The notes under the pieces: generated by a model
Told to the model about the DNA's origin: nothing
Databases searched by the model: none
The model's input: the letters and a program-made list of their open reading frames with translations, nothing else
Assembly: GCA_030599585.1 (NCBI GenBank)
Contig: JAUVNS010000015.1
Coordinates: forward strand, 1 to 64,000
Direction: 5' to 3'
DNA length: 64,000 nt
From: Promethearchaeota archaeon
GTDB taxonomy: Archaea > Asgardarchaeota > Lokiarchaeia > Sigyniarchaeales > SOKP01
Shown: positions 1 to 64,000 of the stretch, piece by piece
Numbering within the stretch: the first letter of the stretch is position 1
Layout of the letters: each line of letters starts with the position of its first letter
Program-made: the position numbers and the translations under genes

Positions 1-2
1 AT

Positions 3-854
3 GGCACTCTTAATCCCACGATTTCTGCTTTTTTATATTTTCTGATTTTAAGAAGAGTCAATATAACGGTTACTGGCGAAACTGATACTGGAAAAACAAC
101 TTTAATTAATACATTAGATCTATTAACACCTAAGGAGTTTCGAAAAATATATGTAGAAAATATTATTGAATCATTAAACCAATCACAGTTTCAAAGACAT
201 CAATTAAAATACCAGGTAGATTCTCTTGAAGATCAATCAACACGTCAAACATCTAAGCAAAATCAAATTAAAAATTTACTCCATCGTACTCCAGATTTAA
301 TTTATTTAGGAGAAATTTTAACTAAAGAGGAAGCTGAAGCACTTTTTCACTGTTTAGCTGCGGGTTTAAAAGGTTTTCAAACAATTCATTCTAACAATAT
401 TGATTCGTTTCTGAATAGGATTATGCATCACTTTAAAATTCACATTTCATGTTTAAGTGATTTAGGACTAATAATTTTAATGAAGAAGAATCGGCAAAGA
501 AGAATTATCACCTCGATAGTTGAGATGAAAAACAATTTACTGAAAGGTAATGAATTTTATACCACTCTTTTCAACTTTGAACCTCATTTAAAAAATTGGA
601 GTGTTTTTAAATCTTTATATGCATCAAATCTAGTTGATCAAATACGAAAACATGAAGACCTTTCTCAAGATAAATTCCAAACACTGTTTGAACTTTATCA
701 TGATGTCTTTAAAACGCTTCAGCAAATCGAAAAATTAGACATACATAAGTTAATCAAATTATTTGATCAACTGTCGTTTTATTCGTCCACAAATGTTGAG
801 ACTCTTTGTGTGTTTTGGGAAAATTGGAAAAACTCATGTAGTTTAAATTCATAA
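3..854 (+). CDS. Type II/IV secretion or pilus assembly ATPase (TadA/FlaI/VirB11 family), 5'-truncated by window edge
   Basis: Frame 3 is open from base 3 into the ORF-track 423..854. Manual translation gives Walker A GETDTGKTT, 'IYVENIIE', 'HRTPDLIYLGEI' (Walker B region) and 'GFQTIHS' (His box). Confidence 0.85.
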   Translation, partial: GTLNPTISAFLYFLILRRVNITVTGETDTGKTTLINTLDLLTPKEFRKIYVENIIESLNQSQFQRHQLKYQVDSLEDQSTRQTSKQNQIKNLLHRTPDLIYLGEILTKEEAEALFHCLAAGLKGFQTIHSNNIDSFLNRIMHHFKIHISCLSDLGLIILMKKNRQRRIITSIVEMKNNLLKGNEFYTTLFNFEPHLKNWSVFKSLYASNLVDQIRKHEDLSQDKFQTLFELYHDVFKTLQQIEKLDIHKLIKLFDQLSFYSSTNVETLCVFWENWKNSCSLNS

Positions 855-870
855 ATTTCAAATATGATAT

Positions 871-1284
871 ATGACAAATCTGTTAGAAAAAGCATTATTG
901 ACAGGTTTTGGATTATTTATTCTTATTATTTTCATCTCACTAGTAAATCCTTTTATAATAAATATTTCTGAATTTAATAGCGCGATTAAAAATGATGTAG
1001 AGAAATACAATAACTTTTTTAACGAAGTAGATACCGCAATTCTTTTTGTCATTGAGAACCCCGATGTAATTTATTTAGATGTTATTGAATACCCCGGAAA
1101 TTTAAACATATCACTGACTGAAGGCTATGTTAAATATAACTTCTTGATAGAAAACGAAGTTCAATGCAAAATCTATGAATATGTAAAACCTTTCAATAAC
1201 AATGCATATATTAACCTTTCTTCTTCCCGGTACATCTTAAATATTTCATGTAATTCTAATTATATTAATGTTCAATTCAAATAG
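871..1284 (+). CDS. Pilin-like protein with N-terminal hydrophobic helix
   Basis: MTNLLE followed by a ~20 aa hydrophobic stretch; lies between the pilus ATPase and a TadC-like gene. Confidence 0.5.
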   Translation: MTNLLEKALLTGFGLFILIIFISLVNPFIINISEFNSAIKNDVEKYNNFFNEVDTAILFVIENPDVIYLDVIEYPGNLNISLTEGYVKYNFLIENEVQCKIYEYVKPFNNNAYINLSSSRYILNISCNSNYINVQFK

Positions 1285-1304
1285 TTAAGAGTTATAATTA
1301 TACT

Positions 1305-2822
1305 ATGGATTTTACTAACAGTCTGATAATATTATGCCAAAAAATTCATCCGTATCATATCCCTAAATTCAGATTTAGAAAATTAGATACTAGATACAAA
1401 GTAATGTATGAAAAAGAATACAATCTTCATGAGAATGATATTAATAAAGCTAGCTTTATCATATTTTTAATTTCGTTCATTACATTGTTCATTACTTCCA
1501 TCTTTCTCTCGATATTCAATCTTTTTCAAATATTTTCTTATTCCCTAATATTCTCCTTATTTTTTTCATACAACTTCAATAAAAAGTTTTACAAATTAAT
1601 CTTAAAAAAGGAGAATCAATTGAATGCCTTCGTATACGTTATTAGAATATATTTTTCACTTATTCAAAAATCCGTTGGAAACAGTGCTGATTTACCTATT
1701 AATTTTATCAAACTAATTTCAGACTATAACCTTCCAATTAAGAACGAATTCAGGAAAATATTAAACAAGATTCAATTAGGTCAAAATCCAGAGATGTTAC
1801 TTGCGAATGTTATCACTCCTTCAATAGATTTTAATTCCTACTTAAAAGAATTGCTAATATCTAATTTTACTTACAATGAAACTCTTACCGAAAATTCATT
1901 AGAAAAAAAATTTCGGCAATATCTAAGAGAAATTGAGTCAAAATTAAGTGTCTTCTTTTTTATTGGATTATTTTTCCCTTTAGGGCTCTGTTTTTTAATT
2001 TTGTTCCAAAAAATAAATGTTATTTTATTAATTATAATATTACCACTCTTTTTCTTATCAATCAAAACATTAAACAAGAAATTTCTCCGAAACGATTCAT
2101 TTTTGCTCGGATTGTTAAATAATTATTCGAAGGAGGAAAAAGCTAAATTTCACGAATTCATCTCCTTCTTGAAAAGTTTTACATTAAACTTACAGAAAAA
2201 CTCTTCCCCAGAAATTGCATTCTTACATGCATATTCACAAATTAAAAGCCAAATTGTATTAATAAACACCTTATTTAAAACACAAATTACTAATCTTATT
2301 AATTTCTCTTGTTCTTTTGAGGAAATGCTGGAAAACTTACAAATTGAACTTAGTTCAACACGTTTTAAAATAATCCTAGATGTGATTGGAAAGTTAGTTA
2401 GTAAAAACGCATACATTTCTTATAAAAAGATCAATGAGTTATTAAATGAAATTTCAAACCATCAAAAACTAGAAAACCAGTTAGAAATTATAATTAAAGG
2501 AGAAAGGTTTAGGGTTTTGTTCTTTTTATTCCTGCTACCTATCATAATTGGAGGAATTGGAGGTTTATTTCCACTGTTTAATATTATGATTAACAACATA
2601 TCCCTCTCTAGTAGTATTTACTTATCTTCAATATTAGAATTATTTTTTAGTTATGATTTCGTGGTAATTTTTCTTGCCCTTTGGTTTTGTGTCTATATAT
2701 CCTCTTACTATTTCTTGGAAATCATATCCTACGAAAGAAAGAGCGTTCTAATTATTATTTCCTGTATTATTTATATTATAGCATTTTTCTCAAGTTTTTT
2801 TAATGTTCTCAATTATTTTTAA
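1305..2822 (+). CDS. TadB/TadC (T2SS-F/FlaJ-like) membrane platform protein
   Basis: Repeated TM pairs alternating with two helical cytoplasmic domains ('EFRKILNKIQLGQNPE', 'SPEIAF'); next to the secretion ATPase. Confidence 0.7.
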   Translation: MDFTNSLIILCQKIHPYHIPKFRFRKLDTRYKVMYEKEYNLHENDINKASFIIFLISFITLFITSIFLSIFNLFQIFSYSLIFSLFFSYNFNKKFYKLILKKENQLNAFVYVIRIYFSLIQKSVGNSADLPINFIKLISDYNLPIKNEFRKILNKIQLGQNPEMLLANVITPSIDFNSYLKELLISNFTYNETLTENSLEKKFRQYLREIESKLSVFFFIGLFFPLGLCFLILFQKINVILLIIILPLFFLSIKTLNKKFLRNDSFLLGLLNNYSKEEKAKFHEFISFLKSFTLNLQKNSSPEIAFLHAYSQIKSQIVLINTLFKTQITNLINFSCSFEEMLENLQIELSSTRFKIILDVIGKLVSKNAYISYKKINELLNEISNHQKLENQLEIIIKGERFRVLFFLFLLPIIIGGIGGLFPLFNIMINNISLSSSIYLSSILELFFSYDFVVIFLALWFCVYISSYYFLEIISYERKSVLIIISCIIYIIAFFSSFFNVLNYF

Positions 2823-2839
2823 GCAGAATTTTGTAAGCA

Positions 2840-3136
2840 TTAACCAAAAAAAATGACATAGAATAATTCCGCTATTAAAAAAACTCCAATAAATATAATA
2901 AAGAATTTAGAATAAGATATTATCGTTTCAAATAATAATATATCAAAACTAGTATTAAACATAAAAATTTCGATTTCATTTAGAATTTGAAGGAAGGGTA
3001 TTAAAAATATTAAGAAAATAATAAGAGAACCAAATATTGTAGTTAGTTCTGTTGATGTTATGGAATATAGAAAAATAAATATGAAAAAAGACACTAATAA
3101 GAAGAATTGCAGTAGATTTAAAGTAAAATTCGACAT
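2840..3136 (-). CDS. Small multi-pass membrane protein
   Basis: 98 aa with about three hydrophobic segments; fills the intergenic gap. Confidence 0.5.
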   Translation of the reverse strand: MSNFTLNLLQFFLLVSFFIFIFLYSITSTELTTIFGSLIIFLIFLIPFLQILNEIEIFMFNTSFDILLFETIISYSKFFIIFIGVFLIAELFYVIFFG

Positions 3137-3320
3137 AGTCCAACTTATATGATAAAAAAACTATTTAAAATTCTAAGAATATTTTAAAAGATCATAGGAT
3201 ATTGAAAATCAAAAACCTAATTTTATATGACGAGAATTAAGTCTATTTCACATTATTTTTTCGAATGTTTAAAAGTGTGAAAATCCGATTGGCCTAGAAA
3301 ATATTATATAAAAAAATGAT

Positions 3321-3821
3321 TTGATTATAATTATGAGAAATTTAAAATTAAAGGGATTAAAATATGATAAGGGAAAATACGATTTATATAATGAAAGATT
3401 TGTGTTTTTTCCACCACAAATAATTGATATATTATCATCGATATATGGAGAAGGAGTAAAGTCCTTACTAGTTTGGCTAGGTAAAAAAGTTGGTTGGGCG
3501 TTAATTCAGAATTGGGATGATCATTTAAAATCAAAAACCTTAAATGATTTAGTTAATCAATTTTGCACTGCAGTAAGCAATCATGGATGGGGGATTTTTA
3601 ATCCAAAACAAATTTCAGACAACTTAATAGTAATTGAACTTAAACATAATATCTCAAACAATTTAAATAACAAATCGAAGTATATATGTTATTATATTAC
3701 GGGTTTATTAGCTGGTTTTGGAGAATATGCACTCTATAAGGTAAATGTTATAGAAAATAGTTGTTATATTGAGAATCCTGGATTAAATTCATGTGAATTT
3801 AGAATCGAGAAAATTATTTAA
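3321..3821 (+). CDS. V4R/Bet3-like domain protein
   Basis: 'GKKVG', 'GWG', 'CYYITGLLAG', 'ENSCY...CEFRI' pattern typical of V4R domains. Confidence 0.8.
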   Translation: MIIIMRNLKLKGLKYDKGKYDLYNERFVFFPPQIIDILSSIYGEGVKSLLVWLGKKVGWALIQNWDDHLKSKTLNDLVNQFCTAVSNHGWGIFNPKQISDNLIVIELKHNISNNLNNKSKYICYYITGLLAGFGEYALYKVNVIENSCYIENPGLNSCEFRIEKII

Positions 3822-3830
3822 AGATTAAAA

Positions 3831-4253
3831 TCACCATGGATCCCATTCTTCAGGATTCAGTTCTTTAACTTCGTTATTTTTAAGCTCTCTTTCTGAAATT
3901 TGAGGTTCTATTTTTACATAGATTTTTTCATCTTCATTAATCTTTTGGTGTGATTCAAAATCTTCATGAGTTAAGTCATCTGTTAATGATATTTTATCAT
4001 CGCCAATTACCACATCTTTAAAAGCTGAAATTAATGACAAAAAATTAAAAAACTCTTCCTTCTTCATTTCCACATTTATAAAATCACCGTTTTTTAATAA
4101 TCTAAGTTTTATCAGGCGAACCTCGCCACTTATTTCTACTGAAGTCAATTCAATATTTTCATTTTTATTTTTTAACTGAATCTTCCATGAAGTTTCTCTC
4201 GTTTTTTCGATTTCCATTAATTTAGCCTCATTCTTAGGGCAATTAAATATCAA
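3831..4253 (-). CDS. Hypothetical protein
   Basis: 140 aa ORF ending EEWDPW; true start may be the internal ATG. Confidence 0.6.
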   Translation of the reverse strand: MIFNCPKNEAKLMEIEKTRETSWKIQLKNKNENIELTSVEISGEVRLIKLRLLKNGDFINVEMKKEEFFNFLSLISAFKDVVIGDDKISLTDDLTHEDFESHQKINEDEKIYVKIEPQISERELKNNEVKELNPEEWDPW

Positions 4254-4353
4254 TAATTTAATAAAAATTAACCAATTTAAAATTATCCTTATATAAGTAC
4301 CGAAGATTTAAATCAAAAAGTTAAAAAAAGCGGTGCTCATTACTTACTTTTTA

Positions 4354-5019
4354 TTAGAAAAGGTAATTAATCATCAAAAAATCATAGGAAATGAAGATTA
4401 ATACTGCAATTGGAGGTCTAACTTGTGCTAAAAATTGAAATCTTTCTCTCTTTTCATTATAAAACAAAGTTAATGCTTTCATCTGGAGCTTGGCATCTGA
4501 GTATTCATTTATTTGCGAGAAATCCATAAATCTATAAAATAATTTTAAAAATGTTACTCGAGGATATGAAACTTTCTCATTTAAAGCATGTAACATATTG
4601 TAAGGATAAGACTTTGTTAAAAAACGATTGAAAAGGTAATTGCTTGATATTATTAATAAAAATAAGATTAAAAGGTATAAAAAAAAAGAAAAAAACAGAT
4701 GGAAATTAAAACCAAGAATTGGAAAAGCGAAGAACAAAAAGATAATCAACTTACCATCACTTCCCCCTATTAATTTTAAACAGAACAGTGAAAAGGAAAA
4801 AGTAAATGCTAATAAAACGATAAAAGTTTTGCGGATCACAAATATCATCAGATTAGTATAAAAATTTTGAGCTTCAATAAGTGCTAAGCCGAAACCAACA
4901 ATAAAAAAAAATACAAGGCTTTTGTTGGGTATTTTCCTAAACCATATATCTCTATACATACAGTATAATAGAACAATATTTGAATAATAAAAAAAGATTC
5001 CCTCGATGTTTGGAGTCAA
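4354..5019 (-). CDS. Prepilin peptidase (A24 family, GxGD-type aspartic protease)
   Basis: 'DIWFRKIPN' and 'IGGSDGKL' catalytic Asp motifs; multi-TM. Confidence 0.8.
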   Translation of the reverse strand: MTPNIEGIFFYYSNIVLLYCMYRDIWFRKIPNKSLVFFFIVGFGLALIEAQNFYTNLMIFVIRKTFIVLLAFTFSFSLFCLKLIGGSDGKLIIFLFFAFPILGFNFHLFFSFFLYLLILFLLIISSNYLFNRFLTKSYPYNMLHALNEKVSYPRVTFLKLFYRFMDFSQINEYSDAKLQMKALTLFYNEKRERFQFLAQVRPPIAVLIFISYDFLMINYLF

Positions 5020-5022
5020 TCC

Positions 5023-5316
5023 TTATAAATCGCCCTCCCATATTTGTATAAATGCTTTTAAGCTCTTAGCCCTAATGTTTTCAAATTTGTATCTATATAT
5101 TTTAATTCGCCCAAATATTTTCTCCTGAATTAAATTATAGGATTTCAAACAACCTAAGTGACTTTTGACGCTAGCATGATTAAGTTTAGTAATCTTTATA
5201 ATCTGGGATATTGACAATTCTTGATTTAACGCTAATACTTTCAAGATTTTAATTCTTGCTCGTGACCCTAATAAATTTTCAATTTTAAAATTCTCTTCTG
5301 CTTCTTTTACTATCAA
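5023..5316 (-). CDS. ArsR-like winged-helix DNA-binding protein
   Basis: 'LLGSRARIKILKVL...LSISQI...NHASVKSHL...LIQEK.FGRIKIYR'; overlaps the cdc6 stop. Confidence 0.8.
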   Translation of the reverse strand: MIVKEAEENFKIENLLGSRARIKILKVLALNQELSISQIIKITKLNHASVKSHLGCLKSYNLIQEKIFGRIKIYRYKFENIRAKSLKAFIQIWEGDL

Positions 5317-6527
5317 ATCTTAATACCTTTAGTTTCCATTACTTCTAATAATAATTCTTTGTACTTTGAAATTGGAATATTTTGAACATCTATTTGAGCT
5401 TTTCGGCCTTTAATAGACTCACTTACGATTTCCATAGTGATTAAATCTTCTCTTTTAAAATCCTGGAGGTAATTCCATAGCTGTGAATGAGATCGTGGTA
5501 GAATTGTTAAACTTTCACATAATATTAAATACGATTCAGTGATTTCACGAACAGAAGTATGAATTCCTCTACACTTATCTAAAGAATTAATAATCGCTAA
5601 TAAAAAGATGATTTTTTGAGTAGACATATATTTTAATATATCTAGTGTTGAGAAAGGGACTATGTCTTGATTTGCGAGTCGGATTGATTCTATAGTGATG
5701 TATTTCAAGTTCTGATTTTCAGCGATTTTAGTTGATTTCCATAACAAGTTTAATCCATACCTTATATCTCCACTCTGATAAACTAATTCTGCAATAATTT
5801 GAATTAATTTATCCGAAATAATATTATCCTTTAAACTAATTTCTGTTCTAAACTTCAATATTTCAAAGAGTTGTTCTTTATTATAATTGCTGAAATATAT
5901 TATATTTCTCTGTAAAGTGCTCAAAGTACTAGTATCTAAACCACTTAAACAAGATATATCTCTTGCAATTCCAATAATAGAAATGTGTTGACGAGTATTG
6001 AATGAGTCATCGTTAATTCTTGTAAGTGAATAAATAAGATCACCATCCTTGCCAATTAAATAACTTAATTCATCCAAAACAATTAATAAATGGAGGTTTT
6101 GATCTTTAATAATATCAACAATAATTTCAAGTAAATCTTGTGGAGAGTAGCCTCTTTTTGGAAAATTATTATTAAGTGCACGAACTATTTTTATTAGTAC
6201 TTTGTAGCTAGTCTTTTCCTTCCGACAATTAATATGAACATACTTAATATCTCCTGATCTTTTTTGAGCTGCGTTTACTAACATTTCTCCAAAGAGTTTA
6301 ATTGTAACTGTTTTTCCAATTCCAGTTTTTCCAATTATTAATATTTTTCGTGAAATTGAATTCGGATTCACTATGAGCTCTAAAAATAGTTGAGAAAGCA
6401 GTGCCAACTCTTTATTTCGATGCGGTAACCTTTTAGGTGCATAATTGTTATCGAGTTTACTTTCGTTTTTGAACAATGATGGTTTTTTTAATAAATTTTC
6501 AAAGTAATCTATTGTCATGAGGAACAT
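5313..6527 (-). CDS. cdc6: Orc1/Cdc6 replication initiator
   Basis: 'LDNNYAPKRLPHR', Walker A GKTGIGKT, 'HINC', Walker B LDE, sensor 'GDIRYGLNLL', C-terminal wHTH. Confidence 0.92.
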   Translation of the reverse strand: MFLMTIDYFENLLKKPSLFKNESKLDNNYAPKRLPHRNKELALLSQLFLELIVNPNSISRKILIIGKTGIGKTVTIKLFGEMLVNAAQKRSGDIKYVHINCRKEKTSYKVLIKIVRALNNNFPKRGYSPQDLLEIIVDIIKDQNLHLLIVLDELSYLIGKDGDLIYSLTRINDDSFNTRQHISIIGIARDISCLSGLDTSTLSTLQRNIIYFSNYNKEQLFEILKFRTEISLKDNIISDKLIQIIAELVYQSGDIRYGLNLLWKSTKIAENQNLKYITIESIRLANQDIVPFSTLDILKYMSTQKIIFLLAIINSLDKCRGIHTSVREITESYLILCESLTILPRSHSQLWNYLQDFKREDLITMEIVSESIKGRKAQIDVQNIPISKYKELLLEVMETKGIKI

Positions 6528-6786
6528 TTGATAGAATGATATTAGAAGATAGAAAATTATAATATATAACGAAATACAGAGTACTAATTTTTTATTATTA
6601 TAATGAATTATTAACTATTTTAGTTCTCAAGTTCCTCTCTGGAGAGTATGCAATTGTTCGTGTTATTAATAATTATCGCTACTTTGGTTCAATTAAAAGC
6701 GTTATTCTTTTTTGTCGGATGGCTGATTCCATCCTTGTAATTATATTGTAAAAGTTAGTTAAATAACTCGCCAATCGATTTTTGAT

Positions 6787-8001
6787 TCAAAATTTAAATG
6801 TGATATCTCTAATTAACTTAAAACCCGCCTTTTTGTATTTATATACTTTTAAGCCTATTGATGTGAAAAGAGAAGTTAAAATTGAAAGGAGACAAATATT
6901 AACAAAATAGAACGAGCTATTATTTCTAAGAAATTGAAAATTATGAATTTGAAAAGATAGAGATATTGTTCTATTCTCAATATAAATAGTTCCGTTAAAT
7001 ACAACATCTACATAAAGTACTATATCACTCTCTTTAAAGTTGAAAATAGATGGTAATATGTTGATAGTAACAAATCCCGTTTGATTAGTCTTTAATATCT
7101 CCTCGTATTCGAGAGTTGAACTACTATAAACAGTAATTTTTAAATTCTCATTTTCAAGCGGTTTTTTACTCGAGTTAAAATAGTAGTAAAATAGCTGAAT
7201 TTTAATCAAGCTACTTTCTTCTGTATTATTTACAAAATTAATAATTTCTACATAAACAGGTATTTTTTTTACATATACTTCGTATGAGAATGTTGTATCC
7301 CAATAATGCGAGTTGTTTTTAATAATAAATGATATAGTATTTCTTCCTAATCCTAAATGCTTAACCGTTGAAATGTTGAATGAAAGGAAGCCATCCTTAT
7401 CTGTTTTGAAATCAGTTTGATAGATAACCTCGTCATTATTCCTTATTTGACATTGCAGTGTTTCATTTTCTAAATAAAAACTCGTATTTCCACTGTAGAA
7501 TTGTGCATTAAACAAATTGGATTCTCCGTATATTAAGTCACCTTTAAAATTGGTTAATTCACAATCAACTTCTCGTTTAGTAATATTAATTGCTATAATT
7601 TCTCTATAAGTTGCGACAACCTCATTAGTATTGAAATTTTTGTAGTAATTAAACATTTTTAAGTAAATTTTACAGGAATAATTTGTAAGTGTTAAATTTA
7701 AGAATTGAATATTAATTGTCCAATTTTTCTGCGAAATACCGATTACATAATAATTGGAAGAATTCCAAAGGATTTTATCAAAAATATTAGTAACCTGAAT
7801 TTGAACGTACGACACTTCGAACCCTGAATTGTAATATAACTCCCAGGATCCATTTATATAAACATTCTCATTATTATTATATGTATTTTTATCCGTTACT
7901 AGCAAAGTATTGTTACATGAAAATCCTAATACCGATTTGGGAATAAGGCTTATTCCTAATAAAAAAAATAGGAAAAGAACCACACTAATCTTTTTTTTCA
8001 C
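6787..8001 (-). CDS. Secreted/surface protein with signal peptide, beta-rich Ig-like repeats and C-terminal TM anchor
   Basis: MKKK plus hydrophobic N-terminus, many N-x-S/T sequons, repeated 'KTDKDG/KTNQTG' motifs, C-terminal TM and basic tail. Confidence 0.65.
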   Translation of the reverse strand: MKKKISVVLFLFFLLGISLIPKSVLGFSCNNTLLVTDKNTYNNNENVYINGSWELYYNSGFEVSYVQIQVTNIFDKILWNSSNYYVIGISQKNWTINIQFLNLTLTNYSCKIYLKMFNYYKNFNTNEVVATYREIIAINITKREVDCELTNFKGDLIYGESNLFNAQFYSGNTSFYLENETLQCQIRNNDEVIYQTDFKTDKDGFLSFNISTVKHLGLGRNTISFIIKNNSHYWDTTFSYEVYVKKIPVYVEIINFVNNTEESSLIKIQLFYYYFNSSKKPLENENLKITVYSSSTLEYEEILKTNQTGFVTINILPSIFNFKESDIVLYVDVVFNGTIYIENRTISLSFQIHNFQFLRNNSSFYFVNICLLSILTSLFTSIGLKVYKYKKAGFKLIRDITFKF

Positions 8002-8107
8002 ATCAATTTTATTTATTAAAATATAAAAACTCAGATAATTCCAAAAAACATTTATTTTGTCAAAGATTAAAATCCAAAACTAAGAAATTTGTTATTGTTG
8101 AATAAAA

Positions 8108-8308
8108 GTGGGAAAAGTAAGAACTCTTTTGATAAAAAAAGTCTCAAAAGAATTAATAAGTAAATATCCAAATGTATTCACCACAGATTTTGAAAGAAAT
8201 AAGGTGTTATTGGATAAATATTCTAAAGTAGATTCAAAACATCTAAGAAATCGAATTTCAGGTTATATCGTTAACTTAATGAAGATAAAAGTTAGAGACC
8301 AATCTTAA
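8108..8308 (+). CDS. rps17e: 30S ribosomal protein S17e
   Basis: MGKVRT...FTTDFERNK...SKHLRNRISGY; GTG start. Confidence 0.95.
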   Translation: MGKVRTLLIKKVSKELISKYPNVFTTDFERNKVLLDKYSKVDSKHLRNRISGYIVNLMKIKVRDQS

Positions 8309-8334
8309 AAAATGAATTTATATAACTAAAATAA

Positions 8335-8733
8335 ATGAGAAATCACGTGGTCTATATTAAAGAAGATGCAAGAATTATGGCAGATTTTTTAAAATCTGGT
8401 CATAAAATGTTAAGTTTGTCTTGTCCTATCTGTAATAATCCAATCTTTCAAAATAAAAGTGGAACTAATTTTTGTCCTATTTGTAATAGGGAAGTGTTAT
8501 TAGTTGATAATAATTCTGATAAGAATGATGTAGATATTAAATCAACTGGAAATAATCCCGTTGAAGTTACAAATATAAACAGTGAATTGTTATCTGTTCT
8601 TATTGAAAAGATTAATTGGATTACTCATAAGCTAGAAAATGAAACCCAATTACACATTATTAATGAATACTTAGAGCTAATACTTAATCTATTGAAAGTT
8701 CTTGAAAAACTTAAGAGATTCAAGTTATTATAG
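8335..8733 (+). CDS. UPF0148/Sjogren autoantigen p27-like Zn-ribbon protein
   Basis: 'MADFLKSGHKMLSLSCPICNNPIF...FCPIC'. Confidence 0.85.
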   Translation: MRNHVVYIKEDARIMADFLKSGHKMLSLSCPICNNPIFQNKSGTNFCPICNREVLLVDNNSDKNDVDIKSTGNNPVEVTNINSELLSVLIEKINWITHKLENETQLHIINEYLELILNLLKVLEKLKRFKLL

Positions 8734-8762
8734 GAACTTAAATAAAAATTATCTCACATTAA

Positions 8763-8862
8763 TGCTTCTGCCGGGATTTGAACCCGGGTCACGAGGGTGA
8801 GAGCCTCGCATGCCAAACCCTTTCTTTCATAAGAAAGTTTGGCCGAACTACACTACAGAAGC
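8763..8862 (-). tRNA. tRNA-Glu(CTC) with 25-nt D-loop intron
   Basis: Acceptor GCTTCTG/CAGAAGC, anticodon arm CGAGG-CTCTCAC-CCTCG, T arm CCGGG-TTCAAAT-CCCGG. BHB-type motif GGCC AA^A CTTTCTT..AAGAAAG GGTT TG^G. Confidence 0.9.
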
Positions 8863-9004
8863 AGACTTATTATTAAAATTTATTATTTTATTAAACCTTA
8901 AATTAATTTTAAACTTAATTAAAAAAAAAATAATTATAACGATTAATAATAATGCAATTCAATCGTAATTTAAAATGTTTTCATCCAACACAAGGTAAAC
9001 GAAA

Positions 9005-10027
9005 TTAGCATTCCTTCAGTATGAAAATTGGTTTAAGCAAGTTAACATAATGGTCTCTAATAGAATATTCAGCTATGTTAGTTGCTAATGAAATTAATTT
9101 TTGAGTTAACACGGTTTTTTGATTGTATTCCTTCGATAGCAACTTATCTGCTAGATAAATAATAGCTCCAGTTAAAATAAAAGGGTTTCGTCCACCACGT
9201 TCCCATTTATTTAAACTTGCTAAAATCGATCTGCATTTACTCGTCAGCTTACACTTATAATCTTCTTTAGACCAAACACTACCTTTTTTTGCCAATCTCA
9301 TCTCTAAACCTTTATGATTTGTGATGTTATCGATCAATCTATTTAAGTAATCCTCACTACTATGAGGTATCGCATCACTATTTAAATGGTTCTTGTACCT
9401 TATTCCATCTCTTAAAATCAATCTTGGATTAACTCGGTGCCCAAAACTTTGAAAAGCATTTGAAATTTCGTTAATTGTAATTGGAGCATTATGAAACTCT
9501 TTACGAACTGAATAGAATATGCAAAAAGCAATCAAGGAAATATTATTGATAACGCGCTCTTCATTCTTAATTATCTTTTTATAGAAATATGCCGCATTAT
9601 TCCTAATATTTTTATTCAAGTTCAGAAAGATTGAGATTTTGTTTAAAATATTAAAAATCCTATATTCAGTTTCATGGTTTTTAATTCTTAAAAATTGCGA
9701 ATAGTTTTTTTTTAATCTTCTATACAATTTTTGCTCATCTGGGGGTAATAACTTACCCGTTTTATCTTTCAAATATTTTGAATTCTCATAGTCTATAAAA
9801 GTCCCTAACCCCCCAATATAATCTGTTCTTTCTCCTAAAGCAACATACTGCTTATTCAAATTACTCTTTGTATTAATATTGTTAAAAATATATGACGACT
9901 CCTTATATATGTTGTCTAATACTAACCCACAATCCTTACATGTTATTTCGAAAGAATTCGTCATTATTGGACCACCACATTCAGAGCATTTTTCTTCTTC
10001 TATACTTTCTTTTGCCTTAATTTCCAT
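9005..10027 (-). CDS. Divergent TFB/TFIIB-like protein
   Basis: N-terminal CxxC...CxxCG Zn ribbon and two cyclin-like repeats ('GRNPFILTGAIIY', 'LTQKLISLATNIAEYSIRDHY'). Confidence 0.8.
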   Translation of the reverse strand: MEIKAKESIEEEKCSECGGPIMTNSFEITCKDCGLVLDNIYKESSYIFNNINTKSNLNKQYVALGERTDYIGGLGTFIDYENSKYLKDKTGKLLPPDEQKLYRRLKKNYSQFLRIKNHETEYRIFNILNKISIFLNLNKNIRNNAAYFYKKIIKNEERVINNISLIAFCIFYSVRKEFHNAPITINEISNAFQSFGHRVNPRLILRDGIRYKNHLNSDAIPHSSEDYLNRLIDNITNHKGLEMRLAKKGSVWSKEDYKCKLTSKCRSILASLNKWERGGRNPFILTGAIIYLADKLLSKEYNQKTVLTQKLISLATNIAEYSIRDHYVNLLKPIFILKEC

Positions 10028-10269
10028 TCTATCACCTAAAAAATAAGGAATATAAAGTACTAAATTAATCAGGCTTTTATCTCAATTTTGTAGAATGTTT
10101 GTCACTTAAAGTAGAATAAATTTACATCGGAGTTCATAAAATTATTTTAGAGCCAGACTGAGAGGTGATTGGAATTAAAAAAAAAAGGCATTTTTATTCT
10201 ATAATTCGAATTATAATTTAACGAGATATTGATCTTCTGGATTAACTTATCAATAAAGGAGAAATTAAA

Positions 10270-10521
10270 ATGAATGAAATTCAAGAACTATATAAAAGGA
10301 AAATAAATATATCTTCTTCCCATCTTGATTTATTGGAAAGACTCTTTAAAAAAATCAATCTGAATATTAAAGGAAAGAGAGATGTGATGTATTCTGATAT
10401 TATTAACCTTATTGCAAGTGAAAATTATTGCGGAAAATTATACAATGAAATCATATTATGGTGTAACTACAATATTAGGCAAGGAAAATATTTTGCGATT
10501 ATCCCGGATATCTTTTTATAG
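10270..10521 (+). CDS. Hypothetical protein
   Basis: 83 aa ORF with upstream AAGGAG. Confidence 0.6.
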   Translation: MNEIQELYKRKINISSSHLDLLERLFKKINLNIKGKRDVMYSDIINLIASENYCGKLYNEIILWCNYNIRQGKYFAIIPDIFL

Positions 10522-10730
10522 TATTTCGATCAAAATTACTTTTTAAATCAAAAGATGCTGTAAAATCAAACTCTTATATGCTTAAGAAATGAAAACTAAA
10601 ATAAAGTTATAAATGCTTAATTATATTAATATTTAATAATATTATTTTATAAAGACCAGAGAGATATATTTAGTAATTAAAAAGTATTTAACGGTCAATA
10701 AAATAGTTTTGGATTAATGAGGTTCTTTCT

Positions 10731-11411
10731 ATGGTTCGTTGGACTGCAGATCATAATATTTATATAAAAATTCTTTACTGGGGTATGGGAGGCTCTGGAA
10801 AAACAACGATAGTAGACACATTGTACAGACTTACAAAGGAACAAAAAAAAGATATTACGCCAACTGGAAATCTAACTAAAATATCGATGGCAAGTGGGTC
10901 TACATTATATTTTGATCGTGGAATTTTTCAATCAACTAAACAGAACAAAGTATATTATCACGTTTATACTGTTGCTGGGCAAACTAGATTCTCTCCATTA
11001 AGAAAAAAGATTTTCAAGGGTACTGATGGAGTGATTTTCGTAGTTGATTCGCAAACTCACTTCTTTGAAGATAATATTGAATCATTAAAGGAATTAAAAA
11101 ACATTACTAGGGGGAAGTTAATTAAAGAAATTCCGCTTATAACTATGCTAAATAAACAAGATCTTAATGAAACTATTGGAGAAGAAGATTTTAAGCAAGT
11201 CCTCAAAGAAGAAAAGCTCTGGCATGAACCAGATCACGAGTTATATATCTGGAATCCTATAATATATAAAACTTGTGCATTGTACGAAAAGAAATTGGAC
11301 ATCTATAGAAGTTTCACCGAATGCGCGAGAAGAACGGGATTATATCAGATATATGGGGATGGAAAAGCACCCGTTGGTGATAATTTCAGTAGAGATATCC
11401 CAAAATTTTAA
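10731..11411 (+). CDS. Small GTPase, MglA-like
   Basis: G1 GMGGSGKTT, 'STLYFD', 'TVAGQ', 'GTDGVIFVVDS', G4 NKQD. Confidence 0.88.
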   Translation: MVRWTADHNIYIKILYWGMGGSGKTTIVDTLYRLTKEQKKDITPTGNLTKISMASGSTLYFDRGIFQSTKQNKVYYHVYTVAGQTRFSPLRKKIFKGTDGVIFVVDSQTHFFEDNIESLKELKNITRGKLIKEIPLITMLNKQDLNETIGEEDFKQVLKEEKLWHEPDHELYIWNPIIYKTCALYEKKLDIYRSFTECARRTGLYQIYGDGKAPVGDNFSRDIPKF

Positions 11412-11798
11412 ACTTTCTTATAGATTTTTAACCATTTTAACGATAATATATTTAATCCAATATTTTAATGATTTTAAATCTCTTTAAGATAGAAAATATC
11501 TAGTAGCTACGAAGGGTTTAGAGTTATTGAATAAATTAATAAAAATCTTTAAAGAACCTTACGTAAATAAAGTAAATAAAATTCATTATTTATTAGGAGT
11601 TCCCTACGGTTATAAAAATTCTATGAAAATAACTAATATACATGACCTATAAAAAATAGGAATGAAATATTATAGTTACATTGAGGATTATAAAAACCAA
11701 TAAATTCTAGATCTCAATTTGTTTTAATTTAATAATTTATATAAATTCTTCATCATTTTATATAATACTAAAGAATATTAACAGTTGAGTAAATAGAA

Positions 11799-11975
11799 AT
11801 GGGAGTGTATAATAGCATTAAGGAACAACTACCAAAACAATTTTCAATTTTTCAGTTAATCGGTATACTAGGAGTAGACTCACAGGAAGTTAGAAAAGTT
11901 CGAAATTTGTTAAAACAATTTCACAAACAAGGATTTATTAAAAGACTTTCTAAAAACATGTATGAAAAAATTTAG
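11799..11975 (+). CDS. Small winged-helix-like protein (58 aa, below ORF-track cutoff)
   Basis: MGVYNSIKEQLPKQFSIFQLIGILGVDSQEVRKVRNLLKQFHKQGFIKRLSKNMYEKI*; helix-helix-'GFIKR..KNMYE' wing pattern. Confidence 0.65.
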   Translation: MGVYNSIKEQLPKQFSIFQLIGILGVDSQEVRKVRNLLKQFHKQGFIKRLSKNMYEKI

Positions 11976-11985
11976 AAGAAATTTT

Positions 11986-12585
11986 TTAATTTGTTATACT
12001 CATTTTTAATGTTAATTCTGGAAATATGAATGTTATAACTCGATTAAATGCATCTAATATCCCTTTTCCTTTAGTTGCAATCGTTTTATTAGCAGAAATA
12101 TGTTTAAATTGATTTATATTTATCTTTTTTATAAATTCATGATCAGTTATTCCTTGATTCGATTCAAAATCAGTTTTATTTAATGAAATCACCATTGGTA
12201 AATTATATAAATCATTTTTAAACATTGTTTTAAGCTCATTCCACGATCTTAAATTGTGATGTAAGCAATGGGCTCGTGAATCAGCTACGAAAATCACTGC
12301 ATCTACTCCATTCAAAGTTGCTGGTCTGGTGCTTGCATAAAAATCTTGTCCGGTAGCAGAGTATATTAAAAATTTTAAACTCCATTCAGACCCTTTAAAC
12401 TGCAAAACGCCAAAATCAAAGAGCAGAGTTCTACCAACAGTACTATCAATTGAGTTTAAAGTATCTTCCTTGTTAAAATAGGAGAATAAATGCCTTATTG
12501 AGGTGGTTTTTCCTGACATAGCGGGGCCATAGTAAACGATCTTAACCTGTAATATTTTATTCTCATAATCATATATCACTGCCAA
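11986..12585 (-). CDS. MglA-family small GTPase
   Basis: 'KIVYYGPAMSGKTT', 'RTLLFDF', 'SATGQDFYASTR', 'GVDAVIFVADS', NKTD. Confidence 0.9.
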   Translation of the reverse strand: MAVIYDYENKILQVKIVYYGPAMSGKTTSIRHLFSYFNKEDTLNSIDSTVGRTLLFDFGVLQFKGSEWSLKFLIYSATGQDFYASTRPATLNGVDAVIFVADSRAHCLHHNLRSWNELKTMFKNDLYNLPMVISLNKTDFESNQGITDHEFIKKININQFKHISANKTIATKGKGILDAFNRVITFIFPELTLKMSITN

Positions 12586-13482
12586 TCACCCCCACAACGA
12601 TTGCATACTATCTAAAGCATTAACTTTTTTCCCATTCTCAATTAATGACGAAAAATCTTCCCCCCATTCTTTACATATAAATGATATTATTCTCTCAATA
12701 TGTGCGTAATCATAATCTATTGTTTCCATAAGCGTTTTACTTCCAATTTTTGTATTAATTTCAATATTATTTAATAAATTCAACCTAGACAATATAAAAA
12801 AAGCTCTCTTAGAACCAGAATAAAAATTTTGTATCTCCTTTTTAAAAATGTTACGCTTTAATTCTTCTTTTTCGACATCAAAATCCAATAGCATCTGCAG
12901 TAAATCTTCATCTATATTTTCAGCTTTAACTTTCTCAAAAAGAACCCGTTTCATTTTTGTAATAGATTTTTCAGTATCCTGAGATATTTTTTGTAAAACA
13001 TCTTTTTCAAAAGTAAGATCGAGTAACTTCCAATTTAACCCAATAAAATCTATTGAAACTGAATTTGAAAAAAAACTAATACTCAAGAAATGATTAATTT
13101 TCTTTTTAACGCTATTAATAAACTTTTGAATTCTTTCCTTTTGCTCTGGTATTTCAATTCCAATTAACCATGAATTAAAGTTTTCAAATTGGTTTAATGC
13201 TTTAAGTGCTACAGTTGTAGGACATCTTATATGTGTTCGTTGTGAATTATAATCGATATTTTCATTCGCAATTAAGCTTGTATATTCAATATCCGAAACA
13301 AAATCGGTGTAGAACACTAATTCTTTGCGGAAATGAATCAAGTCCGATATATCTATTATGAAATTATTAACATCCTCCGCTTCATTACCATATACAATTA
13401 TTGGTATTCTATTTAACAAACTATAAAGAATTAATGATGTATCTGGTGCTTTTAGTCTTTCTAGGAATTTAAAAAAACTCAT
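12586..13482 (-). CDS. Hypothetical protein with cDENN-like N-terminal region
   Basis: 'ILYSLLNRIPIIVYG...VNNFIIDISDLIHFR...WLIGI' resembles the cDENN core by eye; in an operon with roadblock and GTPase genes. Confidence 0.55.
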   Translation of the reverse strand: MSFFKFLERLKAPDTSLILYSLLNRIPIIVYGNEAEDVNNFIIDISDLIHFRKELVFYTDFVSDIEYTSLIANENIDYNSQRTHIRCPTTVALKALNQFENFNSWLIGIEIPEQKERIQKFINSVKKKINHFLSISFFSNSVSIDFIGLNWKLLDLTFEKDVLQKISQDTEKSITKMKRVLFEKVKAENIDEDLLQMLLDFDVEKEELKRNIFKKEIQNFYSGSKRAFFILSRLNLLNNIEINTKIGSKTLMETIDYDYAHIERIISFICKEWGEDFSSLIENGKKVNALDSMQSLWG

Positions 13483-13494
13483 TTTTTCACCTTA

Positions 13495-14499
13495 TTATTT
13501 AATAACTAATTCTCCAAGCATGCTCTTAATATCAAAAACATTCTGATTCTGAATCTCAGATGCTTGCTTGATGAGCTTACGTATCTTTGTCGAAAATTGA
13601 GGAAGTATTAACCTTATTAACCCTAGTTTTTGTCTGGATTTTCCTATCTCAGTGCTAAATATCGCTTTTCCCAAACCGTGAATAAATTGAAATTTATTTT
13701 CACAATCTAACAATATACTATCTGCATTCATCTTTTTTAGCAACCAAGCACAACGGTTTGCTGTTTGAAAAAGTGAATAACTCATCGCGGAGATATTATC
13801 TAAGTCATCTTCCTTATTCTCGGTTTGTTTTAAAATTTTAGAAGCTATAAACCCCCCCTCTATTGTAATGTAAGCAAATTTTAAATCTGGAATTGCAATA
13901 GAGAAATTATTCAAAACCTTTCTTAGCTCCATTGAGATACTTTCTGAAAGATTTAATGAAAATGAGGATACTCTGAAGTTTACGTCCTCATTCTCTTTCA
14001 CATCAAAACCATCAATTATGCTTTGAATCCGATGATCATCAAACTGAACTAAAGGGGGCTTAAAGGATTCACCCGAAGTAATTAATGTAGTTTTTATCTT
14101 TTTTAAGCATTCGTTGGTTTGTAAAAAAATACCCCCTAAGTTAGTGTTTGGCTGTGCAGTAATAGCTATAAAAAATTCGTGCTTATTATCAATGATCCCC
14201 TGTTGCTGGAGAATTCTATTTAAAGAATAATGTATTGGGCTATTGAGAGGAGCGATTAAAATTTTAGCTTTTTTTCCTTCTATTAAGATGTATTTCAAAT
14301 CATTTGGATGTAAATGTATTCCTACGTTAAATATAGCGCTGGTTGCAGAACTAACGTTGAAAATTTCATCCTTAGAAAACCAAACTCCAGCAGATTGAAT
14401 TGGATTTCCGTCTCTTTGAGTTAAAACTGCATTTTCTACTCCTTTTAGTTGTTTAATTTGATCGAGATGAATACCAATTTTTTCCTTTAAATCCATCAT
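13495..14499 (-). CDS. Tandem roadblock/LC7 (MglB-like) domain protein
   Basis: Two repeats: 'GVENAVLTQRDGNPIQS...SSATSAIF' and 'DLKFAYITIEGGFIAS...ISAMSYSLF', each ending 'LGxI'. Confidence 0.85.
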   Translation of the reverse strand: MMDLKEKIGIHLDQIKQLKGVENAVLTQRDGNPIQSAGVWFSKDEIFNVSSATSAIFNVGIHLHPNDLKYILIEGKKAKILIAPLNSPIHYSLNRILQQQGIIDNKHEFFIAITAQPNTNLGGIFLQTNECLKKIKTTLITSGESFKPPLVQFDDHRIQSIIDGFDVKENEDVNFRVSSFSLNLSESISMELRKVLNNFSIAIPDLKFAYITIEGGFIASKILKQTENKEDDLDNISAMSYSLFQTANRCAWLLKKMNADSILLDCENKFQFIHGLGKAIFSTEIGKSRQKLGLIRLILPQFSTKIRKLIKQASEIQNQNVFDIKSMLGELVIK

Positions 14500-14854
14500 T
14501 TTTCGGTCTGCTCTTTATTATTTTAGTATTTTTTAATCTTAACATAGATTTTTAAACTACGATTATTTGTTGAAGAATACTTCGAAAAACCAGAAAAATG
14601 AAAAAATTTAAAATATATCCTACTTATATAATAGTATAACAATTCGCATCTCTACCGGTGTGAGCTTGGATTACGGTACGATACCGTTAAATGAAAAGTC
14701 ATTTCATTGATGCGATATAAAAAATGTAGTTATAATCTAATCCATTATAACTGAAGGAAGTTTAATTAAGAATCCTAATGTAAGTGAGAATTTGAGAAAA
14801 TAAAAAATTCCAAATTTAAGTAATAACTATGTTATTGCGACAAATAAAATAATT

Positions 14855-16346
<1,492 letters not shown>

Positions 16347-16414
16347 TTTTTAACTACTTCAACATATTCTAATTTTACAAGGGTTCTCAATTAACTTTTA
16401 ATCTTTTTTTATTA

Positions 16415-16516
16415 GGGCCTGTAGATCAGTAGCAGATCGCTTGACGCATAATAAACTTTTAGTTTAGTGCAAGAATTGCACTCAAGAGGCCACGGGTTCA
16501 ATTCCCGTCAGGTCCA
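16415..16516 (+). tRNA. tRNA-Ala(TGC) with 30-nt intron at 32/33 (16446..16475)
   Basis: GGGCCTG/CAGGTCC acceptor; BHB-type CTTG AC^G...CAAG AA^T; mature loop CT-TGC-AC. Confidence 0.88.
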
Positions 16517-16844
16517 CTTAATATTTGCTAGAAACAAACAACTACAAAATCTGCCAATCAAAATAAAACCGTGCAATTACTAATTTTAAATGAAAAATAC
16601 TAAATTCTTAGTAAATTCAAATAGAATAGAAAAAAATCAGAAATTTTTTTAACATACATTATATTTTATAAAATAACAATATGACGTTAAAAAGCTATTT
16701 TTTACTGTTTTTACTATTTATCTTTCAAACAGATTTGAGCCCAGAGCAAGAAGCATTTAATTTTATTTTAGTCCTTTTAGGGATCTTATTGTTAATAATA
16801 ATCTTAGTCTATATTTTGTTAACTTCCAAGCAAGATTGATTGTT

Positions 16845-18056
16845 TTATTTAGCAGTAACAATTTTAATAATATCCTTATGTTTTAACTCATAATTTTCTC
16901 CTAGCCTTCTCTTTGTTCTGGCATCGATCCCAAAAATGAAGTGATCTGCTAAATCAGTATGAATTTTATCCCTAACAAAATCTCTTAATAATGTGCCTTT
17001 TTTAACCAAAAATGCATCAGGTAAAACATTCCCCTTATTATCTGAATATTTATTAATATCGGAGATTGGGTAAACACAAATTTGGTTCAATATTGAAAAT
17101 ACCGTAAAATTTAGTGCTGCTTGAACACCCGTTTCACTAAATGGTTTAATTATCTTCTCTTGAATGTTTATTAATCCTTTCAATTCATTTTGGTTGAATC
17201 CTTCATTATTTAAAATTCTAAAACTATCTGACCCAGGTATGTATTCGATTTTCTTTTCTTGGTGATAAGTTCTTAAAAAATATTCTGCTAAAGCACTACA
17301 AGGTATTATTTTCTCCGCATATTTATTCTTTAATCTATTGAAGTTTTCCATCCCATTCTCTCTATCAATTTTATTTGCTACTATGACTATAGGTTTTGAT
17401 TTTTCTCTTAAAATTTTAGAAAAATTTAAAAGGTCTTTTTCTGACCATAATGATGGATTTAGTTCTTCTAAACCAGAATTTTTTAGCGCTTGAATGATTC
17501 CTCTTCTACTAACCTTTATACCAGAAAGCCTTTTATAGAGTTCTTCAACAAATGTTTTTTTTTCCCGCGCATGTGATTTCAGGAATTTTTCCCAGTCCTC
17601 TCTTTCTAATATCTGTTTAAACCAGAGATTAATCTCTTTTTCTAGAAATAAAATATCATCGTAAGGATCATTTTCACCCATTTTTATTCTTTTACCCGTT
17701 TCATCTAAAGACCCACTAATATCGATTATATGAATAAGCGCATCTGCTCTAATTAAATCGTTAAGGAATTGATTTCCTAACCCTTTTCCTTTATGAGCAT
17801 CTGGAACCAATCCCGCTACATCGAGTACATTTATAGGAATAAAACGATCCCCCTTAACACAGTAAGAATTTTTGGGGTTATCGTCAACACTCAAATCTTG
17901 ACAGACACATTTCGTTTTTATGTATGCTACGCCTTTATTTGGTTCTATCGTAGTAAAAGGTAACTCACTTACCTTAGCATTAGTTAAACAAGCGGCATTT
18001 AAAAAAGTCGACTTTCCTGCACTTGGTTTCCCAACAATACCTATTAAAAAAGTCAT
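16845..18056 (-). CDS. Archaeal YchF/Obg-family GTPase/ATPase with TGS domain
   Basis: GKPSAGKST, 'PFTTIEPN', 'DVAGLVPDAHKGKGLGNQFL', NKID, 'IHTDL'. Confidence 0.92.
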   Translation of the reverse strand: MTFLIGIVGKPSAGKSTFLNAACLTNAKVSELPFTTIEPNKGVAYIKTKCVCQDLSVDDNPKNSYCVKGDRFIPINVLDVAGLVPDAHKGKGLGNQFLNDLIRADALIHIIDISGSLDETGKRIKMGENDPYDDILFLEKEINLWFKQILEREDWEKFLKSHAREKKTFVEELYKRLSGIKVSRRGIIQALKNSGLEELNPSLWSEKDLLNFSKILREKSKPIVIVANKIDRENGMENFNRLKNKYAEKIIPCSALAEYFLRTYHQEKKIEYIPGSDSFRILNNEGFNQNELKGLINIQEKIIKPFSETGVQAALNFTVFSILNQICVYPISDINKYSDNKGNVLPDAFLVKKGTLLRDFVRDKIHTDLADHFIFGIDARTKRRLGENYELKHKDIIKIVTAK

Positions 18057-18088
18057 TAATGAGTAAAAGAATTTTATTGTCTTAAAAA

Positions 18089-19855
18089 TTATTTGTGTTT
18101 TTCCTGATCCATGTATAACTTCTTGATGTAGACATCAAAATCGCAATTTTCATCAGCGTTAACGACATCAACTAAATCGCTGTGAATTGATTGATCTAAG
18201 TCATCAACTTCTTTAGAACTCATATCTTTATCGTTTTTAAGTCTATTTCTAAAAGATTTTATTTGCAAAATCGTTTTAAATATCAAAACTTTAATCTTAC
18301 TCTCATTAAGTACGACAGGGTTATTAGATTTGTGAGTATCGAACGATGTTAAATCGGAATTCCTTTGTTGTTTATCGAAAATCACCTCGTTTTTTCTATG
18401 TATCTCTGAAACTGTTAAAGGGTTCCGTTTTATGTAAGGAACTCCAAGTAGAAACGGTTCCTTTATTGAATTTACGCGGATAATGCATTGCCCTTCATCT
18501 ATTATAGATAAATAATTTTTCTTTTCAGATTCTAAATTTAAAAGTTCACACATGATGTCTTTTTCTATATGATTTTTGAAAGTTAATACTACACCATTAT
18601 TCGCTAATATCTCCTTACTAATATTTGGACGCGTTGCTATGGTTATTAAACATTCTCCTGTACCTCTCTGCAGTAGAGCAATGTCTTCTAAATAACTTGT
18701 TAATTTTGACTTTTTTGTTAAACCTTGAGGCGCAAAATATTGTGCATCTTCAATTATAGTGATATGATTTATTCCAGCATAATTATTTGCTCCTCTGGTT
18801 AGATTTCGATCCCATAAATACTTTAAAACCATGTTTAAAAAGAATAGTGCATCTTCCTTTTCTCCTCCTAACCGGATGATAGAACTCAAGTCTAAAATAA
18901 CTTTCCTATTAAAGAGCTGTGATACTGTGAGTTTAGAATTCGAATCAAAGACAGCTCTCATTGGCCCAATAGAGAATCTCCTAATTCTATTATTTAAACT
19001 AATAAGCGTTTGTTTTAGCATAGGAATTTTATCCCTTTCTTTTTTAAGATAATCGCCACAACACTCTTGAAAACCTTCCCAACTCCTGAAATCTTTGTTT
19101 TCACACACTTTTGTAAGGATATCAATTAGAACTCTTTCCATTTGAGGTGAATATTCCGCATTATCGCCTAAAAATTGACCACTTCTAATTATATCAAAAA
19201 TTCTTTCAGCATGGATATTTGGATTAGCTCCCAAGGGATCGAATAAATTTATCGAAAAATTTTCACCTGGCCAAAGAACTATTAAGTCCTTTATGTGTTC
19301 CTGCAAAAAGTGATACTCTCCCTTAAATTCTACTAAAAAAAAAGGTTTTTTAAATTGTTTCGTAATGTTGATGAGAAAATTTTGCATAAAATTGCTTTTT
19401 CCCGTACCTGTTGAACCACAAATAAACATATGTTTTTCAAGATCATTGAATGATAAAAAAAAATTGAACTTCTTAGAGGTTCCTTTTAAGATTCTTCCAA
19501 TTTTAATAGATCCATCCTTTGAAGCTTTAAATGAAGGAATCTCTAGTTCGATTAATGATTTGTCAATCTTGAAGCAATTTAGTAAATAAAGGATGATGGA
19601 AACACAGAATAAGATAACAGTAAGATTAAAACTAACTACTTCAATAATATAATAATTAAAGTTTTCTAACACATAATCAGAATCCTGCAAAAGAAACAGA
19701 GGAAACTCGGATAATAAAAAAAAGATTGTTACGAAAAATCCTACTAATATAAAGGATTTGATCTTGAAGGAAGTATAACCTCTCTTCTTATAGAAATAAT
19801 ACACTAAGTTAATAGTAAGGCAAATTGATGTTAAAATAAAAAAACTACTAAACAT
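18089..19855 (-). CDS. Membrane-anchored HerA/VirB4-like ATPase (DUF87)
   Basis: About three N-terminal TMs, 'HMFICGSTGTGKS', 'EFKGEY', 'ILDLS', 'IIEDAQ', 'ATRP'. Confidence 0.8.
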   Translation of the reverse strand: MFSSFFILTSICLTINLVYYFYKKRGYTSFKIKSFILVGFFVTIFFLLSEFPLFLLQDSDYVLENFNYYIIEVVSFNLTVILFCVSIILYLLNCFKIDKSLIELEIPSFKASKDGSIKIGRILKGTSKKFNFFLSFNDLEKHMFICGSTGTGKSNFMQNFLINITKQFKKPFFLVEFKGEYHFLQEHIKDLIVLWPGENFSINLFDPLGANPNIHAERIFDIIRSGQFLGDNAEYSPQMERVLIDILTKVCENKDFRSWEGFQECCGDYLKKERDKIPMLKQTLISLNNRIRRFSIGPMRAVFDSNSKLTVSQLFNRKVILDLSSIIRLGGEKEDALFFLNMVLKYLWDRNLTRGANNYAGINHITIIEDAQYFAPQGLTKKSKLTSYLEDIALLQRGTGECLITIATRPNISKEILANNGVVLTFKNHIEKDIMCELLNLESEKKNYLSIIDEGQCIIRVNSIKEPFLLGVPYIKRNPLTVSEIHRKNEVIFDKQQRNSDLTSFDTHKSNNPVVLNESKIKVLIFKTILQIKSFRNRLKNDKDMSSKEVDDLDQSIHSDLVDVVNADENCDFDVYIKKLYMDQEKHK

Positions 19856-20182
19856 TGAAAATTTGTTTGATTAAGAAGTTTTAAACTACACATACTTTTA
19901 AGAATGATAAAAATCGTAAAAAATTCAACAAAGTTATTAAGCTAAATCAGCCGTCATTTGAATTGCCCTTTTATAGCAATTAATATTCCAGTTATTAAAT
20001 TTAGAAGAAAATAATTAATTTAACAAGAAAACCCTAATATTTTCTAGACTCATTATAACTTTCCATCTTAGAAACTTTGATAAAATTATTTTTCGAAAAC
20101 TTTTTTAGTTTTATGACTTAGAGATCATTATATAATTAATAAATAATAACTAACTAAAATATCGAAATAAAGTGATTTTAAA

Positions 20183-21784
20183 ATGGCACAGTTATCCGGG
20201 GTACCTATCCTTATCTTAAAAGAAGGTTCAGAAAGAAAACAAGGAAAGGATGCCCAAAGAAATAATATTGCTGCAGCTAAAGCCGTAGCAGAAGCCGTAA
20301 GAACCACCCTAGGTCCAAAAGGAATGGATAAAATGCTCGTTGATTCATTAGGAGATGTCACAATTACAAACGACGGAGCAACGATTCTTGATACTATTGA
20401 TGTCGAACATCCCGCCGCAAAAATGATTGTAGAGGTAGCTAAAACTCAAGATGATAAAGTTGGAGATGGAACAACCACAAGCGTAATTATTGCTGGAGAA
20501 TTATTAAATCTTGCTGAAGAATTAATAGAACAATCCGTACACCCATCTATAATTTTCAGAGGTTATCGAAAAGCTTTAGTAAAATCTAAGCAAATTTTAC
20601 AAGATTTAGCGATAAAAATTGAAAGTAATGACACTAAAACTCTATTAAAAGTAGCAGAGACCTCAATGAATAGCAAATTGATTGCTGGCGTTAAAAATCA
20701 TTTTGCTACTATCGCAGTTAGAGCGGTAAGTCAGATTAAAGAGGAAAGAGGTGGAAAAACCTTGATAGATCTAGATCAAATTCAAATTATCAAAAAAGCG
20801 GGAAAAAGCTTACTAGATACTAATATTATCGATGGGATCATTGTCGATAAAGAAATCGTGCATCCTATGATGCCAAGATCTCTTAGAAACGCGAAGATTG
20901 CGCTAATCAGTTCTTCTCTTGAGGTGGAAAAAACGGAATTTGATGCTGAAATTAGAATACAAACACCTGATCAAATAAATAAATTCCTCGAAGAAGAATC
21001 TAATATGTTAAAGTCTCGGGTAAATAAACTTAAGGATGTTGGAGCAACTGTTGTTTTTTGTCAGAAAGGCATTGACGATAAAGCTCAAAACTTTCTCGCT
21101 CAAGAAAACATCATAACCATCCGTAGAGTTAAACGTTCTGATATGGAGAAACTTGCTCGAGCTACAGGTGCAAAAATAATAAACAATATCTTTGATATTA
21201 CAAGCGACGATTTAGGAAAAGCCGGGAAAGTAGAAGAAAAGAAAATTAGTGAGGATAATATGATTTTCGTTTCAGAATGTGACGATCCCAAAGCAGTCAG
21301 CATTTTAATAAGAGCAGGCATTGAACATGTAGTCGATGAGGCAGAACGGATGCTTCACGATGCTTTATCTGTAGTAAGAGCTGCGATTGAAAACCCATAT
21401 ATTTTACCTGGGGGGGGCGCTTCTGAAATTGAGCTTGCTAAGCGCTTGAGAGCTTATGCACAGTCAATTGGAGGAAGAGAACAATTAGCAATTGAAATTT
21501 ATGCTAACGCCTTAGAAATTATACCCAAAACTTTGGTTGAAAATGCGGGTTATAATCCTGTTGATTTGATAGTAGAATTACGCTCAAAACACGAATTAGA
21601 ATCTGGAAACTCGTATGGAATAAATATGCTCTTAGGAAAACCTGATAACATGGAAAATCTGGGTATCATCGAGCCGTTGATGGTATTATCTCAAGCTATT
21701 CAATCAGCTACAGAAGTAGCTTCAATGATTTTAAAAATAGACGATGTAATCGCTGCTTCCGGACTCTCAAAGGGTCACGGCTAA
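20183..21784 (+). CDS. ths: Thermosome (group II chaperonin) subunit
   Basis: '[11 protein letters not shown]', 'TNDGATIL', 'GDGTTT', 'LKIDDVI'. Confidence 0.97.
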
Positions 21785-21834
21785 TAATCAAATTTCTTTT
21801 TCTTTTTTTTTAATCCAAATTTTAAAAATATCTG

Positions 21835-22296
21835 TTAAAAATTGTTTATCCTTTTAAATTCAGCCCCCCAAGAGAATTTAGAGAGAATTAAATCGGCATG
21901 TTCACCATAATTTGTAATATATAATGCTGCTGCCAAAGCCTCAGCTGAACTTAATTTTTCCCACTTGCCATAATTTACGGGATTTGAAGCAATTAATGAA
22001 GGTAATTTCCTCCCATTCTGTAAATTGAGATTCTTAAGATTTAAAATTTTTTTCCAAGAACAATCTACAACTATAAGACCATAGCTCTCAATAATATCCC
22101 GATCGCTAATATTTATCGTTTTGTAAGATAGAGGATTTAGAATAACAGAGTTACGGCTCTTTCCTTTAATGTCAGAAACGATTTCTAAAATACCGAATTT
22201 CTTTAATTTTAGAGCTGTGCACTTTTTTCTATCACACTGATTAAGGTGAAGACACACCAGCTTCGGAATGGATTCCTTTGAACTCTGTTTAGTCAT
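21835..22296 (-). CDS. tsr3: rRNA aminocarboxypropyltransferase Tsr3
   Basis: 'QCDRKKCTALKL', 'DCSW', 'RKLPSLIASNPVNYG', 'LSSAEALAAALY', 'FSWG'. Confidence 0.93.
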   Translation of the reverse strand: MTKQSSKESIPKLVCLHLNQCDRKKCTALKLKKFGILEIVSDIKGKSRNSVILNPLSYKTINISDRDIIESYGLIVVDCSWKKILNLKNLNLQNGRKLPSLIASNPVNYGKWEKLSSAEALAAALYITNYGEHADLILSKFSWGAEFKRINNF

Positions 22297-23287
22297 ACTT
22301 GAAACTTGTAAGTACGTTAACTGACTTAATAAAATTATCAGTAATTTTTTCTGAACCTATTATTTTCATTATAGAAAATATTATATTCCTTGATTCACAC
22401 ATAATTGGAATACCTCCGTACGTAAGCGTAAACATTGCAACAAAAGATATTTCTTCAGCATTGATTGTTCCTTCTACCTCTGAAAATTTCAATCTACCGG
22501 AAGGACAAGTTATAATACCAAAGAAATTCTCAGGATCTTGCCCAGATATCGCAATGTAACATAATAAATCACCGATCGAGCTTCCTTCAGATTCCTCTTT
22601 CATTTTTTGAAAAGCAACATTAGCACTCGCAGAAAAAGCTTCGACAGAAATCGGCAGCTTCTGACCACTAACTTCTCTTGCGTCTAAGGTTAAGCCTGTT
22701 GGACTCACTAAACTATATCTTATAAAAATAGGATTCTGTATCGAATCTAGAACATAACTTATCGCAGGTAAGAGGTTAGCCTGATCAAATTTTTCTGGCG
22801 CATAAGAAATGAAAGGAACTTCAGATCCCATTCCAAAAAGGTAAACCGCACTTCGTACTTTATTTGAAAATTCTTCAAAATCTCTCTCTGTTTCCTTTTT
22901 TTTACCAAAAAACTCTCCAAGTTTTTGTTTTATATAATACATAGAGCTAGCTAGATTATCAACGTCTAATGGCCACTCTTTCCGATAATCGTGAACTATA
23001 GTTAGAAGAGTTTCATTAATCCTAATTGTTATTAAACAAACTTTGTCAAAAAATGTAAATGAAATAACCTGATCTCTAATATTTAGGTCTTCCCAACTTT
23101 CTTCGCTTGCCGAGAACGCTGCTGAGGCCAAACTCGTAATTTGGTTAGCGTTAATCTCAATCTCACTTTTTCTCCCAATTTTTGCAATAGAAAGCCCATT
23201 TAAATCACATAATATCACCAAAATTGTACCCTGAGATGCTCTTAAGATTGAAGTTAAATACTTGATCAAAGAATCTCTCACACTCAT
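22289..23287 (-). CDS. Roadblock-domain protein (probably tandem)
   Basis: 'LVILCDLNGLSIA...ITSLASAAF' and second repeat 'YSLVSPTGLTL...FSASA'. Confidence 0.7.
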   Translation of the reverse strand: MSVRDSLIKYLTSILRASQGTILVILCDLNGLSIAKIGRKSEIEINANQITSLASAAFSASEESWEDLNIRDQVISFTFFDKVCLITIRINETLLTIVHDYRKEWPLDVDNLASSMYYIKQKLGEFFGKKKETERDFEEFSNKVRSAVYLFGMGSEVPFISYAPEKFDQANLLPAISYVLDSIQNPIFIRYSLVSPTGLTLDAREVSGQKLPISVEAFSASANVAFQKMKEESEGSSIGDLLCYIAISGQDPENFFGIITCPSGRLKFSEVEGTINAEEISFVAMFTLTYGGIPIMCESRNIIFSIMKIIGSEKITDNFIKSVNVLTSFKYD

Positions 23288-23498
23288 AAAAAAACCATAT
23301 CCTTTCTTTCTTTGCTATAAATTCTCTCTGCTTTAATAACAATAATATTAATTCTTAAATATTTCTCATTTTTATTTTTAACTACAAGTTAATCTTAATC
23401 GAAAATTAAATTACTTTGAATTCCATTCCTAACTAAAAAATTTATTTAGCCTTTCAAACTTTAAATACTAAATCAATTGCTATCTTTTTTATTGTAAA

Positions 23499-23583
23499 GC
23501 GGGAGTTGCCAAGTCTGGTCTACGGCGCTGGACTTAGAATCCAGTCTCAGAGGAGTTCGGGGGTTCAAATCCCTCCTCCCGCA
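23499..23583 (+). tRNA. tRNA-Leu(TAG), intronless
   Basis: GCGGGAG/CTCCCGC acceptor, CTGGA-CTTAGAA-TCCAG, long variable arm. Confidence 0.95.
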
Positions 23584-23744
23584 TTTAATTTACAATAATA
23601 AAAATAGTACATTTTTAGTAAGGTAATCATTTCTATTTCTATTATAAAAAAATTTAAAATCAAACATTAATTAGAAAGTTATATCTAGATTGGTTTTTAT
23701 TCAATTTTAAGAATCAGTTTGAGATAATCGAAAACAAAAAGTAA

Positions 23745-23876
23745 GCTTTCGTAGTGTAGTTCGGCCAATCTTTCCTAATAGGAAAGGGCTTGGCATGCTA
23801 GGCTTTCACCCTGGTGACAATACGATCCATGTCGGACCGTATCATTAACCGGGTTCGAATCCCGGCGAGAGCACCA
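23745..23876 (+). tRNA. tRNA-Glu(TTC) with two introns (23769..23792 D-loop; 23819..23848 variable/T-stem junction) and encoded CCA
   Basis: Removing both inserts gives a sequence collinear with tRNA-Glu(CTC); both inserts form BHB-type motifs. Confidence 0.88.
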
Positions 23877-23917
23877 TTAGTGATTAGTGGAAAGCATTGG
23901 AAAATTACCAGAACCCA

Positions 23918-24110
23918 GCCCCTGTAGCTCAGCTAGAATGTAAGGAAAAAGCACTGCTTCGGTGTGCTTGGCTAAGTAGAACACTGTAAAAGTGTATCAA
24001 AAGCACTCGGCTAAACGGTGAATCTATCACCGTTCCGAAAGTTAACCGGGCGGTCCCATGTTCGATATTGAAATCGGGCTCCGATCTCGACGGATTCCAT
24101 GGCGGGGGCG
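23918..24110 (+). tRNA. tRNA-Asn(GTT) with four introns
   Basis: Exons 23918-23936, 23976-23979, 24002-24012, 24041-24066 and 24097-24110 join to a 74-nt cloverleaf: GCCCCTG TA GCTC AGCTAGGTA GAGC A CTCGG CTGTTAA CCGGG CGGTC CCATG TTCGATC CATGG CGGGGGC G. Confidence 0.85.
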
Positions 24111-24271
24111 CTTTTCTTCTTCTTTATTTACTAACCTTTTACATTTTTGATAGGGGGAAGTTATTGGAGTTGTCAATCACTTAGATTGATATTTCTATCC
24201 TTATTTTCACCTGAGATGATAACAAATTCTTTATTAACTTCAAGTTCAACATCTATTTTTAATTGGAATTA

Positions 24272-24886
24272 TTAAAGAAATAAAGGAAGACAAGTAGTAA
24301 ATCCCGCTAACAATCCGATCACGATACCACTCATCAAGGAGACTATTGATTTTTTTGAAACGGGGCGTTCTTTATTAACTATCTGCCAGATGCTTATTGT
24401 AATCGTCAGGAGAGCCATAAACGAAACTATAGCTACTCCATAATATATCGTTTTTTCGTAAGGATACACAACTTTACTAATATCTGAAACGCTGTTTAAT
24501 GCAAAGGGGTCAATTATTCCTGAAAAAGAGATAAAATTAAAAATGAGGCGATCTGGTAAAGGGTCGAAAACAACCAGCAAGAAGAACGTGAACCAATCGA
24601 GTAGGATTCCGAAGGCAAAAAGGATGTAAAGCGTACCTAGAATCAAGCGAGGTTTGGTCATGGGATTATCCGCTAATTTTTGTTCTTTGCTGTATCTGAT
24701 CCGCTCTAAAAAGTACTTCCCTCTTAAGCTCAACAATGTTAGGATTCCGATAATGAGGAGTATCACAAAAAAAATATATTTCAAGTACCCAAATACCAAT
24801 TCAATAAAAGAATTAATCTCGATAAACAAATCGTTAAAGTTCGGCAAAAATTGGTTAATACTATAGAAAATGCGGGTGATCATCAA
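24272..24886 (-). CDS. Multi-pass membrane protein
   Basis: 204 aa with about four TM segments. Confidence 0.7.
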   Translation of the reverse strand: MMITRIFYSINQFLPNFNDLFIEINSFIELVFGYLKYIFFVILLIIGILTLLSLRGKYFLERIRYSKEQKLADNPMTKPRLILGTLYILFAFGILLDWFTFFLLVVFDPLPDRLIFNFISFSGIIDPFALNSVSDISKVVYPYEKTIYYGVAIVSFMALLTITISIWQIVNKERPVSKKSIVSLMSGIVIGLLAGFTTCLPLFL

Positions 24887-24994
24887 TACTACCTTAAAAA
24901 TTACCTATTTAAATTCTACCGATTAAATTATTTTCAGGCTCTAAATCTAAATGACTAATCATTCTATTATTACTGAGAAATTAGAGTATCAATT

Positions 24995-25147
24995 TTATTT
25001 CAAAAAAACCGCCAGTAGTAAAAAATCTTCTCCAAACTTGGATAATTTTGGCATTTCTAACAGATAACAAGAAAATCTTGCATAAAAAGTTTTATAAAAC
25101 TAATTATCGATTAATATTTGTTTTTGCTAAATTTAACGATTTGGATT
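24995..25147 (-). pseudogene. Truncated copy of proC tail + promoter region + first 15 codons of the DUF885-like gene
   Basis: 25011..25147 is the reverse complement of 32912..33048 (137 bp, about 5 mismatches by eye). ATG at 25054 gives MPKLSKFGEDFLLLAVFLK*. Confidence 0.85.
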
Positions 25148-25287
25148 GTTATTATTCCTATTAATCCTACAGCTGGATTTACAACATTATTAATATGATG
25201 AAAAGAAATTCACACAGCAATAAATGATATTACTAGTTTGTTTGATATTATTCTATAAGGGCTCGCTAAAATAAGGGTTAAGTTAAA

Positions 25288-25812
25288 TTAAGCTTGGTTA
25301 GCGTAAAATATGAGCCATTTTGCTATAGCTTGAAACGATTCGTTGACGTTTATATTTTCTTTAGACGATGTGAAAACACATTGATTGCATTTCGCCTTTT
25401 GAGCGTATTCGTTTGCGATGTCGAAGTCAACTTCGTGATTTGGCAGGTCCCACTTCATCCCCATTAGTATGATAGGCACAAAACCTGCTTTTTGGCGAAT
25501 TATTTTCAACCATACTGGAATGTCTCTAAATGTGTCGTAATCCGTAATATCAAAACAAATTAATCCTCCGCTTGCGCCTTTACAATAATCTGGCAATAGT
25601 TCTCGGAATCTTTTTTCCCCTGCAAAATCCCATAATTGCATTTTTACGGATTCTCCCGTGTCTAAAATTTCTGACTTGGTATGAAATCCCGCACCGATCG
25701 TCATTTTATATCCGTCTTCAAATTTACCGGTACAATACCGAGTCACCATTGCGGTTTTTCCTACTCCACCGGCTCCGGCAACGATCACTTTAAAAATCCA
25801 TGAACTCATCAT
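25288..25812 (-). CDS. Rab-like small GTPase
   Basis: 'FKVIVAGAGGVGKT', 'YKMTIGAGF', 'MQLWDFAGEKRF', 'SSKENINV'; no C-terminal Cys. Confidence 0.9.
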   Translation of the reverse strand: MMSSWIFKVIVAGAGGVGKTAMVTRYCTGKFEDGYKMTIGAGFHTKSEILDTGESVKMQLWDFAGEKRFRELLPDYCKGASGGLICFDITDYDTFRDIPVWLKIIRQKAGFVPIILMGMKWDLPNHEVDFDIANEYAQKAKCNQCVFTSSKENINVNESFQAIAKWLIFYANQA

Positions 25813-26020
25813 TGTTTATTTCAAGAATCGTTTGTTTTTTATGTTTAGAAAGAATTTGTTTGATTAACAATTTTAATCCGAATTACATTTTGTATAAAAC
25901 TTTACATTTTTAAAATTATTTAAAACTAAAATAAAAAAAGGTTTTTATAAGATTTAGGTCTATTATTTTTTAGTATTGTTTTTTAATATGTTTTAATAAT
26001 AAAGGTTGTGAAAAAAGAGT

Positions 26021-26362
26021 ATTAAAGACGACGATATTTGTGCGACATGTAGTTTTCCGAAAGACCTATGTATATGCGATAGTTTAAGCGCAGACGAACA
26101 ACAAATTATTATTTCTAACGATCGACGCAAATGGGGGAAGATCGTTACAGTAATCAAATTCGAAGGTAACATAGATGCGAATTTAAAAGATATTCTTAAG
26201 AAAGCTAAGAAAAAATGTGCTTCTGGGGGGGCTCTGAGAGGTAAAGAAATCGAGCTTCAAGGTGAGCACAAATTAAAACTGAAAAGATTTCTAATAGATT
26301 TAGGCTTCCCCGAGGAAAATATTATCATTCAAGAACGAATGATAAGGAAACGACGATATTAA
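26021..26362 (+). CDS. sui1: Translation initiation factor aIF1 (SUI1 family), apparent ATT start; missing from ORF track
   Basis: Manual translation IKDDDICATCSFPKDLCIC...RRKWGKIVTVI...KKKCASGG...IELQGEHK...LGF. In-frame TGA at 26009-26011 leaves no ATG/GTG/TTG before the Zn motif. Confidence 0.88.
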   Translation: MKDDDICATCSFPKDLCICDSLSADEQQIIISNDRRKWGKIVTVIKFEGNIDANLKDILKKAKKKCASGGALRGKEIELQGEHKLKLKRFLIDLGFPEENIIIQERMIRKRRY

Positions 26363-26444
26363 TAATACTTTAAAAGTTAAATGTTCATCTGCTTTTTTTT
26401 TAATTTTCGTAATTTCAATAAAAAATAAAATAGGATTCAATGAG

Positions 26445-26882
26445 TTGATATTTTACAAGGTTATATTTGAAGGAACAAAAGAGGATTCTAGCGATTCATA
26501 CTCGCTAACCTTTAAAGATATATTTAGTGACAATCAAATTCAACTTTCTTCTCAATTCTTTACCACACTGAGAGTGGTGAGCCAGAAAGAGTCTAATGTC
26601 GTCCAATTTCAAAATATAAAAGAAGTAATAAAAATTGGGAATCAATCCAATAAAATCGAGATCAATTATTACATCGCCATTCTCTATACATATTTGAACG
26701 ATGGAAAGAAAGAAGGCTTCTTAATAGGAAATGTAAAAAAAATGGGAGATATGCTAATAGGTGAATGGCCATATAATGAAGAAAATGTGTCTAACTCAAA
26801 AGATCTTTACCTACAAAAATTGGATTTACTCGCAAATAGTAGCAAATTTAACAACATTTGCGTAATTTATCATTTGAAATAA
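26445..26882 (+). CDS. Hypothetical protein
   Basis: 145 aa ORF, TTG start. Confidence 0.55.
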   Translation: MIFYKVIFEGTKEDSSDSYSLTFKDIFSDNQIQLSSQFFTTLRVVSQKESNVVQFQNIKEVIKIGNQSNKIEINYYIAILYTYLNDGKKEGFLIGNVKKMGDMLIGEWPYNEENVSNSKDLYLQKLDLLANSSKFNNICVIYHLK

Positions 26883-26901
26883 AAAAATATGATAAGAAAG
26901 G

Positions 26902-27849
26902 TTAGAAGAAATTATCTTCTTTCTCTTTTAGAAAATCATAAATTTCTTGATTGTTAGGCATTCCCGTTCTCGCACCTAATTTTTGTATTTTTAATGAAGC
27001 TGCTGCGTTAGCAAAGCTACAAGATTTTTCTAAATCCCAACTTTTCATCCAATAAGCTAAGGAAAAAGCACCGTTGAAAGTATCACCCGCACCTGTTGTA
27101 TCTACAAGATTCTCTATAGGGTAGGCAGGTATCATTTTTTGATAGTTATTTGTCGTTATTAAAGCACCCATTTTTCCTAATGTTATAATTACAACAGGAA
27201 TCCCCTTTTTAACTAAAATTTTCGCAGATTTTTGTGGGGTATTGCTATTTGTAAGTAATTTTGCCCCTTCTTTGTTTGGAAGTAAAACATCCGCTTTTAA
27301 TAGTATGTTTTTTAATTTATCCCAACCCCTTAATGCAATTTGAGATTCTAAATCGATACTTACTTTTACTCCATTATTCTTTGCTATTTCAAGTGCTTTT
27401 TCAGTTAATTTCTGATGAATAATAGTAGTATGTAATAGTTTAGAATCTGCTATAGAGGATTCTTGTAGTTCTTCAATATCCAATTTTGTTGTATGCATAT
27501 GTGGAGATTGAATAATAGATTTTTCGCCTTTAGATACAAAAATAAAGTTAACTGGTGTCTTTTTATCGTGTTTTCTAACAATATAGCTTGTATCTATGTT
27601 TTCTTTTAAAAAATCATCGATTAACAAATCACCATACGGGTCATCTCCAACTGCTCCAATAAATCCACAGTGACCCCCTAATCTAGCTAGAGCCACTAAA
27701 TAATTAGCAGTAACCCCACCGGGAAAATAATTTTCACTTAACGCATCAACTTTTTCATCGGGTTTTGGAAAATGGGGCACTTCAGCCACCCAATCTAGAA
27801 CAACTTCCCCTAATCCAACAACATTTACTTGTTTCATAGTTCTTTTCAA
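26902..27849 (-). CDS. PfkB/ribokinase-family carbohydrate kinase
   Basis: 'PGGVTAN', 'IGAVGDDPYG', 'PNKEG', 'VDTTGAGDTFNG'. Confidence 0.92.
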   Translation of the reverse strand: MKRTMKQVNVVGLGEVVLDWVAEVPHFPKPDEKVDALSENYFPGGVTANYLVALARLGGHCGFIGAVGDDPYGDLLIDDFLKENIDTSYIVRKHDKKTPVNFIFVSKGEKSIIQSPHMHTTKLDIEELQESSIADSKLLHTTIIHQKLTEKALEIAKNNGVKVSIDLESQIALRGWDKLKNILLKADVLLPNKEGAKLLTNSNTPQKSAKILVKKGIPVVIITLGKMGALITTNNYQKMIPAYPIENLVDTTGAGDTFNGAFSLAYWMKSWDLEKSCSFANAAASLKIQKLGARTGMPNNQEIYDFLKEKEDNFF

Positions 27850-27931
27850 TACATTAAAATCTTTTATCTAATTATAATTTAATGAACTAGAAAGAAAATA
27901 GATGTAGATGGTTTTACTTATAAATATGAAT

Positions 27932-29656
27932 TTAAGACATAATTTCGTTTATTCGATGCTCTAAATCATCATTAACATTAATATCTTGAAAATTTGAGGC
28001 TACTATTTCATATGCGTCACTGTAATCATTAAATTTTACTCGACCTTTAATCATGATGTCCCTACCAATGATACTAGAAGATAACTTTTTCAACAATTTT
28101 TCATAATCAGGAGTGTCTTTAACCTTTACAATTAGTTCTGCTTTTTCTCCCACTAATTTTTCAGCTGCTTCTCCAATAAATGTCGCTCTAATTCTTCCAC
28201 TCTCATCTTCAAGAAAATGACTGGTAATCATTGTGAGTTTTTTATCGCCTGCTTTATCACACGTACAATTATCTATTTTTTTTCTACATTCGGAACAAGC
28301 TTCGTAAAATCTGATATTTTTTAATTCATTAGATATTACGCCTTTTAATTCAAAAAACCCTGAGCTTTGAATAGTGTTAATATCAGTAAAATTTCCTGAA
28401 AAATTATTTTGTTTGAAATTTGCTGATGGTTTGGAAATTTTAATATTTTCAATCTTTAATTCTATTTTTTCTATACTCGAGTCAATGGCAATAGTTACTT
28501 CGTTTTTCTGTGAATAGTTATTATATCTTAGTTCAACATCTTTCAGTAAAACTCCATCCCCGTTCTTCAGTGACTTTGAAAGTTCATCTGCTCTCTCCCT
28601 CCAAGCTGTAACTCTTATAGCATCAGTTTTATCACTCACATTGAAACCTAATAATGAAATTTCTTCCCCAGATTTTAAAGTTATTCTCTTTACATCATCT
28701 ATTGCAGAAATTATTCCTTGAAAAGAGATGTAACCTTTTTGGTTTTGAAGTGTGTCAATGTTATCAATTATTTGTGTTTTAAACTTTATTACTTTGTCTT
28801 TTTTCGTAATTTGTGTCCAAGAAGTTGCGTGTAAGTCTATTTGGCCCTCAGTAAAATTACTTTTTCTAGGATTTAAGCTACTGAGAGAAATGAAATCACC
28901 GATATCAATCTTTTCTATTTTATCGATATCATCGTTCCAAAAACTTATTCTAGTTTTTCCTGATGAATCCCGGACCGTTAACGAGCAGACCTTTCCATTT
29001 TGACCGTCCTTCCGAGTGAATTCGCGAACCGGAGATCGATTCATTACTTTTCCTTCAATTGATATAGATCCTAAATTTTCGTTAATCTCATTTATTAGTT
29101 TAAATTCTTCCTTTATTTTGGGGTATTTCTTATAATCAACATCCTCAGGGGCTAAAACAATTTTACTAAATCTTCCAATATGGATTTCTATTCCCCCATA
29201 TCTTCCTTGTTTTGCATTTCCATTCAAAATTTTAACGATTTCATTTTTTTCAAATCGTTCATCTTTAAACACATTTACCTGGTCGTCCCATAATACAATT
29301 CGAATATCCCCTGTATTATCATGTAATTTGAAAGCTCCCACATATCCGACTTCTCCATTGCTTTTTTTAAAACTATTAAGATTGAAAATATCCTTAATTC
29401 TACCAACTAATACAATATTTTTCATGTTCAAGGTGATATCAGAAATATTTAATTCGATCTCATTCAAAAGCTCTTGATTTTCGCCCGAAACTTCTACTCC
29501 TAGTTCTTTAGCAATTACAAATAATGCCCCTTCATCTGAAATTAAGCCCTTTAATTCCTCTTTTTTCTCTTCCACTAAACTTTGTATTTCCGTTTTAGAA
29601 AGTCCAGTATCTTCAATGATTTTATTAATATATGCTTCAGTTTTCATATCTCTCAC
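27932..29656 (-). CDS. rpa: Replication protein A large subunit (multi-OB-fold with Zn finger)
   Basis: N-terminal 'GLISDEGALFVIAKELGV', four OB repeats ('DxTGxIRxxxW'), 'ACSECRKK' Zn finger. Confidence 0.9.
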   Translation of the reverse strand: MRDMKTEAYINKIIEDTGLSKTEIQSLVEEKKEELKGLISDEGALFVIAKELGVEVSGENQELLNEIELNISDITLNMKNIVLVGRIKDIFNLNSFKKSNGEVGYVGAFKLHDNTGDIRIVLWDDQVNVFKDERFEKNEIVKILNGNAKQGRYGGIEIHIGRFSKIVLAPEDVDYKKYPKIKEEFKLINEINENLGSISIEGKVMNRSPVREFTRKDGQNGKVCSLTVRDSSGKTRISFWNDDIDKIEKIDIGDFISLSSLNPRKSNFTEGQIDLHATSWTQITKKDKVIKFKTQIIDNIDTLQNQKGYISFQGIISAIDDVKRITLKSGEEISLLGFNVSDKTDAIRVTAWRERADELSKSLKNGDGVLLKDVELRYNNYSQKNEVTIAIDSSIEKIELKIENIKISKPSANFKQNNFSGNFTDINTIQSSGFFELKGVISNELKNIRFYEACSECRKKIDNCTCDKAGDKKLTMITSHFLEDESGRIRATFIGEAAEKLVGEKAELIVKVKDTPDYEKLLKKLSSSIIGRDIMIKGRVKFNDYSDAYEIVASNFQDINVNDDLEHRINEIMS

Positions 29657-29820
29657 TTTTTTGTTTAGTTTTCCTTATCTAAAGATAAAATTAGCTTTTA
29701 TACTTTAAAAATGAAATTATTTAATAATTAATTAATCACTATTTTTAAACAAAAAGAGTATATCATATTGGTAATTTGTTATTGATAATTTAAATCAAAT
29801 GTCATGTTTTTGTCGCAATT

Positions 29821-30564
29821 ATGAATAAATTTAGGATCATCCCTGTTATTGATATATTAAATTCTCAAGCTGTACACGCAATTAAAGGAGAACGAGAAAA
29901 ATATAAACCATTGAAATCAGTTTTAATTAATGATAGCAACCCAACACAAATTGCATTAAAATTAAAAAATAAGTATTTATTCAACGAATTTTATATTGCC
30001 GATTTGGATGCTATACTTCAAAGAAAACCTAATATCGCAATCCTTTCAAAAATACTCGATATTCCTGGTGTTGAGATCATAATCGACCCAGGAATAAAAA
30101 TTGCAAAGAATGCTGAAAAATATTTTAAACTTAATTTAAAATCGTTGATTTTAGGATTAGAAACATTAAGAGACCCAGAAGTTATTAGTGAGTGTTTGAA
30201 ACTATTTGATATTAATAAAATTGTAGTAAGCGTTGATATGTACAACGAAGTAATTCAAACTAATATAAAGGAATTAAAAGATAAAGATGTACTTGAAGTA
30301 ATTGGTAAAATTGAAGATTTAGGCGTAGTTAAAATAATTTTACTTGATCTCTTTAAAGTTGGACAAAAGATGGGAGGAATTTCCAAGCTCTATTTAAAGA
30401 TTAGAGAAAAATTTAACGGTGAAATACTTGTTGGAGGTGGAATAAAAGACCTCCAAGATATAAAGGAATATGAAAGTAATAACTTCTCAGGAGTTCTGAT
30501 TGGGACAGCTTTACACGACGGGTCTATAAAAATCGAAGAACTAAGAAACTTTCTCAAAAATTAA
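29821..30564 (+). CDS. HisA/HisF-like TIM barrel protein (methanopterin-associated type)
   Basis: 'IIPVIDI...AVHAIKGEREKYKP', 'YIADLDAI', 'LGLETL', 'VGGGI', 'LIGTALHDG'. Confidence 0.8.
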   Translation: MNKFRIIPVIDILNSQAVHAIKGEREKYKPLKSVLINDSNPTQIALKLKNKYLFNEFYIADLDAILQRKPNIAILSKILDIPGVEIIIDPGIKIAKNAEKYFKLNLKSLILGLETLRDPEVISECLKLFDINKIVVSVDMYNEVIQTNIKELKDKDVLEVIGKIEDLGVVKIILLDLFKVGQKMGGISKLYLKIREKFNGEILVGGGIKDLQDIKEYESNNFSGVLIGTALHDGSIKIEELRNFLKN

Positions 30565-31091
30565 TCAATAAAAATAACACCAGAGCTTGAAACATTTAAA
30601 GATTTCTTACATACTGGGCAAGCGTGCTTCATTCTAACCCAATCGGTTATGTGATCCTTATGAGCTTTTGCTTCGCAAATTGGACAGCCAGCTACTTCGT
30701 CGAATATCTCGATGTTCTTTCCACAGACTGCACATTTGGTTTTTGATGCTGTAGAAATCCGTATTACTTCTTTTTTAATATCGAGTACAACATTATCTGT
30801 GTTTTCAGCTGTAGGATTAATTTGTTTCAATTCGGTTCTGGTATCAACGCAAAAAATAGTTCCCTCACTATCATCTTTACGATTCCCAATCCAAACCACT
30901 TTACCCTTGAAATAACTGGAACCCTCGTTTTCTAGCGAGAGGTTTAACCTTCGATCCTCCATCACATATGTTTGAATTACTTTAGTATATTTCAACCCAT
31001 CTAAATTTGAGGATATTTGTTTAATCACTTCAAATGGTTCTCTGAATACTTCATTTGTTATGTCGACTTTCGTGATTTCTTTCGGGGACAT
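30561..31091 (-). CDS. Protein with C-terminal RING-like Zn finger
   Basis: CAVC-x12-CPIC...HKDH..DW...CPVC. Confidence 0.75.
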   Translation of the reverse strand: MSPKEITKVDITNEVFREPFEVIKQISSNLDGLKYTKVIQTYVMEDRRLNLSLENEGSSYFKGKVVWIGNRKDDSEGTIFCVDTRTELKQINPTAENTDNVVLDIKKEVIRISTASKTKCAVCGKNIEIFDEVAGCPICEAKAHKDHITDWVRMKHACPVCKKSLNVSSSGVIFID

Positions 31092-31291
31092 AATAATTCA
31101 TCGTTTTTTTTCTATTTAATAATAATTATTTAATTTAAATTTTTATATCATTTTCTTCTTTTAACTTTTTTATTAAATTTTAAATATCCTAAAATAAAAG
31201 ATAATTTATAACTTAAAGCATAAAAGATCTAGTATTAGAAGGATCTAAATAGATCTTTGGACCAATTATAATCCCTTCATATAATAAGTGA

Positions 31292-32032
31292 TTGGTTATG
31301 CGAGAACGTATCAGATTGCTTGTGAGCCCTAAATCAATAGAAGAAGCTAAAGTTGTAGTTCAACAAAAAGATGTTGATTATATTGATTGTAAGAACCCGA
31401 TTGAAGGTTCTTTAGGCGCTAATTTTCCGTGGATCATAAAGAAGATGAAGAGTTTAATACCTCAAAATAGTTCTCAATTATTAAGTGCAACCATAGGGGA
31501 CTTCCCTAATTTACCTGGATCAGCTTCTTTGGCCGCCCTAGGCGCTGCCGTATCCGGAGCTGATATTATTAAAATAGGACTTAAAGAATCAACGACAGAG
31601 GATGATTGCGTATATTTAATGAAAGGTGTAGTGAAAGCTGTAAAAGCCTATAATGAAAATATAAAAATTGTAGTGGCCGGGTACGCAGACAGAATAAGGA
31701 TGAATTCCTCACCAGATTTTTTATTACTCCCAAATATAGCAGCCAAATCTGGAGCCGATATAGTGATGCTTGATACATTCATCAAAGATGGAAAAGGTTT
31801 ATTCGATTTTTTAAGCGTTGAGCAATTAAAACTTTTTAAAAATAAAGCAAAGAAACTTAATCTAGAAGTCGCTTTAGCTGGATATTTAATGAAAGACTCC
31901 CTGCCATTGATAAAAAAAATAATGCCCGATATAATTGGCGTAAGGAGCATTGTATGTGAAGGATATGACAGGAATAACGGAATAATCAGAGGACATCTCA
32001 TAGAAGAGTTAAAAACTGAGCTATATGCTTAA
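31292..32032 (+). CDS. mfnB: (5-formylfuran-3-yl)methyl phosphate synthase
   Basis: 'LLVSPKSIEEA', 'IDCKNPIEGSLGANFPW', 'SATIGD', 'MLDTFIKDGKGLFDF', 'DIIGVRS'. Confidence 0.92.
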   Translation: MVMRERIRLLVSPKSIEEAKVVVQQKDVDYIDCKNPIEGSLGANFPWIIKKMKSLIPQNSSQLLSATIGDFPNLPGSASLAALGAAVSGADIIKIGLKESTTEDDCVYLMKGVVKAVKAYNENIKIVVAGYADRIRMNSSPDFLLLPNIAAKSGADIVMLDTFIKDGKGLFDFLSVEQLKLFKNKAKKLNLEVALAGYLMKDSLPLIKKIMPDIIGVRSIVCEGYDRNNGIIRGHLIEELKTELYA

Positions 32033-32124
32033 CTTTTTTAAAAATAATACAACGAATAAATAAATACTCTTATTTTTAGTTCATTTTAATAACATTAATT
32101 AGGTTACCTTAATGACGAGTTATT

Positions 32125-32955
32125 ATGTACGAAAAGGAATTGGGAATAATTGGTGTTGGTAAAATTGGTTCTGCTCTCTTAAAAAGAATAATTTCTACTA
32201 ATACAATCGATAGGAATAAAATTATTATTTTTGATGTAGATGAAGAGAAATTGCTCACCCTATCAAAAGATTTAAATGTAGATTGTGCTAATAGCAATAT
32301 AGATTTAGTTAATTCATCTAAACATGTTTTACTTGCAGTAATCCCTCAAGTAATGGATAGTGTTTTGAGAGAGATAGAAACAGCAATATCTGGAGAGCAT
32401 GTAATAATATCTATTGCAGCGGGAGTTTCTTTTACTCACATAACTAAAATAATTACGAATCCCATATCATTAATACGCATAATGACGAACACTCCAGCTC
32501 TTGTAGGTGCAGCAGCTACAGCGATAGCTCGTAATGAAAATGTCAAAGAATACCAAATAGAGTTTGTTAAAAGAATATTCAATTCTGTAGGGATGGTAGT
32601 TGAATTAGAAGAACGACATTTAGACGCAGTAACTGGTTTATCCGGAAGCGGTCCTGCTTACATATTTATAATTATTGAAGCTTTGGCTGATGGCGGCGTA
32701 AAAATGGGGCTACCTCGGGACATTGCCCTAAAATTAGCTGCTCAGACCCTCTTAGGTTCTGCAAAACTTCTATTGGAAACAAACATACACCCCGCAGCAC
32801 TGAAAGATATGGTAGCAACTCCAGGAGGAACTACTATTACTGCTATACACGAACTCGAATCTGCCAAAATAAGAGCTACATTAATTCGAGCAGTAGAAGC
32901 TGCAACAATAAAATCTAAATCGTTAAATTCAGCAAAAGCAAATAATAATCGATAA
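32125..32955 (+). CDS. proC: Pyrroline-5-carboxylate reductase
   Basis: GVGKIG, 'ISIAAG', 'RIMTNTP', 'TGLSGSGPAY', 'VATPGGTTI'. Confidence 0.95.
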   Translation: MYEKELGIIGVGKIGSALLKRIISTNTIDRNKIIIFDVDEEKLLTLSKDLNVDCANSNIDLVNSSKHVLLAVIPQVMDSVLREIETAISGEHVIISIAAGVSFTHITKIITNPISLIRIMTNTPALVGAAATAIARNENVKEYQIEFVKRIFNSVGMVVELEERHLDAVTGLSGSGPAYIFIIIEALADGGVKMGLPRDIALKLAAQTLLGSAKLLLETNIHPAALKDMVATPGGTTITAIHELESAKIRATLIRAVEAATIKSKSLNSAKANNNR

Positions 32956-33004
32956 TTAGTTTTATAAAACTTTTTATGCAAGATTTTCTTGTTATCTGTT
33001 AGAA

Positions 33005-34216
33005 ATGCCAAAATTATCCAAATTTGGAGAAGATTTTTTACTACTGGCACTCAGAATTGACAAACACATTAAAGGTTATGTCGATTTTTATTTTGGTCCA
33101 GAAAAACTCCGGCAAATTGTAGATCATGAGTCTCTAACAGCTCCAAACACATTGTTAAATGACTCTAACAATTTAATAAAACAACTGGGAGCTCAAGGTT
33201 ACAACAAAGAACGCGAATGGTATATCGAAAAGTTATTGGTCGCTATGAAAACCTCAATAGAAATTTTATTAGGTTCTGAAATTTCGATTAAAGACCAATT
33301 TACAAGACTTTATGATGTAGACCTACAACCCGCTAAAGAAGCTGATTTAGATAATTTAAAGGAAGAGTTTGAGAATGCGTACAAAGGATCTGGAAGTTTA
33401 GAAGAACGAATGAGTAAGTTAAGAGTACAGCGTAAGGTTCCTAAATCTGATGTTTTCGTTTTATTCAAAAAAGCGCTTAAAATTGTGAAAAGTCGAACTA
33501 AAGAATTGTTTGGTAATCTTTTACCCAAAAATGAATATATTATTATAGACTTAATAGGGGACAAAAACAGCGATAAAACAAAATGGTCTTATTACAACTG
33601 GTACTTGGGAAATTATATTTCCCGAATTGAAATTAATCCAAATTACAATGTGTATTGGAGCTCACTTTTATCCTCTGCCGCTCATGAGGGATATCCTGGG
33701 CATCATACGGAATTTGCTGTTAAAGAACAATGTTTATATCGAAAATTATATCAATTCGAACATTCCTTATTAATACTTCACTCACCCAAATTAATAATTT
33801 CTGAAGGAATTGGAAATTTAGCAATTTCTGTAATGTTTTCAGATATGGATGCTGCAGAAATTAGTTTAAGAGAATTTTGTCCAAATACATCCAAAACGGA
33901 TTCTTTTGATGTAGTGGCTTCACAAAACAGTGTAAGAAGAAAATTGTCTCTTTTTTGGTATAATCTTGCATACCGTGCGCTAATTGACGAATATAGTACC
34001 GAAGAACTAATCTGCTATGGAAAAAATTTTGAAGTTTTCAGTGAAGATACGATTCAAAATAACCTAAAAAGAATGATAGATCCTGTGTATTCAAAAAACG
34101 CTTTTTTATATGACCTTGGGACCAATCTCATTAGAAACAAGTATGGAATTGTTCCATCAGCTAAAAATTACCAAAATTTGCTTAAAACTGCGATATTACC
34201 CTCAAATTTAAAATAA
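33005..34216 (+). CDS. DUF885-like zincin metallopeptidase, copy A
   Basis: 'AHEGYPGHHTE' metal motif and downstream 'SEGIG'; no signal peptide; paralog of 47361..48575. Confidence 0.7.
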   Translation: MPKLSKFGEDFLLLALRIDKHIKGYVDFYFGPEKLRQIVDHESLTAPNTLLNDSNNLIKQLGAQGYNKEREWYIEKLLVAMKTSIEILLGSEISIKDQFTRLYDVDLQPAKEADLDNLKEEFENAYKGSGSLEERMSKLRVQRKVPKSDVFVLFKKALKIVKSRTKELFGNLLPKNEYIIIDLIGDKNSDKTKWSYYNWYLGNYISRIEINPNYNVYWSSLLSSAAHEGYPGHHTEFAVKEQCLYRKLYQFEHSLLILHSPKLIISEGIGNLAISVMFSDMDAAEISLREFCPNTSKTDSFDVVASQNSVRRKLSLFWYNLAYRALIDEYSTEELICYGKNFEVFSEDTIQNNLKRMIDPVYSKNAFLYDLGTNLIRNKYGIVPSAKNYQNLLKTAILPSNLK

Positions 34217-34467
34217 AAAATTAGATTTTTCCTAGCACATAATCTGGTGTTGGAGAAGTTAAAAACAATTCTTTAGATTTGAAAATTAAAAATTCAATTA
34301 ACTTTTTAGATTAGATTTCTTCAGCATAAAAATTTTATTAAAGAATCCCAAAATAACAAATTCGTAGTTTAAATAATCACTTTGGAATTAAATATAAAGT
34401 GAAAAAAAAGAGAAATGATTTCTAATTCAAAGTTAATATTTTTCAATTATCCAAAGGAGTGAGTAAT

Positions 34468-34497
34468 ATGCCTGGTGAGGACGGAATAGCACCTTAA
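34468..34497 (+). CDS. Micro-ORF MPGEDGIAP (9 aa)
   Basis: ATG CCT GGT GAG GAC GGA ATA GCA CCT TAA; SD-like AAGGAGTGAG upstream; one of four homologous micro-ORFs. Confidence 0.7.
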   Translation: MPGEDGIAP

Positions 34498-34502
34498 TTT
34501 TG

Positions 34503-34546
34503 TGCTTTTTATAAAAACACTCGAAGATTGTGTTTTTATAAGAGCA
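34503..34546 (+). terminator. Long hairpin followed by T-rich tract after the first micro-ORF
   Basis: TGCTTTTTATAAAAACAC ... GTGTTTTTATAAGAGCA inverted repeat; related hairpin at 48789..48830. Confidence 0.55.
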
Positions 34547-34651
34547 TCATATATTTTTTCTTCTTTTTTTAACTCAAAGATTAAATAATTTATATTAGAA
34601 ATAAAATTAAAATTTATCAGAAAAAGAAAATAATACAACTTAGTGATTAAA

Positions 34652-34681
34652 ATGCCTGGTCGAGATAGGTTTCATCCTTAA
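34652..34681 (+). CDS. Micro-ORF MPGRDRFHP (9 aa)
   Basis: ATG CCT GGT CGA GAT AGG TTT CAT CCT TAA; SD-like AGTGAT upstream, the same motif that precedes the thermosome gene. Confidence 0.7.
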   Translation: MPGRDRFHP

Positions 34682-34834
34682 TTTGATGTCGCTAATAAGA
34701 GTAGTATTTTTTTAGCTCGAAGTTTAAAGTGTTTATATCTAAAATGTAATAACACTTATCCTAATAAGAAAATATTACAATTAAGAGAATAAAATACAGC
34801 AATATACTCTACATGGATGAACTATAGACGAGTA

Positions 34835-35818
34835 TTATATGATTTCTTTACCTCTTTCTATAAAATTGATTGTCTTTTGATCGTTTATTGTTAAGGTAAA
34901 TGTTTTAATGTCTGGTTCATATGTGTTATAAATTTCATATGCATCTTTTTCTTCTTCTTTTCTGCAAAAGGTATACACTGAGCGACCCAATTGATTCATA
35001 CTTACTCCAATAACATCCAATTTGTTTAAGTTGTTAAGTAATTCCTTTGTTTTATCTAAATTTAAAATCTCCATAATTTGTGTATTTTCTACAAATTCAT
35101 ATGATGCCTTAATAAAATTCTTGTAATTGGGTTTTAATAATAATTTGTTCAAAGCTAATTTGCCTGCTTTTTTTATGTTCGAACTTAATTTTTCATCTGT
35201 TAGTATTGATTTGGTTTTTATAGCTCCGAAAGAGCCACAAATGACTAGAAGATCTTCAGGACTTTTTAAACGCTTATAGTTACAAGGATAACCTGGTTCT
35301 TTTAGAATACATAAACCACCCCCTAATTGGCCACAAACGGTCCCCAATCCCGTTTTATTAACAACTTCAGCAATGTGAGCTATCCTACCGCTTTCTAAAT
35401 TAGTCAAATTTAGGTTCAATAGTTTGTTTAATCCAAAGATCGTTCCCAATGCTCCTGACCCACTTGCTCCGTAACCACAACCAACGGGTAAATCAAAAAA
35501 GTGTTCTATTTTTACATTAATCGGGGAATCAATCAGTTTTCTAATATACTCGTATATGAAATAAGATGTTTCTGCTTTATAATCTAATTTTTCTTCATTA
35601 ATGTAAATCGAGCACCGACTTTCCTCTTCTCTTTCGAGCTTTTTACAAGATATTGCCGTTTTCCCTACCCCACTTACGTTAAACCCGGCTCCTCGAGAAC
35701 CAATTTTTTCCGGATTTTTAATTGGAATCCCGTTTTCTTTATCTACAATTTCAAAAAACCCCGATATACGGTGAGGAACTTCAACAATAATTTTATTTGT
35801 AGTACTTACCATACCCAT
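34835..35818 (-). CDS. Pantoate kinase (GHMP family)
   Basis: 'VPHRISGFF', 'GSRGAG', 'LPVGCGYGASG', 'AHIAEV...TGLGTV', 'SMNQLG'. Confidence 0.88.
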   Translation of the reverse strand: MGMVSTTNKIIVEVPHRISGFFEIVDKENGIPIKNPEKIGSRGAGFNVSGVGKTAISCKKLEREEESRCSIYINEEKLDYKAETSYFIYEYIRKLIDSPINVKIEHFFDLPVGCGYGASGSGALGTIFGLNKLLNLNLTNLESGRIAHIAEVVNKTGLGTVCGQLGGGLCILKEPGYPCNYKRLKSPEDLLVICGSFGAIKTKSILTDEKLSSNIKKAGKLALNKLLLKPNYKNFIKASYEFVENTQIMEILNLDKTKELLNNLNKLDVIGVSMNQLGRSVYTFCRKEEEKDAYEIYNTYEPDIKTFTLTINDQKTINFIERGKEII

Positions 35819-35884
35819 TAAATATTTACTTGACCCAATTTAATTATATATTAATTAAAAAATAAAAGTCAATTATAGTTTATT

Positions 35885-36592
35885 ATGACAAAGAATATTG
35901 TGATAAAGTTTGGGGGCTCTCTTCTATTTTCTGGAGGGGGAACTATAAATTATAAAAAAATTACCGAATTTTGCGATTTAATAAAAAACGACAAAAATTA
36001 CGATTCAATCGTTATCGTATGTGGAGGAGGAAAGATAGCTAGACAATATATTAAAGCAGTAAGAGAATTTACCAAGAATGAAATATTATGTGATATGATA
36101 GGAATTGACATAGCGCGAATAAACTCCCGATTAATAGTAGCTAACATGAAAGAATTTGCTTATCCTCAGGTTCCAGAATCATTTGAAGAATTATCGACAG
36201 CGATCATTACTAGTAAAATTGCAGTAATGGGAGGATTACAACCGGGGCAATCAACGACTTCTGTAGCTATTCAAGTAGCAGAATTTCTAAAAGCAGAGCG
36301 TTTAATAATCCTTACTGATGTTGATGGCATTTACGATAAAGATCCGAAAGTATTTGAAGACGCAAAATTATTGAGAGAACTTGATTACGATTCCCTTCAA
36401 AAAATTATAATAGAAATATCCGGCGATAAGCAAGCTGCGGCCGGAGAATATAGGATTTTTGATGCCGTTTCTTTGCAGATCTTAAAAAGAAGTAATGTAG
36501 TTGTATCGGTAATTTCGGGTTCGAACCTAGATCAGTTTAAAAAATTATGGAATAACGAAAAAGCGAATGTAGGCACAACAATCACGAAATAA
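35885..36592 (+). CDS. pyrH: UMP kinase
   Basis: 'VIKFGGS', 'VCGGGKIARQYI', 'MGGLQPGQSTT', 'TDVDGIYDKDP'. Confidence 0.93.
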   Translation: MTKNIVIKFGGSLLFSGGGTINYKKITEFCDLIKNDKNYDSIVIVCGGGKIARQYIKAVREFTKNEILCDMIGIDIARINSRLIVANMKEFAYPQVPESFEELSTAIITSKIAVMGGLQPGQSTTSVAIQVAEFLKAERLIILTDVDGIYDKDPKVFEDAKLLRELDYDSLQKIIIEISGDKQAAAGEYRIFDAVSLQILKRSNVVVSVISGSNLDQFKKLWNNEKANVGTTITK

Positions 36593-36658
36593 CTTTTTTT
36601 ATAATAAAATATTAAAATTTAGCACATTTTTCTAACATAGTAATTAAAAACTTAACAC

Positions 36659-36904
36659 GTGAGTAAAAAGAGAATGTCTCAATCTACTTGGAAAGACCAG
36701 ATTAAAAAAAAATGGGGACCTCATAGCCATTGTCCTATTTGTGGAAAAGCAATGCCAACAGATAAGCAATTTTGTAGCCAAAACTGTCGAGATAATTACC
36801 ACGGCACCCAAAAAAAGCAGAAAAAAAAAAGCAGAATTCAAATGATATTCATGTTTGGTATGATGGCAGTTGTTTTCGTATTCATGTTTCTTTTCACAGG
36901 ATAA
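36659..36904 (+). CDS. DUF2116-like Zn-ribbon membrane protein
   Basis: 'PHSHCPICGKAMP...FCSQNC' plus C-terminal TM. Confidence 0.75.
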   Translation: MSKKRMSQSTWKDQIKKKWGPHSHCPICGKAMPTDKQFCSQNCRDNYHGTQKKQKKKSRIQMIFMFGMMAVVFVFMFLFTG

Positions 36905-36981
36905 AAATCAAGCAAAATTGTGCTTCCCTTTTCTATTTGACATAAACTTGGAAGTAATTCGATAATTAGCGCCTTAGGATT

Positions 36982-37100
36982 GCAGGGATAGCCAAGCGGT
37001 CAACGGCGGTGGACACAATCGAGAACACATAATATGTTCTCGAGCCACACTCAAGATCCATTGACATAGGTCTACAGGGGTTCAAATCCCCTTCCCTGCA
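36982..37100 (+). tRNA. tRNA-Leu(CAA) with 36-nt intron at 32/33 (37015..37050)
   Basis: GCAGGGA/TCCCTGC acceptor; BHB-type GTGG AC^A...CCAC AC^T; mature loop CT-CAA-GA; long variable arm. Confidence 0.9.
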
Positions 37101-37164
37101 TCTTCAATATTTACAATAAGAAGAGAAACTCGTAAAGTTACTTCTAAAATATTTATTACTTCAT

Positions 37165-37524
37165 TTAGCTCTGAGAAATTTCAATTAGTGCTTCCTTCAG
37201 TAAATCCATTAAAGGTTTGATAACCTCTTGATCTTCTTTTACGTGTCTTAAAAAAAGTAGAAGCAATACGGGCTCTTTAAGGTCGGAAGACATCTTTTCG
37301 ACGATAATTTTGCTTAGAATTTTACTTTGAACTCCAAATATTTGGTGAGAAGCGGAAGACGTTTTCATATTCTCAATTATAGAAGGAATTCCTAACGTTA
37401 CGGTTCCGATACCCATTCCTTCTTCATCGGAAATAAGTACGAGATAGCTTTTTAGTAATTTAAAAATAGAAATATGTAAACAAATATTGTCTATTTTTTT
37501 TTGTTTTTCAATAAGTGGTTTCAT
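37165..37524 (-). CDS. Hypothetical protein, PAC4/PAC3-like proteasome assembly chaperone fold
   Basis: 'SYLVLIS...GIGTVTLGIP...SSASHQIFG...LSKIIVEKMS..LKEPVLL' resembles PAC4 by eye. Confidence 0.5.
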   Translation of the reverse strand: MKPLIEKQKKIDNICLHISIFKLLKSYLVLISDEEGMGIGTVTLGIPSIIENMKTSSASHQIFGVQSKILSKIIVEKMSSDLKEPVLLLLFLRHVKEDQEVIKPLMDLLKEALIEISQS

Positions 37525-37559
37525 TTTAATGTATCACTTTACGCCTAAAAAGTAGATAT

Positions 37560-38363
37560 TCAAATCCCAATTTCTTTAATGGCTTCATTTACTTCGTAAT
37601 TTTTATGCACAACTAAATATAATGCTTTTACAACTTTTGTAGGATCTTCTGCTTGAAACACATTTCTTCCGAACGCCACACCTGCTCCACCAACTTCTAT
37701 GGATTGTTTAGTTACTTCTAGAATTTCTCTCAAACTTGCCTTTACACCTCCAGCTATAATAACCGGCGCCATACATCCAGCAACAACCTCTTTAAAAGAA
37801 TCAGGATCTCCAGTCCAATTTGTTTTTACTAAGTCTGCTCCGAGTTCCGCGGCAACTCTTGCGGCGATTTTAACAACCTGAACATCGTACTCGTTGTCAA
37901 TATTTTCTCCACGAGGATACATCATTGCCAAAAGTGGTATCCCAAATTCTCGACACTCGCGCGAAACATTTCCCAAGATTTCTAACATTTCTGGATCAGT
38001 TTTTGTTCCAATGTTAATGTGTAAAGATACGCCATCAGCACCCAATTTTACAGCTTCCAATACATTATTTACTAAGACCTTGTAATTTGATTCTGGGCTT
38101 AATGATGTGGATCCGGATAAGTGTAGAATCAATCCGATATCCGGACCGTATCCCCTATGCCCATAAAGTGGAATCCCAACATGTCCTAAAACCGCATTAG
38201 CACCACCTAAGGCAATTTTGTTAACAATTTCTCCTAGATTTCTTTCTATTCCTTTAATAGGTCCTAATGTTAATCCATGATCCATAGGAACTATAATTGT
38301 TCTTTTTGTTTCTCTATTAAATATTCTTTCTAACCTAATACTTTTGCCTATGTAACCAGAAAT
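37560..38363 (-). CDS. DhnA-type class I aldolase / ADH synthase (AroA'-like), apparent ATT start
   Basis: ORF track starts at MDHG (38285), but the frame extends 26 codons upstream through conserved 'GKSIRLERIFNRETKRTIIVP' to ATT at 38363, with GGTGA 7 nt upstream. Also 'AMMYPRG', 'ELGADLVKT', 'GRNVFQ'. Confidence 0.9.
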   Translation of the reverse strand: MSGYIGKSIRLERIFNRETKRTIIVPMDHGLTLGPIKGIERNLGEIVNKIALGGANAVLGHVGIPLYGHRGYGPDIGLILHLSGSTSLSPESNYKVLVNNVLEAVKLGADGVSLHINIGTKTDPEMLEILGNVSRECREFGIPLLAMMYPRGENIDNEYDVQVVKIAARVAAELGADLVKTNWTGDPDSFKEVVAGCMAPVIIAGGVKASLREILEVTKQSIEVGGAGVAFGRNVFQAEDPTKVVKALYLVVHKNYEVNEAIKEIGI

Positions 38364-38476
38364 AGTTTATTCACCAATAAATCAATGGTTATATAATTAA
38401 ATTTAACTATAGAATATATATTATAATAGTTAGCATTTTTTTAATTCTTTTAAAACAAACTCGTTGTTAAAATTGA

Positions 38477-38701
38477 ATGTTAGAATCCAAGGACGATCAT
38501 TCGATTAAAGAAAATAATGGAAATATTAATTGCTATAACTGTGGTAGTAAAATTGCAAATGTCAATCTTAAATATTGCATAAATTGTAATACTATATTAA
38601 ATCCAAACGATTTAAAGTGGAGAAACAGTTTTATTTATTTTATCAGCTTGCTATGCTTAATTCCAATCCTAATCGCGCTTTTTTCTAGCTGGTTATCTTA
38701 G
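38477..38701 (+). CDS. Small Zn-ribbon membrane protein
   Basis: CYNCG...CINC plus C-terminal TM. Confidence 0.6.
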   Translation: MLESKDDHSIKENNGNINCYNCGSKIANVNLKYCINCNTILNPNDLKWRNSFIYFISLLCLIPILIALFSSWLS

Positions 38702-38791
38702 CCTTAATAGATTGTGTTCAAACATAATTTCATAGCTAAAGAATGTAAATCAACAGTTTAATAAATTGGGTAGGAAACGATATAAATATGC

Positions 38792-39298
38792 TTATTCAGG
38801 AGAAAAAACTACATCGGAAATTCGTTGCCTACGTATGTCAAAATCATGATCAAGATGAAGAGTAATACAATGTTGATCCTTCATCTGAGAATTACTATGA
38901 ACATAGCTTATTGGAACGACAGGTAAATCAGATTTATTGATATAATTTTTAGGGATGGGTACTGGAATTATTTCTTTACATCGTTCACAATTTACTAAAA
39001 CAACTTTAATTTTATCAGATTCTAACCTTTTCAATTTTTGTAAAAGATCAGCAGATAACCCTGGAGAATTAACCGTTAGTTTATTCTTCTTTTTTGGCGA
39101 TTCTGGAACTAAGGGGATTCCTAATTCGACATCCTCAACAGTCGAGAAATCTAAATTTGATTTATCCTTTTTTTTTTTAATTTTAATAGAAGATTTCTTC
39201 TCGTCCTTATTTTTTTTGCTGGAAAATTTAGGATTTGACTTGGGAGTTGTGTTTTTGATTACTGTAGGTTTTTTATTGTCTTTATTTGGATTTTCCAA
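38792..39298 (-). CDS. Hypothetical protein with Lys-rich N-terminus and C-terminal Cys/His domain
   Basis: 'CERC...YVH...HCITLHLDHDFDIRR'. Confidence 0.65.
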   Translation of the reverse strand: MENPNKDNKKPTVIKNTTPKSNPKFSSKKNKDEKKSSIKIKKKKDKSNLDFSTVEDVELGIPLVPESPKKKNKLTVNSPGLSADLLQKLKRLESDKIKVVLVNCERCKEIIPVPIPKNYINKSDLPVVPISYVHSNSQMKDQHCITLHLDHDFDIRRQRISDVVFSPE

Positions 39299-39385
39299 TT
39301 ATATCACTATATTTGAAATTATTCGATTTCTATAATAATATCGTTCGTAAATCATTTATATCTTTGTACTTAAGCTCGTGAGAAC

Positions 39386-39994
39386 CTAAACTCCAAAAAT
39401 CTGCCTTAGTTCAGAATATATTTTTGATAGCTCTGATATGATAGGTGTGTTGTTTTGTTGAAGATAATAATTAATGTATCCCGAAAGGCCCTCGCTATCT
39501 TTAATCCATTCTAAAAACGACTGAACCTCGCCCTTCAGTTGAGGATCTATGTTTGCTGCAACACTTGGCTGACCCTTTCCACCAGCAGTGCCTAATTGGC
39601 TATTTGGATCGATGTAAGTTTGTTTTGAGCTTAATTCTGAAACTGCTCTTGCTGTATCCATAGTAGCTCCCATAGGTTCCCCATCGGGCTCGAGATAAAC
39701 AAGTATTTTATGTTCTTCGTCTTTCGATCCAATAATGTGTCCTTCACCTCGAATTGAAGTGGCAACTAGTCTCTCTGACGTACACTGAAGAACTGAATAT
39801 TTCACACCTGATACCATTACGAATCTTGCATTCAAACTATTCCAACTAGATATTACTTTACCGACATCGGAACTAATATCCCAATTATCTGTTGAGTGAA
39901 GAATAGTGTCTCTTCCTTGAATTACAGCGGCAGCGATAATGCTTGGATCTTTTTGTAATAAATTGTGAACAACAGTAGCTGGATCATTTGGCAT
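39386..39994 (-). CDS. Profilin-like protein with C-terminal extension
   Basis: 'IIAAAVI...STDNW...SGVKYSVLQCTSERLVATSIRGEGHIIG' matches the Asgard profilin pattern; about 75 extra C-terminal residues. Confidence 0.7.
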   Translation of the reverse strand: MPNDPATVVHNLLQKDPSIIAAAVIQGRDTILHSTDNWDISSDVGKVISSWNSLNARFVMVSGVKYSVLQCTSERLVATSIRGEGHIIGSKDEEHKILVYLEPDGEPMGATMDTARAVSELSSKQTYIDPNSQLGTAGGKGQPSVAANIDPQLKGEVQSFLEWIKDSEGLSGYINYYLQQNNTPIISELSKIYSELRQIFGV

Positions 39995-40098
39995 TTTTTT
40001 TTTCCAATTTTTTAGATTAAAATATCCTATACAGAAATAATAATAATAATAGTATAAATATAATTATAAAAGTTGTATTAAAATTTGTGTTTAATCAT

Positions 40099-40626
40099 CT
40101 ATTCATCTTTTGATGTCTTAATATTGATTCTTCCAAACTTAGGTTTATGTTGAAATTTGTTACTGTTATCGTTCGAATTATTCATAGTTTTGTTTCTGTT
40201 TCGGAAGGTTAGTTTATTATTTAAAAACATTTTATGTTCTAAGTCGTTTTTTCTTTGTGCATTAAAGTGGTCTTTTAAGGAACCTTCATCTCTAAACATT
40301 TTTCCACACACAGCACAACTATAATACGGTTCTCCTAATAGACCTTTAGGTGTTTTAACAACAATTGGGAATTTTTTTCTCCCCTTCAATAAGCCCCCCT
40401 CTTTCCGACACCTATGTCTTATTAATTTTCCATACGGGGGGTATTGAAAAAACATTTTACTTCCGTGAGTACATTCCCAGTATAAAACATCAGCTCCGCA
40501 CTTTTTACAAACAGTTTGAAAAGATCGAAGATAACAGTGTTTTCCGTGACTTTTATAAAAATGTCGCATTATATAATTAGAAATTTCTAACTTATTAAAA
40601 TTTTTTGATGAAACGATATAAGCCAA
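40099..40626 (-). CDS. Zn-finger protein with C2H2-like motif
   Basis: CKKCG...ECTHG and 'YSCAVCGKMFRDEGSLKDHF...H'. Confidence 0.6.
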   Translation of the reverse strand: MAYIVSSKNFNKLEISNYIMRHFYKSHGKHCYLRSFQTVCKKCGADVLYWECTHGSKMFFQYPPYGKLIRHRCRKEGGLLKGRKKFPIVVKTPKGLLGEPYYSCAVCGKMFRDEGSLKDHFNAQRKNDLEHKMFLNNKLTFRNRNKTMNNSNDNSNKFQHKPKFGRINIKTSKDE

Positions 40627-40737
40627 TTTTTTAAAAGAGGTTTTTTATTAACTGATAAATCCATAAAACGCAAACATTTAAATGTATGATTTTAATTATA
40701 GAAATTAAGGAATTGAACTTTATGTGGGTATAAGTAA

Positions 40738-41667
40738 TTGGATCTTTCAATGCCTCAAAATAATTTAAATTTATGCCCAGAATGTGGGAATGCAAATCTA
40801 ATTTCTGATAACGCAAGAGGCGAAATAGTCTGTAATGTATGTGGTTTAGTTTTAAGCCAAAACCTTATTGATTCAGGTCCAGAATGGAGAGCCTTTTCTT
40901 CAGAAGAAGCAAATAAAAAAGCTCGAGTAGGAGCACCAACAACATTGACGCTTCATGATAAGGGACTAAGTACTATGATTGGTTGGAAAAATAAGGATGC
41001 TTTTGGTAAGAGCATAAGCCCTAAAATGAAAGCCGAAGTCTATCGATTGAGAAAATGGCATGTTCGAACGAGAACTAACAAATCAATAGATAGAAATTTA
41101 GCATACGCAATGAACGAGTTAGATCGATTTTCATCGCAATTGAGTGTGTCAAGAGAGCTAAAAGAATCTGCAGCTCATATATATAGAAAAATGGCCCATA
41201 AGAACCTTATACGTGGAAGATCAATAGAAGCAATGTTGATAGCATCTATTTATCTATCATGCAGATTAAATAATATCCCTAAAACTCTTGATGATTTTAC
41301 CGAGTTTGCTTTAGTTGATAAAAAAAAAATAGCTCGATGCTATAGGCTAATTTTAACAGAATTGAAGATAAATATTCAGGTTTCTTCACCGATTAATTTC
41401 ATTCCTCGCTTTTGTGCTGAATTAAATCTTTCGGGTAGAACTCAAAACCGAGCTGCAGAATTATTAAAATTAGCTAAAAAATATCATTTAACCGCTGGAA
41501 AAGCACCAACCGGTCTAGCTGGGGCTGCGTTATATGTGGCAGCAATACAAGAAGGAGAAAGGAGGACTCAGAAAGAAATTTCTCTGGCCGCTGGTGTTAC
41601 TGAAGCTACTATTAGGAATAGGTATAAGGAAATAGTAAATCATTTAAGATTTAATTTAAATCCCTAA
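40738..41667 (+). CDS. tfb: Transcription initiation factor TFB
   Basis: CPECG...CNVCG, 'IDSGPEWRAF', 'HDKGLST', 'GKAPTGLAGAALY', 'VTEATIRNRYKE'. Confidence 0.95.
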   Translation: MDLSMPQNNLNLCPECGNANLISDNARGEIVCNVCGLVLSQNLIDSGPEWRAFSSEEANKKARVGAPTTLTLHDKGLSTMIGWKNKDAFGKSISPKMKAEVYRLRKWHVRTRTNKSIDRNLAYAMNELDRFSSQLSVSRELKESAAHIYRKMAHKNLIRGRSIEAMLIASIYLSCRLNNIPKTLDDFTEFALVDKKKIARCYRLILTELKINIQVSSPINFIPRFCAELNLSGRTQNRAAELLKLAKKYHLTAGKAPTGLAGAALYVAAIQEGERRTQKEISLAAGVTEATIRNRYKEIVNHLRFNLNP

Positions 41668-41707
41668 AGAGCATTGAAAACGAGATAACAATAAAATTGG
41701 TAGAGAT

Positions 41708-41857
41708 TTAAATAACTTTAATCCGTTTTATTACATCAGGGCGTTTTTTATATAATATACGAAAACCACAGTGAGAACATTTTATCCCTGGAAGTGCGTT
41801 TAATTCTTTTTTAGAGACATCTTTTCCGCAACTTTTTCGAGCACAAACATATTTCAT
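41708..41857 (-). CDS. rpo12: RNA polymerase subunit Rpo12 (RpoP), 49 aa, below ORF-track cutoff
   Basis: MKYVCARKSCGKDV...GIKCSHCGFRILYKKRPDVIKRIKVI*. Confidence 0.9.
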   Translation of the reverse strand: MKYVCARKSCGKDVSKKELNALPGIKCSHCGFRILYKKRPDVIKRIKVI

Positions 41858-41957
41858 AATTTTTAAAATTAATTAAAGTTAAAAAATTTTTCGCACATAA
41901 TTAAAAATGCTGACAAAATTCCTTAAAATATAGAATTTGTTAAGAAAATAAATAGAA

Positions 41958-42773
41958 TTATATGTATAATGACTTTCTCTTATCCTCAGTATCAACAAAC
42001 TGAAATGTATTAAGATCTTTCTCTAATTGGTCTCTTTTGTCTTGTAGATTTTTAGTTATATTCTCTATATTATCAAGTGAATATTTCTTTTTAATTGGTA
42101 AAGTGAACGATTTCTTTAACATCTCCAAAAGTGTTATTGACGCCTTTAAATCAGTTATATCTTCATTTACCATAGCGATGTTATCTGTTTCTGCTAAAAG
42201 AACTATTCCGTCTAAATCAAACCGGGCTTTTGCTAGTGTAGGGATTAACCCATTAGCACCAATAATTACTCCTTTTTGAATCTTATCACAATTGGTTTTA
42301 GCAATAAAATTTTCTAACAACTCTCGGTTTGTCGAACTTGCATATATTTTTGGAATTTTTGTATTGATTTTGCGACTATTTATTGGATATGCTCCTAAGG
42401 CTATTATCAATTTAATTTTACATTGAAATATAATTTCCGCAAGGAAATTTGAAATTCTATAGATACCTTTAGGTGTTAAACTCTGAGCGTCCGCAGTAAT
42501 TAAAAAAATATCTCTTTTTTGTTCAGGATCTTTCCAAAATAAAATCTCTGCTTTAGGAGCGGACAACATACTATCGTCCACTATAGCTCCTGCTGGATAA
42601 TCATCAAATATAAAATCCATTAAGTTTTTAGCGTCTAATTGTCCTATTAAAGAATCAATCGCAAATTTTCCTACATCGGCTATTCCTGGCATACCTAAAA
42701 TACATATTGGATCGTTAAAATCCTCCTCGTTAAAATCAAAATGTTTAATAATTCTTATCCCAGACTCTGTCAT
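41958..42773 (-). CDS. PAC2-family proteasome assembly chaperone-like protein
   Basis: 'GMPGIADVGKFA', 'IIALGAY', 'IIGANGLI', 'LLAET'; C-terminal LYI (HbYX-like). Confidence 0.85.
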   Translation of the reverse strand: MTESGIRIIKHFDFNEEDFNDPICILGMPGIADVGKFAIDSLIGQLDAKNLMDFIFDDYPAGAIVDDSMLSAPKAEILFWKDPEQKRDIFLITADAQSLTPKGIYRISNFLAEIIFQCKIKLIIALGAYPINSRKINTKIPKIYASSTNRELLENFIAKTNCDKIQKGVIIGANGLIPTLAKARFDLDGIVLLAETDNIAMVNEDITDLKASITLLEMLKKSFTLPIKKKYSLDNIENITKNLQDKRDQLEKDLNTFQFVDTEDKRKSLYI

Positions 42774-42934
42774 TTTTTTTAGCTTAACTATTATTTTATG
42801 ATATAATAAGAGTCATAATTAAGTCTTTAAAATCAATGTGTTATCCTAATAGACACAAGATTTACCGTAATAGTAATACATTCATAATATCACAAAAATT
42901 TTATTTTCTGAAGTATCATTAGATATATCGGATT

Positions 42935-43567
42935 TTGTACCGACAATATTTAATTTTTTTTAATCATTTAGAAGTGACCGAGCTAAATTATGCATGTCTG
43001 AAATGCGGGGCATGTTGCCACGAAATTGAATACAAAAAAAGAATCCCCTTGTATCCTGAAGAGGCGAATATCTTAATCGAGATAGCAAAAAAACGAGGAA
43101 TTGCTTTAAAGATTATAGAAGACTTAGTTTTTCCTGATATTTTAAATAAAAAAATTTTAATTGTAACATACAAAATATTATTTGACAAAAAAATAAATGG
43201 ATGCCCTTTCTACGATAACAATTATGGTTGTACAGTTCACGATACAAAACCCTTAGCATGTAAAGCATATCCTTTAGCTTTAAAACAAGTAGATGCTTTT
43301 AATTTTCAAATTAGCGTTGATCCCTTATGCCATTATGTAATTAAGCACTATGATCTAATAAAAAATGCTAGTTTCTCGACTATGAAAGAAATTTTTAAAA
43401 ACGAATATCCAAATGCACAAAACCATTTAACAAAAAATAAAAATTTAATGCTGAAAATTAAGCAACTTGAATTTGAAAAAAAAATTAAGATTTCTAGACA
43501 AATAAGTTTAAAGGATTTCAATACATATTTGAAAGAATGGGAAAGGGAAGAATTAACTACGAATTAA
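42935..43567 (+). CDS. YkgJ/CxxCxxCC cysteine-cluster protein
   Basis: CLKCGACC...CPFY...CTVHDTKPLACKAYP. Confidence 0.85.
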   Translation: MYRQYLIFFNHLEVTELNYACLKCGACCHEIEYKKRIPLYPEEANILIEIAKKRGIALKIIEDLVFPDILNKKILIVTYKILFDKKINGCPFYDNNYGCTVHDTKPLACKAYPLALKQVDAFNFQISVDPLCHYVIKHYDLIKNASFSTMKEIFKNEYPNAQNHLTKNKNLMLKIKQLEFEKKIKISRQISLKDFNTYLKEWEREELTTN

Positions 43568-44217
43568 TGATTGATTCTATTATGAAAAAATTTATATCTT
43601 TACTCTCAGGTGGTTTGGATAGCCCAATCGCAGCATACTTAATGATTAAAAAAGGATTTACTCCTACTTTTCTCTCGTTTTTAACTTCAGACGATTACGA
43701 AGGTTCTATGAAAAATAAAGTTATTAAAATTGTAAGAATCTTATCAAAGTTTACAAACGATGAATTGAAAATATTATTCATTAACCACGACAATAACTTA
43801 GACGCTTTTAAAGAATTTTGTGACAGAAAATTAACATGTGTTTTATGTAAGCGATTAATGTTAAGAATAGCTAAGAAATTAGGAGAATTAAATCAAACAA
43901 ATATCATAGTTACTGGTGACATTTTAGGAGAACAAGCAAGTCAAACTCTCGACAATTTATACGCCTATAACAATATTATCTCTGGTTGTGTAATGTTAAG
44001 GCCATTAATAGGATGCGATAAACAAGAAGTAATAGATTTAAACAAGCAAATAGGGTCCTATAATGCCTCTTCAGAATCCTCAGCAGGATGCACTTTTAAC
44101 CCTCAATACCCTGAAACTCATGCGAAACTTGGCGAAGTCCTCAATTCAGAAAAAAAAGTAAATATTGAGGAGCTGATTATGAAATCGATTAAGAATGCAG
44201 AGATTTTAAAATTTTAA
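43537..44217 (+). CDS. ThiI-like PP-loop sulfurtransferase (catalytic domain only)
   Basis: 'LLSGGLDSPIA', 'CVLCKRLM', 'TGDILGEQASQTLDNL', 'RPLIG'; no THUMP domain; true start probably a later ATG. Confidence 0.85.
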   Translation: MGKGRINYELMIDSIMKKFISLLSGGLDSPIAAYLMIKKGFTPTFLSFLTSDDYEGSMKNKVIKIVRILSKFTNDELKILFINHDNNLDAFKEFCDRKLTCVLCKRLMLRIAKKLGELNQTNIIVTGDILGEQASQTLDNLYAYNNIISGCVMLRPLIGCDKQEVIDLNKQIGSYNASSESSAGCTFNPQYPETHAKLGEVLNSEKKVNIEELIMKSIKNAEILKF

Positions 44218-44598
44218 ATCTAAATCGTCAATAAATTCATTAAATTCATCATCTTTCAGCTCAGATTCTTTAAAATCAGGCAAAAATTCACAGATTACTT
44301 GAGCTAATAAATGTTTACAAAACGATCTTCTTCTTTGAATCACTACGGATTTATAAAAGTCTTGGCAAGAGCAGTACAATTTTGGATATAACAAATATTC
44401 ATCATTTTCTCCCAAAGCTATCCAAACAACTCTCCTCGAAGGGTTAAAGGTATATTTTGTTATACCTCTTTTTATAACCTTTAAAACCTTGTCGACTTTG
44501 TCAGGAAAATTTGTATCAATGAAATTCAACAATTCTTCATCAATAACGCCTTTCTTTTCAGCCATCAAAGATATATCAAATAATAAATCTTTTGACAT
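44206..44598 (-). CDS. SWIM zinc-finger protein
   Basis: 'YCSCQDF...CKHLLA'. Confidence 0.85.
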   Translation of the reverse strand: MSKDLLFDISLMAEKKGVIDEELLNFIDTNFPDKVDKVLKVIKRGITKYTFNPSRRVVWIALGENDEYLLYPKLYCSCQDFYKSVVIQRRRSFCKHLLAQVICEFLPDFKESELKDDEFNEFIDDLDLKF

Positions 44599-44647
44599 TT
44601 GATCATCATATATTATTTATAATTGATAAATAAAAAGGATCTTAAGA

Positions 44648-45952
44648 TTGAACCATATTTTATATTTTCCAACAAGATATTTCCCCGCTATTTCGGGCGC
44701 AGAATTTTATATCCAAAGTATGGCAGAAATATTAAATTTGAAATACAACTATGATATTCAAGTCTATACTTCCACTGCAATTGACTTTAAAGCTTTAAGA
44801 GAATCAAGGGGGAGAATTATAAAACCAGGGGAAAAATATTACGAAAATGTAAACAAGTTAAAAATTACTCGCTTTCCTGTTAAGTATAACATTTCACAAG
44901 ATGAAAAGCTAACACTCGTAAAAAAAGAAGCATCTTACGAGGGTTTAGAACTATCTGACGAGTGTCTGATTGAGTATTTAAGAAATGGACCCTTCTTGGA
45001 AAAACTCCTTAAAAACATGGTGCGCCCCACTGAGATTTCCTTCGATTTAGTTCATACAAGCTTCTTTCCCTATTTTAATACAATCTTAACTCTGATGTTA
45101 GGAAAACTTACAAATAAACCAACTGTTTGTACTCCCTTTTTTCATTTCTCAAATCCCAGATATCTTAACAAAAACTATTTCGAAGCAATGCACAAGTTTG
45201 ATAAGATAATTGCTTGTACTCATCTTGAAAAGAAAGTATTAATTGAAACAATGGGCATTCCAGAAGAAAAAATAAAAGTTATTTCTATGGGAGTAGATTA
45301 CAAGAAATTTATATTACCAAAGAAGCTAACTCCTAAGAGATTTAATTTTAAACAGAAGTATTTTAAACCAAATGAAAAGAATCACAGAATGGTATTATTC
45401 TGTGGATATAAAAATTATGAGAAAGGAGCAATTTCAATTTTAAAAGCAATTCCTTACATCTTAAAAAAATTTAGAAAAGTGTATTTTGTCTTTATTGGGC
45501 CATCTACTATTGCGTTTAATAGAGAGCTCTCTAAAATTCAGAAAGCTATCCATCCTCGAGTTATTAACTTAACTCCGGATAATTTAACGGGATATTACGA
45601 TGTAAAGAAAATCGCAGCTTTCAACGAAACTGATGTTTTTTTGATGCCAAGCCGAAGTGATGCGTATGGTATTGCTTTTCTAGAAGCTTGGGCTTCTGGT
45701 AAACCCGTTATAGGTGCAAATATTGGGGCGACGCCAGAAGTTATAAGAGATAAAGTTGATGGGTTACTTGTTGAGTTTGACGATTATATTGACATCGCCG
45801 ACAAAGTTGTATTGTTATTAAAAAAGAAGCGATTAAGCAAAAATTTAGGATTAGAAGGTAGAAATAAAGTTCAAGAAAGTCTTTCTTGGGACATAATAGC
45901 TAAGAAAACGCACGAAACATATCAAGAATTAATTTTAAAAGAAGGTGAATAA
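44648..45952 (+). CDS. Glycosyltransferase family 4
   Basis: 'YFPAISGAE', 'EKG', 'MPSRSDAYGIAFLEAWASGKPVIG'. Confidence 0.9.
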   Translation: MNHILYFPTRYFPAISGAEFYIQSMAEILNLKYNYDIQVYTSTAIDFKALRESRGRIIKPGEKYYENVNKLKITRFPVKYNISQDEKLTLVKKEASYEGLELSDECLIEYLRNGPFLEKLLKNMVRPTEISFDLVHTSFFPYFNTILTLMLGKLTNKPTVCTPFFHFSNPRYLNKNYFEAMHKFDKIIACTHLEKKVLIETMGIPEEKIKVISMGVDYKKFILPKKLTPKRFNFKQKYFKPNEKNHRMVLFCGYKNYEKGAISILKAIPYILKKFRKVYFVFIGPSTIAFNRELSKIQKAIHPRVINLTPDNLTGYYDVKKIAAFNETDVFLMPSRSDAYGIAFLEAWASGKPVIGANIGATPEVIRDKVDGLLVEFDDYIDIADKVVLLLKKKRLSKNLGLEGRNKVQESLSWDIIAKKTHETYQELILKEGE

Positions 45953-47174
45953 ATTGAAAAAAATATCTGGAAATCCCTATTTAAATAAAAAGGAGGGAGA
46001 ATTATTAATTGACGGCATCCTACTTAATGAAATTTTAAAAACTTATGCAACTCCCTTAATTATTTTTTTAGAAAATAGAGTTAGAAATAATATAAACACC
46101 TTTAATAAAGTCTTTAAATCTGTATTTAACAATTTCCAATGTTTTTATTCTTTCAAGGCTAATTTCCTTCCTGAAATATGCAACATTATTCAATCAGAAG
46201 GCTTAGGTGCTGAATTAATTGGACTACCTGAACTAAAGTTAGCGTTGAAATTACAATTTCCTCCAGATAAGATAATAGTAGGCGGTCCTTATTTGCCACA
46301 AGAGCTTATCGAAAAATGCGTTCAAGAAAAAATCAAAGAAATTGTCGTATATAACATTAATGATTTAATTAAAATCAACGCTATGGCTGAAAGATATCAA
46401 ATGGTTCAAGATATTTGTCTAAGGGTTAATACTCAAAAATATGGAACTAAATTAGGTATTTATTTGAACCAAATAAATGTAAATAAATTAAAAGTAATTA
46501 TTAATGAATGTGAAAACCTTAGAATTACAACCTTATTATCTCATTATTCTACTCAGATGAATAACTTTGATCTTTTTATAAAAAATGCAGAAAACGTTAT
46601 GGATAGTACTAAAATTTTGTTCGATGCTGGAATTAATATCGAAAACATAAATTTGGGAGGAGGATTTCCTGAAGCAGTAATAATGCCAGAAAATCAGTTG
46701 AAAGAGCTAGCTTCAAAAATACATTTCCTTGTAAGTAATTTTGAGATCAGTTTTAAAAACATCTATTTTGAGCCAGGACGTTATCTGGTTGGGGATGCAG
46801 GCTTACTCATTGCTAAAATTATCAAAGTTACTGATGATAGATGGATTTTCTTAAACATAGGTAATCACATCTGTCCTAAATTTTCAAAATCCTCTATGAG
46901 ATTTTATAATGCCACAAGAATTGAGGAACCACATAAATTTAAAACATCAATAGCAGGAATTATTCCTACCGATCAAGATGTGTTAGCTAAAGATTATTTT
47001 TTTACCCACGACCTAAAAGAAGGAGATATGGTGGTTATTACAAATGCAGGAGCCTATAATCTGACCTTTTCTAATCGATTTCCCTATATCCTTCCCAACA
47101 TAATTCTCGTTACAGATACAAATGCTAAAAATATTTTTAATCCCTCAGTAAATCATGATTTTTCTATTAATTAA
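45945..47174 (+). CDS. Orn/DAP/Arg decarboxylase family (LysA-like) PLP enzyme
   Basis: 'YATPL', 'YSFKAN', 'INLGGGF', 'FEPGRYLV', 'NAGAY'. Confidence 0.85.
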   Translation: MNKLKKISGNPYLNKKEGELLIDGILLNEILKTYATPLIIFLENRVRNNINTFNKVFKSVFNNFQCFYSFKANFLPEICNIIQSEGLGAELIGLPELKLALKLQFPPDKIIVGGPYLPQELIEKCVQEKIKEIVVYNINDLIKINAMAERYQMVQDICLRVNTQKYGTKLGIYLNQINVNKLKVIINECENLRITTLLSHYSTQMNNFDLFIKNAENVMDSTKILFDAGINIENINLGGGFPEAVIMPENQLKELASKIHFLVSNFEISFKNIYFEPGRYLVGDAGLLIAKIIKVTDDRWIFLNIGNHICPKFSKSSMRFYNATRIEEPHKFKTSIAGIIPTDQDVLAKDYFFTHDLKEGDMVVITNAGAYNLTFSNRFPYILPNIILVTDTNAKNIFNPSVNHDFSIN

Positions 47175-47175
47175 A

Positions 47176-47316
47176 CCTCCGAAAAGAACGTCTATAACTG
47201 TGTTACACGAGCTCGAGTCAGCAAAATTACGCATAACTCTAATCAGAGCAGTGGGTGATGCTACATTAAAATCAAAATCGTTAAATTCAGCAAAAACAAA
47301 TATTAATCAAGAGTAA
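47176..47316 (+). pseudogene. proC 3'-end fragment
   Basis: Translates PPKRTSITVLHELESAKLRITLIRAVGDATLKSKSLNSAKTNINQE*, against the proC C-terminus TPGGTTITAIHELESAKIRATLIRAVEAATIKSKSLNSAKANNNR*. Confidence 0.85.
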
Positions 47317-47360
47317 TTTTCTTTAAGTTATTTTAGAAGTATTTTTGTGATCTGATACAA

Positions 47361-48575
47361 ATGGTAAAATTATCCAAGTTTGGAGAAGATTATTTACAAT
47401 TAGCATTCCGGATTGATAAGCACATTAATGGATATATAGATTTTTATATTGGTCCGGAAAAACTTAGGCATGTTATAAGTAATGAATCCCTAACAGCCCC
47501 AAAAAAATTATTGGATGATTACAAAGATTTGATAAAACAATTAGGATCTCAAGGGTTTAACAAGGAGCGCGAAATATATATAAAAAAAATGCTTATAGCA
47601 ATGAAAACATCTATCGAACTAATTATTGGTACAAAGATTCCTATAAAGGAACAGTTTTTAAAACTTTACGATGTTGCTCTTAAGCCCGTAGATGAGTCAG
47701 AATTTAAGAATTTAAAAGATGAATTTGATAAAGCTTATCCCGGTTTTGGAAGTCTAGAAGAACGAATGAAAAAATATAGAATAAGGCGAAAAGTTCCTGA
47801 GAAAAAAGTATTCGTATTTTTTAAGGAAGCACTTGATCTCGTTAGAAAGCGAACAAAAGAGTTATTTCTAGACATATTGCCAAAAGAAGAAAAAATAATT
47901 TTAGAGTTAGTTAATAACAACGAATCAGACGAAAAAATAAAATGGAATTGTTATAACTGGTATTTAGGCAATTGTACTAGCCGAATCGAGGTAAATCCAA
48001 CTTTTGGTATGTATTGGACGGCTTTTTTAATATATGCCTCTCATGAAGGTTATCCAGGGCATCATACTGAATTTGTCTTAAAGGAGCAAAAGTTATTTCG
48101 GGAACAAAATCAATTCGAACATTCTTTATTAATACTTCATTCACCTAAATTGATAATAACTGAAGGTATTGGGAATATAGCAATTTCCGTACTCTATTCA
48201 AATAAAGAATTAGCAGAAAAAGGCTTAAGTAATTTTTGTTCAGATCCCTCTAAAGATGATCCTCTTGAAGTATTGATAGCACAAAATAATATAAGAGGTA
48301 AAAATTCGCTTTTTTTGTATAATCTAGCTTATCGTGCTCTCATAGATAGATATAATAATGATGAGCTTCTTGATTATGGAACGAGCTTAGAAATTTTTAG
48401 TGAAGAGGAGATCAGAAATCAATTAAAAAGATTATCTAATCCAGTTTATTCTAAGAACGCTTTTATGTATGAACTTGGAAGCAATCTTATTAGGAATAAA
48501 TATGGCGGTGTTCCAAGCATTAAAAATTTTAAAAATTTGCTTATTAATCCAGTTTTGCCTTCTGACTTAATCTAA
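47361..48575 (+). CDS. DUF885-like zincin metallopeptidase, copy B
   Basis: 'SHEGYPGHHTE', 'TEGIG'; collinear with copy A over its full length. Confidence 0.7.
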   Translation: MVKLSKFGEDYLQLAFRIDKHINGYIDFYIGPEKLRHVISNESLTAPKKLLDDYKDLIKQLGSQGFNKEREIYIKKMLIAMKTSIELIIGTKIPIKEQFLKLYDVALKPVDESEFKNLKDEFDKAYPGFGSLEERMKKYRIRRKVPEKKVFVFFKEALDLVRKRTKELFLDILPKEEKIILELVNNNESDEKIKWNCYNWYLGNCTSRIEVNPTFGMYWTAFLIYASHEGYPGHHTEFVLKEQKLFREQNQFEHSLLILHSPKLIITEGIGNIAISVLYSNKELAEKGLSNFCSDPSKDDPLEVLIAQNNIRGKNSLFLYNLAYRALIDRYNNDELLDYGTSLEIFSEEEIRNQLKRLSNPVYSKNAFMYELGSNLIRNKYGGVPSIKNFKNLLINPVLPSDLI

Positions 48576-48752
48576 TAGATATTTTAGTGTTAATGCAATT
48601 CTTTAATCCCAAAATTTGTCAAAATTAAAATTTTATTGAAGTTTAAATAGGTTTTTGAAACTAATTTAATGAAGGAAGGAAGTAATTTGATTCATTCTTC
48701 ATATTTCAAAGTTTCGATTAAAAACATTTAAGTTCATATAAAGGTGGAAAAA

Positions 48753-48782
48753 ATGCCTGGTAGAGATAATATTCAACCCTAA
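48753..48782 (+). CDS. Micro-ORF MPGRDNIQP (9 aa)
   Basis: ATG CCT GGT AGA GAT AAT ATT CAA CCC TAA; SD AAGGTGG upstream. Confidence 0.7.
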   Translation: MPGRDNIQP

Positions 48783-48954
48783 TTTGGAGCTTTTCATAAA
48801 AATCATTCAATATAATATTTTTATATAAGCCCATATATTTCTTCTTCTTTTTTAATTCGAAATTTATATAACTTTCTTAAATAGTATTATTGAAGGTTCA
48901 TTTATGAATCCACAAATGATAAAAAAACATAGAACTTAACTTGTGTGAAGATAA

Positions 48955-48987
48955 ATGCCTGGTCAACCGGGAACATTTCCTAAATAA
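48955..48987 (+). CDS. Micro-ORF MPGQPGTFPK (10 aa)
   Basis: ATG CCT GGT CAA CCG GGA ACA TTT CCT AAA TAA; GTGTGA upstream. Confidence 0.65.
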   Translation: MPGQPGTFPK

Positions 48988-49379
48988 AATTTATTTACAA
49001 GTAATATTTTTATCTTTTCTCTTTTTTTTTAACTTTGTCGCCTGTTCGTTGTTTACCCTTAATTTAAATGTTTTGATTTCAAACGCTTCTTTTTCTTTTC
49101 TTTTTTACAGAACGCATAAATAGAGCGTCCTAATTGATTAAAACTCGTTTAAATAACATCTAATTTTGTTAAATCATCTAAGAAATCCTTAGTTTCATCA
49201 AATTTTAAATTTCTCTAATCTGTGTATTTTTTATAAATTTTAATCTCTCAATAAATTATGATTCTTAAATTACGTAAAACCTTACTACATATCTTGTAAG
49301 TAATATGTGAATATCATATTCATTCTAATTTTTTATTTATATTATTTCTATAACGAAAATATAACAACAGTCGTTTTAA

Positions 49380-50492
49380 ATGGAATCTCTAATAAGGAAT
49401 GCTAAAAAAAGAGAAGTAATAAGACCAACCCGAGAAAATTTTGGCTACGCGAATATAAAAATAGTTGGATGCGGGGGAGCCGGTAACAATACTGTCAATC
49501 GATTAATGAAAATAGGAATTCGAGGAGCAAAATGTGTGGCCGTAAATACAGATCTCCAACATTTAGAAAGTGTGGAATCTCATATAAAATTGTTAATTGG
49601 AAAAAATTTAACAAGAGGGTTGGGTGCTGGAGGTAATCCAGATGTAGGAAGAGCTGCTGCTGAAGAGTCTCGTGAAGATTTAACTAAAATACTTAGAGAG
49701 TCTAACTTAGTTTTTATAACATGCGGAGAAGGGGGTGGAACAGGGACTGGTAGTGCACCTATTGTTGCAGAAATAGCTAAACTTGAAGGAGCTATAGTTG
49801 TTGGAGTAGTTACTTTACCCTTTGAAACCGAAATTGGGCGCATTGATAAAGCACAAATCGGTCTTAACGAATTAAAAAAATATGCCGACACTTTAGTAGT
49901 TATAGATAATAACCGTCTTTTAGACATAGCTCCAGACTTGCCCATTATCGAGGCGTTTAGCGTTGCAGACGAAGTATTAGCAACTATGGTCAAAGGAATA
50001 ACTGAAACGATTTCGCTACCATCACTGATTAACTTAGATTTTGCTGATGTTAGAACAATTTTAAGTACTGGAGGCGTAGCAATAGTCGGAGTAGGAGAAT
50101 CTGGTGATAAGAATAACCGCGTAGAAGACGCTATTGAAGACGCTCTCAATTCACCGCTATTAGATGTATCTATTGATGGTGCAAAAGGAGCTCTGATTCA
50201 TATATGTGGGGGAAACGATATGACTTTAGCTGAAGCAAATTCAGTTGCAAAGAAAATATCGGAAAAGATGGATGTAAACAATGCCATGGTTATTTGGGGC
50301 GCACGTGTAAACGATGAATTTGACGGCTACCTTAGAGTTATGCTCCTTATTACAGGCATAAAATCACCACAGATTTTTGGGAAGAAGGTCTCAAGTATTT
50401 CTTCTTTTAATGAAAATATGTTACCTAAGAATCTTAATGAAAGCAAACTTTCTAACGATATCCTTAATATTAGAGAGCTTTCTATTGACTGA
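49380..50492 (+). CDS. ftsZ: Cell division protein FtsZ
   Basis: 'GCGGAGNN', 'NTDLQHL', 'GLGAGGNP', 'GGGTGTG', 'INLDFADV'. Confidence 0.96.
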   Translation: MESLIRNAKKREVIRPTRENFGYANIKIVGCGGAGNNTVNRLMKIGIRGAKCVAVNTDLQHLESVESHIKLLIGKNLTRGLGAGGNPDVGRAAAEESREDLTKILRESNLVFITCGEGGGTGTGSAPIVAEIAKLEGAIVVGVVTLPFETEIGRIDKAQIGLNELKKYADTLVVIDNNRLLDIAPDLPIIEAFSVADEVLATMVKGITETISLPSLINLDFADVRTILSTGGVAIVGVGESGDKNNRVEDAIEDALNSPLLDVSIDGAKGALIHICGGNDMTLAEANSVAKKISEKMDVNNAMVIWGARVNDEFDGYLRVMLLITGIKSPQIFGKKVSSISSFNENMLPKNLNESKLSNDILNIRELSID

Positions 50493-50898
50493 AAAACTTT
50501 TTCTCCTCCTTTTTAAATCTTCTTCTCTAAACATTTATATGAACGATAAATACAGTCTAAAAACTCAAAATGAAGTTAATTCAATTTTAGAAAGATTAAG
50601 CCAGTGGAAAAACGTGTTTATTTTTGAAGTGAGGTATTTTTATGAAGGATGGGCGATCTATATGAGAGAGAAGAACATGTATCCAAGACATCTGGTGATA
50701 TTTAAATCGTATTCTAACGATTATTACTCTATTAAAAGTTTTGAAATTCATTTCAGTAAAAAGAAGGAAACTTATCAAGAGCTTTATATTAATGAGAAGA
50801 TTGACACGGTCCAACAGGTGCAATCTGAAATTAAAGAAATTATTTATGGGAAGTATATTTTAGATTCAATTACAAAATTGAATAATGAATCCATTTGA
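50377..50898 (+). CDS. Hypothetical protein (true start probably internal ATG at ~50539)
   Basis: ORF downstream of ftsZ; the 5' part overlapping ftsZ is probably spurious. Confidence 0.55.
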   Translation: MGRRSQVFLLLMKICYLRILMKANFLTISLILESFLLTEKLFLLLFKSSSLNIYMNDKYSLKTQNEVNSILERLSQWKNVFIFEVRYFYEGWAIYMREKNMYPRHLVIFKSYSNDYYSIKSFEIHFSKKKETYQELYINEKIDTVQQVQSEIKEIIYGKYILDSITKLNNESI

Positions 50899-50938
50899 AA
50901 CTTCATCGCTCAAATACTTAAATTTGGACGAATTAACT

Positions 50939-51496
50939 TTAAAATTGAGGTTTGTACATTTTTCGAAATTCTTCTCTCTTTTTCTCGTTATATTTGTTTT
51001 CTAAAAATTTCAGTACAGAGTGGTGAGGCATTCCGCTTAACAACATATTTACTGCTTTTCTTGATATTTGTAGATTGTCATAATCAGATATAATCGAAAC
51101 AGTTTTTCCATAAACAGAAACGTAACTCTCAGCAAATCTTTCTATCGCCCTTCTCATCTCTCCATTTCTACCAATAATTCTACCCTTTAATCTTTTTATT
51201 TTCTTCTCAGATTTGCCTAATAAATTGTAAAGATTAAAAACTTCCATGTCAAAAGTCTCATCTAATAATTTCATAGCCTTTACCGGATTAAATCCTCTAT
51301 TGATAGCGTTCAGAATTTTTTCAGCAATAAAAGTATTAAGGGGGCCGTATTTCGGGTGATCAATTAAAGGTCTTACTTCGCAATCTCCAGTTTTGCTGTC
51401 TAAATTAATTTGAATTCCCAATGCGTCTTCAATATCTTTTTTTGTTTCACCGTTTTTTCCGATTAATACAGCAATTCGATTTTGTCCTATTCTCAT
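50939..51496 (-). CDS. KH-domain ribosome biogenesis protein (Dim2/Pno1)
   Basis: 'RIAVLIGKNGETK', 'AINRGF', 'RLKGRIIGRNG', 'VYGKTV'. Confidence 0.92.
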   Translation of the reverse strand: MRIGQNRIAVLIGKNGETKKDIEDALGIQINLDSKTGDCEVRPLIDHPKYGPLNTFIAEKILNAINRGFNPVKAMKLLDETFDMEVFNLYNLLGKSEKKIKRLKGRIIGRNGEMRRAIERFAESYVSVYGKTVSIISDYDNLQISRKAVNMLLSGMPHHSVLKFLENKYNEKKREEFRKMYKPQF

Positions 51497-51546
51497 ATTT
51501 CTAATTTAAATCATATGTTTTTAACAACATATATTTTTTCATTTAT

Positions 51547-52410
51547 CTATTCTAAGTTTATTACTTCGTAGTAAAAATCTTCTCGATTTGGTACTTCTAC
51601 TCCTATTGTCTCAAAATAATTAAAAATATTTTTGATGTCCCTTACTAATAATATTTCTGCTTTTGGGTGATGTATTGTTACTGCTTGCGATATGTCAATT
51701 ATTACTGGTTTTTGATTGTGGTATAAAATATTAAATTCAGATAAATCTCCATGCACTAAAGCTGCTTTTTGATATAAATTTTTAATAAAATAGAGGACTT
51801 CGCTTAATAAATTAATAGGGTCCTTCGGAAATTTAATATCTTTGAGCTTGGGTGCTGGAATTGAACCAAAACCGATGTAATCCATTATTAAAATATTATT
51901 TTTTATAAAAAGAGGTTCAGGTACATTTAAACCCACTTTGTAAGCTCTTTTTAGATTTTTAAATTCTTTACTCGCCCATAAATATATTATTTTAGAAACA
52001 TTATGCGGTATTCTTTTAAACCTAGGATCTCCGATAATGTAATTTCTCATCCATTTTGAAGTATTTGTATCAATCTTATATATTTTTACTGCGTATTCCT
52101 TATTATTTTGACCGTAAGCAAGATACACATTTGCTTCTTTACCCGCGGAAATTATTCCTTCGATACGGCTTAAAATTCCAGATTTTAATATTTTGCTAAC
52201 TTGTAAATACATTCTTTCATCAAATACCGAATCTACAGTAGCCCTCTTCTTAGTTTGATCTATTTTTTTAACTCGTTTTGAATCAATCTGCTTTTTGACT
52301 AAATTATCTATATTTTTTTCGAAGTCGTCCCCCATAAGGTCGTTATTATCACTATTATCGAGTTCTTCTTCTTCTTCGTTCCACTCCTCTTCGGGTTGAT
52401 TTTTTCCCAA
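51547..52410 (-). CDS. rio1: RIO1 serine kinase
   Basis: 'ISAGKEANVY', 'AVKIY', 'YIIGDPRF', 'WASKEFKNL', 'VHGDLSEFNIL', 'IDISQ'. Confidence 0.93.
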   Translation of the reverse strand: MGKNQPEEEWNEEEEELDNSDNNDLMGDDFEKNIDNLVKKQIDSKRVKKIDQTKKRATVDSVFDERMYLQVSKILKSGILSRIEGIISAGKEANVYLAYGQNNKEYAVKIYKIDTNTSKWMRNYIIGDPRFKRIPHNVSKIIYLWASKEFKNLKRAYKVGLNVPEPLFIKNNILIMDYIGFGSIPAPKLKDIKFPKDPINLLSEVLYFIKNLYQKAALVHGDLSEFNILYHNQKPVIIDISQAVTIHHPKAEILLVRDIKNIFNYFETIGVEVPNREDFYYEVINLE

Positions 52411-53331
52411 TTAATCCACCCCCTTAATGGGATTTAAAGATATTTTATTCTTAAAAAAAAAAGAAAAGTTCTTAACATGTTTAGAACTGTTTTCATCTCT
52501 TAGTACGACTTTATTCTTAGTAATATTTTCAACTAAATATGTGACCTTATTGATTACAACAATGTCATTTTTCTTAACTGGTAAGAATTTTATAAGGGCT
52601 TTTAATCTATAAAGACCTCTTCCTTTTTGAGAATCTCTACCTACCAACTTTTTTGTCCGATTTAAAATAAAGGTAAAATTCGCTTTCATATGTGAAATAA
52701 TTCGGTTCATCAACTCGTTTGTGCTTAAGTAGAGATCCACACCAAGATTTTGATCTTCTATTTTTGAAATATACTGAGTTTGATTTTTAGCAAATAGATT
52801 TTCTACGAAAATCGAGATATGGCCTAAAGCTTCTTCAATAACTCCAAATTGAGACCTATCAGTCACCCTCAATTGGATAATCGAAATGTAATACATTCCT
52901 GCTCTTAAATTAGTGCAATTTTTACATAAATCATAATTAATGTTCAGTTTTAGGGTATGTTGATGTGATATCTTTTGATCATCCCTTAATTTCCCCAATA
53001 CAGTAACATCCATAGAAGTTAATAAATCTCGCGAAGAGTATACAAGTCTATCGAATGAGAACGAGAATATTATCATATCTTGTTTTACGTATTTTTTTAA
53101 TAAAAAACGAATTAACGCTGCTTCAATGATTTTGAACAAATCTTTACTTTCAGATGCTGTCCAAACCTCTTTTTTAGCATAATTTTGGCAATCAATACAT
53201 AACTTAAAGTTATAATTATTAGGCAACTCAAACAATGGATTTTCGGTTAAATAACAATTAAGGCACATACCAAAATGAGGTGCAAATTCATCAATTACTG
53301 TACCACATATCGCACAAAATCTGTGAGGCAT
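52411..53331 (-). CDS. nmd3: NMD3 family protein
   Basis: FCAICG...CLNC...CIDC...CKNC...'YYISIIQLR', 'GVDLY', 'KLVGRD'. Confidence 0.9.
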   Translation of the reverse strand: MPHRFCAICGTVIDEFAPHFGMCLNCYLTENPLFELPNNYNFKLCIDCQNYAKKEVWTASESKDLFKIIEAALIRFLLKKYVKQDMIIFSFSFDRLVYSSRDLLTSMDVTVLGKLRDDQKISHQHTLKLNINYDLCKNCTNLRAGMYYISIIQLRVTDRSQFGVIEEALGHISIFVENLFAKNQTQYISKIEDQNLGVDLYLSTNELMNRIISHMKANFTFILNRTKKLVGRDSQKGRGLYRLKALIKFLPVKKNDIVVINKVTYLVENITKNKVVLRDENSSKHVKNFSFFFKNKISLNPIKGVD

Positions 53332-53627
53332 TAAAACATCATTTTCATAGCCATTGGAATTTTATTAATTTTTCTAACTCCTTCTTTGGGAAGTATTTTC
53401 TGAGCTATAGCCATGTTTGTTATATTTTCTCCAACTATATTAAAGTATGACGCTCCTCTTAATATTTCAATTGCTTTGTCGATAGCTAGAAGATCCCCCC
53501 CAAAAAAGGCGGAACCAATCTCAAGTCTTAAATTGCCTTCAGTAAAAATTTTATTTAATAATTCTTCGTCGCAACAAGCAATTGTCTCCATGTCGCTGCG
53601 TCTATGGATTTTAAGATATACTTTCAT
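53331..53627 (-). CDS. DUF424 family protein
   Basis: 'IACCDEELL', 'FFGG', 'NIVG'; typical NMD3/aIF2-beta neighbourhood. Confidence 0.85.
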   Translation of the reverse strand: MKVYLKIHRRSDMETIACCDEELLNKIFTEGNLRLEIGSAFFGGDLLAIDKAIEILRGASYFNIVGENITNMAIAQKILPKEGVRKINKIPMAMKMMF

Positions 53628-53648
53628 TTCGCACTCATTAACATATGG

Positions 53649-54071
53649 TTATTTCTCTTTAATTTCTTCTCTCGCTCCGCAAGCTGTGCATTTAAGAAAA
53701 ATCTTTTTACCTTCTTTTTGAATGTCCGTATCTGGTTTATTGCAGATTTTACATCGTACGTAAGTTTTCGAGTAAACCTCAATGAGTCTATTTAATACTT
53801 GTTCCTTGTAAATACCCTTTAAAAACAATTGTTGCCCCCGTATTTCTCCCATGGTCCCTACTTTTTTGAGAAATATTCCTATAAAATGCTTCCGATCTCT
53901 ATTTAAAATATTGATAATCCTGTTAAAGTTTGTAATGTAAGTGTTTTTTGCTTCAAATCTTATCTGAACTTTAGGTATCTCAAATCTAGATAACTTCTTT
54001 ACATTCTCCGGAATGTTTTCATAAGCTTTATCAATTAATTCGTCATAATTATTTATATCCATTTCATTCAA
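53649..54071 (-). CDS. eif2b: Translation initiation factor aIF2 beta
   Basis: 'RFEIP', 'TYITNF', 'LNRD', 'YVRCKICNKPDT', 'CTACGA'. Confidence 0.93.
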   Translation of the reverse strand: MNEMDINNYDELIDKAYENIPENVKKLSRFEIPKVQIRFEAKNTYITNFNRIINILNRDRKHFIGIFLKKVGTMGEIRGQQLFLKGIYKEQVLNRLIEVYSKTYVRCKICNKPDTDIQKEGKKIFLKCTACGAREEIKEK

Positions 54072-54179
54072 CCTGTTCTTAATATTTCTACATTGTTCTA
54101 GAATTTACCTTACAAAATTAATTTTACGATTTTGAGAATGAAATTAGCAATAAAGAGTAAATCTTGTGAATGATGCTGT

Positions 54180-54932
54180 TTAGTAACTTTGGTAGATATT
54201 TTCTTCAGTTGGATAAATCCTTGATTCCATAACTAAGTCGTTAATATAAGTTCTTAGTTTGTTTTCAGAAACTTTCGTTCTTCGCTGTAATTCTTCAAGA
54301 CTTATTCCGTTCCCGTCTTGTGAATACTCATAAATTATGGTAAAAATATCTTCTTTAACTTTATCTACTTTAGGCGATTTCGTTTCACTAAACAGTTTTT
54401 CTACATCAATATCGCTCGGTATGTCGTCAAAAAACGTATCTTCTTCTAACTCAGAGCCAGTATCTTCAGGGATCTCATGGAGATCTCCAGATTTGATTTT
54501 TTTAATTACATCAGCTTCTCTTAACAAAACATAGTTAGGGTCATTTATTTTCTTGATAAAGGCGATATTGTTAATTTGGACTTTCTCACCAAAAAAACCA
54601 ATTCTTCCTAATACATCAACTAATACTCCTTTAGTTCTATCTCTATAATTTTCTACATCTACATCCCACTTTACAGCAGAAATGATACCTGTGCCGTCAT
54701 CAAGTTCAAATCTTAAATTGGTGCTAACTTCTTCCGTTGGAGAATTAATATCGGAACTTCTCTTACTCATAAATTCTTCTCGATTAGTGATTGTAGCAAC
54801 AATTCTAACTCTTTTAAGAGTTCCAAAAATGGTATATAGCGAATTCTTCGGAGTTATATACCTACCTTCTAACAGATGCTTTATCAAACAACGAATTGGA
54901 GGTGTGTATTCGTAAGATCTTGCGGCATTCAT
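54180..54932 (-). CDS. RPA32/RPA2-like OB-fold + winged-helix protein
   Basis: 'RVRIVATI', 'LDDGTG', 'DPNY', acidic linker, C-terminal wHTH 'INDLVMESRIYP'. Confidence 0.8.
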   Translation of the reverse strand: MNAARSYEYTPPIRCLIKHLLEGRYITPKNSLYTIFGTLKRVRIVATITNREEFMSKRSSDINSPTEEVSTNLRFELDDGTGIISAVKWDVDVENYRDRTKGVLVDVLGRIGFFGEKVQINNIAFIKKINDPNYVLLREADVIKKIKSGDLHEIPEDTGSELEEDTFFDDIPSDIDVEKLFSETKSPKVDKVKEDIFTIIYEYSQDGNGISLEELQRRTKVSENKLRTYINDLVMESRIYPTEENIYQSY

Positions 54933-55181
54933 AATTAAAACATTTTTTCTTTTCTTTTATATTATTTTTAAACTATATCGCATAAAGAAATGATTATTAA
55001 ATGCTAAATATAACCTAATTAATCTAAATTTTATTCTTTTATAAAATGATATTTTTGAAAATGAATAATTCCTTATTGATTTATTATTATTGAAGTTAAA
55101 GAGGTATTAAGTTTTCAAAATACTATAGAAAATTTCAAGAGAACTGTAAAAAAGAGACTGAGACTACCAACAATAAAAGAA

Positions 55182-55309
55182 TGGTAGCGGGGGTTCGATT
55201 TGAACGAACGATCTCAGGGTTTCTCATCCAAAAGCGTGAAAAATTTATTTTTTCCACACATTATTAAGATATGAGCCCTGCGGCATAAACCAGGCTAGCC
55301 CACCCCGCT
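55182..55309 (-). tRNA. Initiator tRNA-Met(CAT) with 49-nt intron at 37/38 (55221..55269) and encoded CCA
   Basis: A1-U72 acceptor AGCGGGG/CCCCGCT, GGG/CCC in the anticodon stem, CTCA TA^...TGAG AA^A. Confidence 0.92.
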
Positions 55310-55466
55310 TAGGTTTTTTTTATGAGCATCACTCTTAAAATATAGATCATATAATTATTTTTTCTATTAATTTCTTTTCATTTTTGAAGTAGATATTAGT
55401 GGTGTTTTTTTAGTACAATCTATATTATCATGTAATTATTTAAAATAAACTCACAAATTTATTGAA

Positions 55467-56162
55467 ATGGCTGATTCTCATTCAAAAAGCTTTTTTGGGC
55501 AGAATACAGGGATAATTGTTAGCAGTTCTTCAAGTTCAGATCCATTTATGTTTATCCATTGTTTTAAAAAAAAACCAAATGGAGTTTGGGAAAAACCATC
55601 ATATAGTGAGGGCAAAGCGGTTAAGTTTTCATTAGAAGAGATCGTAATGATATTAAGAGTTTTGAACCATAAAACTCAAAAATGGCAATGTCAACACGTC
55701 TTTAAAGATAAAGAAACCTCCGTATTTTTTAATTGGGAAGATATTAATCATGAAGTTCTTTGGATCAATGTAGGTAATTACTCAAAAAGGCTCCATTTAG
55801 CTCAAACTGAAATTTTGCGTCTTCTTTTAACCCATTTCCTTAATGAAAAAATAGTATATTCTACCTTACAAAAGAAACGCAATCAAAAAAATCAGTTCCA
55901 ATCAAACAACCATAACATCCAGTTAGATGATAAAATCCTTTCGCATAAACCTAAAAATACGAAAAAACCCCCAAATGACACCAGTGATCTTTATGGATCT
56001 ATCGTAGGAGAAACGGAAAAAGCAGTTTTAATTGACTTTAAAAACAAAGAAGAGTGGATACCAAAATCTGCCATAAGTAACCAATATCTTCCAAAGAAAA
56101 ATGTTAAACAAAAATTTCTGATTAATAATTGGATTTTAAAGAAATTAGAATTAATTATATAG
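55467..56162 (+). CDS. Hypothetical protein
   Basis: 231 aa; C-terminal 'ETEKAVLI...EEWIPKS' beta domain. Confidence 0.65.
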   Translation: MADSHSKSFFGQNTGIIVSSSSSSDPFMFIHCFKKKPNGVWEKPSYSEGKAVKFSLEEIVMILRVLNHKTQKWQCQHVFKDKETSVFFNWEDINHEVLWINVGNYSKRLHLAQTEILRLLLTHFLNEKIVYSTLQKKRNQKNQFQSNNHNIQLDDKILSHKPKNTKKPPNDTSDLYGSIVGETEKAVLIDFKNKEEWIPKSAISNQYLPKKNVKQKFLINNWILKKLELII

Positions 56163-56255
56163 CTAGCAAATACATTTTTAAAATAAAAAGAATAACCTTA
56201 ATTTTTACTCTAAATTAACCTTTCTATCACAATAATTAGCATTTACTAGCGTTTT

Positions 56256-58049
56256 ATGACCTTACTCGATCTTATTGTAGATTTCTTATTAAACCCTTGG
56301 TTTATCATCTCTTTAGTTTTTTGGGTTATTGTGTTTATTTTTGTCTTTTTACTCAGAAACAAAAAAGAGGCTTACACTTTATTTTTCCCTTTACTCGCTA
56401 TGTTTAAGACCAAAAAACTCAATAACCTCATTCAAAGAATATCGAAAAAAGGCCCTCGATTTTGGAGAATATTTTGGAATATTGGCATATTTGTATCTTT
56501 TGGATTTACAATTTATGGTTTTTACTTTTTCTATAGTAACATTTTAAACCTTTTGTTCCAACCTAGCATAGAAAACGCTTTTGTTCTCCTTATCCCCGGG
56601 GTTACAATCGACCTACCAGTCTTCATGTACCTGTTATTGCCGCTATTATTTATAGTGACGACACACGAATTTGCTCATGGTATTTCTGCTAGTATTGATG
56701 GGGTAGAAATTAAATCAACAGGTGTACTCGGAGCTGGTTTGTTTTTTTTAGTTGGGTTTGGCGCTTTTGTAGAAGTTGATGAGAGAACATTAAGATCGTC
56801 GAAATTTAAAAGAAACACTCGGTTAAGAATAGCTGCTGCAGGAACATATGTGAATGCTATAACTGCAGGTGTAGCGTTCCTATTAATATTAAGTTTTCCA
56901 GCTATAGTTTCTCCTTTCTATGTACAAACAGTTCAAATTAATAACGTGTTAACGCCTCAAGAGGGAGGTTTTAATTACGGAAACCTTGAGAGTGGAGATG
57001 CTATAGTTGCAATCAAACGTCAAAACGATCCTGATAGCCAATTTTTAAACCTTGATTTATCTCAGGACATTAGTCTTACTTCAATACTGAGTAATTCTAC
57101 TAGCGTTAAATTCGCAATAGGAGATAATCTAACTTTTAGTACTTACAATCCATCTAGCGATTCCTACTCTAAGAAAAATGTTACTGTGGGTCCTCGATAT
57201 GATATAGGAATCCGTTATGCGTATATTCCAAATGGTACAGGATTAATTATTACTTATAATTATTCGAGTAGTACTGCAACAAACATACTCATATCCAAAG
57301 TGAATGGTACGGCTATAAATGTCTCAAATGACGATACTTTAGCATTGTTGCTAACTGACTTTAATCTAAAAGCTATAAACCTGACAACTGTCTCAGGAAA
57401 AGATTATATTTTAGATGTAGAAATTGTTGGCGTTTATATTGGTGTTCAAAGTAATTCTTATTGGATGCATAAAAATGACTTTGCAAAATTTTTTACGAGT
57501 AATTGGCCAGATTTCCTAATCAGAGAGCTTATATGGCTTTTTATAATATCTTTTAGCATAACCCTGTTTAATATGATGCCCCTACCCATTTTTGACGGGG
57601 ATAGATTCCTAAAAGAATTAATTGATTGGATATTTGGCGAAGACTATAAATCTAAAAAGAAAAAGATTGATAGATTAATCTATAAAGGAACTGATACGGA
57701 GTGCAAATTAACAGAATACCGAGTTGAAAATATAGAATACGTTAAAATTCTTCTGAAGGAGGATAATAAGGGTATACAAAATGGTGAAGTCCTCTTGGGA
57801 AAAGATAATTATGAATTAGTAGACTCAATAGGAGACGGATATAAAGATACTGTATCCGTGAAACTTCCTGAAACTACGAAACTAAAAAAAAATTCAGTCT
57901 TTGAAGTTTCTTTCGAATACTTGTACGATGATAAACGAAAAATTAAAAAGATTGTTTTAAATACGGTAAGATTTGTAGCGCTAGGGCTTATTCTTGGGAA
58001 CTTCGTGCTATCATTTTCGCTATTTGGATTTAATCTTCTTGGTTTTTAA
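56256..58049 (+). CDS. Site-2 protease (M50) membrane metalloprotease
   Basis: HEFAH, 'GAFVEVDE', 'AAAGTYVN', 'FNMMPLPIFDG'; PDZ-like insert. Confidence 0.92.
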   Translation: MTLLDLIVDFLLNPWFIISLVFWVIVFIFVFLLRNKKEAYTLFFPLLAMFKTKKLNNLIQRISKKGPRFWRIFWNIGIFVSFGFTIYGFYFFYSNILNLLFQPSIENAFVLLIPGVTIDLPVFMYLLLPLLFIVTTHEFAHGISASIDGVEIKSTGVLGAGLFFLVGFGAFVEVDERTLRSSKFKRNTRLRIAAAGTYVNAITAGVAFLLILSFPAIVSPFYVQTVQINNVLTPQEGGFNYGNLESGDAIVAIKRQNDPDSQFLNLDLSQDISLTSILSNSTSVKFAIGDNLTFSTYNPSSDSYSKKNVTVGPRYDIGIRYAYIPNGTGLIITYNYSSSTATNILISKVNGTAINVSNDDTLALLLTDFNLKAINLTTVSGKDYILDVEIVGVYIGVQSNSYWMHKNDFAKFFTSNWPDFLIRELIWLFIISFSITLFNMMPLPIFDGDRFLKELIDWIFGEDYKSKKKKIDRLIYKGTDTECKLTEYRVENIEYVKILLKEDNKGIQNGEVLLGKDNYELVDSIGDGYKDTVSVKLPETTKLKKNSVFEVSFEYLYDDKRKIKKIVLNTVRFVALGLILGNFVLSFSLFGFNLLGF

Positions 58050-59064
58050 TTATATTGCTGATGTGATTTTCATAAACAATATTGATAGCTCCTATAATAT
58101 TTTTCTAAAAACTGGTACATGCGACTATTGCAGTAAAAATTCGCTGGTAGTTCACAGAAAATATTCTGGCGAATTAATATGCACTAATTGTTTTACGAAA
58201 AGAATTGAGAAAAATATTTACCAGACAATATCTAAATATAAAATGTTAAAACCAAAAGATAAAATCGTAGTGGGTATCTCTGGTGGAAAAGACTCTCTTT
58301 CTTTACTATATAACCTTAAGCAAATTCAAGCAAATAGTTATCATTCGAATCCATTAATAGCAGTAACTATCGATGAAGGGATTAGAGATTATAGAAGTAA
58401 TAGTACAAAGAACGCAATTGAATTCTGTAAACAGCATAAAATAAAACATGAAATAGTTTCGTTTAAAGAGAAAACCGGTAAAACATTAGATGAGATAGTA
58501 GAATTGAAAAAGAGAGCTACTAAAAATACATATGCTTGCAATTTTTGTGCTACTCTTAGAAGAAGAATCTTAAACGAAACCGCAAAAAACTTAGGCGCTG
58601 ATGTCCTCGCAATGGGTCATAATTTAACAGATATAGCAGAAACTTATTTAATGAATATTCTTTTTAAAAGATTCAAGCTTATTGCTAATCAGTATCTTTT
58701 CAAAGAAGAAAGTAAAGAAATTAAGAAGTATTTCGTTAGACGAATCACTCCGCTAATGAAAATTCCAGAAGAAGAAATATATCTCTACGCAAACCTAAAA
58801 AAAATCAATTATTACCCTTCTCATTGCCCCTACAGAGAAGAAGATCCAATTTTAAGGAAACGTGTTCTAGATTTCATTCAAGAATGCAAAAAATTTAGCC
58901 CTGAAATAGAATTCAATTTACTGAACGGATTTTTGGAGAGTTCTGAAATTTTTTCTAAACATTACATACATAAATCATATAATACTTGTAAAAAATGTGG
59001 GTATCCGTGCGGTAAAACAAATATCTGTTTATACTGCAAATATCTAAGTGAGTTTAGAAACTAG
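57994..59064 (+). CDS. tRNA 2-thiolation protein (TtuA/Ncs6 family); true start uncertain, probably at or after 58063
   Basis: CDYC..CTNC, 'SGGKDS', 'IDEGI', 'CNFCATLRR', 'GHNLTD', C-terminal CKKC..CLYC. Confidence 0.88.
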   Translation: MGTSCYHFRYLDLIFLVFNYIADVIFINNIDSSYNIFLKTGTCDYCSKNSLVVHRKYSGELICTNCFTKRIEKNIYQTISKYKMLKPKDKIVVGISGGKDSLSLLYNLKQIQANSYHSNPLIAVTIDEGIRDYRSNSTKNAIEFCKQHKIKHEIVSFKEKTGKTLDEIVELKKRATKNTYACNFCATLRRRILNETAKNLGADVLAMGHNLTDIAETYLMNILFKRFKLIANQYLFKEESKEIKKYFVRRITPLMKIPEEEIYLYANLKKINYYPSHCPYREEDPILRKRVLDFIQECKKFSPEIEFNLLNGFLESSEIFSKHYIHKSYNTCKKCGYPCGKTNICLYCKYLSEFRN

Positions 59065-59066
59065 TT

Positions 59067-60062
59067 TCATTTGACGAGTTGCTCTCCGAATATTTTCAAA
59101 TCATCATATTCTCTGATTTCCCCTCTAAAAAGCGGAATTTCGATAAGTTTTTTGCCAAGTTCATCTCTAAAAACTTTCTGAATTTTAAACAAATTACTAG
59201 CTTGCATCTTTCTTCTCGATCGGCAAAAATCACATAAATCTTCTTCATCTTGATATAATTGGTTTACCACAATATTTGAAACAGGGATGTTATATTTTAG
59301 TAGTTCACTTAAAAGGCGTCCCGTCTCTGAAATAGCCATTTCTTCCGGTATCATTACTACAACAAACGAGTTTATCGTGGGGTTAGTAAGATCATCTCGT
59401 GCTCTAACGATTGAATCTTTTAATCTCTCTAAAACTTCCAATGAATTATCTTTTTTTTTTTCTCCGCTTGTAAAAAGACTCTTCATCATTCCCATAAGAT
59501 TTCCTAATTTTAATCTCATCTTCAATAATTTACCTATCCAGCCTGATAACGTTTCTGGAAGGCTTAAAAATCTCAATGTATGACCCGTTGGGGCCGTGTC
59601 AAATATCACTAAATCGTAATCGTGATCAGTTTCTATAAATTCTAAAACCTTTAATAATGCGAAAGCTTCGTCTATCCCAGGAGGACTCATTGAGGTGATA
59701 TCTTGTAAATCTTCCATCATTGGTAATCCGCCCATTATATCTGGCATTTCCATTCCTTCTCCCGGGCTCATACCAGTTAAACTTTTATATTCTGACATAT
59801 CCGCTTTAGGGTCTATTTCTAAAGCAGTTAAGTGTTTTACACCAGGTATTTTTGTTGGTTCTCCGGGGGGAAGTGCTATCCCAAAACTGTCTCCTAAAGA
59901 ATGAGCGGGATCAGTACTGATAATTAAAGTGTTTCTTCCGTGTTCTGCTGCCCAGATCGCAGAACTTGAAGCGCAGGTTGTTTTTCCGACGCCTCCTTTC
60001 CCACCAAACATTATTATCTTTAAACTTAATAACATTTCAGATAAGTTCATATTATTCCACAC
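59067..60062 (-). CDS. ArsA/GET3 family ATPase
   Basis: 'GGKGGVGKTT', 'STDPAHSL', 'PGIDE', 'FDTAPTGHTLRFL', CxxC. Confidence 0.92.
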   Translation of the reverse strand: MWNNMNLSEMLLSLKIIMFGGKGGVGKTTCASSSAIWAAEHGRNTLIISTDPAHSLGDSFGIALPPGEPTKIPGVKHLTALEIDPKADMSEYKSLTGMSPGEGMEMPDIMGGLPMMEDLQDITSMSPPGIDEAFALLKVLEFIETDHDYDLVIFDTAPTGHTLRFLSLPETLSGWIGKLLKMRLKLGNLMGMMKSLFTSGEKKKDNSLEVLERLKDSIVRARDDLTNPTINSFVVVMIPEEMAISETGRLLSELLKYNIPVSNIVVNQLYQDEEDLCDFCRSRRKMQASNLFKIQKVFRDELGKKLIEIPLFRGEIREYDDLKIFGEQLVK

Positions 60063-60140
60063 TAATCCTTCTAATTAATTTCTGTAATACTCTTACATTT
60101 TATTAATGAAGCTCATAAAATAAAAACTATAAAACTTACT

Positions 60141-61427
60141 CTAATAAGTTAATTTGAATCGAAGAATTGCGACTATTCCCCCGAAAGTGCTATATAACAT
60201 TTCTCCTTCTTCAGTATCCGGAGAAATTATAATTACATCAGTTCCCATGGTTTCTGCTATGGAACCAAGCTCTTCAATTATTAGGACAGCATTGCTTACA
60301 TTAAAGGTGTTAGAACCGCAATCAGGACAATTTTCATCTTGAATAGACAATTTTAATTTATTCACTTCCCGCTCCCGTGCTGTTCGAGATTCTTCGTATT
60401 TACAATTGGAACAAGTGATATTTACTTGATAAGTATCTAATTTTTCAGAAAGAATTAATTTGGCTACAGCACCCATATTTAAAGCTTTTTGCACTTCCTC
60501 AAGACCGTATGCAACTAAACCAGTCTCTTTTGAAACCGCATTTAAAAATGATTGCATTACTTGTTTTTCTTTAATATACTTTACGTTAGCTATTTGATCT
60601 TTAATTTTATGAATCAACGCACGGATTCCCTCAATTCCACCATAACCAAGATCAACAACATCCAAAATTTTCTCTCGTAATCGATAATCTAAACTTTCAT
60701 CGTTTACAAATTTTTCTTTAGAAGGTCCTGGTCCTCCTATGAAAATTCCTTGTAATTCTTCCATGCCTAAAAATAATTTGTTGACTTCATCAGAGATTCT
60801 TCTGTAAAATCTCGTTTCTGCTTCTTCCATTTGCCGTTCGAATCTTTTCTGAGACTGCCCTCCAGCTTTATGCTTACCATGGACCCCGGAAGTAAAATCT
60901 CTCACTATTTCTACGTGGTTTCCTCTTAAATATCCTACAGCAGACTCCTTTCTACCTATACTAAGTAATCCATAAGTTTCCTTTGTTTCGAGCATATCCT
61001 CTAACGGCCATAATAGAAACTCGCTTGCACAATGATATCTAAAGGTTAAAACTTTTTCAGGGGGATGGACAATATACATCTCATTCTTCTCTGTTCCAGG
61101 AGTATTGTTTTGCGGGATCGCACCAGAAAACATAACTAACCCATTTTCAGGAACTATTGTAATGTTTTTCAACTGACCTAAAAGACTTGATATGCTTTCT
61201 AAAACGTTTTTCCGAGTTAATTTTGACTTAATATTCTGACTTTCACTTACTTCATTCTTAAGGTGATTTGTAACATCAGAGATCTTACGATCGTGAGGAA
61301 TATACAGCGAAACTAACTCCGTGTGAAAACCCTTCTTCTCCTTTAGCTGTTTAAGTAACCTCTTTGTTTGATATATTTGTAAATCATTACTTTTACGCTC
61401 TTCAGTTAAAGCCATAAGAATCAACAA
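60141..61427 (-). CDS. prf1: Peptide chain release factor aRF1
   Basis: 'TELVSLYIP', NIKS, 'YHCASEF', GGQS, 'FGGIVAILRF'. Confidence 0.96.
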   Translation of the reverse strand: MLILMALTEERKSNDLQIYQTKRLLKQLKEKKGFHTELVSLYIPHDRKISDVTNHLKNEVSESQNIKSKLTRKNVLESISSLLGQLKNITIVPENGLVMFSGAIPQNNTPGTEKNEMYIVHPPEKVLTFRYHCASEFLLWPLEDMLETKETYGLLSIGRKESAVGYLRGNHVEIVRDFTSGVHGKHKAGGQSQKRFERQMEEAETRFYRRISDEVNKLFLGMEELQGIFIGGPGPSKEKFVNDESLDYRLREKILDVVDLGYGGIEGIRALIHKIKDQIANVKYIKEKQVMQSFLNAVSKETGLVAYGLEEVQKALNMGAVAKLILSEKLDTYQVNITCSNCKYEESRTAREREVNKLKLSIQDENCPDCGSNTFNVSNAVLIIEELGSIAETMGTDVIIISPDTEEGEMLYSTFGGIVAILRFKLTY

Positions 61428-61508
61428 AAATTAAAAAGATCCAAAAGATTAATAGTTTTTCTTTATTTCAAACTATAAAAACAACGATATATGTGAAACC
61501 TTTAAATT

Positions 61509-62297
61509 ATGACACCTATTAATGACCAAAATCCCATAATCCCCATAGATCATCCCCGTTATGAAAGTTTAAAATATAGGCACAAGATAATTGAGGGAAT
61601 GAAAAATTTAATTGTTGCTGAGGCCGGTTTAATTGCTCATGGGCGAGGAGAATGTTTTGATTACATGCTAGGGGAAACAACCAACGAGACAGCAAAAGAA
61701 GCTATAATTGCTGCAGTTGCATTGCTTCTTACAGCATCAAATGCCGTTATTAGCGTTAATGGAAACACTGCAGCTTTATGTCCAAATGAATTAGTAGAAC
61801 TATCAGAGATTATAAATGCACCACTTGAAATTAACCTATTTTATAGAAAAAAAGGAAGAATTGAAGCAATTAAGAATGTATTACAAGGTGCGGGAGCTAA
61901 AAAGATTCTGGGGCTCGACGAACGTATTATGGTCGAAATAGAAGAATTGTCTAGCAATAGAAGAAATGTGGATCCGAATGGTATAAAAATCGCTGATGTC
62001 GTATTCGTCCCCCTTGAGGACGGAGATAGAACAGAAGCTTTGAAAAAAATTGGGAAAATAGTAGTCGCAGTCGATTTAAATCCAATAAGTAGAACTTCTC
62101 TATGGGCTGACATTACAATAGTAGACAATTTTATAAGAGTAATGCCGGAAATGATTAAGATTGCTAAGAAATTAAAAGACGCCGATGAAAAAGAACTAAT
62201 AAATATTATTAAAAGATTTGATAATAAAAAAAATATTCAAGCGTCTTTAAACACAATAATTAAATACACAAAAAAACAAAAAAAAAAGCTTTTATGA
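61509..62297 (+). CDS. Phosphopantothenate synthetase (archaeal PPS)
   Basis: 'IPIDHPRYESL', 'GLIAHGRGECFDY', 'SVNGN', 'VPLEDGDRTEAL', 'DLNPISRT'. Confidence 0.93.
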   Translation: MTPINDQNPIIPIDHPRYESLKYRHKIIEGMKNLIVAEAGLIAHGRGECFDYMLGETTNETAKEAIIAAVALLLTASNAVISVNGNTAALCPNELVELSEIINAPLEINLFYRKKGRIEAIKNVLQGAGAKKILGLDERIMVEIEELSSNRRNVDPNGIKIADVVFVPLEDGDRTEALKKIGKIVVAVDLNPISRTSLWADITIVDNFIRVMPEMIKIAKKLKDADEKELINIIKRFDNKKNIQASLNTIIKYTKKQKKKLL

Positions 62298-62423
62298 ATT
62301 TATGAAATTAAGGAACAGCATTTAAAGCTTTTAGTTAATTAAAAAAGCTTAAAAAGTTCTAAAATAATACTTATTTAGCAACTATTTAATATATAAAGAA
62401 CAAGTTCTAGGGCTCATATAATA

Positions 62424-62948
62424 ATGGGTACAGAAAAAGATACGCAGATCAATTCCTCCAGCAATTTCCGCGACACCAACCCTATTGTGGTAAGAAGATG
62501 TACCCTAGAGGATCTAGAAGGCGTTATCAAAGTAAACGAACAAGAATTACCAGAAGATTACCCCTATTTCTTTTATAAAAGTATCCTAGATAATTATCCT
62601 GAGTCATTCCTCGTAGCGTGTAACAGTAATAAGGAAATTATCGGATACATAATGTGGAGAGTTGAAAGAACCCCCGCAATTACAAGCCTGAAATTAAAAA
62701 ATAATGGACATCTCGTCTCTATTGCCGTCTTAAAAAACTATAGAAGATTAGGAATTGCTACCACGCTCCTATCTCACTCCATGAAAAAAATTAAAAAATA
62801 CAAAATTGACGAATACGTGTTAGAAGTAAGGATTAGCAACTTTGAAGCTACTAACTTATACAAGAGATTTAAGTTCATTACTCACAGCATAAAAGAAAAG
62901 TATTATAGAGACGGAGAAAATGCCTATTACATGGTCTTCAAAGCGTAA
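62424..62948 (+). CDS. Ard1/RimI-type N-terminal acetyltransferase
   Basis: 'LPEDY', 'GHLVSIAV...RRLGIA', 'LEVRISN', 'YYRDGENAYYM'. Confidence 0.92.
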   Translation: MGTEKDTQINSSSNFRDTNPIVVRRCTLEDLEGVIKVNEQELPEDYPYFFYKSILDNYPESFLVACNSNKEIIGYIMWRVERTPAITSLKLKNNGHLVSIAVLKNYRRLGIATTLLSHSMKKIKKYKIDEYVLEVRISNFEATNLYKRFKFITHSIKEKYYRDGENAYYMVFKA

Positions 62949-62956
62949 ACATCAAA

Positions 62957-63961
62957 TTAAAAAGAACGCTCTAATCCCTTAATTAAAGTAGTTAATAACT
63001 CATTTGTGACTACTTCTATCCTCAACTTTTTACCAAATTCTACAATTCTGCCGTTAATAAAGTCAATTTCGGTAGGCTTTCCCTTCAAAACGTCCTGCAA
63101 CATTGAGTTTTTGTTGTCATACGTTTTCTTCGCTACAGAATACATTAACTCGACGTAATCTCTATTCGATAGATTTACTTGCTTCTCATGCGCTATTTCT
63201 AAAGCCTCCTTAACCGCCTTTCCCATTAATTTTCTTAAAGAGTTTTTCTCTAATAGCTGCCCATTTTTTAAACCCGTAAGAGCACCTATGGCATTAATAC
63301 CAATATTTACAAAAACTTTTTCCCAAGAGCATTTTATAATATCCTCAACAAACTCCGTCGGCAGACCCCCGGTGCTCATCAGATTTTTTAAAAACAGTAA
63401 ACTCTCCTCCGCTCTATCGTAATCATCAATATTCGAATTATCTGGTTTCAAATAAGCAAATCCAATTTTTGTAAATCCTATACCAGTGTGACGCACATGC
63501 CCATAATCCTCTAATTGAGCCCCATGAGACGTAATTATTCGTAGAATCTTATTCTTATTGCAATATTCTTTTACTATAGCCTCGTTACCAATACCATTTT
63601 GTAGGATTATAAACCAATTACTTGACTCAATTAAACTCTTAAACTGAATCATCGTTCTCTCGGTATCGTACGCCTTTGTCGTAAGAAAAAGAAAATCAAA
63701 CTTATAGGATTCACTTATTTCAGAGGATCCCGTAAAATCATTAACGCTTTCGTAAGCTTTAATGTTTTTCAAAAATATATCTTTATCGGAAGCAGTCAAG
63801 CGTAATCCTTCCTTGTTTATCGCAACGACGTGATTTCTCCTTCCAAAAAAAATTATCTCTAAAGGATTCTCGTCAGAGTGAATAGAGGCAAGATATCCTC
63901 CAAACAAACTACCTATTGACCCTGCTCCAATAAATCCAATTTTTACTACTTTTTGACTCAA
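62957..63961 (-). CDS. panE: 2-dehydropantoate 2-reductase
   Basis: 'GAGSIG', 'TTKAYD', 'LQNGIG', 'WEKVFVN', 'SMLQD', 'TEIDFING'. Confidence 0.93.
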   Translation of the reverse strand: MSQKVVKIGFIGAGSIGSLFGGYLASIHSDENPLEIIFFGRRNHVVAINKEGLRLTASDKDIFLKNIKAYESVNDFTGSSEISESYKFDFLFLTTKAYDTERTMIQFKSLIESSNWFIILQNGIGNEAIVKEYCNKNKILRIITSHGAQLEDYGHVRHTGIGFTKIGFAYLKPDNSNIDDYDRAEESLLFLKNLMSTGGLPTEFVEDIIKCSWEKVFVNIGINAIGALTGLKNGQLLEKNSLRKLMGKAVKEALEIAHEKQVNLSNRDYVELMYSVAKKTYDNKNSMLQDVLKGKPTEIDFINGRIVEFGKKLRIEVVTNELLTTLIKGLERSF

Positions 63962-64000
63962 AGTTTAACTAACTCTTCTTAGCAATAAAAATCCTACTTC

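What the first reader, a model, noticed from the sequence alone, without database searches (positions are those of the whole stretch)
23918..24110. tRNA-Asn(GTT) split by four introns, with a 4-nt micro-exon and probable ordered splicing
Seen: introns at 23937-23975 (position 18/19), 23980-24001 (22/23), 24013-24040 (33/34) and 24067-24096 (59/60). The last two have clear BHB-type motifs (TCGG CT^A..CCGA AA^G; TTCG AT^A..CGGA TT^C). Removing all four gives a canonical 74-nt tRNA-Asn, so 119 of 193 nt are intron. Exon 2 is only GTAG, and the central helix of intron 2 (GGT/ATC) is completed only after intron 1 is removed, implying ordered splicing. To my knowledge archaeal tRNAs are usually described with at most three introns, so standard tools may miss this gene. 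The D-arm junctions are the least certain.
Basis: partly seen in the sequence, partly recalled or inferred. Interest (0 to 1): 0.8.

Follow-up and report, generated by a model that had tools for sequence, protein, structure and literature searches.

The report
Four-intron tRNA-Asn gene in Asgard archaeon
This is the only asparagine tRNA gene found in a Loki-type Asgard archaeon; it is cut into five pieces (one only four bases long) by four small tRNA-type introns, which is striking but belongs to a pattern already reported for other Asgard archaea.

Summary
Joining 23918-36, 23976-79, 24002-12, 24041-66 and 24097-110 gives a 74-nt cloverleaf tRNA-Asn(GTT). ARAGORN and Rfam both miss the unspliced gene. 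It is the only Asn tRNA I found in a 100%-complete assembly.

Orthologues settle the exon joins. Each of the four inserts is absent at exactly these boundaries in at least one relative. The spliced D-arm equals the uninterrupted D-arm of a same-genus gene. One environmental copy has 74/74 identical exon bases but 24 intron differences.

Introns 3 and 4 have 4-bp central helices with outer helices: HBh' and strict hBHBh'. Intron 1 has a covarying 4-bp helix but a displaced outer helix. Intron 2 reaches 3 of 4 central pairs only once intron 1 is removed, so the order 1 then 2 is plausible but inferred. No RNA data could be obtained.

The genome encodes two EndA paralogues and RtcB.

Four-intron Asn genes are common in this family: 14 of 65 distinct genes surveyed, spread over five insertion sites. 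A 2026 preprint reports up to five introns per tRNA gene in other Asgard classes, so this is a new member of a known kind. Earlier notes of this scan flagged other multi-intron tRNAs and mRNA BHB introns in this same genome.

The parts
23918..23936 (+). Exon 1: acceptor 5' strand, nt 8-9, D-stem 5' strand and D-loop up to G18
   Evidence: Contiguous with GTAG in orthologues that lack the 18/19 intron (L005, L016, L011 and others).
23937..23975 (+). Intron 1 (39 nt, position 18/19). Central helix AGCT (23931-34) with GGCT (23970-73); bulges AG^A and AA^G; inner hairpin AAGCAC (23949-54) with GTGCTT (23964-69), displaced from the 5' bulge by 11 nt.
   Evidence: H=4, h=0, h'=1. The helix covaries across orthologues: C-G, T-A and T.G at the third pair. 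Shuffle P=0.007. 79% identical to the intron at the same site in the closest relative, G042.
23976..23979 (+). Exon 2: 4-nt micro-exon GTAG (G19 U20 A21 G22)
   Evidence: Needed to reproduce the D-arm GCTCAGCTAGGTAGAGCAC, which is uninterrupted in L005. The same micro-exon between two introns occurs in G042, G016 and 12 environmental contigs.
23980..24001 (+). Intron 2 (22 nt, position 22/23). Hairpin ACACT (23981-85) with AGTGT (23991-95); 3' strand of the central helix ATCA (23996-99); bulges AG^A and AA^A.
   Evidence: H=2 in the primary transcript and 3 after removal of intron 1; h'=5. Positional homologue of the sole D-arm intron of L011, L014, L015, L106, L108, L110 and L113. 91% identical in G042.
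24002..24012 (+). Exon 3: A23-C25 of the D-stem, A26, anticodon-stem 5' strand, C32, U33
24013..24040 (+). Intron 3 (28 nt, position 33/34). HBh' motif: TCGG (24007-10) with CCGA (24035-38); bulges CT^A and AA^G; 8-bp h' 24014-21 with 24027-34.
   Evidence: H=4, h'=8. Pair probability 0.9-0.99 in the primary transcript. Present in 21 of 26 same-genus genes; the first pair covaries T-A / C-G.
24041..24066 (+). Exon 4: anticodon GTT, anticodon-stem 3' strand, variable loop, T-stem 5' strand, T-loop up to U59
24067..24096 (+). Intron 4 (30 nt, position 59/60). Strict hBHBh': h is the T-stem, CCATG (24056-60) with CATGG (24098-102); H is TTCG (24061-64) with CGGA (24091-94); bulges AT^A and TT^C; h' is TTGA (24068-71) with TCGA (24087-90).
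   Evidence: H=4, h=5, h'=4. Pair probability about 0.6. Absent from the closest relative G042. Not alignable with the 59/60 introns of other genus members. The environmental copy L180 keeps the motif despite 6 substitutions in the intron (H4, h5, h'10).
24097..24110 (+). Exon 5: C60, T-stem 3' strand, acceptor 3' strand, discriminator G73; no encoded CCA
24111..24130 (+). T-rich 3' trailer (cttttcttcttctttattt), a likely archaeal oligo-T terminator
   Evidence: Read directly. The function is an inference only.

Best explanation
Window 23918-24110 (+) is the functional tRNA-Asn(GUU) gene of a Loki-type Asgard archaeon, and the only one I detected. It is probably transcribed as a precursor of about 193 nt. 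Four bulge-helix-bulge introns must be cut out by the archaeal splicing endonuclease (two EndA paralogues, consistent with the alpha-beta heterotetramer type). The exons are then joined by RtcB to give a canonical 74-nt tRNA. Introns 3 (33/34) and 4 (59/60) carry well-formed motifs that can fold in the primary transcript. The two D-arm introns flank a 4-nt exon, GUAG. The central helix of intron 2 uses A17a and G18 of exon 1 together with G19 and U20 of the micro-exon. It therefore becomes best formed only after intron 1 has been removed and exon 1 ligated to GUAG. That order would also keep the tetranucleotide from ever being released. Shown here: the exon structure, motif geometry, conservation and presence of the enzyme genes. 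Inferred: transcription, cleavage, ligation and the order of events.
For: (1) The spliced product is a canonical tRNA-Asn. An intron-free same-genus orthologue, 93% identical in mature sequence, scores 66.8 bits with Rfam tRNA. (2) Every insert is precisely absent in some orthologue. Intron 1 is absent in L005, L016 and L011. Intron 2 is absent in L002 and L008. Intron 3 is absent in L005 and L121. Intron 4 is absent in L104 and L003. (3) Selection acts on exons only. Environmental contig L180 has 74/74 identical exon bases against 24 differences in 120 intron columns (Fisher P=3.7e-6). (4) The BHB geometry lies at the exact boundaries, with shuffle P<=0.007 for each intron. The central helices of introns 1 and 3 covary, and the intron 4 motif survives 6 substitutions in L180. 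(5) No other Asn tRNA was found by BLAST of the mature sequence or by an anticodon-stem-loop scan, in an assembly rated 100% complete. (6) Two EndA genes carrying PF01974 and PF02778 and one RtcB gene are present. Asgard EndA is reported as the (alpha-beta)2 type with the loop linked to broad specificity (PMC5829648). (7) Order of splicing. In all sequences with both D-arm introns, the conserved C in the 3' strand of the intron 2 central helix faces G18 only after intron 1 is gone: H goes 2 to 3 in this gene, G042 and five near-identical environmental contigs, and 3 to 4 in L003, L175, L177 and L180. Pair probability rises from 0 to 0.14-0.16. The motif of intron 1 is unchanged by removing intron 2.
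Against: Intron 1 has no contiguous outer helix (h=0, h'=1), and its central helix has only 0.04-0.25 predicted probability. Under the preprint's strict rule it would not count as a canonical BHB. Intron 2 never exceeds 3 of 4 central pairs in this gene. [quoted passage not shown] The case for order rests on a single base pair plus a mechanistic argument. The assembly carries 8.9% contamination and is a draft of 52 contigs.
Confidence: 0.88

Rival explanations
1. The gene and its four introns are real, but splicing is not ordered. A broad-specificity EndA recognises all four relaxed or strict motifs independently in the primary transcript, and the micro-exon is retained by other means, such as coupled cleavage and ligation on a scaffolded precursor.
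For: Intron 2 already has a 5-bp h' and 2 central pairs in the primary transcript. (alpha-beta)2 and epsilon2 enzymes cut relaxed motifs (PMC5829648, PMC4090602). The gain on removing intron 1 is a single pair. Thermodynamic probabilities for both D-arm helices are low in every context.
Against: Simultaneous cuts would free a 4-nt GUAG fragment that has no evident pairing partner. The conserved C facing G18 in all 10 genus-level 22/23 introns is unexplained unless the exon 1 / exon 2 junction is part of the motif.
Confidence: 0.3
2. The D-arm carries one 65-nt intron (23937-24001) rather than two. This would give a 70-nt tRNA with D-stem GCUC/GAGC and a 5-nt D-loop lacking G19-G22, and GTAG would be intron sequence.
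For: G18 plus AGC of exon 3 would still form GAGC, so a 4-bp D-stem remains possible (sequence).
Against: The central helix for such an intron (AGCT with ATCA) has only 2 of 4 pairs by my hand count from the sequence, against 4 and 3 for the two-intron model. The product would lack the G18-G19 pair and would differ by a 4-nt deletion from all 65 orthologues surveyed. Orthologues carry either intron alone, at exactly the two-intron boundaries.
Confidence: 0.04
3. The locus is a decaying pseudogene, and the working tRNA-Asn lies in an unassembled part of the genome.
For: The assembly is a draft of 52 contigs, and tRNA genes are often unassembled in MAGs.
Against: All stems are intact. Exons are 100% conserved against diverged introns in L180, L183, L184 and L185. 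The same architecture is kept across several species and environmental populations. No other Asn gene was found in a 100%-complete assembly.
Confidence: 0.03

Closest known systems
[quoted passage not shown] 2024, PMC11291895; census preprint 10.64898/2026.10.13.758758)
   Same: Same phylum. Multiple non-canonical BHB-type introns per tRNA gene. The preprint found that D-arm inserts are the ones most often missed by tRNAscan-SE; here ARAGORN and Rfam miss the whole gene. Two EndA paralogues per genome. Introns are patchy among close relatives, which is consistent with repeated gains. 'Up to five in a single gene' is already reported.
   Different: This genome belongs to a Loki-type family (same order as genomes of the size of the cultured MK-D1-like strains), not to the classes those papers focus on. 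The text I could read gives 'other Asgard families' an average of 0.91 inserts per gene. It does not mention 4-nt exons, order-dependent motifs or nested introns.
Multiple-intron tRNA genes of Thermoproteales (Sugahara et al. 2007/2008; reviewed in PMC4033280 and PMC4090602)
   Same: BHB, hBH and HBh' introns at non-canonical sites, including the D-arm and 59/60. An (alpha-beta)2 EndA. Introns that vary between close relatives.
   Different: The reported maximum there is three introns per gene (PMC4033280). Those organisms are hyperthermophilic Crenarchaeota with related introns shared among different tRNAs. Here BLAST found no paralogous copies of the four introns elsewhere in the genome.
Ectopic and multiple tRNA introns of the red alga Cyanidioschyzon merolae (PMC3728597)
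   Same: BHB-like motifs at non-canonical positions, with several introns per gene.
   Different: That is a eukaryotic nuclear system with some permuted genes, unrelated in lineage. I checked only the abstract.

Membership tests
Archaeal EndA-spliced (bulge-helix-bulge) tRNA intron | [quoted passage not shown] | tested here: met
   Introns 1, 3 and 4 have 4/4 pairs at the exact boundaries. Intron 2 has 2/4 in the primary transcript and 3/4 after removal of intron 1, so it meets only the relaxed definition.
Archaeal EndA-spliced (bulge-helix-bulge) tRNA intron | At least one contiguous outer helix (h or h') of 2 bp or more | tested here: inconclusive
   Met for intron 2 (h'=5), intron 3 (h'=8) and intron 4 (h=5, h'=4). 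Not met for intron 1 in this gene (h=0, h'=1), whose 6-bp hairpin sits 11 nt from the 5' bulge. Relatives have h' of 3-7 at the same site.
Archaeal EndA-spliced (bulge-helix-bulge) tRNA intron | Removal restores a canonical tRNA identical in layout to intron-free orthologues | tested here: met
Archaeal EndA-spliced (bulge-helix-bulge) tRNA intron | Host encodes the splicing endonuclease and the RtcB ligase | tested here: met
   Two EndA ORFs of 200 and 201 aa with PF01974 and PF02778. RtcB at 567 bits. I did not examine the specificity loop (L1) or the catalytic residues.
Archaeal EndA-spliced (bulge-helix-bulge) tRNA intron | Demonstrated cleavage and ligation (spliced RNA) | not testable with these tools
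There were 0 metagenome contigs with the spliced junctions.
tRNA-Asn | Anticodon GUU, discriminator G73, class I cloverleaf with G18-G19 and a T-loop UUCGAUC | tested here: met
   ARAGORN call on the spliced sequence. The mature sequence is 84-96% identical to 25 same-genus Asn genes.
Multi-intron tRNA genes of Asgard archaea | Asgard host; two or more inserts per gene, including D-arm inserts that annotators miss | tested here: met
   The closest named MAGs are 'Promethearchaeia/Promethearchaeota archaeon'. There are four inserts. ARAGORN and Rfam miss the gene. tRNAscan-SE itself was not available.

The most novel reading that the evidence does not exclude
EndA splicing in this Loki-type family is programmed and recursive. 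Some BHB motifs exist only across a freshly ligated exon junction: intron 2 here needs exon 1 joined to the 4-nt exon. Others exist only while a neighbouring intron is still present: in relatives, the 63/64 intron pairs with the last bases of the 59/60 intron. Others are nested inside another intron: 60-nt inserts in sister genera. Together these would impose a fixed splicing order and allow 4-nt exons, a layer of RNA-processing logic that the papers I could read do not describe for archaeal tRNA introns.
Probability: 0.45. Interest if true: 0.6.

Novelty: new member of a known kind. Interest (0 to 1): 0.42.

Why it matters
The only asparagine tRNA found in this organism, and therefore all of its translation, would depend on four successive cut-and-join reactions. 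One of them involves a 4-nt exon. The case extends heavily interrupted tRNA genes, recently reported in other Asgard classes, to a Loki-type family. It also gives a well-resolved natural series: the same gene with 0 to 4 introns at five sites in close relatives. That series can be used to study intron gain and loss and the substrate rules of the Asgard splicing endonuclease. In practice, standard tRNA finders miss the gene entirely, so automated annotation would score this genome as lacking tRNA-Asn.

Tried and rejected
- **Spliced junctions in metagenomes.** An exact search of metagenome contigs for a 34-nt sequence spanning junctions 1-3 gave 0 hits. It therefore found neither cDNA-like contigs nor an intron-free copy with this exact sequence.
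- **Intron copies elsewhere in the genome.** BLAST of the four introns against the whole genome found no convincing paralogues. The best hit was a 16-nt match on C47 at E=0.017. It did not look like another intron and I treated it as chance without checking the reading frame. This gives no evidence that these introns were copied from elsewhere in the genome.
- **Origin of intron 4.** Its identity to other 59/60 introns in the genus is 0.48-0.67, within the shuffle background (mean 0.56, maximum 0.77). Common origin is not supported.
- **Single 65-nt D-arm intron.** Rejected; see the rival explanations.
- **ARAGORN as a test of D-arm junctions.** Brute-force deletions in the neighbouring Glu gene showed that ARAGORN accepts dozens of alternatives, so I did not rely on it.
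- **Species tree.** I built none, so I make no claim about the number or direction of intron gains.

Full report
**What is in the window**

Joining 23918-23936, 23976-23979, 24002-24012, 24041-24066 and 24097-24110 gives 74 nt. ARAGORN folds that product as tRNA-Asn(gtt). It has a 7-bp acceptor stem, a GCUC/GAGC D-stem, the D-loop AGCUAGGUA, a 5-bp anticodon stem, the T-loop UUCGAUC and discriminator G73.

The unspliced gene is invisible to ARAGORN, with or without intron mode. It is also invisible to Rfam, both at gathering thresholds and at E<=10.

The window is contig C3 of a 4.85-Mb archaeal assembly with 32.6% GC and 52 contigs. The assembly is rated 100% complete with 8.9% contamination. 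The closest named relatives of its thermosome gene are MAGs labelled Promethearchaeia or Promethearchaeota, that is, Loki-type Asgard archaea.

**Is it the only Asn tRNA?**

BLAST of the spliced sequence against the whole assembly hits only the exons of this locus. A scan for a contiguous GUU anticodon stem-loop finds nothing tRNA-like. ARAGORN over the genome reports 36 candidates and no Asn.

**Comparative test of the exon joins**

I recovered orthologous tRNA-Asn genes from three sources: 42 genomes of the same genus, 81 genomes of the order, and metagenome contigs. I aligned each to the mature sequence with a spliced dynamic-programming aligner.

Sixty-five distinct genes fall into classes with 0, 1, 2, 3 and 4 inserts, numbering 10, 12, 8, 21 and 14. 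The inserts sit at five sites: 18/19, 22/23, 33/34, 59/60 and 63/64. One gene instead carries an insert near position 36 (L147).

Each of the four inserts of the window gene is absent, at exactly the proposed boundaries, from at least one orthologue:
- L016 is intron-free and scores 66.8 bits as Rfam tRNA.
- L005 has only a 59/60 intron. Its uninterrupted D-arm, GCTCAGCTAGGTAGAGCAC, is letter for letter the spliced D-arm proposed here.
- Genes with only the 18/19 intron have GTAGAGCAC contiguous. Genes with only the 22/23 intron have AGGTAG contiguous.
- The closest relative, G042 (L104, 96% mature identity), has introns 1-3 at 79-91% identity but no 59/60 intron.

Twelve environmental contigs carry the same arrangement of two D-arm introns around GTAG. 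Four of them (L180, L183, L184, L185) have all four introns at homologous positions. L180 has 74/74 identical exon bases against 24 differences in 120 intron columns (Fisher P=3.7e-6). This is strong evidence that the five exons are under selection as one tRNA while the inserts are not.

**Splicing motifs**

I use the standard geometry: a 4-bp helix H, two 3-nt bulges each cut after the second nucleotide, and outer helices h (exon side) and h' (intron side).

| Intron | Position | Central helix H | Outer helices | H pair probability in the primary transcript |
|---|---|---|---|---|
| 4 | 59/60 | 4/4 | h=5 (the T-stem), h'=4; strict hBHBh' | about 0.6 |
| 3 | 33/34 | 4/4 | h'=8; HBh' | 0.9-0.99 |
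| 1 | 18/19 | 4/4 (AGCT with GGCT) | h=0, h'=1 | 0.04; about 0.24 once intron 3 is out |
| 2 | 22/23 | 2/4 in the primary transcript, 3/4 after intron 1 is removed | h'=5 | about 0; 0.14-0.16 after intron 1 is out |

- For intron 1, the third pair of H covaries among orthologues (C-G, T-A, T.G).
- In this gene the 6-bp hairpin of intron 1 is separated from the 5' bulge by 11 nt. Relatives have a contiguous h' of 3-7 bp.
- At the exact boundaries, at most 0.7% of 20,000 shuffles of each intron matched the observed values.
The orthologues, not the motifs, fix those junctions.
- ARAGORN accepts many arbitrary D-arm deletions, so a cloverleaf call alone would not have sufficed.

**Order of splicing**

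The 5' strand of intron 2's central helix is A17a-G18 from exon 1 plus G19-U20 from the micro-exon. In the primary transcript the first two positions are instead the terminal AA of intron 1.

All ten 22/23 introns in the genus keep a C opposite G18. In every sequence with both D-arm introns, removing intron 1 adds that one pair:
- H goes from 2 to 3 in this gene, G042 and five near-identical environmental contigs.
- H goes from 3 to 4 in L003, L175, L177 and L180. In L177 this gives a canonical HBh' only after removal.

The motif of intron 1 is unaffected by intron 2. There is also a mechanistic argument: simultaneous cleavage would release a free GUAG tetranucleotide. The order 1 then 2 is therefore the most economical reading. 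It still rests on one base pair and on inference. I put it at roughly 60%.

**Machinery**

The genome has two EndA paralogues of 200 and 201 aa, both with the N-terminal and catalytic domains. It has one RtcB. Published work assigns Asgard archaea the (alpha-beta)2 enzyme with the insert associated with relaxed-motif cleavage (PMC5829648). I did not examine that loop here.

**Comparison with the literature**

Valentin-Alvarado et al. (PMC11291895) found that 92-95% of tRNA genes are interrupted in Atabeyarchaeia and Freyarchaeia, with more than half carrying multiple introns. A preprint of October 2026 (10.64898/2026.10.13.758758) reports:
- up to five inserts in a single gene;
- D-arm inserts as the class most often missed by tRNAscan-SE;
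- two EndA paralogues in most genomes;
- repeated gains.

Its focal classes are Jordiarchaeia and Atabeyarchaeia. The words Lokiarchae- and Promethearchae- do not occur in its text, and no supplement was available.

The window gene is thus a new member of a known kind. It lies in a family where the trait is common: 14 four-intron Asn genes in at least four combinations. All ten intron-free genes come from other lineages: eight from the sister family with MK-D1-sized complete genomes, and one each from G003 (this genus) and G080 (another genus of this family).

**Limits**

- There are no RNA data.
- There is no species tree, so gains versus losses are not resolved.
- The taxon is inferred from the record titles of relatives.
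- tRNAscan-SE was not run.
- Related genomes are not independent, so counts of genes overstate the number of independent events.

Noticed in passing
window 23745-23877 (+): A second hidden tRNA lies 41 nt upstream: tRNA-Glu(TTC) with an encoded CCA. It is interrupted by a D-region insert of about 23 nt (near 23771-23793) and by a 30-nt insert at 23819-23848, which is absent from the orthologue in L005. Rfam and ARAGORN do not report it. With tRNA-Leu(TAG) at 23499-23583 it forms a Leu-Glu-Asn cluster that is syntenic in relatives.
   Followed up: partly
L002, L006, L007, L019, L108 (same genus); e.g. L002:1710-1906: Genes with both the 59/60 and 63/64 introns have a 4-nt CCAT micro-exon. Their 63/64 motif is complete only in the primary transcript. 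There H is aaCC/GGTT (4 bp) plus h cgag/CTCG (4 bp), built with the last bases of the 59/60 intron. After that intron is removed it drops to ATCC/GGTT (3 bp, h=1). Genes without the 59/60 intron have GGAA or similar instead of GGTT. This suggests an order dependence opposite to the D-arm case. The five genes share homologous introns, so it counts as one lineage.
   Followed up: partly
L169:194-423, L171:184-380, L172:198-394 (sister genera of the same family): The 60-nt inserts at 63/64 look like an intron nested in an intron. As one intron they give H=0-1. An inner 30-nt piece has H=4. In L171 and L172 its removal regenerates the usual 30-nt 63/64 intron (ATCC/GGAA AA^G); in L169 the regenerated helix is weaker (2 of 4 pairs in the primary context). 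L169 (G090) would then carry five intervening sequences.
   Followed up: partly
whole genome G000 (ARAGORN): ARAGORN finds only 36 tRNA candidates in a 4.85-Mb genome rated 100% complete. Several are implausible: 'introns' of 457 to 2889 nt, Phe(aaa) twice, and a Pyl(cta) call. No Asn or Met is reported, so much of the tRNA set is probably hidden by non-canonical introns.
   Followed up: no
window about 23893-23908, and the same offset in L002, L004, L005, L006, L007: The motif GCATTGGAAAAT(A/T)A is conserved about 10-25 nt upstream of the tRNA-Asn 5' end across orthologues, while the surrounding spacer varies. It could be a promoter or a processing element. I did not examine it.
   Followed up: no
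G008: L004 (C430) and L019 (C148): One MAG holds two tRNA-Asn alleles on small contigs. Their 5' halves are identical (introns 18/19 and 33/34). Their 3' halves differ: one has only the 63/64 intron (GGAA type), the other has 59/60 plus 63/64 (GGTT type). This could be strain-level intron polymorphism or a mixed bin.
   Followed up: no

Follow-up and report, generated by a model that had tools for sequence, protein, structure and literature searches.

Proline-ended micropeptide genes beside DUF885-like peptidases and a giant putative regulator: an apparently undescribed system in Asgard archaea

What do reading frames of only nine codons behind a predicted peptidase gene encode, and which protein do they serve? 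The question arises from a stretch of 64,000 nucleotides (the window, contig C3) of a Promethearchaeota assembly of 4.85 Mb, with a GC content of 32.6% and an estimated contamination of 8.9%; close relatives of the peptidase also carry the label Promethearchaeota. A sequence-only reading had proposed that a DUF885-like metallopeptidase gene and its paralogue are each followed by two micro-ORFs, and we located all six elements as described, on the forward strand. Copy A of the peptidase (403 amino acids) occupies positions 33005–34216 and copy B (404 amino acids) positions 47361–48575, with a mutual identity of 63%. Behind copy A lie micro-ORF 1 (34468–34497, nine codons, MPGEDGIAP) and micro-ORF 2 (34652–34681, nine codons, MPGRDRFHP), and behind copy B lie micro-ORF 3 (48753–48782, nine codons, MPGRDNIQP) and micro-ORF 4 (48955–48987, ten codons, MPGQPGTFPK, with Lys after Pro9). 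Copy B is preceded by a relic of the 3′ end of proC (47185–47305, +) within a 203-nt block that is 75% identical to the DNA 5′ of copy A; because this relic was carried along, we regard the copy B locus as a segmental duplicate of the copy A locus. Elsewhere in the source genome, a third paralogue on contig C11 is followed by two micro-ORFs, one with a GTG start, and contig C40 carries one micro-ORF with no peptidase nearby.

ORFs 1 and 3 are complete units, each with its own TATA box and a 3′ hairpin followed by a U-tract. In unit 1, the TATA box (34368–34375, +) lies about 100 nt 5′ of the ATG, the Shine-Dalgarno site is at 34456–34462 (+), and the hairpin and U-tract span 34502–34570 (+; −17.5 kcal/mol, z −5.4); unit 3 has its TATA box at 48642–48649 (+), and its ORF is followed by a hairpin (z −2.4) and a U-tract. 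Hairpins at ORFs 2 and 4 were not significant (z 0.2 and 0.7), and ORF 2 has no clear TATA box or hairpin of its own. The further claim that all four ORFs are led by Shine-Dalgarno motifs matching the 16S rRNA tail held in part: the anti-Shine-Dalgarno tail is present (16334–16345, +) and the sites at ORFs 1 and 3 are strong, but those at ORFs 2 (34642–34646) and 4 are weak, consisting of GTGA only. Across genomes, the unit comprises a TATA box, a leader of about 100 nt, a Shine-Dalgarno site, the ORF and usually a 3′ hairpin with a U-tract, and the TATA box stands at a similar distance in most enzyme-linked units. Rfam covariance models run on eight loci matched rRNA and tRNA only.

The 30-nt pattern of the micro-ORFs gave 93 matches, a few of them chance hits with internal stops, in 17 of the 42 genomes of the genus, compared with six for the reversed control; outside the genus, its frequency was at control level. 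Contigs of unrecorded type from sequencing runs indicate that the locus is present in close relatives. Selection on the peptides, as earlier proposed, is borne out by their codons. Pro2, Gly3 and Pro9 are retained in every one of the 79 distinct ORFs while synonymous codons vary (three for Pro2, four for Gly3 and four for Pro9), start codons include TTG and GTG, and stops are avoided, with an internal stop in a single unit where shuffling predicted about 24. Position 6 is Gly, Asp or Asn in 64 of 79 ORFs, giving a turn-forming composition, and the middle codons are patterned yet weakly constrained (pN/pS 0.6–0.9). The stop follows Pro9 immediately in 76 of 79. When 91 units were anchored solely on the Shine-Dalgarno site, start-Pro-Gly and the U-tract, Pro-stop fell at codon 9 in 85, and every remaining Pro-stop offset found was a multiple of three. 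The rival case of a conserved DNA motif with frame-breaking spacing is thus excluded, and a DNA-binding or recombination motif is ruled out by the preserved frame together with synonymous change. As judged from these codons, the micro-ORFs are peptide-coding genes under coding selection. One micro-ORF (L170:4206, −) immediately follows a tRNA-like sequence of the same strand. Another, at L054:1053 (G004 C174), has an internal TGA and no enzyme at a site where related genomes have one; decay after enzyme loss is possible in this single case.

A dedicated link between enzyme and peptide had also been proposed, and we found micro-ORFs beside one enzyme clade only (support 94), in which they almost always lie less than 1 kb away, co-oriented or convergent. 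In subclade A, co-oriented ORFs were present in each of the 41 rows in which downstream DNA was available. Subclade B, whose enzymes have about 40% identity to those of A, has convergent ORFs of 8–11 codons whose peptides often begin M-P-H or otherwise and end in Val/Ile-Pro; in one row scored 'none' automatically (L164), the ORF is visible by eye. The opposite orientations in the two subclades indicate that the linkage survives inversion. The initial M-P-G of the window peptides is clade-specific, not universal; near-constant across clades is the terminal Pro only, the sole feature common to the short forms. A G-x5-P heptapeptide is therefore not a general product, and M-P-G was rejected as a recognition element. 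Arrays of two to three different peptides occur behind one enzyme, and the same peptide recurs behind different enzymes. The zincin is the only gene consistently linked in these cassettes. The enzyme is patchily distributed and multi-copy, reaching 10 enzyme matches and 15 or more peptides per genome. No linked micro-ORF was found at outgroup enzymes, nor at the enzyme loci of bacteria (about 80) and of other Asgard archaea (10), where the detector, which needs a U-tract, may miss GC-rich units. At L165, L172 and L161, enzymes and peptides of different subclades share a site, some tail-to-tail or in tandem, which suggests that cassettes are swapped at hot spots, one of them lying between a Trm5-like and an SDR gene.

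Two long-branch enzyme copies in the source genome have no short ORFs and instead a convergent hydrophobic ORF of 37 codons. Such signal-peptide-like ORFs lie in this genome (G000) at C52:60082–60195 (−), C23:74759 (+) and C12:58733 (+); the 5′ end of the C12 ORF is damaged, C23 holds only a fragment of the enzyme, and the conserved Tyr is missing from one of the two full-length enzymes. The three contigs have FEN1-like and other genes in common and may represent a repeated element or contamination.

The assignment of the enzyme to DUF885-like zincins was upheld by structure. The three best matches of the copy A model (pLDDT 96) are DUF885 structures (PDB 3IUK, 3O0Y and 3U24; Z 21–23.4, 352–370 residues aligned, rmsd 3.6–4.1 (VIA)), followed by M32, PepF (M3), MATCAP, ACE (M2) and Dcp at Z 11–14, the nearest characterised folds, of which the M32, M3 and M2 peptidases act on oligopeptides. 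With DUF885/PF05960 proteins the peptidase shares the fold (Z 21–23) and the HExxPGHH motif, which is invariant here; it differs in its length of about 400 rather than 550–600 residues, in its apparently cytoplasmic location and in Pfam scores of 21.1 and 13 bits, below the PF05960 gathering cut-off of 32.4. With M32, M3 (PepF, Dcp), ACE (M2) and MATCAP it shares the gluzincin core with the downstream Glu and Tyr, at a sequence identity of only about 10%. Residues H227, E228, H233, H234, E267 and Y369 (window numbering; +4 in the conservation alignment) show 100% conservation across A, B and D, the clades with linked peptides; because the catalytic residues are invariant, the enzyme is probably an active peptidase. 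Relatives occur across Asgard archaea and bacteria. A PDB sequence search, PADLOC and NCBIfam returned nothing useful for the peptidase; the lack of a PADLOC or relevant NCBIfam match also speaks against a type II toxin-antitoxin or known defence system, as does the layout, in which the peptide genes do not share an operon with the enzyme as an antitoxin does with its toxin, but have promoters of their own and in many cases a convergent orientation. The portions of the literature available to our search held no function or peptide partner for DUF885.

A second protein emerged from units that stand apart from any peptidase. These 'orphan' units consist of a 245-bp block that extends from the TATA box to the terminator and recurs at several sites, most commonly beside a gene for a protein of about 1200 residues (the giant) and an MFS gene. 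In three pairs (L040/L041, L044/L045 and L038/L039), each within one genome, the whole 245-bp unit has been copied to unrelated intergenic sites; retro-copying was rejected, since the duplicated blocks include the TATA box. The giant-type units L038–L049 have a conserved, compensated hairpin in their 5′ leader of about 105 nt, and their peptides, unlike the enzyme-linked class, commonly have Cys at position 4 or 5.

The giant gene is present in 117 of the 134 genomes of the family, most of them without the enzyme, and a micro-ORF of varying orientation adjoins most giant copies. A detector of Gly/Pro-rich micro-ORFs was positive at 36 of 60 giant copies versus 7 of 310 shuffles, with about three of the 36 false and about seven more visible by eye. 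An MFS gene flanks 35 of 70 giant loci, and the giant-linked peptide motif follows the giant protein tree. By gene content, the giant is the more universal candidate partner of the peptides; since many genomes hold giant and peptide without an enzyme match, in assemblies that are incomplete, the enzyme would be accessory. With the query used, the giant was not found outside the family or elsewhere in the phylum, and a search for shorter relatives returned apparent contig-end fragments. A Bathyarchaeota cluster of 717-residue proteins aligns to giant residues 26–765, head domain included. Pfam and PDB sequence searches with the giant gave nothing useful. Its model (pLDDT 89) shows alpha/beta repeats and matches NirDL (the best, Z 13.2) and Lrp/AsnC regulators (between them 4CZC, 2IA0 and 2E7W) as well as AsnC-HTH clusters, and residues 14–204 weakly match M1 zincin domains (Z 6–7), the His-Glu of which is replaced by Arg-Glu. 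Among the matches listed in a whole-chain search, which over 1200 residues could miss a domain, none was to a TPR family. In some giant subclades the peptide gene encodes a signal-peptide-like precursor of 36–43 codons ending in a Gly-rich segment and Pro; together with the 37-codon hydrophobic ORFs, this suggests that the peptides may be exported. In another subclade (L275–L278, L281, L282 and L284), peptides end in Gly, Ala or Val rather than Pro, and the enzyme was not found in these genomes as far as they were searched.

We compared enzyme-linked with giant-linked peptides within genomes. In the source genome, ORF 1 of the window is identical to the giant-linked ORF of C40 at 8 of 9 residues, four of which are encoded by different codons, and three other genomes show the same enzyme-linked/giant-linked match, with 3–6 different codons at identical residues. 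Across 12 genomes, the best match over the three residues before the last Pro scored 114 within genomes against a permutation mean of 72 (p 0.0006), and exact within-genome matches numbered 3 against 0.75 (p 0.025); these p-values overstate the effect, as the metric was chosen post hoc and the 12 genomes are kin. Most enzyme-linked peptides differ from the giant-linked peptide of their own genome. Where they match, the combination of matching peptides, divergent codons and different flanks argues for selection rather than recent copying.

Collectively, these observations are consistent with a model, to which we assign a probability of about 0.5 on the genomic evidence, in which the peptides are signals sensed by the giant and the peptidase cassettes play an accessory part, cleaving the signals and contributing further variants. 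The micro-ORFs would be self-contained genes for short Gly/Pro-rich peptide ligands, and removal of Met1 would leave a peptide with Pro at both ends, resistant to general exopeptidases. The core system would comprise the giant as a cytoplasmic peptide-sensing regulator, built of a dead-zincin-like head and Lrp/AsnC-like units, together with the neighbouring peptide gene and a transporter of the MFS type. Every lineage would have its specific peptide variant, recognised chiefly by its last four residues. The DUF885-like enzyme would bind and cleave the peptides, clearing or trimming them, and its linked ORFs would encode the cell's own signal, exactly or nearly so, along with other variants, which may allow the cell to tune signalling, mimic it or jam it. 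The steps that we infer from genome assemblies, the evidence base throughout, are translation, removal of Met, export, binding, cleavage and regulation. Some points weigh against signalling: the best match of the giant model is an enzyme (NirDL) and its zincin match is middling; the agreement of peptide and protein trees would also be expected from shared descent alone; and the surplus of enzymes and peptides over the giant proteins, of which most genomes have one or two, fits a library of peptide products equally well.

Such a library, in which leaderless RiPP-like precursors are trimmed, cyclised or modified by the DUF885-like enzyme or the NirDL-like giant and exported by the MFS protein, would account for the many variable cores with fixed ends, the two to three peptides arrayed behind one enzyme, the stabilising 3′ hairpins and turn-forming composition, and the enzyme-like best fold match of the giant. 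To our knowledge, zincins form no acyl-enzyme, which counts against it, as do the persistence of peptides in genomes with no enzyme match and the lack of a terminal Pro in some giant-linked peptides. Small macrocycle cores typically end in Pro, but known head-to-tail cyclisation needs a cleavable C-terminal sequence (PMC10945851), and here the stop follows Pro directly in nearly all ORFs. The MSDIN family invoked in the sequence-only reading, cyanobactins and sponge PRMPs share with the present peptides hypervariable, short, Pro-ended cores in many gene copies (PMC10945851); those systems have a leader and a follower and a transpeptidating protease, whereas here both flanks are missing, the enzyme is a zincin and no linked serine-protease macrocyclase (POPB, PatG) was found. 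The analogy thus fails, cyclisation is less likely because leader and follower are lacking, and we consider the library unlikely. The RiPPs listed for archaea (PMC12144867) comprise the YcaO, radical-SAM, lanthipeptide and lassopeptide classes.

The peptides might instead inhibit the peptidase, as antidote or as a Rap-Phr-like switch, with the enzyme acting on a cellular protein and the Pro end plugging its active site. The layout resembles that of Rap-Phr in Bacillus: an enzyme-like gene and, behind it, a small peptide gene under a promoter of its own, in many paralogous cassettes. Unlike Rap, a TPR protein, the partner here is a zinc peptidase, and unlike the Sec-exported Phr, most of the peptides lack a signal sequence. 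The peptidase has a fold akin to those of ACE, Dcp and M32; peptides ending in X-Pro act as ACE inhibitors, and M32 enzymes are poor at releasing Pro; the patchy, multi-copy distribution and the enzyme-less site L054, with its interrupted micro-ORF, also fit. Outgroup enzymes without a linked peptide speak against inhibition, as do identical peptides behind different enzymes and different peptides behind one, and inhibition alone leaves the giant-linked copies and the within-genome match unexplained. We judge it quite unlikely as the whole explanation; it is compatible with signalling as a sub-case. Far less probable is that the unit acts as RNA or through its translation, as a small RNA or by ribosome stalling at Pro-stop, with the released peptide irrelevant. 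The 5′ and 3′ hairpins are conserved and ribosomes are known to stall at Pro-stop, as in TnaC, but the hairpins vary in sequence from one unit class to another, whereas the peptides agree despite codon differences; no Rfam match was obtained and signal-peptide-bearing versions exist. Many units converge on their partner or lie downstream of it, which makes attenuation of the partner impossible; the varying orientation likewise led us to reject an attenuator. A bolder form of the signalling model, to which we give somewhat less than even odds, is cell-cell signalling by peptides built without RRNPP parts, in which the dead-zincin/Lrp giant would be the receptor and duplicating cassettes of DUF885 peptidase and micropeptides would let a cell degrade, mature, mimic or jam several variants.

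Among known signalling systems, RopB/Rgg-SHP (RRNPP) offers the nearest likeness, with leaderless peptide genes of 8–10 amino acids divergent or convergent from a cognate cytoplasmic regulator, lineage-specific variants, and transporters and peptidases in the circuit (PMC13361665). As there, a small peptide gene adjoins a candidate receptor gene. RRNPP receptors bind through TPRs, in contrast to the dead-zincin-like head and Lrp/AsnC-like units of the giant model; their peptides are hydrophobic and ours Gly/Pro-rich, and here the transporter is an MFS protein and the peptidases carry their own peptide genes. By analogy, the system would be RRNPP-like in its working, closest to RopB-type leaderless peptides; we claim no membership, having seen no TPR. 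The giant resembles NirDL (siroheme decarboxylase) and Lrp/AsnC in its wHTH and ferredoxin-like units, and differs in fusing several of them in one 1200-residue chain behind a zincin-like domain, beside a peptide gene.

Our search found no paper on Asgard peptide signalling or on micro-peptide genes of this kind, in agreement with the earlier impression of novelty, and we conclude that the system is real, conserved and apparently undescribed. Its genes, which encode peptides of 8–13 residues in one family of Loki-type Asgard archaea, have been hidden by being too small for annotation. Under any of the three main readings, a widespread uncharacterised peptidase family gains candidate ligands that can be synthesised cheaply, so that its function becomes testable in vitro; if the cell-cell signalling reading is true, the peptides would also be the first substrate class for DUF885 proteins. 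If the signalling model holds, it would mean that the closest prokaryotic relatives of eukaryotes have independently built peptide communication.
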